Below are positions 1-7,197 of a stretch of DNA of 7,197 bases, in pieces. The position numbers were made by a program, and so were the translations under genes. How positions within the stretch are numbered: the stretch's first letter is position 1; every line of letters starts with the position of its first letter. The notes below the pieces were generated by a model. The model had not been told where the DNA came from and ran no database searches. It worked only from the letters and a program-made list of their open reading frames with translations. The DNA is from Candidatus Wukongarchaeum yapensis (GTDB lineage Archaea > Asgardarchaeota > Wukongarchaeia > Wukongarchaeales > Wukongarchaeaceae), in contig JAEOSI010000116.1 of assembly GCA_016840425.1 (NCBI GenBank), forward strand, positions 1 to 7,197. Direction: 5' to 3'.

Positions 1-285
1 GTTGTGGGTTTGCTGGAAAACATGTTCTTGTTCAACCATGATGCTTGGAATACCTATTCCTATAGCTCTGTTACATGCATCTCTTGTAAAGTGGTCGTGA
101 GATGTCTTTAATTTCTCTAAAGTTGCTTCTGATCCTGGTGGTGGGGCTACTTTTATGTCAGGGTGCACCATCCCCGCGCCCGCTTCAAAGCCCCATTTTG
201 GCGCTGATACTGGGTGTGGTGCTTCTCCAAAAACCATATCATCAGCAGCGGTATATGCCACGGATGTGTATGCTTTTCTAGCCAT
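1..285 (-). CDS. mtaB: Methanol:corrinoid methyltransferase MtaB, N-terminal 95 aa (continues beyond window start)
   Basis: Hand translation from ATG at 285-283: MARKAYTSVAYTAADDMVFGEAPHPVSAPKWGFEAGAGMVHPDIKVAPPPGSEATLEKLKTSHDHFTRDACNRAIGIGIPSIMVEQEHVFQQTHN, open to base 1. Colinear with the recalled Methanosarcina MtaB N-terminus (YTSMAY..ADEM.FG...PV......E.GAG...P....AP.P...EKL......G.P....ETEHVQQ). GAGGA SD 7 nt upstream; mtaC and mtaA in the same window. Not in the supplied ORF track. Confidence 0.9.
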   Translation of the reverse strand, partial: MARKAYTSVAYTAADDMVFGEAPHPVSAPKWGFEAGAGMVHPDIKVAPPPGSEATLEKLKTSHDHFTRDACNRAIGIGIPSIMVEQEHVFQQTHN

Positions 286-292
286 TATACAT

Positions 293-297
293 TCCTC
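293..297 (-). promoter_or_regulatory. Shine-Dalgarno site of mtaB (GAGGA)
   Basis: Minus strand reads tttGAGGAatgtataATG, a 7-nt spacer. Confidence 0.7.
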
Positions 298-311
298 AAA
301 CTCTTTATTAA

Positions 312-339
312 CCAGATTTCACCTTAGGGTGGAAACTGG
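312..339 (-). other. Stem-loop at the predicted 5' end of the mtaB leader
   Basis: Minus strand CCAGTTTCCACC-CTAA-GGTGAAATCTGG pairs as 11 bp with two single-base bulges and starts about 26 nt downstream of the TATA box. Confidence 0.45.
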
Positions 340-364
340 GTGAGAATTAGGTAGTAAATTCCAG

Positions 365-380
365 TATATATAGTTTTTGG
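365..380 (-). promoter_or_regulatory. BRE + TATA box of mtaB
   Basis: Minus strand CCAAAAAC-TATATATA: purine-rich BRE followed by a TATA box, implying a start site near 340 and a leader of about 55 nt. Confidence 0.6.
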
Positions 381-696
381 TAGTGATGAACGCACTTTTT
401 ATTGTTGCTTGTCCGCGTAGTAAAATTAAAATATTTCTTCACGTAAAATAATTTAACGGAATAGTAAAATAAGAGGGAGGAGGGGATTTGTTTGGTGCTG
501 AGGCGTTATCGCCCTTCTTTAGAAGGGTTTGAAGCGACTCACCCAGCTACACTGTGTGAAATGGGCTTTCATGCGTAGGCTATGAGTTTGGTTCGGTTAT
601 AAGTAACGGGGGAAGAGAGCTGGTATTAAAAATGAAGGTGAGCTCCTTAGGAACGCTTAGTGCCAAGCTGTTCAACAAAAATGTTGGTGATTCCTA

Positions 697-975
697 ATGT
701 TCTGTGAAATGTGCGGTAAATTTACAACAGTTCAGAAATTTATCTCTCCAAGATCAAAGACAATAACCCAGCTAATCTGTGTTTGTCCCAAATGTTTCAA
801 CCAGTTAGGTGAACAAATAACTGCAATTAAAATAGTCTCAGAAATTTTTGAGGGAATAAGATCAAAGATGGAGGATGTTAAACTTTTCCTTTATAACAAT
901 TCACTAGAGTTTGTAAAGGGTTATTTCACAGGAAAGCTTGTTAACTACTTACACAACTTTACCAGTACTAGATAA
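697..975 (+). CDS. Small zinc-ribbon/zinc-finger protein of unknown function (92 aa)
   Basis: CEMC at residues 3-6 and CPKC at residues 30-33 form a CxxC-x23-CxxC pattern. GGTGA SD at 686-690, 6 nt before the ATG. Confidence 0.65.
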   Translation: MFCEMCGKFTTVQKFISPRSKTITQLICVCPKCFNQLGEQITAIKIVSEIFEGIRSKMEDVKLFLYNNSLEFVKGYFTGKLVNYLHNFTSTR

Positions 976-1397
976 TAAAACAAAAAGTAATATAATATCA
1001 CTTTTTCAACAACATATTACCCCGTTTCTCATAAACATAAAAAACGGCGCTAAAAACACTAGCTTACAGTTATATAACCTAAATTACCAAACAAGATGCT
1101 AACAGCGGCTTATACTTTTTTCATCGTTTTAAATACCGCTTTTCTTTATCTTTCAGATTCCTGTTAAATCTCTTTAGGTTTCAGGCTTTTACTCCTTCCT
1201 TCCCTATTTTTTATTTGGTTGTTTTGTGATACATATTTAGGTGTTCCACAAGATAGATTTTTCAGGGAACACTGCCCGTTTTATTCCTAAGCTATAAAGA
1301 AGCAAACAGGTTGGTTTTGGAAGAAGATTTATTGTTCATCATAAAAAACTTTTAGAAGCAGTTCACTCAAAAACCATTTTCCAAAGCATTAAGAATA

Positions 1398-1411
1398 GAA
1401 AAATTTATACA
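1398..1411 (+). promoter_or_regulatory. BRE + TATA box upstream of the 242-aa gene
   Basis: GAAAAA-TTTATACA, 52 and 77 nt before the candidate ATGs at 1463 and 1488. Confidence 0.55.
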
Positions 1412-1462
1412 TACTTACACTCAATCTCTTTGTAATAATGAACTTGTGAGGAGAGACCGCTA

Positions 1463-1501
1463 ATGATATTGGAGGAGATGACTACACATGATATCGGAGG
1501 A
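1463..1501 (+). repeat. Direct repeat of the gene start, ATGATAT(T/C)GGAGGA, 25-nt period
   Basis: 1463-1476 ATGATATTGGAGGA and 1488-1501 ATGATATCGGAGGA, 13/14 identical. The two ATGs are in different frames. Confidence 0.75.
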
Positions 1502-2216
1502 AGAGGTATCAAAAAAAGTTATAGAAAAATTTAATTCGATAGAAGGAGTTATAGGCGTTATACGACTAAATGAAGATCAGGTAATAGATACATTTGGACT
1601 AGAATCTAGAGCTTTAGAAAATGTTCTGGGCGGTCTTGCTAAAGGAGTAAACGAGGGATTAGAAAAAGTTATTCAGAGTGATGCGGTATTTTCGGCATTT
1701 ACGGACAGATCTTTTGAATGGCCTAAAGACTCCCTTTTTCAAATAGTAAGTAGCGACGGAATTATAGGCGAAGAAATACGGGATAAAGAAAAGTTAGAGG
1801 AGTTAAAAAAGTCAGAAAATGTAATCATTATTGGCGATTGTTTCTATATAAAAAAAGATAAACTAGAAAATTGGAAGGCTGTTAAAGAAGGTTTATTCCG
1901 AGCAATATTTCCACCAATAAATTTCAACAGAGAAGTAAAAGATATTCCAGAAGTTGTGGAATGCATTGGATGCTTTACTAGCGGTCCCTGCTTTGAATAT
2001 TTAAAACTGGAGTTTGAGGGTAAAATAGATCTATCAGATCCCGGTTACGGCTTCTTTTTGGTAGGTCTCCGTTTTGACCCAGCTAAAGTCGCTTTTTCAC
2101 CAGGAACTAAGCCTAATGTCTTTTTAAAGAGCCTAAAAAGTCGCCATAAATCAACAGGAGGTCGAAGCCCAAATTTTGAAAAAGTTTATCGAACTTTTTT
2201 CTCAAATAATGTTTAA
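1488..2216 (+). CDS. Hypothetical protein (242 aa), probably a distant member of an uncharacterised archaeal family, with a C-terminal extension
   Basis: Long ORF with promoter, GGAGGA SD (1471-1476) and terminator. Segments NEGLEKV, DGIIGEEI, IFPPINF and FLVG recall a conserved archaeal protein family of unknown function that I cannot name reliably. Function not assignable. Confidence 0.75.
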   Translation: MISEEEVSKKVIEKFNSIEGVIGVIRLNEDQVIDTFGLESRALENVLGGLAKGVNEGLEKVIQSDAVFSAFTDRSFEWPKDSLFQIVSSDGIIGEEIRDKEKLEELKKSENVIIIGDCFYIKKDKLENWKAVKEGLFRAIFPPINFNREVKDIPEVVECIGCFTSGPCFEYLKLEFEGKIDLSDPGYGFFLVGLRFDPAKVAFSPGTKPNVFLKSLKSRHKSTGGRSPNFEKVYRTFFSNNV

Positions 2217-2351
2217 ATTAAAAAATAATAGAAGAAGAATAAGCATCGATATATAAGAAGATCAAACATCTTTTTATCTTATTTTTCTAGCTAAAATATT
2301 TCTTCGTGATTTTTTTCAGTATTATCATTACATCAGTTAAGTATTGATGTT
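2217..2351. terminator. Convergent intergenic region with oligo-T terminator candidates on both strands
   Basis: Plus-strand T tracts at 2270-2286 and T7 at 2310-2316; plus-strand A6 at 2220-2225 reads T6 for the chaperonin transcript. Confidence 0.45.
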
Positions 2352-4070
2352 TTATTGTTTTCTTTCAATACTTTGTTGGAGGTCTGGGAATTCTTCTTCC
2401 ATCATTTTTTGTCCTCTTTTTTTATCTCCTACGTATAATGGTCCTCCAGGTCCTTGTCTCTCAACAAAAATTTTATCTATTCTAAGCACCGTTGTTGCTG
2501 CTTCAAAGGCCCCTAGTAAGATCTGTTTCTTAACGCCTAACGGTTCAAAAATTCCATTTTTCCCTCCAACATCTCCTATAGTACCTCTAAGACAATCAAA
2601 TCCAATGTTAGCTTTTCCGTTTTTATGTTCCATTTTTAGGTTTGCTAACAGCTCTTGAGCGTCAAAACCCGCATTTTTTGCTAGAGCTTCTGGTATGCAT
2701 TCAAGACTTTCAGCGAACTTTTTTACCGCTAATTGTTCCCTTTTACCAAACTTGTAAGCGTGTGATCTAAGTCTTTTTGAAAGCTCCAGTTCAACCGCTC
2801 CACCTCCAACCACCACAAAAGGGTTTTCTATTACATTTTTTACCGCATTTAACCCGTTTTTAATTATTCTGCTAACTTCTCTTGCAACAACGTCAATACC
2901 GCCTCTTACAAGGATTCCAATAGCTTTCGGATCTTCTACCCCCTCTATGAAAATCACCTCTTCATCACCAACCTTACGTCGCTCAAATAGTTCTGCTTTT
3001 CCTAAGTCCTCAGGTTTTAAGTCAAAAATGTCTTGAATCACTCTTGCCCCAGTAGCTTTAACTAATCGCTCCATATCATCAATCAAAGTCTGTTCAATAG
3101 CGGCAATTCCTCTTTTAAATAAAGGCTGATAAAACACATCATCGATCTTTTGTTGGCAAAAAATAACATTAGCCCCTGTTTCAGCAAATTTGCCCACTAT
3201 CTCTTCTATAATATCTCTCTGCTCGTTAGCGAAATCTTCTCTTTGTCCTAATTTAGTAATAACTAATTTTGTGTAACGGGCTTCAGAATGCCTGAAAAAT
3301 AAACCATCCATCGTTTTATTTATAAGCAATATTTTACAATTTTTAATCCTTTTTGGCATATGCTTATAAAAAACCTCTTTATCTATAATCAATCCATTAA
3401 CAATTTTTGTATCTGAAACGCCTCCTCCTTCCCTGCGTGTCAAACCTATATTATCCAAGTCAACTCTCCATTTTTCTCCGTCAACCTTTTCTGCGACCTG
3501 TTTTACTGCTTTTATAATCATATCGGCTAGATTTTGTTCTGAACCTTCTACTGTTTTGTTGTTCATGGTGCTGATTGCAACCCTTTTCAAAACATCATTA
3601 TCTTTATTTATGTCAACAAAGATTGCTATTTCTTTTAAAATCTCGAAAACTTCTTCTAATGCTTTTTTATAACCTTTTATAATCACTGTGGGATGAATTC
3701 CCATCTTTAAAAGTTCTTCAGCTTTTCTGAGAAGTTCACCTGCAATTATAATCACGCTTTTAGTACCATCTCCAACTTCCTCCTCCTGGGCTTCTACAAC
3801 TTTGGTAATAAACTTGGCTATAGGATGCTCAACTTGAGCTGCTTTTATGATTTTTGCCCCATAATTGCTTATAGCGGTGTCAACATCTTGGGGTCTAGGT
3901 CCATGAATGGTCATTAAAATTTTATCTAACCCGTTAGGCCCTAGAGATGTCTTTAACGCTTCTGCAAAAGCTTTAAAAGCCTCAATGTTTATTTTTCTCG
4001 CTTCTTCTCCTTTGATGTATCTGGATCCTTCAGTCCAAATCTGGAGTTTCTCGCTTTCAATCTTGGGCAT
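2352..4070 (-). CDS. ths: Group II chaperonin (thermosome) subunit, divergent paralogue (572 aa)
   Basis: Full-length colinearity with thermosome subunits: SLGPNGLDK, EHPIAK, EVGDGT, AGELLRKAEELL..GIHPT.II.GY, GANVIFCQ..ID, KATGA, LVRGG, GGGAVE, LA.NAG.D, EPL.VK, LRID. GAGGG SD at 4079-4083. Confidence 0.95.
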   Translation of the reverse strand: MPKIESEKLQIWTEGSRYIKGEEARKINIEAFKAFAEALKTSLGPNGLDKILMTIHGPRPQDVDTAISNYGAKIIKAAQVEHPIAKFITKVVEAQEEEVGDGTKSVIIIAGELLRKAEELLKMGIHPTVIIKGYKKALEEVFEILKEIAIFVDINKDNDVLKRVAISTMNNKTVEGSEQNLADMIIKAVKQVAEKVDGEKWRVDLDNIGLTRREGGGVSDTKIVNGLIIDKEVFYKHMPKRIKNCKILLINKTMDGLFFRHSEARYTKLVITKLGQREDFANEQRDIIEEIVGKFAETGANVIFCQQKIDDVFYQPLFKRGIAAIEQTLIDDMERLVKATGARVIQDIFDLKPEDLGKAELFERRKVGDEEVIFIEGVEDPKAIGILVRGGIDVVAREVSRIIKNGLNAVKNVIENPFVVVGGGAVELELSKRLRSHAYKFGKREQLAVKKFAESLECIPEALAKNAGFDAQELLANLKMEHKNGKANIGFDCLRGTIGDVGGKNGIFEPLGVKKQILLGAFEAATTVLRIDKIFVERQGPGGPLYVGDKKRGQKMMEEEFPDLQQSIERKQ

Positions 4071-4123
4071 TTTAAAATCCCTCTAGCGAATAAATTCAAC
4101 TTTTAAAATATATCTAAAATCGC

Positions 4124-4138
4124 TTTATAAATTTGTTC
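4124..4138 (-). promoter_or_regulatory. BRE + TATA box of the chaperonin gene
   Basis: Minus strand GAACAAA-TTTATAAA, TATA at 4131-4124, 54-61 nt before the ATG at 4070. Confidence 0.6.
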
Positions 4139-4140
4139 TT

Positions 4141-4500
4141 TGCTTTCAAAGATTATAAAAAGGTAATAAAAATATAATGATAAGGCAATATAAAAATTGT
4201 GACTTTAATTAACTTAGATTTAATTATGATAAATTATAACTAAGAAAAGAAAAATTCAATTAATTATAATAGAGTATCATTTATTTTACTTAAAAAGTTT
4301 ACAAATCTAAATGTTAAAATTAAAAATCGCTTTAACTTATTAATATTGGAAAAATTCTGTCTCCATAAAATATTTAATAAATATAAAATATGGTATTATT
4401 GAATTATTTCTTAGAGATTAAGCCTATAAGAAAGCCAAATTGTATTTTCCTCTATTATTTTTTAGATATAATTTATACATTTATATTTTATTAAGTAAAT
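4141..4500. other. Extremely AT-rich non-coding spacer between divergent promoters
   Basis: Hand count 58 G+C in 360 nt (16%). No ORF in the track. Confidence 0.8.
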
Positions 4501-4511
4501 CTTTTCGGGAT

Positions 4512-4528
4512 GCGGAATACTTATATAG
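4512..4528 (+). promoter_or_regulatory. BRE + TATA box of mtaC
   Basis: GCGGAATAC-TTATATAG with TATA at 4521-4528; AGGAG SD at 4586-4590; ATG at 4600. Confidence 0.6.
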
Positions 4529-4599
4529 TGCAGGCGGGTTAGAGAACTGCCGAATAGCCATAAACGGAGTGGATAAACCACCCGTAGGAGAGACCGAAA

Positions 4600-5400
4600 A
4601 TGGTAATATTGGCAGATAAAGCAAAAGATCTCAGAACCGTTTTTAGACGTTATAGTCTCGAAGCAGAACCCGCGAGCCCAGACGCCGTAATCAAGACAGG
4701 TTTACCTTCAGACCCCAATTTTTCTAAAGTAGCTAAAGGTGTAATTGATGGAGATGCAGCAGCTGTTGAATCGAGCTTGAAAGCTGCATTTGGTGCAGGA
4801 ATAGACCCATTAACAGCCATTAATGATGGCTTAATCGCTGGAATGAATGTTGTAAGTGACCTCTACGAGAAAGGCCTTTACTACTTGCCCCAAGTAATGA
4901 TCGCAGCTGATGCGATGGCAGTAGGCATAGGCGTATGTGAAGACAAGCTTGGTCACCCAGCTGAAAAGAAAGGGTTAGTAGTCACTCATGTCGCTGAAGG
5001 CGATATCCACGATATAGGAAAAGAAATAGTTAGTGCCTTACTTGCCGCTAATGGATATGAAGTTATTAACCTAGGGAGAGACGTACCCGTAGAGGATGTC
5101 GTCAACACTGTCAGAGAGAAGAAACCTGCCATGGTGACAGGAACAGCCCTTATGACAACAACAATGACCGCTTTTCCAAGAATCGCTGCCCGGCTTAAAG
5201 AGTTGGGTATTGTAATACCGTTTGTTTGCGGCGGAGGAGCCGTTACCAGAGAGTTCGTAGAAGCCTATGATTATGGAATCCACGGCGTTAAAGCCCACCA
5301 CGCTCCACATCTAGCAGCAGCAGCAGTAAAAGGCAAAAGCTGGAAAACAATACGTGAAGATTACGAAGACATCACAGGCGGATACGCCTACAAGTGGTAG
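4600..5400 (+). CDS. mtaC: Corrinoid protein of the methanol methyltransferase system, MtaC (266 aa)
   Basis: Cobalamin His-on motif HVAEGDIHDIGK (DxHxxG), LGRDVP, TGTALMTTTM, CGGGAV, helical cap (GM..V..LY..G...LP.VM..ADAM), and the MtaC-type N-terminal arm VFRRYSL. Adjacent to an MtaA-type gene. Confidence 0.92.
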   Translation: MVILADKAKDLRTVFRRYSLEAEPASPDAVIKTGLPSDPNFSKVAKGVIDGDAAAVESSLKAAFGAGIDPLTAINDGLIAGMNVVSDLYEKGLYYLPQVMIAADAMAVGIGVCEDKLGHPAEKKGLVVTHVAEGDIHDIGKEIVSALLAANGYEVINLGRDVPVEDVVNTVREKKPAMVTGTALMTTTMTAFPRIAARLKELGIVIPFVCGGGAVTREFVEAYDYGIHGVKAHHAPHLAAAAVKGKSWKTIREDYEDITGGYAYKW

Positions 5401-5435
5401 TCCAAAAGCTCGCTTCTTAATCCTAACCTCCCTTA

Positions 5436-5465
5436 TTTTTTTTGTTTTTAGTTTTTTGTTTTTAG
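5436..5465 (+). terminator. Oligo-T terminator candidate after mtaC, built from a tandem 14-mer
   Basis: T8 at 5436-5443; TTTTTTGTTTTTAG occurs exactly twice (5438-5451, 5452-5465). Confidence 0.55.
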
Positions 5466-5503
5466 AGGTGTGTTTTAGTCAAAGTTGTTTTGAGGTGTTT
5501 TTG

Positions 5504-6526
5504 TTGGCTTTAAGTTCAAAAGACCGTGTTATGCTTGCTCTTAAGGGCAAGAAGGATGAGATAGACAGGACCCCTGTTACTTGTGCTAATCAGACGGTTA
5601 CCGTAGAGCAGATGGATAACCTAGGGATTTATTGGCCTGAGGGTCATAGTGATGCTGAGAAGATGGCTCAGCTGGGTATGGCCGCTTATAAGCAGTGTGG
5701 TTTGGAAGTGGCCGATGCTCCCTTTGACCAGGCTGTGGAAGCAGAGATACTGGGTTGCGAAGTGGATCTTGGGAAGAAGAAGGAGTCTATACCTAGTGTT
5801 CCCTTCCACGGGTATAAAGAGCCTGGGGATGTCCCTATCCCTGAAGACTTCCTTGAGAAGGGCAGAATACCTACAGTTTTGAAAGCGATAGAGATCATGA
5901 AAAAGGATGTTGGGGAGGAGGCCCCGGTAATCAGCCATACCAATGGTCCCTTCTCCTTGGCAGGTCATTTAGGGGAAATCAACAAAATCTTGATTATGAT
6001 CCTTAGGACGCCTGAGAAGGTTAAGGAGTTTGCAGAGATAGGGATAGACCTTATCGCTGACTACGCTAACGCTCAGTTTGACGCTGGAGCAGATGTGGTA
6101 ACTGTTGAGGACATGCTTGCCTCCACGGACATCCTAAGCCCTCAAATGTATGATGATTTTGCTGCTCCCTTCAACACCGCCTGCATTAAAAAGATTAAAG
6201 GACCCACCATCCTCCATGTGTGCGGTAAGGGAGACCTTATCGTTGAATCTATGATAGGCTCAGGGGCTACTAACATCAGCGTGGACATGGCTACAGACCT
6301 GAACAAAGCTATCCCAAAAACAAGGGGAAGATGCACAATAATGGGCAGCGTAGACACAATTAAAGCCCTCTTCCAGGGTACACCAGAAATAGTAAGAGAA
6401 CAGGTAATTAGCAACATAAGACAGGGCGTAGACCTCGTAGCACCAGGATGTGCTCTATCACCCCTTACGAAAAGCGAACTCATAAAAGCCATGGTAAACG
6501 CATCAATAGAGTACTTCGCTGAATAA
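5504..6526 (+). CDS. mtaA: Methylcobamide:CoM methyltransferase, MtaA/MtbA family (about 340 aa; start revised from 5354 to TTG 5504)
   Basis: URO-D-like family features: KDRV..ALKG....D.TPV, YWPE.H..AE.MA.L, VEAE.LGCEV, zinc-ligand motifs LHVCG and APGC. GAGGTG SD at 5492-5497 lies 6 nt before in-frame TTG 5504. The tracked 5354 start overlaps mtaC and translates the T-rich terminator. MtaA rather than MtbA is inferred from context only. Confidence 0.88.
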   Translation: MALSSKDRVMLALKGKKDEIDRTPVTCANQTVTVEQMDNLGIYWPEGHSDAEKMAQLGMAAYKQCGLEVADAPFDQAVEAEILGCEVDLGKKKESIPSVPFHGYKEPGDVPIPEDFLEKGRIPTVLKAIEIMKKDVGEEAPVISHTNGPFSLAGHLGEINKILIMILRTPEKVKEFAEIGIDLIADYANAQFDAGADVVTVEDMLASTDILSPQMYDDFAAPFNTACIKKIKGPTILHVCGKGDLIVESMIGSGATNISVDMATDLNKAIPKTRGRCTIMGSVDTIKALFQGTPEIVREQVISNIRQGVDLVAPGCALSPLTKSELIKAMVNASIEYFAE

Positions 6527-6590
6527 TTCTTTAAATAAAAAAGTAGAATTAGAATTGTCTGTCTTAGCGGCTCTTAATTCCTTCAATCCA

Positions 6591-6611
6591 TTTTTTTTTC
6601 ATTGTTTTTTT
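6591..6611 (+). terminator. Oligo-T terminator candidate after mtaA
   Basis: T9 at 6591-6599 and T7 at 6605-6611. A6 at 6537-6542 gives a T6 for the convergent regulator transcript. Confidence 0.55.
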
Positions 6612-6632
6612 GGTAGCTAGTGTTGGTTATAA

Positions 6633-7197
6633 TTAGGTTTCATTTGTTTCATTTGAAAGTCCTTTTTTTAGATTATATCGAATGAAAACCTTGTCGAAAT
6701 TTACGTCTTTTTTCTGTTTTGAAGGTTTTTTCTTTTTCTTCTTTTCTTTTTCTTCTTCTAGGTTGTATCGGATGAAAACTTTGCTGAAATCTATTTTTTT
6801 GGGGGTTGATTTTTCCATTGTTTTTTCTTTTTCTTCTTTTCTTTTTCCAAATAAATCGATGGGTTTCCCTGGCGCTATTTTTAGCCCATGTTCTAGAAAA
6901 ACTTCTTTTTCTTCTTTATCTATTTCTTCCTCCTCTATTTTACTTTCTTCTATGATCTCGATTATCCGGTGACCTTTAGGGGTTATAACCCAAAACTTCA
7001 TGCTCAAAGGCTTATTTTCATCTTCCTTTTTTACGAACTCAACTAGTCCTAAATCTTCAAAAATTTTTAGGGCAGCGCTGACATTTCGAGAAGCTGTTTT
7101 AATTTTTTTCGCTATTTGGTTAACATAGCTTGGTAAAGACTGTTCTGCGAGAAATTTAAGGACTTTTCGACGGACTTTGCTTCTTTCAAGCAACTCT
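6633..7197 (-). CDS. ArsR-like winged-HTH transcriptional regulator with charged low-complexity tail; 5' end probably outside the window
   Basis: RSKVRRKVLKFL...PSYVNQIAKKI.....NVSAAL..FEDLGLVE......FWVITPKG fits an archaeal wHTH helix/wing pattern. The tracked start is TTG 7193-7191, but the frame stays open (GAG at 7196-7194) to the window edge. Confidence 0.8.
   Translation of the reverse strand, partial: ELLERSKVRRKVLKFLAEQSLPSYVNQIAKKIKTASRNVSAALKIFEDLGLVEFVKKEDENKPLSMKFWVITPKGHRIIEIIEESKIEEEEIDKEEKEVFLEHGLKIAPGKPIDLFGKRKEEKEKTMEKSTPKKIDFSKVFIRYNLEEEKEKKKKKKPSKQKKDVNFDKVFIRYNLKKGLSNETNET
6669..6790 (-). repeat. Imperfect 32-nt duplication, 90-nt period, encoding F-x-KVFIRYNL twice
   Basis: 6669-6700 versus 6759-6790: 26/32 identical. 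Encodes NFDKVFIRYNL and DFSKVFIRYNL. Confidence 0.9.

Follow-up and report, generated by a model that had tools for sequence, protein, structure and literature searches.

The window, that is, the whole stretch of DNA analysed, is a complete contig of 7.2 kb and carries seven ORFs whose family assignments in the original prediction all stand (Table 1). The source genome is 92% complete, and at this completeness it holds no match to mcrA or CdhC. The organism is an Asgard-type archaeon of marine-sediment origin, and its sister MAG is labelled Candidatus Hodarchaeota at NCBI. Two neighbouring contigs, C84 and C56, are joined to the window by exact overlaps, and its flanks contain cobW, the RACo activase, a second B12-binding protein and a hydantoinase-like gene; an MtrH-like gene is located on contig C68.

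Table 1. Genes and sequence features of the window
Feature	Position	Strand	Details
mtaB, codons 1-95	1..285	minus	PF12176, 88.8 bits on the 95-aa fragment; NF040651
Divergent intergenic region, mtaB / zinc-ribbon ORF	286..696		conserved GC-richer block 467-655; aligned with loci L010 and L009
Cys4 (CxxC...CxxC) zinc-ribbon ORF, 92 aa	697..975	plus
242-aa protein, uncharacterised mta-linked family	1488..2216	plus	nitroreductase/BluB-like fold candidate
Degenerate thermosome (group II chaperonin) paralog, 572 aa	2352..4070	minus	PF00118, 495.3 bits; NF041082
Divergent promoter region, thermosome paralog / mtaC	4071..4599		AT-rich, ~22% GC; 87% identity to sister species
mtaC corrinoid protein, 266 aa	4600..5400	plus	PF02607, 67.5 bits; PF02310, 76.7 bits; TIGR02370
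MtaC own N-terminal arm KDLRTVFRRYSLEAE	about 4624-4665	plus
mtaA-type (URO-D family) methylcorrinoid methyltransferase	5501..6526	plus	NF004889; PF01208
Regulator tail, K/E-rich, apparently unstructured	6633..6926	minus	invariant mid motif VFLEHGLKIAPGKPIDLF and two arm copies
Arm copy 2 NFDKVFIRYNLK	6666..6701	minus	16.1-bit domain match to MtaC-arm profile; conserved
Arm copy 1 KIDFSKVFIRYNL	6756..6794	minus	19.0-bit domain match to MtaC-arm profile; core invariant in 5 orthologs
EarA-like winged-helix DNA-binding domain of the regulator	6927..7197	minus	PF07381; first 9 codons on contig C56 (overlap)

The methyltransferase genes and those between them

The part of mtaB that lies outside the window is reached through an exact 144-bp overlap with C84, where the continuation scores 547.5 bits with the MtaB family profile. 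The product is 462 aa long in the near-identical locus L009 and aligns with 2i2x_A over residues 1-461 (E 5.6e-138). The zinc ligands of Methanosarcina barkeri MtaB, which we take to be Glu164, Cys220 and Cys269, fall in columns of this alignment where E (METMGG), C (DTNC) and C (KDCAYE) are kept. MtaC matches TIGR02370 with 218 bits (cut-off 215.3), scores under the cut-offs of the equivalog models NF040669 and NF040655, and retains the DxHxxG motif as GDIHDIG; it is aligned with 2i2x_B at E 1.5e-66, its N-terminal arm lying over residues 8-23 of that chain. MtaA exceeds the cut-offs of NF004889 (329.5, cut-off 244) and TIGR01463 (288, cut-off 235.4) and stays under that of the equivalog NF040654 (312.8, cut-off 400). 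The start of mtaA lies somewhere in 5501-5531 (the gene call at L009 gives 341 aa), and a T-rich tract is found between mtaC and mtaA at 5431-5464.

The mtaB gene and the mtaC-mtaA pair are located on opposite strands 4.3 kb apart and are therefore necessarily separate transcription units, which agrees with the separate promoters that had been predicted. It had also been stated that mtaB and mtaC usually share one transcript, and the two are indeed same-strand direct neighbours in 63 of 80 other mta loci. Here no mtaC follows mtaB, in keeping with the split locus originally described, and the hydantoinase-like gene on C84 takes its place; a search of the whole genome found neither a second mtaC nor a second mtaB. 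The intergenic region upstream of mtaB has no Rfam match, a folding z-score of 0.28 and no covariation, and no operator shared by the promoter regions of the locus was found. All three mta genes and the thermosome paralog are spanned by RNA-library contigs, as is the 3' end of the regulator gene; this is weak evidence because DNA carry-over may explain these contigs.

The thermosome paralog scores 538.6 with NF041082 (cut-off 450) and 529.5 with the subfamily model TIGR02339, under its cut-off of 671. Its description as a degenerate chaperonin is borne out by the loss of two invariant Asp residues (D70Y and D405N), the change of GDGTTT to GDGTKS and an insert of 6 aa. Every one of 119 canonical thermosomes (two C266 paralogs and 117 others) has Asp at both positions, and the altered residues, in the TNDG and H-D-A motifs, are equivalent to GroEL D52 and D398 of the nucleotide site. 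Three orthologs of the paralog share D70Y, D405N and GDGTKS. The zinc-ribbon ORF is probably frameshifted, as judged by comparison with its ortholog in the sister species, which is 127 aa long and whose remaining part is present here in the frame of 938-1102; a contig of a related strain faintly suggests that 660-1067 is skipped there.

The 242-aa protein has no match in Pfam or NCBIfam and ends in a lineage-specific C-terminal extension of 45 aa (about 2079-2213). Its AF2 model (pLDDT 84) has AFDB matches that are all uncharacterised, and Foldseek against the PDB returned nothing at E 1e-3 or better. In a VIA fold search nearly all of the top 46 rows have the nitroreductase fold, with Z scores of 5-7.0, all below 8, and the best being 3eo8_A (rmsd 3.7, 129 aligned). 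Homologs are encoded in 13 of 80 diverse mta loci, and across lineages this family, RACo, cobW and the hydantoinase-like gene are the only ones linked to mta.

As originally proposed, the seven genes might form a dedicated assembly and regulation system in which, alongside the mimic regulator, zinc-dependent MtaB that lacks its partner would be handled by the thermosome paralog and the zinc-ribbon protein. The gene order is kept in sister species and strains, cobW, a putative metallochaperone GTPase, is nearby, and the thermosome paralog, tentatively present in the RNA library, keeps its altered catalytic residues among orthologs of 87-95% identity, a pattern suggestive of selection for a non-canonical role. 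However, relatives of the paralog from elsewhere reach 46% identity at most, a thermosome gene of any kind lies close to mtaC in just 2 of 80 loci, and the zinc-ribbon ORF, which is truncated here, may be deleted from the related strain. The original prediction had made conservation of the gene set in other genomes the mark of a system; the seven genes are seen together within one genus only, and the whole is therefore a lineage-specific arrangement. We consider a dedicated seven-gene system unlikely, and a part for the thermosome paralog and the zinc-ribbon ORF in MtaB/MtaC handling is a conjecture drawn from gene adjacency.

The regulator and its tail

The N-terminal domain of the regulator matches PF07381 over residues 3-81 with 34.9 bits (cut-off 22), and a low-confidence AF2 model has the secondary-structure order of a winged helix. 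The tail that follows carries IDFSKVFIRYNL and NFDKVFIRYNL, which both fit the MtaC-arm family consensus ADFSNIFKRYDLDIEG, given by an alignment of 120 MtaC homologs as [DN][FY][ST][NK][IV]F.RY[DN][LV]. The two repeats are closer to this consensus than the organism's own MtaC arm, which has drifted to DL-TVFRRYSL in the same alignment, and the MtaB groove may therefore have changed as well. A 16-position arm profile, derived from 115 foreign MtaCs with the organism's own genus left out, was run against the 32,911 six-frame ORFs of the genome and places the regulator first with two domains (E 1.6e-8); the next ORF has an E of 0.55, and the result withstands softening of the profile. MtaC-arm-like peptides had been predicted both for the regulator and perhaps for a second protein, of which the former is confirmed and the latter is not, as the tail of the 242-aa protein (NFEKVYRTFF) has no score against the profile. 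Two small ORFs containing FFRYNL (4440-4619) and VLRRY (492-578) are likewise unconfirmed, their coding not being conserved in the sister species.

Both repeats are kept in five regulator orthologs of 75-97% identity, and the linkers between them vary. The regulator family is tiny, with 10 matches among 1.84 billion representatives, and the arm-repeat tail is found in the orthologs only. The nearest tail-bearing homolog, P0246, is encoded immediately behind the genes for hydantoinase, cobW and RACo; the 14 kb fetched contain no mta gene, and the P0246 tail has no score against the arm profile. The reading of the regulator as a mimic of the MtaC arm is well supported. A chance resemblance, or a non-functional relic such as an mtaC 5' fragment fused to the regulator gene, would suit motifs that are short and clear in one lineage only, but it sits poorly with the genome-wide E value, the presence of two copies, and cores that are invariant across orthologs with diverging linkers. 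In addition the copies are nearer to the family consensus than the local MtaC is, which makes a recent local duplication unlikely, and we regard this origin as highly improbable.

A complex of two MtaB chains with regulator tail residues 136-196 was modelled alongside three controls. In the predicted complex repeat 1 is placed on MtaB protomer 1 and repeat 2 on the identical residues of protomer 2, and each repeat would also contact residues 358-364 of the opposite protomer. The model reaches an ipSAE of 0.78 compared with 0.01 for the best control, a score that may reflect memory of 2I2X and therefore speaks for likeness to the MtaC arm, not for binding. In calibration, 51 of 78 solved complexes and 2 of 108 mismatched pairs come up to the 0.78 mark, although this three-chain job differs from that set. 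The runs share at least 72% of their contacts, and the partner pLDDT is 56 or higher.

A different shared partner could recognise the arm motif, for example the RACo activase, the degenerate thermosome, MtaA or a protease, and the regulator and MtaC would then compete there. RACo and the thermosome paralog belong to the same conserved cluster, and P0246, as noted, lies in a hydantoinase-cobW-RACo neighbourhood whose fetched 14 kb lack mta genes. Nevertheless docking to MtaB is the sole documented role of the N-terminal segment of MtaC, both repeats are set on MtaB confidently with a control score of 0.00 when MtaB is replaced, and the P0246 tail does not score as an arm, so another partner seems quite unlikely.

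Proposed mechanism and distribution

As the most likely reading it is proposed that the EarA-like regulator uses its MtaC-arm decoys to couple mta expression to unpartnered MtaB in this lineage-specific methanol:corrinoid locus, a proposal to which we give even chances. It builds on the identity, significance and conservation of the motifs and on the docking of both copies in equivalent MtaB sites of the model. The N-terminal arm, a segment specific to MtaC, docks in the intersubunit groove of the MtaB dimer, and a dimer with grooves free of MtaC would bind both decoys of the tail bivalently. This capture would alter the activity of the regulator at mta promoters, so that expression of mtaB and/or mtaC-mtaA would be tied to the amount of unpartnered MtaB, until MtaC displaces the regulator by competition. 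MtaB would in effect be a trigger enzyme. That the tail really binds MtaB and is displaced by MtaC is what we infer, as are the DNA targets of the regulator, the sign of its action and the regulatory wiring as a whole.

Among 80 other mta loci no significant mimic was found. In Methanohalarchaeum an ArsR/MarR winged-helix gene between mtaC and mtaB encodes a protein with the C-terminal end KYQRVFKRYDS, and the organism's own MtaC arm reads EYENVFSRYD. The tail is absent from 7 paralogs of this regulator, and in a sister genome mtaCB are adjacent and no such regulator gene is present. Against the arm profile the tail reaches an E of ~0.7 database-wide and of ~0.02 for mta-adjacent proteins only, on our own scaling, and the gene is probably a second mimic regulator, if a marginal case. 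The expected co-occurrence of the tail motif with unlinked mtaB and mtaC extends to this sole other candidate, which also lies in a locus with separate mtaB and mtaC units. With so small a regulator family, a tail confined to orthologs and no mimic in the 80 loci, comparative support therefore amounts to one genus and one marginal case.

The tail may alternatively bind MtaB to cover the MtaC groove of freshly made subunits, as a placeholder or an inhibitor, or to tether MtaB and so localise it, with the DNA-binding domain serving an unrelated regulon. The identical motif and docking evidence would apply, the mta promoters yielded no operator, and EarA-family proteins elsewhere control unrelated genes. 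Yet the regulator gene adjoins mtaA and RACo in every ortholog locus, a stoichiometric cap would require a regulator about as plentiful as an abundant enzyme, and transcription factors are seldom made in such amounts. Moreover, the candidate encoded between mtaC and mtaB of Methanohalarchaeum is likewise a DNA-binding protein. A cap or tether of this kind appears improbable. Coupling of mta expression to free MtaB could also be a more general device, in which archaea with unlinked mtaB and mtaC balance the two subunits by a decoy-tailed transcription factor that counts free MtaB dimers as they capture its tail bivalently and has arisen at least twice, on the unrelated EarA-like (Asgard) and ArsR/MarR-like (Methanohalarchaeum) winged-helix scaffolds; this extension is tentative and we judge it somewhat doubtful.

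Subunit-balance control of this kind is without earlier description. How subunits made from separate transcription units are kept in matching amounts has long been asked, and mechanistic answers are few beyond the ribosomal proteins; a regulator with tandem docking peptides would be a simple mechanism that is recognisable in sequence and directly testable. It also offers a general search strategy, in which the docking peptide of a subunit is profiled and neighbouring regulators are scanned. The locus further shows that genes for methanol methyltransferase occur in a sediment archaeon of Asgard affiliation that has no mcrA match in its genome, and adds a chaperonin paralog with changed catalytic residues from an Asgard-type lineage and an uncharacterised, possibly flavoprotein-like family that accompanies mta genes in bacteria and archaea.

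Comparison with known systems

MtaB, MtaC and MtaA of the locus are clear homologs of the methanol:coenzyme M methyltransferase MtaABC of M. barkeri (MtaBC structure 2I2X), with the arm, the DxHxxG motif and the zinc-ligand residues kept. Unlike in M. barkeri, mtaB is transcribed apart from mtaC, no mcrA or CdhC match is present in the genome, and the locus adds the mimic regulator, the degenerate thermosome and the 242-aa family protein. The regulators MsrA-F are encoded beside Methanosarcina mtaCB operons and resemble the present regulator in being of winged-helix type next to methanol methyltransferase genes, but they are of a different family. We know of no MtaC-arm-like tail in Msr regulators, and the scanned Methanosarcinales loci contain no arm match outside MtaC. 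EarA is the activator of the archaellum operon in Methanococcus maripaludis, and the regulator shares with it an N-terminal domain that matches PF07381 above the cut-off; in contrast to EarA, its context is an mta/RACo cluster rather than archaellum genes, and among the family members found it and its orthologs alone have the 100-aa tail with arm repeats.

The degenerate thermosome is reminiscent of BBS6, BBS10 and BBS12 of animals, divergent group II chaperonin-like proteins that act as dedicated assembly factors. Like these it is a group II chaperonin paralog, its ATP-site residues are altered and it is possibly specialised for one client complex, but its client specificity is guessed from gene adjacency and it is confined to one archaeal genus.

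In Bacillus subtilis the C-terminal tails of TnrA and GlnR bind glutamine synthetase, a case of trigger-enzyme control. The proposed regulator would likewise bind an enzyme through a short C-terminal tail on a DNA-binding protein, with the state of the enzyme setting expression. It differs in that the tail copies the docking peptide of a partner subunit in tandem, that binding is predicted, that the quantity sensed would be subunit occupancy and not a feedback-inhibited enzyme, and that the protein families are unrelated. Ribosomal protein operons are autoregulated by mRNA mimics of the rRNA binding site, where, as proposed here, a component that has not been assembled is caught by a decoy of its normal partner and its synthesis is adjusted in return. 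If the present reading is true, the regulator would be a protein-level counterpart of this mRNA mimicry, in which the decoy is a peptide on a transcription factor instead of an RNA and the captured component is an enzyme subunit.

Arm-like repeats in the tail of the regulator

The tail of the EarA-like winged-helix regulator contains two repeats, KIDFSKVFIRYNLEEE and VNFDKVFIRYNLKKG, which resemble the N-terminal segment (arm) by which MtaC docks on MtaB. An alignment of 120 MtaC homologs yields ADFSNIFKRYDLDIEG as the arm consensus, to which the repeats are closer than the organism's own MtaC. The arm of MtaC from Methanosarcina barkeri (2i2x_B) aligns from residue 8, where SLKKVLTRYNVALEKA corresponds to DLRTVFRRYSLEAEPA in the window MtaC. 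A profile of 16 arm positions, built from 115 MtaC sequences from outside the genus, was searched against all 32,911 ORFs of a six-frame translation of the genome and the regulator is its best match (E-value 1.6e-8, 34.4 bits, two domains), the second-ranked ORF having an E-value of 0.55. This ranking is unchanged under softer weightings of the profile. The two copies in the regulator are the top two domain matches, and the arm of the own MtaC falls outside the best 25. Both repeats are kept in all five orthologs of the regulator in a collection of 5.8 billion proteins, with variable K/E linkers, and the originally predicted MtaC-arm-like peptides are thus a conserved feature of this protein. 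That the resemblance is a relic or has arisen by chance is unlikely, as the statistics of the arm match argue against it.

Two further observations concern the arm itself. The arm of the own MtaC, DLRTVFRRYSLE (window 4624-4665), has drifted away from the family consensus. In the regulator, an invariant mid-tail motif, EVFLEHGLKIAPGKPIDLFGKRKE (window 6810-6880, residues about 107-129), is loosely like the arm and following segment of Methanosuratincola-type MtaC, MFKRYNVIIEGPAIKPEDD, and might represent a degenerate third element for docking.

For the complete regulator the AF2 model reaches a pLDDT of 38, and only the secondary-structure pattern is taken from it. Tail residues 136-196 were modelled with two copies of MtaB alongside three controls, and this complex scores 0.78 compared to 0.01 for the best control, a value which may reflect memory because the MtaBC complex has already been solved. 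Of 78 solved complexes 51 reach this mark, as do 2 of 108 mismatched pairs; the three-chain model differs from that calibration set. Contact agreement between the runs is at least 72% and partner pLDDT at least 56. Repeat 1 (residues 144-155) is predicted to touch MtaB residues 38-39, 75-80, 117-119 and 338-346 on one protomer and 359-360 on the other, and repeat 2 (residues 173-186) would touch the identical residues of the second protomer. In the model the repeats thereby sit bivalently and with two-fold symmetry in a groove between MtaB subunits, an arrangement like the one published for the MtaC arm. The motif, its significance and its conservation are shown here, as is the modelled pose, and the model counts as evidence of likeness to the MtaC arm rather than of binding.

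Gene order and neighbouring proteins

The window is an entire contig (C111) of a 2.16 Mb genome that is 92% complete in 277 contigs, and its ends are assembly breaks, not biology. The left end has an exact 144 bp overlap with contig C84, which carries the remainder of mtaB and, after a 310-bp gap, a hydantoinase-like gene; the right end overlaps contig C56, which holds the first codons of the regulator and a 219-aa B12-binding protein. The full order in a near-identical metagenome contig (L009) and in a sister-species contig (L010, labelled Candidatus Hodarchaeota at NCBI) is cobW, RACo activase, B12-binding protein, regulator, mtaA, mtaC, thermosome paralog, 242-aa gene, zinc-ribbon ORF, mtaB and hydantoinase. 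The catalytic genes are ordinary Mta-family members, and mtaB is indeed split from mtaC and mtaA as originally predicted: on C84 mtaB is followed by the hydantoinase-like gene and not by a second mtaC, and mtaB and true mtaC are each present once in the genome.

Features of the locus and of related loci
Feature	Position	Strand	Basis or remark
mtaB, codons 1-95	1-285	minus	ORF listing and profile searches
Cys4 zinc-ribbon ORF	697-975	plus	ORF listing and profile searches
242-aa protein, no family match	1488-2216	plus	ORF listing and profile searches
Thermosome-family gene	2352-4070	minus	ORF listing and profile searches
mtaC	4600-5400	plus	ORF listing and profile searches
MtaA-type URO-D methyltransferase	about 5501-6526	plus	ORF listing and profile searches
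EarA-like winged-helix regulator	6633-7197	minus	ORF listing and profile searches
Methanohalarchaeum ArsR/MarR winged-helix gene	L048:10885-11301	minus	between mtaC and mtaB, opposite strand
Loci with the 242-aa family	L028, L029, L032, L051, L052, L057, L058, L061, L062, L070, L084, L085, L097		bacteria and archaea

The hydantoinase/oxoprolinase-like gene downstream of mtaB encodes 680 aa (L001:1560-2738 on contig C84; L009:18481-20400), with homologs in the vicinity of mta genes at 11 of 80 loci, which without exception belong to Methanosarcinales or Methanomassiliicoccaceae. A T-rich tract of 34 nt between mtaC and mtaA (window 5431-5464) may serve as an oligo-T terminator or attenuator of the archaeal type, in which case it would set the mtaC:mtaA ratio. 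Since neither McrA nor CdhC has a match in the 92% complete genome, which does have an MtrH-like gene on contig C68, the organism is on present evidence not a methanogen, and the MtaA-type enzyme operates in a genome without an mcrA match. Sediment metagenomes of marine, mangrove and marsh origin, from 10 or more studies, contain near-identical DNA. Contigs from two metatranscriptome libraries span mtaB, mtaC, mtaA, the thermosome paralog and the 3' end of the regulator, with parts of the window left uncovered; because these sequences are assembled contigs, transcription of the spanned genes is only suggested.

The thermosome paralog is the third group II chaperonin gene of the genome besides two canonical genes in tandem (contig C266, 1972-5147), to which it is 37-41% identical, and shows at most 46% identity to anything outside the genus. 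The Asp residues of the TNDG and H-D-A motifs, which we take to be the group II equivalents of GroEL D52 and D398, are replaced by Tyr and Asn respectively, GDGTTT has become GDGTKS and there is a 6-aa insert. All 119 canonical thermosomes compared have Asp at both of these ATP-site positions, and the replacements are common to the three orthologs. The description as a degenerate chaperonin is therefore correct, and by analogy ATP hydrolysis is probably impaired. A rival explanation, the full assembly-factor system of the original prediction, would have this protein handle unpartnered MtaB, the putative link to MtaB or MtaC being its adjacency in one genus only.

The same prediction held that a second protein might carry an arm-like peptide. 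The 242-aa protein is not such a mimic, its tail being absent from the arm-profile matches. In 13 of 80 loci a member of its family (about 190 aa) is encoded at a distance of 2-4 kb from an mtaB, mtaC or mtaA gene, the hosts being Desulfobacterales and other bacteria, Methanomethyliaceae, other Thermoproteota and Methanobacterium. The AF2 model is good (pLDDT 84) but has no Foldseek match in the PDB and its AlphaFold DB relatives are without exception uncharacterised; a wide structural search returns almost solely nitroreductase, BluB and iodotyrosine-deiodinase folds at modest Z-scores of 5-7, and an ESM Atlas feature search is uninformative (scores up to 0.81). A role in flavin or corrinoid handling is no more than a reasonable guess. 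The zinc-ribbon ORF keeps its four Cys and encodes 92 aa here compared to 127 aa in the sister species (L010), a probable frameshift having put the remainder into another frame (window 697-1102). A mangrove contig of a related strain joins 660 to 1067 and seemingly skips this ORF, a weak observation.

Upstream of the zinc-ribbon ORF, block 467-655 is GC-richer, non-coding, strongly conserved and partly duplicated in the sister species; it folds like its shuffles (z 0.28) and has neither compensatory pairs nor an Rfam match. Across the window, Rfam gives no match at E-values up to 1 and no tRNA was found. Two small ORFs were rejected as mimics: the 59-aa ORF at 4440-4619 (FFRYNL), situated in TATA-like, AT-rich DNA, is not in frame in L010, and the 28-aa ORF at 492-578 (VLRRY) lacks amino-acid conservation. 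The element GGAGAGACC stands upstream of the starts of mtaC (window 4586-4599) and of the 219-aa B12-binding gene (L009, about 9451-9465), and again at window 1449-1462, 25 nt before the 242-aa gene begins. These genes may thus have a ribosome-binding or leader element in common.

Distribution of the tail motif

Regulators of this kind are rare. Searched against 1.84 billion representatives, a profile of the regulator family retrieves only 10 proteins (E-value at most 1e-3), with the tail in orthologs only. In a survey of 400 genomes from the phylum, MtaB is confined to the own genus and to two genomes of another genus, where its context differs. No significant arm match is found in non-MtaC ORFs of 80 diverse mta loci. 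The top match outside the family is a 139-aa ArsR/MarR-type winged-helix protein of Candidatus Methanohalarchaeum thermophilum HMET1, which ends in EAKYQRVFKRYDS (KYQRVFKRYDS) where the arm of its own MtaC reads EYENVFSRYDVKAE (EYENVFSRYD). The E-value of this tail is about 0.7 database-wide and, by our estimate, about 0.02 when scaled to mta-adjacent proteins. Seven paralogs in the same genome are shorter and do not have this tail, no orthologs were found in its class at an E-value of 1e-10, and the gene is absent from a sister genome with two adjacent mtaCB pairs. While mtaB and mtaC are adjacent on one strand in 63 of the 80 loci, they form separate transcription units in both mimic-bearing lineages. 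The expected co-occurrence of the tail motif with unlinked mtaB and mtaC is therefore seen in the predicted direction, on a basis of two lineages only.

Among the homologs of the regulator that are not orthologs, the nearest is P0246 (105 aa, L110:10001-10318), which is encoded directly after hydantoinase, cobW and RACo genes and ends in VVRRYDYEIENR / NIPVVRRYDYEIENR. Its tail (VVRRYDYEIE) was rejected as an arm mimic with 2.5 bits against the arm profile.

A possible report on MtaB:MtaC balance

The most likely mechanism is that an MtaB dimer with vacant MtaC grooves would capture both decoy arms that the regulator carries, that MtaC would displace them, and that the action of the regulator at the mta promoters would then report the MtaB:MtaC balance. 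We infer binding of the tail to MtaB and its competition with MtaC, and likewise the DNA targets and the sign of control. Comparison of the conserved promoter regions revealed no shared operator: no conserved 9-mer is common to three or more regions, and among 7- and 8-mers only the Shine-Dalgarno-like GGAGAGAC is conserved. Rival readings of the tail are a capping role outside transcription and recognition of the arm motif by a different shared partner. The core of the proposal, a regulator that mimics the MtaC arm, is well supported and its wiring diagram is unproven.

In the literature searched, no description was found of a regulator with tandem docking peptides of a partner subunit. TnrA and GlnR, which act with glutamine synthetase, are transcription factors controlled by a trigger enzyme, and by analogy the regulator described here would likewise be an enzyme-controlled transcription factor. 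Unlike TnrA and GlnR, it bears tandem copies of the docking peptide of the enzyme's partner subunit.

Follow-up and report, generated by a model that had tools for sequence, protein, structure and literature searches.

An aspartate-lacking group II chaperonin paralogue within a methanol methyltransferase locus of an Asgard archaeon

The usual picture of group II chaperonins is of obligate ATPases that serve as general folding machines. Among the low-ATP-affinity subunits of CCT and the chaperonin-like proteins BBS6, BBS10 and BBS12, paralogues are known whose ATPase function is diminished or missing, and hydrolysis-dead mutants have been described for GroEL (D398A and D52A/D398A), with D398A retaining residual activity. 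The extra chaperonins of M. acetivorans are said to have been the subject of work by Maeder et al. in 2005. In the Mm-cpn mutant D386A, ATP is bound, hydrolysis is impossible and the folding cycle cannot be completed (PMC5019054). The second Thr of the P-loop hydrogen-bonds the gamma-phosphate, and T. acidophilum thermosomes altered at this residue (T97V in the alpha subunit, T96V in beta) are destabilised and fall into an ATP-binding-blocked, assembly-defective class (PMC5983026). Full-text searches of open-access papers yielded none on Asgard thermosome paralogues and none linking a chaperonin to corrinoid methyltransferase clusters.

The window analysed here (the whole stretch of 7,197 nucleotides, from an Asgard MAG) carries a divergent chaperonin gene, cpnX, together with the following neighbours:

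1..285, minus strand: N-terminal 95 codons of mtaB (Pfam MtaB), cut at the contig end, with the remainder on contig C84
1488..2216, plus strand: orf242, convergent neighbour of cpnX, family 'c8' (~190 aa, unannotated)
2352..4070, minus strand: cpnX, 572-aa divergent group II chaperonin paralogue, coding sequence with stop (ORF, Pfam, NCBIfam)
4071..4599: AT-rich intergenic region (GC 0.21) separating the divergently oriented cpnX and mtaC
4600..5400, plus strand: mtaC-like corrinoid protein, divergent neighbour of cpnX (Pfam B12-binding, B12-binding_2)
5354..6526, plus strand: mtaA-like methylcobamide methyltransferase of the URO-D fold (Pfam, NCBIfam)

The frame of cpnX runs over 572 codons with no internal stop, as the first-pass annotation of this DNA had stated, and Pfam Cpn60_TCP1 (PF00118) covers the protein end to end (495 bits, E = 2.4e-148, profile positions 2-488 of 490). 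cpnX scored above the NCBIfam cut-offs for thermosome alpha (NF041082; 538.6 bits, cut-off 450) and thermosome beta (NF041083; 533.3 bits, cut-off 400). It scored 529.5 bits with the archaeal thermosome model TIGR02339, under the cut-off of 671.1 bits, and the two canonical subunits of the genome reached 750 and 742 bits with the same model. These two are encoded in tandem, cpnX being a third copy with 41% and 37% identity to them; the best-matching thermosomes are 44-45% identical to cpnX. Since cpnX exceeds the equivalog cut-offs for 'thermosome subunit alpha' and 'beta' and its closest clusters are nameless, its divergence is invisible to routine annotation. An AF2 model (pLDDT 76.5, pTM 0.74) displayed the expected secondary structure, with helices 254-265 and 275-298 at the expected position of the protrusion (pLDDT there 50-64) and low confidence at pocket loops 45-72 (pLDDT < 50) and 96-100.

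Residues were placed by HMMER alignments to the solved thermosomes 9rwp and 1q3r and by a 53-sequence MAFFT alignment, and five cpnX orthologues were compared (the window, L017, L018, L019 and L004). Four sites of the nucleotide pocket were placed as follows:

3861..3863, minus strand: Y70 codon, replacing the catalytic Asp of TNDGAT, which reads SNYGAK (alignments; fixed in five orthologues)
3756..3761, minus strand: K104 and S105 codons, GDGTTT reading GDGTKS at the second and third Thr (alignments; fixed in five orthologues)
3555..3557, minus strand: K172 codon, the kept Lys of the (T/N)(G/S/N)K loop (invariant in alignment A1)
2856..2858, minus strand: N405 codon, replacing the catalytic Asp of ER..(H/E)DA, Mm-cpn D386 / GroEL D398 (alignments; fixed in five orthologues)

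The substitutions at Y70, K104/S105 and N405 had been read from the sequence in the first-pass annotation, and each was confirmed by alignment and is the same in all five orthologues. Y70 lies under the Asp of TNDGAT, a site that we take, following the numbering of that annotation, to be Mm-cpn D60 / GroEL D52. A structure-guided alignment had been proposed as a check on whether the aspartates were merely shifted; no acidic residue adjoins either site (SNYGAK; IIKNGL), and they are therefore truly lost. Retention of LGP (43-45), GDGT (100-103) and GGGA.E (422-427; G422-A425 and E427) was likewise upheld, together with that of K172. The loop reported as a change from TGK to NNK keeps its Lys and does not count as a departure for this lineage, as the canonical subunits of the same genome read ASK and NSK and those of Asgard archaea in general ASK, NSK, GSK or ATK.

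With both catalytic aspartates missing from a paralogue that is under selection, cpnX is very probably hydrolysis-deficient, judged from its aligned residues, and the earlier proposal to this effect stands. The accompanying suggestion that it may still bind nucleotide is weakened. K104 occupies the position of the gamma-phosphate-binding Thr (D+3; T97 in alpha and T96 in beta of the T. acidophilum thermosome), where the T97V/T96V mutants class as ATP-binding-blocked (PMC5983026), and because these mutations destabilise that thermosome, both nucleotide binding and ring assembly of cpnX are uncertain.

Remodelling extends beyond the pocket, and cpnX deviates at 53 of the 173 columns with at least 93% conservation in canonical thermosomes. 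The main changes are:

3882..3899, minus strand: PRPQDV, six residues (58-63) inserted at the stem-loop tip, in the cpnX clade only (alignments)
3294..3302, minus strand: 3-aa lid insertion (L257-F259), sharing its column with that of the L023/f7 paralogues (alignments)
3111..3146, minus strand: remodelled helix 11 region (residues 309-320), IDDVFYQPLFKR (alignment with canonical thermosomes)
2355..2459, minus strand: 35-aa charged C-terminal tail in place of the canonical Gly/Met-rich tail, in near-neutral evolution

In group II chaperonins the helix 11 region is a substrate-binding surface; here DDLAQHYLAK has become DDVFYQPLFK, and the RRVKKSD motif reads EQTLIDD.

cpnX was present in 2 of 400 Asgard genomes, from a single genus, and among 41 relatives MtaB was present in the same two genomes only. 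In a search for intermediates, single-sequence and profile searches of 5.8 billion proteins returned only three close clusters followed by canonical thermosomes, and a scan of genome contigs returned one locus. The dN/dS ratio, which had been put forward as a check for decay, was 0.28-0.43 over 10 pairs, with bootstrap 95% ranges of 0.19-0.58 and a maximum of 0.70 in 300 resamples, never reaching 1; the gene is thus under purifying selection. Constraint was tightest in the equatorial domain (omega 0.21-0.25) and near-neutral at the N- and C-termini. As the ratio lies at the upper end of the genome background (0.08-0.35), constraint is weaker than on the canonical thermosomes (0.06-0.08). Measured against G001, dN was 0.058 for cpnX and 0.07 for the canonical subunits, with background genes alike. 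Third-position GC was 0.27 compared to 0.38-0.41 for the canonical thermosome genes. A foreign island was considered, as cpnX and orf242 have a GC of 0.35-0.37 and a dS of 0.17, both under the values of the mta genes. The idea was rejected and there is no case for recent transfer, since the genome has 38% GC with cpnX at its 17th percentile for GC and 6th for GC3, and since the 86% nucleotide identity between the window and G001 is typical of the genome pair.

The linkage of cpnX to the mta genes is new here. The first-pass annotation gave no gene context; cpnX is embedded in an mtaB / mtaC-mtaA methanol methyltransferase locus and was placed between mtaB and mtaC-mtaA at every locus seen. The window, L004 and L019 share one collinear order, with mtaB, orf242 convergent with cpnX, and cpnX divergent from mtaC-mtaA. 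At L004 the gene for MtaC adjoins cpnX, and genes for MtaA, MtaB, RACo and one further corrinoid protein all lie within 6 kb of it. The host genome has only three corrinoid-protein genes. The mtaC-like protein of the window scored 299 and 285 bits with the NCBIfam MtaC models, under their equivalog cut-offs, and 218 bits with pyl_corrinoid, over its cut-off. The true start of mtaA is probably downstream of the listed GTG; its orthologue in L004 has 351 aa. orf242 is kept next to cpnX in L004, L017, L018 and L019. It had no match in Pfam or NCBIfam, a Foldseek search against PDB found nothing, VIA-align gave nitroreductase-like matches only (Z 7.3, too low to stand out) and an Atlas feature search was uninformative (score 0.81). 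Its family c8 comprises 191 clusters, and the contexts of its relatives were mixed, with one of three beside RACo and corrinoid protein genes.

Because its neighbours are divergent or convergent, cpnX is not co-transcribed with them. A promoter and a Shine-Dalgarno sequence had been credited to it earlier; a TATA-like box (TTTATAAA, 4124-4131) lies within the cpnX-mtaC intergenic region and a GAGGG (4079-4083) stands 8 nt ahead of the ATG, and the block containing them is near-invariant across four loci. Contigs from an RNA library (run X20; ~98.6-98.7% identity) cover 2584-2970 and 3627-3833 of cpnX and parts of mtaC and mtaA. Their cover of the window is partial, uncovered stretches carrying no information, and they give a weak hint that cpnX is transcribed.

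Corrinoid methyltransferase clusters of other Asgard archaea likewise contain divergent chaperonin paralogues, at four locus types beyond that of cpnX, beside genes for corrinoid protein, MttB, MtrH and RACo (G007/G017/G138, G037 in two places, G027 and G040). The second P-loop Thr is replaced in all of these corrinoid-linked paralogues, and one or both aspartates are gone in several. A related cluster in G037 and G027 encodes two covalently fused chaperonins, one Asp-retaining and the other Asp-lacking, and the canonical subunit of G007/G017/G138 is identical to a protein labelled Jordarchaeales. Canonical thermosome loci had no corrinoid-type neighbours at 17 loci with 1.5 kb flanks or at two with 9-12 kb. 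The linkage is not universal among divergent paralogues, with Asp-lacking L025/L031 adjoining unrelated genes and with no corrinoid genes within ~7 kb, or to the contig end, around the L023-type orthologues of g24 (G140, G141, G143). In maximum-likelihood trees of 51 and 56 rows (LG+C20) the cpnX stem, with a branch of 1.62 substitutions per site, fell within a polytomy. AU tests did not reject trees that unite all GDG(T/G)K paralogues (p = 0.46) or cpnX with L023/f7 (p = 0.57), the latter constrained tree being 1.47 lnL units better, with long branches involved. A common origin of cpnX with the L023-type and f7-type paralogues would thus be compatible with these tests, which do not demand it.

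We lean, somewhat beyond even chances, towards reading cpnX as a chaperonin-like holdase or assembly factor with impaired hydrolysis, devoted to the methyltransferase system. As the gene sits inside vitamin-B12-dependent methanol methyltransferase genes, it is probably a helper of that enzyme system and not a general folding machine, and the similar paralogues that other Asgard archaea have among their corrinoid methyltransferase genes point to a client-dedicated role; gene neighbourhood in archaea is suggestive of function, not proof of it. The protein would keep the thermosome fold with its three domains and built-in lid, along with most motifs of the nucleotide pocket. Loss of the water-activating aspartates at the Y70 and N405 sites and of the Thr at the K104 site is expected to have abolished hydrolysis or made it extremely slow, in which case the ATP-driven closing cycle could not run at a normal rate. 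cpnX would then act independently of ATP, or by binding only, as a holdase or assembly factor for MtaB, MtaC and MtaA, presumably contacting its clients through the remodelled apical binding surface. If this is true, an ATPase-dead, selected copy tied to one enzyme system would mean that the chaperonin cage can be reused as a dedicated ATP-independent helper, and that several such reuses took place among the closest archaeal relatives of the eukaryotes, in which CCT subunits became specialised. cpnX would also offer a concrete handle on corrinoid methyltransferase maturation outside methanogens.

cpnX might instead mix with the two canonical subunits and, as a ring member that does not hydrolyse ATP, modulate the allostery of the ring for general folding. 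This we consider unlikely, although two partners are available in the genome, the equatorial ring-contact residues are the most conserved part of cpnX, the fusion in G037 and G027 shows that Asp-retaining and Asp-lacking pairs exist in Asgard archaea, and engineered T. acidophilum thermosomes in which one of the subunit types cannot hydrolyse ATP still assemble and fold (PMC5983026). The 6-aa insertion falls at the tip of the stem loop, the part that pairs with the termini of the adjacent subunit; the termini of cpnX itself evolve near-neutrally; the codon composition (GC3, above) is that of a weakly expressed gene; and the mta linkage is left unexplained. Absence from all other Asgard genera searched further argues that cpnX is not part of a general machine, and nothing tested speaks for the asymmetric mixed-ring partner envisaged in the first-pass annotation. 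We find it quite improbable that cpnX is still ATP-driven, with K104 or a water network substituting for the aspartates in a slow full cycle for special clients. The Mg-binding D101, K172 and GGGA are kept, as the lid would be, constraint is tightest on the equatorial domain, and repeated Asp loss after a Thr-to-Lys change could mean an alternative Lys chemistry; a slow ATPase is conceivable given the residual activity of GroEL D398A. Single Asp mutations nonetheless block hydrolysis in Mm-cpn and T. acidophilum (PMC5019054, PMC5983026), and here two aspartates are gone. Moreover, the replacements vary between related paralogues (Y, N, S or E at one site; N or A at the other), which looks like a relaxed need for catalysis and not a new catalytic design.

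A decaying, redundant thermosome duplicate drifting to a pseudogene is hardly credible. The long stem branch, the lost catalytic residues and a dN/dS above that of the canonical copies would fit decay, but are contradicted by a frame intact in five orthologues at dS 0.17-0.20, dN/dS well below 1 in all bootstraps, within-clade protein divergence matching that of the canonical subunits, and the conserved upstream region. A long shot is that the chaperonin shell has been reused in corrinoid chemistry itself, as a cage or scaffold for MtaB-MtaC-MtaA or as a pocket switched from net negative to positive for some other phosphate-bearing ligand. The pocket has lost two acidic groups and gained a Lys, linkage to corrinoid protein and RACo genes is recurrent, and the unannotated orf242 family beside cpnX has a weak nitroreductase/BluB-like fold match; this is purely inferential, and the apical domain and lid would be retained, like those of chaperonins that bind clients. 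Finally, cpnX could be the methanol-specific member of an undescribed Asgard family derived from chaperonins, in which Thr-to-Lys came first and Asp was repeatedly lost later. Such a family would work for methyltransferase systems that depend on corrinoids (MtaB/MttB, corrinoid protein, MtrH/MtaA, RACo) as ATP-independent cages, for example for cobamide loading or complex shielding, and we advance it only tentatively, as an outside chance.

Affinity to CCT was judged with the eight NCBIfam CCT models, on which cpnX scored 273-346 bits (cut-offs 456-800) and the canonical subunits of the genome 349-509, so that cpnX lies under them on every model. Given these lower scores and its restriction to one genus, cpnX is a paralogue derived late and does not mark a stage on the way to CCT, and the bearing on CCT asymmetry claimed earlier reduces to analogy. 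As a recent lineage-specific offshoot it has no specific sequence affinity with eukaryotic CCT subunits; with the low-ATP-affinity CCT subunits and BBS6/10/12 it would share only the idea of reduced ATPase function. With the canonical thermosome and Mm-cpn it shares full-length homology, domain order, the lid segment, LGP, GDG-T, the loop Lys and GGGA.E, and differs in the replacement of both Asp and the second P-loop Thr, the stem-loop and lid insertions, helix 11 and the charged tail; it also lies in a methyltransferase locus, whereas the canonical thermosome genes of the genome form a tandem pair. The engineered Mm-cpn D386A, GroEL D398A and D52A/D398A are altered at the same two positions, but cpnX is natural and selected, with an extra P-loop Thr-to-Lys change and an altered client surface. 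Like the informal 'GDGTK' group, cpnX has a second P-loop Lys, a 3-aa lid insertion and corrinoid, methyltransferase or RACo neighbours. The L023-type (genus g24) and f7-type (G007/G017/G138) paralogues have in common with it the GDGTK P-loop, the column of the lid insertion, G308 changed to basic, R326 to acidic, K335R and a long charged tail, and resemble it in corrinoid-type neighbours and, in several members, loss of one or both Asp. They are only 32-36% identical to cpnX, however, they have R, S or F in place of the loop Lys that cpnX keeps, and their methyltransferase partners are MttB/MtrH in place of the MtaB/MtaA of cpnX.

The divergent group II chaperonin paralogue cpnX was flanked by mtaB on one side and mtaC-mtaA on the other, all within a complete 7197-bp contig (C111) and one adjoining contig end of the source MAG (2.16 Mb, 277 contigs).

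Features of the locus and canonical thermosome genes of the same genome
Window 1-285 plus contig C84 1-1248: mtaB, split over two contig ends, C84 continuing C111
Window 697-975, plus strand: 92-aa ORF between mtaB and orf242, zinc-ribbon-like with two CxxC pairs
Window 1488-2216, plus strand: orf242, from a family of about 190-aa proteins without annotation (191 clusters at E up to 0.001)
Window 2352-4070, minus strand: cpnX, longest ORF of the window, 572 residues, stop-free
Window 5354-6526, plus strand: mtaA ORF, listed GTG start overlapping the mtaC end
Contig C266: P0122 and P0123, a tandem pair of canonical thermosome genes with TNDGATIL and GDGTTT

The cpnX protein covered the Pfam Cpn60_TCP1 profile end to end (E 2.4e-148) and exceeded the cut-offs of the NCBIfam thermosome alpha (538.6 bits) and beta (533.3 bits) models, falling under that of TIGR02339, the archaeal thermosome subfamily (529.5 vs 671.1 bits). 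P0122 and P0123 reached 742-790 bits on the same models, and cpnX has 41% and 37% identity to the two canonical subunits.

Residues were placed by HMMER alignments to solved thermosomes and a 53-sequence alignment. The active-site substitutions described in the first-pass annotation were borne out in position and identity: SNYGAK aligned to TNDGAT (Asp to Y70), GDGTKS to GDGTTT (K104, S105) and SRIIKNG to ER..(H/E)DA (Asp to N405). No acidic residue adjoined either lost aspartate, so the aspartates had not simply shifted register. LGP, GDGT and GGGA.E were retained as described, as was the loop lysine (K172); the NNK loop, however, was wrongly taken as a departure, since Asgard canonical subunits, including the genome's own two, have ASK, NSK, GSK or ATK there. 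Y70, GDGTKS and N405 were common to all five orthologous cpnX sequences. Insertions also lengthened the protein by 6 aa at the tip of its stem loop and by 3 aa in the lid; helix 11 was rebuilt, the RRV.K motif was gone and the C-terminal tail was a charged stretch of 35 aa. In all, the protein deviated at 53 of the 173 columns conserved at ≥93% among 29 canonical sequences.

The Mm-cpn D386A mutant binds ATP without being able to hydrolyze it, which blocks the folding cycle before completion (PMC5019054). In the T. acidophilum thermosome the gamma-phosphate is hydrogen-bonded by Thr97(alpha)/Thr96(beta), the D+3 position, and Val mutants of these residues were classed as ATP-binding-blocked with abnormal assembly (PMC5983026). 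This position is K104 in cpnX, which, as judged from its sequence, would join two hydrolysis-killing changes to one altered phosphate contact. The loss of both aspartates strongly suggests that normal ATP hydrolysis is lost, as first proposed; the accompanying proposal that nucleotide may still be bound is less secure given K104 and the binding-blocked Val mutants. Relative to the canonical site, the pocket has two fewer negative charges and one more positive charge. A slow but complete ATPase is improbable. An AF2 model (pLDDT 76.5) was consistent with the expected fold, with low confidence at pocket loops 45-72 and 96-100.

Pairwise dN/dS of cpnX was 0.28-0.43, with bootstrap 95% ranges spanning 0.19 to 0.58 and no resample reaching 1.

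Divergence between the source genome and its congener
cpnX: dN 0.058, dS 0.17, dN/dS 0.34
Canonical subunits: dN 0.07, dS 0.9-1.2, dN/dS 0.06-0.08
29 background ORFs: dN 0.035-0.11, dS 0.17-0.77, dN/dS 0.08-0.35

The cpnX ratio was high mainly because dS was low; at the protein level cpnX changed no faster than its neighbours. Constraint was strongest in the equatorial domain, which holds the altered pocket and ring contacts (dN/dS 0.21-0.25), and the extreme N-terminus and tail were near neutral. The stem of the cpnX clade was 1.62 substitutions per site and its internal branches were as short as those of canonical genes, a pattern that matches rapid change giving way to conservation. The reported promoter and Shine-Dalgarno signals were recovered as a TATA-like box and, 8 nt ahead of the ATG, a GAGGG, both within 160 upstream nucleotides near-invariant across four loci. 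Contigs of one RNA library matched two parts of cpnX at about 98.6-98.7%, plus parts of mtaC/mtaA, a weak hint of transcription. Taken together, the dN/dS values, equatorial constraint, branch lengths and conserved upstream region led us to reject the idea that cpnX is a degenerating duplicate, which we regard as very improbable.

The 530-bp intergenic region between the divergent cpnX and mtaC (window 4071-4599; 21% GC) kept long blocks in four loci, with a 24-nt indel between strains. The dS of the canonical genes (L001/L002 on G000:C266 vs L020/L045 on G001:C80; 0.9-1.2, dN ordinary) was 2-5x that of most background genes (0.17-0.55; one neighbour 0.77).

The gene order mtaB ... orf242 > < cpnX <> mtaC-mtaA was collinear in two orthologous loci (L004, L019), and just past it L004 carried genes for a RACo activator and another corrinoid protein. 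The source genome has only three corrinoid-protein genes. The mtaA start probably lies downstream of the listed GTG, because the ORF is first matched by Pfam at residue 55 and the L004 orthologue has 351 aa. The 92-aa ORF has a conserved counterpart in L004 (9364-9747). No Pfam match was obtained for orf242, and its fold resembled nitroreductase/BluB only weakly (Z 7.3). Its paralogue L063:2107-2736 and an MtrH gene are 2 kb apart, L049:13050-13655 is a homologue, and of three relatives sampled one adjoins RACo and a corrinoid protein.

Within the phylum, cpnX was present in 2 of 400 genomes, both from one genus, and only three close clusters were found in the protein database (95, 89 and 87% identity), the next being ordinary thermosomes at 45%. 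A Candidatus Hodarchaeota archaeon MAG (NCBI taxonomy: Asgard group, Promethearchaeati) has one of the loci on a 38-kb contig. Of 41 related genomes, MtaB occurred only in the two with cpnX, which points to a lineage-specific acquisition or retention of the methanol system.

Neighbourhoods of other divergent Asgard chaperonin paralogues were annotated for comparison.

Corrinoid-linked chaperonin (cpn) loci
f7-type loci (G007, G017, G138): MtrH / cpn / corrinoid protein / MttB / RACo
G037, first place: cpn / corrinoid protein / MttB / RACo
G037, second place, and G027: RACo / cpn / DsrEFH / MtrH / fused double cpn / corrinoid protein
G040: RACo, three MtrH, cpn, UroD-family gene, two corrinoid proteins

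Genomes with linked paralogues have 7-20 B12-binding-domain genes each, so chance adjacency would be about 1-2% per gene. Canonical chaperonins had no corrinoid-type neighbour at any of 17 loci (1.5-kb flanks) or at two loci of 9-12 kb. The linkage is not universal: for orthologues of the G037 paralogue in its genus (G140, G141, G143), about 7 kb of flank, or the flank as far as the contig end, contained no corrinoid gene, and four further divergent lineages lay outside corrinoid clusters. No linked paralogue kept the second P-loop Thr, its place being taken by K, K, K, K, A and I; the aspartates were lost in some of them but not in others, with Y, N, S or E as substitutes at one position and N or A at the second. 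The L023-type copy of G037 keeps both aspartates, and its congeners (L071-L074, G140-G143) read TSEG, GDGTKT and IIKAS (D60 to E, D386 to A).

Tandem chaperonins were joined in one 1081-1087-aa frame in L052:11022-14267 (G037:C1, about 3110.5-3113.8 kb) and L030 (G027:C237), with no stop between the halves in two independent assemblies. The N-terminal half retained both catalytic aspartates (TRDGFT, HD), the C-terminal half had GDGTKA and Asn at the D386 position, and the gene was flanked by MtrH and a corrinoid protein. Another Asp-lacking paralogue (L051:6620-8230 in G037; L053:9989-11596 in G027; SNDAVT, GDGGKI, Asn at D386) lay outside any corrinoid cluster, beside CysRS, a GPN-loop GTPase, an Arf-like GTPase and a roadblock/LC7 gene. 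The cpnX query had seven matches in G037 and eight in G027, some of the latter being fragments at contig ends; a 2019 review gave five as the highest group II subunit gene number in any archaeon (PMC6420498).

The best reading of these sequences is that cpnX, kept by selection, encodes a chaperonin-like protein that is impaired in hydrolysis and has a remodelled client surface; this protein would serve methanol:corrinoid methyltransferase proteins, acting on or with them as a holdase or assembly factor. That it instead joins the canonical subunits in mixed rings as a silent member is unlikely, though the least so of the alternatives; re-use of the chaperonin shell for a non-folding job seems slightly less probable even than a slow ATPase.

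Full-text literature searches turned up neither an account of chaperonins encoded within corrinoid methyltransferase clusters nor one of comparable thermosome paralogues in Asgard archaea. A paper that describes MtrH/MttB/corrinoid clusters from Asgard genomes mentions no chaperonin in them and names chaperones once, as a COG functional category (PMC11291895). cpnX and the L023/f7 clade have these derived features in common: GDGTK in the P-loop, three residues inserted at one and the same lid column, a basic residue for G308, an acidic one for R326, K335R, and a tail that is both long and charged. Forcing the two together gave a tree 1.47 log-likelihood units above that of the free search (AU p 0.57), and uniting every GDG(T/G)K paralogue in one clade was not rejected (AU p 0.46). 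With long branches involved, the evidence for a common origin of cpnX and the linked paralogues is suggestive only. L023 still has both aspartates, so if the grouping is true the Thr-to-Lys change came first and was followed by independent Asp losses. Every CCT subunit model scored cpnX at 273-346 bits, far below cut-off and under the genome's canonical subunits (349-509). These low scores and the one-genus distribution mark cpnX as a late side branch and count against the earlier view that it bears on how CCT asymmetry evolved; any such bearing would be one of analogy.

Follow-up and report, generated by a model that had tools for sequence, protein, structure and literature searches.

The DNA considered here (hereafter the window) is the entire 7,197-nt contig C111 of a Candidatus Wukongarchaeum yapensis genome of 2.16 Mb and 92% completeness, in which McrA was not found. 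It carries part of a methyltransferase gene island, the features of which are collected in Table 1: the beginning of mtaB, an ORF of unassigned family, a thermosome paralog, the corrinoid protein gene mtaC followed by an mtaA-like gene that is apparently cotranscribed with it, and, at the far end, the gene for a small winged-helix regulator whose C-terminal tail is our main concern. Both contig ends overlap a neighboring contig (C56 on the regulator side, C84 on the mtaB side) by 144 identical bases. The remainder of mtaB lies on C84, where it matches PF12176 over profile positions 46 to 459 (E 1.3e-164), and a full-length MtaB of 462 amino acids (P0126) comes from a strain 97% identical. The same arrangement is seen in two species, on longer contigs of a 97%-identical strain (L011) and of a sister species (L012), with the gene order cobW, RACo activase, a 219-aa B12-binding protein, the regulator, mtaA, mtaC, thermosome, the 242-aa ORF, mtaB, and hydantoinase.

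Table 1. Features of the 7,197-nt window, in order of position, with the basis for each assignment.
Feature	Position (nt)	Strand	Basis and remarks
mtaB, first 95 codons (proposed docking target)	1..285	-	Pfam MtaB PF12176, E 4.6e-25 to 1.2e-24
242-aa ORF	1488-2216	+	no Pfam match
Thermosome paralog	2352-4070	-	
mtaC, methanol corrinoid protein	4600..5400	+	Pfam B12-binding_2 and B12-binding
N-terminal arm of local MtaC, KDLRTVFRRYSLE	4624..4662	+	residues 9-21; aligns to 2i2x_B residues 8-22
mtaA-like URO-D family methyltransferase	~5501..6526 (start approximate)	+	Pfam URO-D, E 6.5e-70; 341 aa in L011
Gene for EarA-like winged-helix regulator (putative)	6633..7193	-	ORF list; Pfam EarA PF07381; overlap with C56; orthologs P0001-P0005 and L008
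Tail motif 2, VNFDKVFIRYNL	6669..6704	-	window-ORF residues 164-175, full-protein 174-185; arm HMM 16.7 bits
K/E-rich linker between the motifs	6705..6758	-	alignment of orthologs; length and sequence variable among them except PSKQKK
Tail motif 1, IDFSKVFIRYNL	6759..6794	-	window-ORF residues 134-145, full-protein 144-155; arm HMM 18.9 bits
Winged-helix domain, putatively DNA-binding	6939..7193	-	about residues 1-95 of full regulator; Pfam EarA and AF2 model

The placement of mtaB in this island is unusual. Adjacent mtaC and mtaB genes on the same strand form the classical mtaCB operon, and among the 90 mtaB genes present in 80 mtaB loci of other genomes, a corrinoid gene lies on the same strand within 400 nt in 88 cases; the remaining two are that of the Hodarchaeota locus, which belongs to the present lineage, and one at a locus that is cut at its end. 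Here, about 4.3 kb, including the thermosome gene and one more gene, separates mtaB from the mtaC–mtaA pair, which is on the opposite strand. In this lineage mtaB is uncoupled from mtaC, and the two belong to separate transcription units; because they stand apart on opposite strands, co-transcription cannot set the ratio of MtaB to MtaC. A comparison of the three divergent promoter regions of the island in two species, using repeats and shared 12-mers, gave no usable operator-like motif. The sole word shared by these promoters, GGTCTCTCCT (reverse complement AGGAGAGACC), is ribosome-binding-site-like and sits directly upstream of three start codons.

The regulator gene runs off the end of the window, which contains 186 of its 196 codons (an ORF of 186 amino acids plus the stop). 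Its first 10 codons are found on contig C56, with the start 30 nt past the contig end, and joining the two contigs through their 144-base overlap links MEDIPVEILE to the LLERSK... of the window ORF, to give a full regulator of 196 amino acids. Residues 2–80 of the window ORF match Pfam EarA PF07381 with 34.9 bits (cut-off 22; E 1.4e-8), covering profile positions 5–89 of 90, and there is a marginal match to HTH_5 (ArsR) at 22.7 bits versus a cut-off of 22. The AF2 model of the regulator places, with low confidence, helices at residues 6–14, 16–27, 34–40, and 45–57, strands at 61–66 and 75–80, and a further helix at 82–94, a secondary structure compatible with a winged helix at a mean pLDDT of 47 from an alignment of only 6 rows; we have used this model solely for its secondary structure and for the absence of modelled structure in the tail. 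That tail comprises roughly the last 100 residues, is rich in lysine and glutamate, and has no regular structure in the model, with pLDDT falling below 50 from residue 96 onward. From its family membership and gene location we infer that the regulator is an EarA-like winged-helix transcription factor that would bind DNA.

A sequence-only reading of the window had drawn attention to two peptides in this K/E-rich tail that resemble the N-terminal arm of the local MtaC. Both peptides and the arm are present where that reading placed them, and its count of 7 identical residues out of 12 between DFSKVFIRYNLE of the tail and DLRTVFRRYSLE of the local MtaC is correct. A loose pattern of this kind, [FILVM][FILVM]xRY[NST][LVIM], occurs 13 times in the 8,589 stop-to-stop ORFs of the genome that are 60 aa or longer, and 3 of these 13 occurrences fall in the regulator and the local mtaC. 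For a more discriminating measure, the N-termini of 120 MtaC homologs were collected and aligned, and an arm HMM of 15 columns was made from 76 distinct MtaC N-terminal arms, with Hodarchaeota sequences excluded. Scanning with a profile of the arm, which the sequence-only reading had proposed as a check, picked out the regulator tail genome-wide: it ranks first when every six-frame ORF of 50 aa or longer (12,580 in all) is scored, with two domains and an E value of 2.2e-9. The second-ranked ORF reaches 9.0 bits, and no more than 7.6 bits was obtained when the tail was shuffled 20,000 times with its composition preserved; for genuine MtaC arms the median is 25.9 bits. The presence of another arm-bearing protein in the window is not supported, as the only further match is a non-coding-looking ORF at 4440-4619 in the mtaC promoter (FFRYNL), at 2.9 bits; a counterpart of this ORF is not reported from the sister species.

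The arm that these motifs resemble is strongly conserved across bacterial and archaeal MtaCs (e.g., DFSNIFKRYDLDLE, DYSKIFVRYDL, ANFDNIFIRYDL, and KIDFDYVCIRYNVVVE), and the consensus drawn from the 120 homologs, DFSNIFKRYDL / IDFDYVCIRYNV, is near IDFSKVFIRYNL. Motif 1 has up to 10 of 16 residues in common with individual MtaC arms (e.g., that of P0046). Judged by sequence, the tail motifs copy the core that is conserved in N-terminal arms of MtaC, approximately DFxx[IV]FxRY[DN]L. The regulator has no B12-binding domain, and the motifs sit within a winged-helix protein rather than at an N-terminus, so that they are to be regarded as a mimic or copy of the arm and the regulator is not itself an MtaC. 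The proposal that the tail mimics the MtaC arm needs one correction: the likeness to the pan-MtaC consensus (about DFSxIFxRYDL) stands, whereas the local MtaC, from which the proposal had started, is a much poorer likeness, with an arm that scores only 3.1 bits on the arm HMM and has diverged from the family consensus.

The local protein is nevertheless a recognizable MtaC in which the arm can be placed. It contains both B12 Pfam domains, a DIHDIG sequence (DxHxxG), and a divergent N-terminal extension, and it aligns with M. barkeri MtaC chain 2i2x_B at E 1.5e-66, with residue 10 aligned to chain residue 8 and DLRTVFRRYSLE paired with SLKKVLTRYNVALE; the earlier suggestion that Methanosarcina MtaC has a similar arm is borne out by this alignment. 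The alignment of MttC and MtmC begins only at about MtaC residue 41–42. The M. barkeri extension (2I2X) and the regulator tail have in common the core [DN]-[FY]-x-x-[IV]-F-x-R-Y-[DN]-[LV], and they differ in setting: in MtaC the arm occurs once, N-terminally, and is followed by a helix bundle and a Rossmann domain, whereas in the regulator it occurs twice, inside the C-terminal tail. In the MtaBC dimer, the arm of MtaC sits in the groove between the two MtaB subunits, which is the only documented partner of this segment (PMC9842639). Given that the arm lies between two MtaB subunits, an MtaB dimer offers two such grooves. Because the local MtaC arm is divergent, it is not certain that the groove of the local MtaB prefers the consensus motif.

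To see how specific the motif is, we turned to 80 mtaB neighborhoods of other genomes (1.45 Mb and 15,929 ORFs, many from Methanosarcina, and including the locus of the Hodarchaeota ortholog of the regulator). The arm HMM has 49 matches of at least 9 bits in these loci, of which 46 belong to corrinoid-protein ORFs; a single one falls in a 120-aa ORF immediately upstream of mtaB that resembles a split MtaC and is likely a fragment, and the remaining two are both motifs of the Hodarchaeota regulator ortholog. A phmmer search of the same 15,929 ORFs with the winged-helix domain returned, at E up to 10, the Hodarchaeota ortholog only. MtaB is itself rare in the phylum, being present in 4 of the 400 genomes searched, and two other Asgard mtaB loci (G097 and G102) have no arm motif nearby.

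Five orthologs of the regulator, with 75–97% identity, were recovered by a word-index search, and a sister genome adds a sequence identical to one of the five (P0001–P0005 plus L008, six in all). Both motifs are kept in all six, motif 1 being nearly invariant, and the only substitutions seen (RYGL, RYNV, and VYIRYDL) are mostly inside the range of real MtaC arms. Between L011 and L012, just 1 of 24 motif codons differs nonsynonymously (V to I) and 3 differ synonymously, as against 8 of 18 nonsynonymous differences in the codons of the linker. Within one gene, the two copies share the octapeptide KVFIRYNL and differ from each other at four codons, all synonymously, which argues that the repeat has been maintained as a peptide rather than as DNA. 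An origin of the two motifs as a DNA-level repeat or operator was rejected on the same observations, namely the synonymous differences and the conserved peptide. Since all of the orthologs are close (at least 75% identity), this conservation evidence is supportive but shallow.

At greater distances the tail disappears. A profile search of 1.84 billion representative sequences found a single 50%-identity cluster that has the tail, and no more distant tail-bearing ortholog; nine further matches of the same profile are to the winged-helix domain alone and do not exceed 1.8 bits with the arm HMM. The nearest of the winged-helix homologs, P0247, is a stand-alone protein of 105 aa, whose gene adjoins hydantoinase, cobW, and RACo genes, a setting that links this winged-helix subfamily to corrinoid systems; the 14 kb examined around it contain neither mta genes nor an arm motif. 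Two others, P0248 and P0249, have an unrelated gene context or none. As far as these searches reach, the tail-bearing regulator is confined to this clade, and homologous regulators outside the mtaB-bearing clade, where occurrence of the motif would have told against a connection with MtaB, were found to have no copy of it.

We modelled the proposed interaction by co-folding two full-length copies of MtaB (P0126, with a 71-row alignment) with regulator tail residues 136–192. E164, C220, and C269 of MtaB, which we take to be its zinc ligands, are invariant in the 71-sequence alignment (first row, the Hodarchaeota protein). Three runs gave ipSAE values of 0.78, 0.74, and 0.23 (median 0.74), and the best of three controls gave 0.01. 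Of 80 solved complexes used for calibration, 58 come up to this mark, as do 2 of 110 mismatched pairs, counts that hold only approximately for a dimer-plus-peptide job with user-supplied alignments. The runs have at least 68% of their contacts in common, at a low partner pLDDT of 44–61. In the model, motif 1 (144–155) contacts the first MtaB copy at residues 38–39, 75–80, 117–119, 233–234, and 338–346 and the second copy at 359–363, and motif 2 (173–185) occupies the mirror-image site in the groove of the second copy. As each modelled motif touches both MtaB copies, the motifs would lie in two symmetric inter-subunit grooves bridged by one tail, in line with the bivalent docking at the MtaC-arm site that had been put forward from the sequence.

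The modelled motif positions agree with the site of the arm as it is described in PMC9842639. The modelled contact residues include the invariant G38, G78, N341, D360, and R363 of MtaB, and the contact set as a whole has a conservation of 0.73 versus 0.68 for the entire protein, which is not a significant difference (1,102 of 10,000 random residue sets do equally well). Because a like complex (2I2X) has already been solved, the good score may stem from what the modelling program has retained of the MtaC arm and not from a true affinity of the copy in the tail. Bivalent docking of the tail on an MtaB dimer is, then, a modelled arrangement.

Each of the computational checks suggested with the sequence-only reading thus had an outcome favorable to it. 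Taken together, these observations lead us to propose that the regulator acts as a sensor of the MtaC-free MtaB dimer, operating on the promoters of the mta island, a role that we consider somewhat probable. In this scheme, the winged-helix domain would bind DNA in the island, and the tail, with no modelled regular structure, would present two arm mimics. An MtaB dimer free of MtaC would have two open grooves and so could capture one tail with avidity, and MtaB loaded with MtaC would be unable to bind the tail; MtaC binds through its arm, helix bundle, and Rossmann domain, and should for that reason displace it. The MtaB-bound fraction of the regulator would report the excess of MtaB over MtaC, and it would alter the action of the regulator at mta-island promoters, adjusting transcription of mtaB, of mtaC–mtaA, or of both, and thereby balancing mtaB against mtaC–mtaA. 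Three parts of this scheme are presumptive: that the regulator binds DNA, that MtaC competes with its tail, and in which direction regulation would run (sequestration or activation, and at which promoters). On the more general idea that a transcription factor gauges an unassembled subunit by means of tandem copies of the docking peptide of its partner, one tail bridging both grooves of an MtaC-free MtaB dimer, our judgment is evenly balanced.

Other readings of the tail have to be weighed against this one. It is possible, if unlikely, that the tail does dock on MtaB and that the role of the protein is post-translational. It would then hold the MtaC-arm grooves until, for instance, corrinoid-loaded MtaC arrives, and so serve as a placeholder, help in assembly, or inhibit MtaB competitively, and the winged-helix domain would serve for dimerization or some other function. 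The docking evidence (the arm HMM and the complex model) is identical for such a protein, and the presence in the island of the assembly and activation genes cobW, RACo activase, and the thermosome paralog would suit it, as would the failure to find an operator motif in the promoter regions of the island; however, a simple inhibitor would have no need of a DNA-binding domain, and the N-terminal domain here is above the Pfam cut-off for a DNA-binding winged-helix family, with a nearest homolog (P0247) that is a stand-alone winged-helix protein, as expected of a transcription factor.

A little more doubtful still is the suggestion that the motifs are functional with a partner other than MtaB, their likeness to the arm being due to a shared second partner or to convergence. 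Candidates for such a partner would be the regulator's own winged-helix domain (auto-inhibition), a second copy of the regulator (oligomerization), RACo activase, MtaA, or the 219-aa B12-binding protein. The tail motifs, at 17–19 bits against 3.1 bits for the local MtaC arm, do not simply track the local MtaC–MtaB pair, and the one complex run at 0.23 also leans this way. These points are countered by the model, in which both motifs are placed in MtaB grooves with controls near zero, by the MtaB inter-subunit groove being the sole partner on record for the arm (PMC9842639), and by the otherwise exclusive occurrence of the motif, throughout the 80 loci, in corrinoid proteins partnered with MtaB. 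Finally, we think it very improbable that the motifs have no function, whether as a relic (for instance, 5' pieces of mtaC that were captured, duplicated, and fused to the regulator) or as a chance product of a low-complexity tail. The abundance of lysine and glutamate in this repetitive tail would suit such an origin, and the close relationship of the orthologs prevents a proof of long-term selection; on the other side, the profile statistics exclude chance, the peptide is kept in both copies despite synonymous differences as the linker between them diverges, and the substitutions in the orthologs for the most part do not go beyond what genuine MtaC arms show.

The proposed sensor of MtaC-free MtaB shares elements with several known systems. 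Trigger enzymes are metabolic enzymes or transporters that control a transcription factor by binding to it, as glutamine synthetase does with TnrA and GlnR in Bacillus, and PtsG with Mlc and MalK with MalT in E. coli; the activity of these factors is set by contact with an enzyme of the pathway that they control, and the same is proposed for the regulator described here. The parallel with TnrA and GlnR extends to the element that makes the contact, which in those factors is likewise a C-terminal tail (the contact of our regulator being a modelled one). We know of no trigger-enzyme factor in which the peptide that docks the enzyme's partner subunit is copied, whether once or in tandem, and the signals differ as well, since the regulator would respond to an unassembled subunit whereas the trigger-enzyme factors respond to a metabolite-bound state of the enzyme. 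In its logic, the scheme is like that of ribosomal-protein operons, whose autoregulation relies on an mRNA that imitates the binding site on rRNA: in both cases a mimic of the partner captures the free component and feeds back to keep stoichiometry. The ribosomal-protein mimic is, however, an RNA structure that acts on translation, and the one proposed here is a peptide on a DNA-binding protein.

Among regulators of related type or genomic setting, EarA (euryarchaeal archaellum regulator A) has in common with our protein a winged-helix domain match above the gathering score, but the gene context here is, in two species, a methyltransferase island and not an archaellum operon, and none of the other winged-helix matches has the arm-repeat tail. 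The Msr proteins, ArsR-type regulators of the mtaCB operons of Methanosarcina acetivorans, are like the present regulator in being small HTH proteins encoded near methanol methyltransferase genes; the phmmer comparison with the 80 mtaB loci indicates, however, that it is not homologous to the regulators found beside mtaCB in methanogens. To our knowledge, the sensing of a partner-less enzyme subunit in this manner has not been described in archaea.

If the proposed reading is right, the regulator would represent a new means of balancing the two subunits of an enzyme, in which a free subunit is read by imitating its missing partner and no small-molecule ligand is required, and it would form a protein-level counterpart to the autoregulation of ribosomal proteins by rRNA mimicry. 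It would also provide a clear prokaryotic case of short-linear-motif mimicry in regulation, a mode thought to be typical of eukaryotes, in a member of the Asgard archaea, the archaeal lineage closest to them. The conserved MtaC arm could then be regarded as a portable docking tag for recruiting proteins to MtaB, and the island as a whole would extend what is known of how an Asgard archaeon that is not a methanogen uses methanol.

The arm of the local MtaC, KDLRTVFRRYSLE (window positions 4624-4662), scores 3.1 bits on the arm HMM (a 15-column profile of 76 distinct non-hodarchaeal MtaC N-terminal arms) against a family median of 25.9, and has thus diverged from the pan-MtaC consensus, to which the arm copies in the regulator's tail are far nearer. 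Both in the window and in the same island of a 97%-identical strain (L011), mtaB and mtaC are uncoupled: they stand on opposite strands, separated by about 4.3 kb and two intervening genes. Among the 90 mtaB genes of 80 other loci, 88 have a corrinoid gene on the same strand within 400 nt. Coordinates of most features considered here are collected in the table.

Features of the mta island and of the loci compared with it
Feature	Locus and position	Strand	Remarks
mtaB (N-terminal part in the window)	window 1-285; L011 16763-18151		
92-aa ORF, CxxC...CxxC	window 697-975	+	weak zf-FCS match, E 0.003
242-aa ORF	window 1488-2216; L011 14831-15559; L012 14963-15697	+ (window)	no Pfam match
Thermosome (Cpn60/TCP-1) paralog	window 2352-4070; L012 13117-14814	- (window)	between mtaC and mtaB
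ORF reading ...PLLFFRYNLYIYILL...	window 4440-4619	+	mtaC promoter region
mtaC	window 4600-5400; L011 11647-12447		
mtaB	L016 9242-10627	-	
Corrinoid gene	L017 570-1283	-	
mtaB	L017 2789-4189	+	
P0247, 105 aa	L098 10001-10318		nearest winged-helix homolog outside the clade
120-aa ORF with arm	L036 9109-9468		rumen methanogen MAG

We also find mtaB in two Asgard genomes of another family (L016 and L017). The corrinoid protein encoded near mtaB in L017, by a divergently oriented gene, has no N-terminal arm, and in L016 the 15.5 kb read holds no corrinoid gene. The 120-aa ORF just upstream of mtaB in L036 has a good arm (ADFSKILTRYDV, 17.6 bits) and no corrinoid core; it probably represents an mtaC gene that is split or carries a frameshift. 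The gene for P0247, a stand-alone winged-helix protein, sits directly 3' of hydantoinase, cobW and RACo genes, which are accessory genes of the mta island too, and at the C-terminal end of the protein VVRRYDYEIENR faintly recalls the arm (1.8 bits).

Within the mtaC promoter region, the arm HMM gives the ORF at 4440-4619 a score of 2.9 bits. No counterpart was reported from the sister species, and most likely this is AT-rich promoter DNA that reads so by chance. The word AGGAGAGACC (on the genes' strand; L011 9451-9462, 12448-12459 and about 15589-15600) stands immediately 5' of the start codons of mtaC and of a 219-aa B12-binding gene in both species; in each it also occurs at a distance of about 30 nt from the 242-aa gene. 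It looks like a ribosome-binding-site context common to these genes and not like an operator.

Between mtaC and mtaB, the thermosome paralog carries a GDGT motif followed by KS. The sister species (L012) has an equivalent gene at this position, and the paralog might serve the methyltransferase proteins as their own chaperone. The position of the 242-aa ORF is likewise kept in both species. The 92-aa ORF lies within the 1.2-kb region upstream of mtaB; no gene is called for it in L011, and a 127-aa gene is called in the equivalent region of L012.

Both ends of the window share overlaps of exactly 144 nt, an assembly-graph overlap, with neighbouring contigs C56 and C84 of the same genome, and the island is therefore contiguous in the order C56, reverse complement of C111 (the window), C84. 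Since McrA (PF02249) was not found in this genome, which is 92% complete, the set of MtaB, MtaC and URO-D-type MtaA appears to function outside methanogenesis.

Follow-up and report, generated by a model that had tools for sequence, protein, structure and literature searches.

An EarA-like winged-helix protein of a Hodarchaeota mta cluster with two tail peptides resembling the MtaC N-terminal arm, and their possible docking on MtaB

In trigger-enzyme systems, such as that of TnrA/GlnR with glutamine synthetase in Bacillus, the C-terminal tail of a regulator docks on an enzyme of the pathway, and the state of this enzyme sets the activity of the regulator. A related logic operates in sigma-32/DnaK, in HrcA/GroEL chaperone titration and in FlgM/sigma-28, where the regulator is sequestered by a protein, and it is the free pool of this sequestering protein that reports the state of assembly or folding. 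For methanol methyltransferase genes, the mtaCB operons of Methanosarcina have dedicated regulators, namely, the small helix-turn-helix proteins of the ArsR family termed Msr. The association between the two encoded subunits is captured by 2I2X, the solved MtaBC complex of M. barkeri, with the N-terminal arm of MtaC lying in the groove between two MtaB subunits. MtaB is also the only partner on record for the N-terminal region of MtaC (PMC9842639).

The protein analysed here shows likenesses to each of these systems, together with the following differences. First, by analogy with TnrA/GlnR, it is a small DNA-binding protein whose tail would dock on an abundant enzyme of its own pathway; however, this tail copies the anchor of a partner subunit, the proposed signal is unpaired MtaB rather than a feedback-inhibited enzyme, and the protein is archaeal and of EarA-type fold. 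Second, partner-titration circuits work without a subunit-anchor decoy, and their components are unrelated to this protein in sequence and fold. Third, the sequence signature of the MtaC arm of 2I2X recurs in the tail, as does contact with MtaB, one peptide per protomer, in a predicted complex; in contrast to MtaC, there are two copies, located in the C-terminal tail of a DNA-binding protein, and these come without the helical cap or the Rossmann corrinoid domain, which would preclude cofactor delivery and make them a decoy rather than a subunit. Fourth, the N-terminal winged-helix domain scores above the cut-off of PF07381, the family of the euryarchaeal archaellum regulator EarA, whereas the genes around it are mta, RACo and cobW instead of archaellum genes. 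Fifth, the comparison with Msr regulators made in the original prediction holds as an analogy only, as the Pfam matches set this protein apart as an EarA-like winged-helix protein in which HTH_5 is a marginal match.

A literature search found no description of an arm-bearing C-terminal tail in EarA, nor any prior description of a regulator with a tail mimicking the MtaC anchor. As far as this search extends, a regulator tail that mimics a subunit anchor has not been described before, and it would differ from trigger-enzyme control by copying the anchor of the enzyme's own partner.

The winged-helix gene and its mta cluster

The window, that is, the whole stretch of DNA analysed, is an entire contig of 7,197 bp (C111) from an assembly of 2.16 Mb with 38% GC and 92% completeness. 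A close orthologue of the winged-helix protein (P0004) and the locus L028 both derive from a MAG that bears the name Candidatus Hodarchaeota archaeon. McrA was not found in the host genome, and the host is a non-methanogenic Hodarchaeota archaeon.

Both terminal genes of the window could be completed from other contigs. The winged-helix ORF is truncated at its 5' side by the contig end, with 187 codons in the window; contig C56, whose 144-base overlap with the window end is exact, supplies nine further codons and the true start (MEDIPVEILE...), for a protein of 196 aa. The residue numbers of the original prediction agree with an ORF starting at TTG (6633-7193), and it is this start that is corrected by C56. 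At the other end, contig C84 overlaps the window start by 144 identical bases and provides the remainder of mtaB, 462 aa in full. Merging C56, C111 and C84 yields a scaffold of 24 kb with the order cobW, RACo/RamA, a B12-binding protein of 219 aa, the winged-helix gene, mtaA plus mtaC, and the thermosome gene, followed by a 242-aa ORF, a small zinc-finger ORF, mtaB and a hydantoinase gene. The winged-helix gene faces mtaA and mtaC, both of which are on the opposite strand. An identical gene order is found on two long contigs of related organisms (L011 and L012), and archaellum genes were found neither in the merged scaffold nor in these two syntenic contigs, which carry mta, RACo, cobW, thermosome and hydantoinase genes instead. 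The coordinates of the features are collected in Table 1.

Table 1. Features of the window, with the evidence on which each one rests.
Feature	Position	Strand	Evidence or remark
mtaB, 5' part (95 codons), proposed docking target	1..285	-	Pfam PF12176
Thermosome-mtaC intergenic region, candidate target promoter	4071..4599	.	89% mean column identity, two species
mtaC, methanol corrinoid protein	4600..5400	+	2I2X_B homology; Pfam B12-binding and B12-binding_2
mtaA-like methylcobamide methyltransferase (URO-D family)	5531..6526	+	Pfam PF01208, E 6.5e-70
EarA-like winged-helix gene with C-terminal tail	6633..7197	-	ORF list, Pfam, contig overlap, five orthologues
Arm mimic 2, VNFDKVFIRYNLK	6666..6704	-	Translation; 21.3 bits; predicted contact with the other MtaB protomer
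Lys/Glu-rich linker between the mimics, 17 residues	6705..6755	-	Variable composition, PSKQKK kept
Arm mimic 1, IDFSKVFIRYNLE	6756..6794	-	Translation; 24.0 bits; predicted MtaB contact
Conserved middle segment, LEHGLKIAPGKPIDLFGKRK	6837..6896	-	Nearly invariant among orthologues
Winged-helix DNA-binding domain	6927..7196	-	About residues 1-90 of the window ORF; Pfam residues 3-81

The winged-helix protein matches the Pfam family PF07381 (EarA) over residues 3-81 with 34.9 bits (cut-off 22, E 1.3e-08), and HTH_5 with a lower 22.7 bits (cut-off 22). PF07381 is also the precomputed family of its orthologues, one of which is labelled EarA family protein by NCBI. An AF2 model of the full regulator, whose mean pLDDT of 38 makes it of no use beyond topology, gives a helix-helix-helix-helix-strand-strand-helix arrangement. 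The recognition-helix region of this domain is strongly conserved.

The partner proteins are recognizable as such. Local MtaC aligns with chain B of 2I2X (E 1.5e-66) and, by this homology, is a true MtaC orthologue; its N-terminus reads MVILADKAKDLRTVFRRYSLE. As the original prediction had proposed, translation and alignment to slkkvltrynv confirm an M. barkeri-like arm, KDLRTVFRRYSLE, at 4624-4662 (+), corresponding to residues 9-21 of the corrinoid protein. A reading 'FFRYNL' at 4458-4475, upstream of mtaC, was rejected as a chance occurrence in AT-rich, promoter-like DNA, where the AGA, TAT and AAT codons differ from those of the motif. The mtaA-like gene likely starts at ATG 5531 (331-aa ORF in the merged scaffold), the longest ORF, from GTG 5354, overlapping mtaC; the mtaA genes called in L011 and L012 encode 340-341 aa. 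The full MtaB orthologue matches 2I2X_A with an E value of 5.6e-138, and E164, C220 and C269 are invariant in the alignment.

Likeness of the tail peptides to the MtaC arm

Translation of the tail gives the two peptides listed in Table 1 as arm mimics, as was originally claimed. The range first assigned to them, 6669-6794, is bounded by the I of motif 1 and the L of motif 2, and the count of seven out of 12 residues common to DFSKVFIRYNLE and DLRTVFRRYSLE is correct. The arm consensus is broad across archaea, with examples such as SVNFDRVLRRYDIQME or DIDPSGILVRYNVKMEK, and its signature, hydrophobic-[DN]-x-x-x-hydrophobic-[FL]-x-R-Y-[ND]-[LVI]-x-x-E, is present in the tail peptides. Mimic 2 shares eight of 12 residues with MtaC arms from Methanomassiliicoccales such as VNFDRVLRRYDI, and the likeness reaches upstream of VFxRY, as seen in the comparisons of VNFDKVFIRYNL with VNFDRVLRRYDI, and of IDFSKVFIRYNLEEEK with IDPSGILVRYNVKMEK.

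We gathered 79 mtaB loci, drawn from methanogens, Methanomassiliicoccales and two MAGs of Nitrososphaeria. The 47 distinct MtaC arms that these methanogens and Nitrososphaeria provided, to the exclusion of the Hodarchaeota clade, were turned into a log-odds matrix of 17 columns. This matrix was scanned over 1,153,729 positions in six-frame ORFs of at least 60 aa from the host genome, with the following results. First, motif 1 (24.0 bits) and motif 2 (21.3 bits) rank first and second genome-wide, and the best unrelated position scores 17.3 bits. Second, the host's own MtaC arm, which is rather deviant, reaches 9.05 bits, below both tail peptides. Third, among the 79 foreign mta loci no non-MtaC ORF reaches 19 bits, except for a split MtaC in L039. 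The match between the tail peptides and the MtaC arm is far above chance, and mimicry of this arm by the regulator tail is strongly supported by the sequence comparisons. Because the arm lies C-terminal in a winged-helix protein without a B12-binding domain, as judged from the ORF list and Pfam, the tail peptides are to be classified as a mimic of the MtaC arm and not as a true MtaC member.

The five orthologues available, of 194-196 aa, are 75-97% identical overall. Among them, the cores DF.KVFIRY and NFDKV.IRY are invariant and the linker varies; the interspecies differences in the motif codons are synonymous only. Within the gene, four synonymous changes and not one non-synonymous change separate the two KVFIRYNL copies. 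Because the motif cores are invariant and the codon changes synonymous only, the codon-level pattern is that of a tail under purifying selection on the peptide. Recent DNA duplication or low-complexity noise as the origin of the tail was ruled out by the codon and conservation pattern, and an exact repeat of 28 nt in the tail (6725-6752 and 6820-6847) was discarded as the source of the peptide repeat, as it is purine-rich, of low complexity, spaced by 95 nt and out of frame.

The same pattern bears on the idea of a tail without function, a remnant of a 5' fragment of mtaC that was duplicated and became fused to the regulator gene. Such a capture of mtaC 5' sequence is plausible in itself, the arm being otherwise found only at MtaC N-termini. 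However, two copies with synonymous differences only, conserved across species and phyla and flanked by a linker that diverges while the motifs do not, make an inert relic barely credible.

A second clade and the separation of mtaB from mtaC

When 1.84 billion representative proteins were searched with HMMER, full-length matches came only from the protein's own cluster. A second group consists of the next match, P0006 (E 1.6e-13), together with two relatives, P0015 and P0016; P0015 comes from an organism given by NCBI as Methermicoccaceae archaeon. P0006 and P0015 have a length of 105 aa; P0016 was called with 76 aa, and in L127 its ORF continues upstream of the called start. Over the winged-helix domain, these relatives share 45% identity with the Hodarchaeota protein, and all three terminate in a single arm (..NIPVVRRYDYEIE, ..NIPVFKRYDIETE and ..NIPIVKRYDVERE), with terminal arm peptides LVKNIPVVRRYDYEIENR, LVKNIPVFKRYDIETERA and LVKNIPIVKRYDVERESA that score 12.6, 16.0 and 19.7 bits, respectively. 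The genes of these relatives come after hydantoinase, cobW and RACo genes, accessory genes common to the Hodarchaeota cluster, and the regulator gene adjoins RACo, not mtaB. The closest relative of Hodarchaeota MtaC (59% identity, 306 bits) is the MtaC of G403, a GTDB genome with an arm-bearing regulator, which suggests, as far as sequence relationships go, that the mta cluster and the regulator travelled together.

Among 400 Asgard genomes, the tailed regulator is confined to its own genus, where it occurs in both genomes. MtaB is present in four of these 400 genomes, namely, the two of the same genus and two g21 genomes with divergent, arm-less systems. The MtaB-like loci of g21 were set aside as a comparison, for their proteins are 36-37% identical to MtaB and neither an MtaC nor a regulator with the arm is encoded close by. 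The family of G403 comprises three genomes, of which the only one with an arm-bearing regulator is also the only one with MtaB, the other two being small and maybe incomplete. A search of 301 genomes of the Methanosarcina class gave one match. A third arm-bearing clade was found neither by a word-index search (five matches) nor by the HMMER search of 1.84 billion representatives, and a metagenome scan for further arm-bearing regulators found only Methermicoccaceae-like loci. As to whether the motif is equally common in genomes without mtaB, an outcome that would have spoken against the original prediction, this is not the case: arm-bearing relatives were found only in MtaB genomes, and the more distant winged-helix relatives (P0007-P0014) are without the motif. 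Within a comparative base of two clades with about five and about three distinct sequences, with tiny co-occurrence counts and incomplete genomes, arm peptides are restricted to MtaB-bearing genomes.

The two clades also share an unusual gene layout. In the other loci, a script placed mtaC directly upstream of mtaB on the same strand for 82 of 90 mtaB genes; on inspection, five more have an upstream mtaC on the same strand, and in two mtaB comes first, followed directly by mtaC. A distance of about 4.3 kb separates mtaB from mtaC in the Hodarchaeota loci, where the two genes occupy opposite strands, and in G403 mtaB is divergent from mtaA-mtaC. By gene arrangement, mtaB is a transcription unit separate from mtaC in both arm-regulator clades, unlike in nearly all other loci. 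A sensor of unpaired MtaB would make sense in these two lineages, because co-transcription no longer guarantees stoichiometry there.

Gene order can also be read differently, as the regulator gene lies beside RACo or one gene away from it, together with cobW, in both clades, and is not adjacent to mtaB in Methermicoccaceae. Accordingly, the arm copies might bind a different protein with affinity for the arm of MtaC, one candidate being the corrinoid activase RACo/RamA, and the regulator would then report activation or cofactor status. We regard this as quite unlikely, given that the sole partner documented for the N-terminal region of MtaC is MtaB (PMC9842639), and that predicted docking on MtaB, described in the following section, passed by a wide margin.

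Predicted docking on MtaB and the proposed mechanism

For the prediction of a complex, a single job combined two copies of MtaB (the L012 orthologue, with an alignment of 32 rows) and tail residues 121-196 of P0001 (with an alignment of five rows). The MtaB dimer plus tail obtained ipSAE values of 0.76, 0.76 and 0.79, and the best of three controls 0.00. The mark of the prediction tool is reached by 58 out of 80 solved complexes and by two out of 110 mismatched pairs, in a calibration that differs from this run in its alignments and in the dimer-plus-peptide format. At least 73% of contacts were in common between runs, and the partner pLDDT was at least 52. The confident contacts of the tail are residues 144-158 (motif 1) and 174-187 (motif 2) of P0001, i.e. 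exactly both motifs; neither the linker nor the included portion of the conserved middle segment, most of which falls outside the modelled tail, is among them.

In this model motif 1 sits on protomer 2 and motif 2 on protomer 1, each on an equivalent MtaB patch formed by residues 38-39, 75-80, 117-119, 233-236, 338-346, 358-363 and 414-417. Bivalent docking onto MtaB, as originally predicted, is borne out to this extent, namely, as a modelled placement of both motifs on two protomers, and docking of the tail on MtaB is therefore supported in silico only. Because the homologous complex 2I2X is already solved, what the pass means is that the model treats the peptides like the MtaC arm, which indicates likeness and not binding; the pass may reflect the predictor's memory of the MtaC arm of 2I2X rather than independent physics. 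Within the patch, conservation in canonical MtaB reaches at least 90% at P80, D360, Y362 and R363, residues that are changed in the arm-less MtaB-like proteins of Asgard g21, which is weak evidence. Over 85 pairs, covariation between columns of the MtaC arm and of MtaB was not enriched in the predicted patch (Mann-Whitney p = 0.61), with column 414 ranked top.

This negative covariation test fits a reading in which the repeated peptide is an element for self-association or a structural element, or else a chance convergence, with no functional relation to MtaB or MtaC. Moreover, the motif is short, and its alternating hydrophobic pattern could form a beta-strand for oligomerisation. We nevertheless hold this reading to be highly improbable, as the peptides take the top two genome-wide ranks on an arm matrix built without their own clade, the Methermicoccaceae relatives end in the same motif, only a split MtaC reaches 19 bits outside MtaC in the 79 mta loci, and the docking controls stayed at 0.00.

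The docking evidence also applies to a protein that acts on MtaB itself, that is, a placeholder, assembly factor or inhibitor that would cap the arm sites of MtaB until MtaC becomes available with its cofactor loaded, with a winged helix that serves dimerisation or some other role. Two arms per chain would suit the two sites of an MtaB dimer, and genes for cofactor handling, namely, cobW, RACo and that of a second B12-binding protein, are part of the cluster. On the other hand, the N-terminal domain is, according to Pfam, a bona fide EarA-type DNA-binding fold whose recognition-helix region is strongly conserved, and to cap MtaB stoichiometrically the protein would have to be expressed about as strongly as MtaB, which is generally atypical of such proteins. 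For these reasons we see a capping role as unlikely, if worth keeping in view.

The reading that we favour, leaning to it somewhat more than away from it, is that the tail arms dock on MtaC-free MtaB dimers, that MtaC displaces them, and that the activity of the regulator on mta promoters follows the MtaB:MtaC balance. Under this proposal, an EarA-family regulator of the mta cluster would bear a disordered, Lys/Glu-rich tail with two decoy copies of the N-terminal anchor peptide of MtaC, each of which would fill the MtaC-arm site on one protomer of the MtaB dimer. MtaB without MtaC would capture the regulator, and MtaC would displace the tail because it has the arm plus a large additional interface. 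The DNA-binding activity of a scarce regulator would then be set by the pool of unpaired MtaB, and the expression of the separately transcribed mtaC-mtaA and/or mtaB would be coupled to the MtaB:MtaC balance; in a simpler version, the regulator would report the presence of MtaB. MtaB probably binds and controls its own regulator; we infer real binding, competition by MtaC, the sign of the regulation and the target promoters.

A more general formulation, which we put forward tentatively and hold to be possible though short of probable, is that decoy anchor peptides allow a transcription factor to sense the assembly state of an enzyme with two subunits. This would amount to feedback by subunit mimicry, balancing separately transcribed mtaB and mtaC, and common to an Asgard archaeon and to Methermicoccaceae methanogens, between which it would probably have passed by gene transfer along with the mta cluster.

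If true, sensing of unpaired subunits of a metabolic enzyme could be read from sequence, through the partner's docking peptide on a regulator, and a general search recipe follows, namely, to look for subunit-anchor peptides in regulator tails. The function of the N-terminal arm of MtaC itself becomes directly testable with peptides. The label 'archaellum operon activator EarA', assigned automatically to the arm-bearing regulator genes, is probably a misnomer. Finally, the tailed protein would provide, if the proposal is true, the first clue to the mechanism by which methanol methyltransferases are regulated outside Methanosarcina, in a non-methanogenic member of the Asgard archaea, where MtaB is rare.

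Contig boundaries and gene content of the mta cluster

The first 144 bases of the window (1-144) are identical to the start of C84, and the last 144 (7054-7197) to the end of C56, two neighbouring contigs of the same assembly with which it overlaps by exactly 144 bases on each side; neither window end was found on any other contig. Since the ends run over into C84 and C56, both mtaB and the gene of the EarA-like winged-helix regulator are divided between contigs.

Within this cluster, mtaB and mtaC are parted (286-4599) by a thermosome gene and two ORFs, one of 242 aa and a small zinc-finger-like one; odd as this insertion is, it recurs in synteny on L011 and L012, long contigs from related organisms. 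The 529-bp intergenic region between thermosome gene and mtaC (4071-4599) has a mean column identity of 89% with the species of L011, whereas protein identity to that species is no more than 78-84%; at the nucleotide level, this spacer is thus unusually conserved for AT-rich DNA. The leader preceding the ATG is nearly identical in the 242-aa ORF (1449-1468) and mtaC (4586-4605), AGGAGAGACCG..AATG, and may represent a shared ribosome-binding context or a co-regulation signal. As for mtaA, its longest ORF (5354-6526), from the GTG at 5354, overlaps mtaC and has an implausible, hydrophobic N-terminus; the likely start is the ATG at 5531, giving 331 aa.

Features of the mta cluster and of the neighbouring B12-binding gene
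Feature	Position	Strand	Remarks
Small zinc-finger-like ORF	697-975	+	
242-aa ORF	1488-2216	+	Pfam: no family
Thermosome gene	2352-4070	-	
B12-binding protein, 219 aa	C56:7946-8515 (locus L008); L011:8826-9485		between RACo and regulator gene

MtaC arms and the regulator tail

The N-terminal arm of this organism's MtaC (4624-4662) is atypical, with Ser replacing the usual Asn/Asp after RY, and scores 9.05 bits on the matrix built from 47 MtaC arms; both decoys carried by the regulator's tail are more canonical. The Lys/Glu-rich coding part of this tail contains an exact direct repeat of 28 nt (6725-6752 and 6820-6847), purine-rich and of low complexity, whose copies lie 95 nt apart and out of frame, and which is possibly prone to slippage. 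The B12-binding neighbour lacks an MtaC-type arm.

In L039, an mta locus from a rumen methanogen MAG, MtaC is in two pieces (9217-9471 and 9505-9999), with the arm, at 36 bits, on an 84-aa fragment and the remainder on the second piece; the split stems either from a frameshift or from an error in assembly. G403, the genome that carries the single-arm regulator, has four MtaB matches of equal score (C7:54-1448, C9:54-1448, C13:112-1506 and C14:53261-54655), three of which lie where a contig begins, but just a single MtaC with the arm, a surplus that reflects either multi-copy mtaB or an assembly repeat.

The methanol system among Asgard genomes

Mer-like luciferase-family genes lie near the mta cluster in both L011 and L012. 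McrA was not found in the 92%-complete genome under study, and MtaB occurs in only four of 400 Asgard genomes; these findings suggest that the methanol methyltransferase system described here is rare and, as it appears, non-methanogenic.
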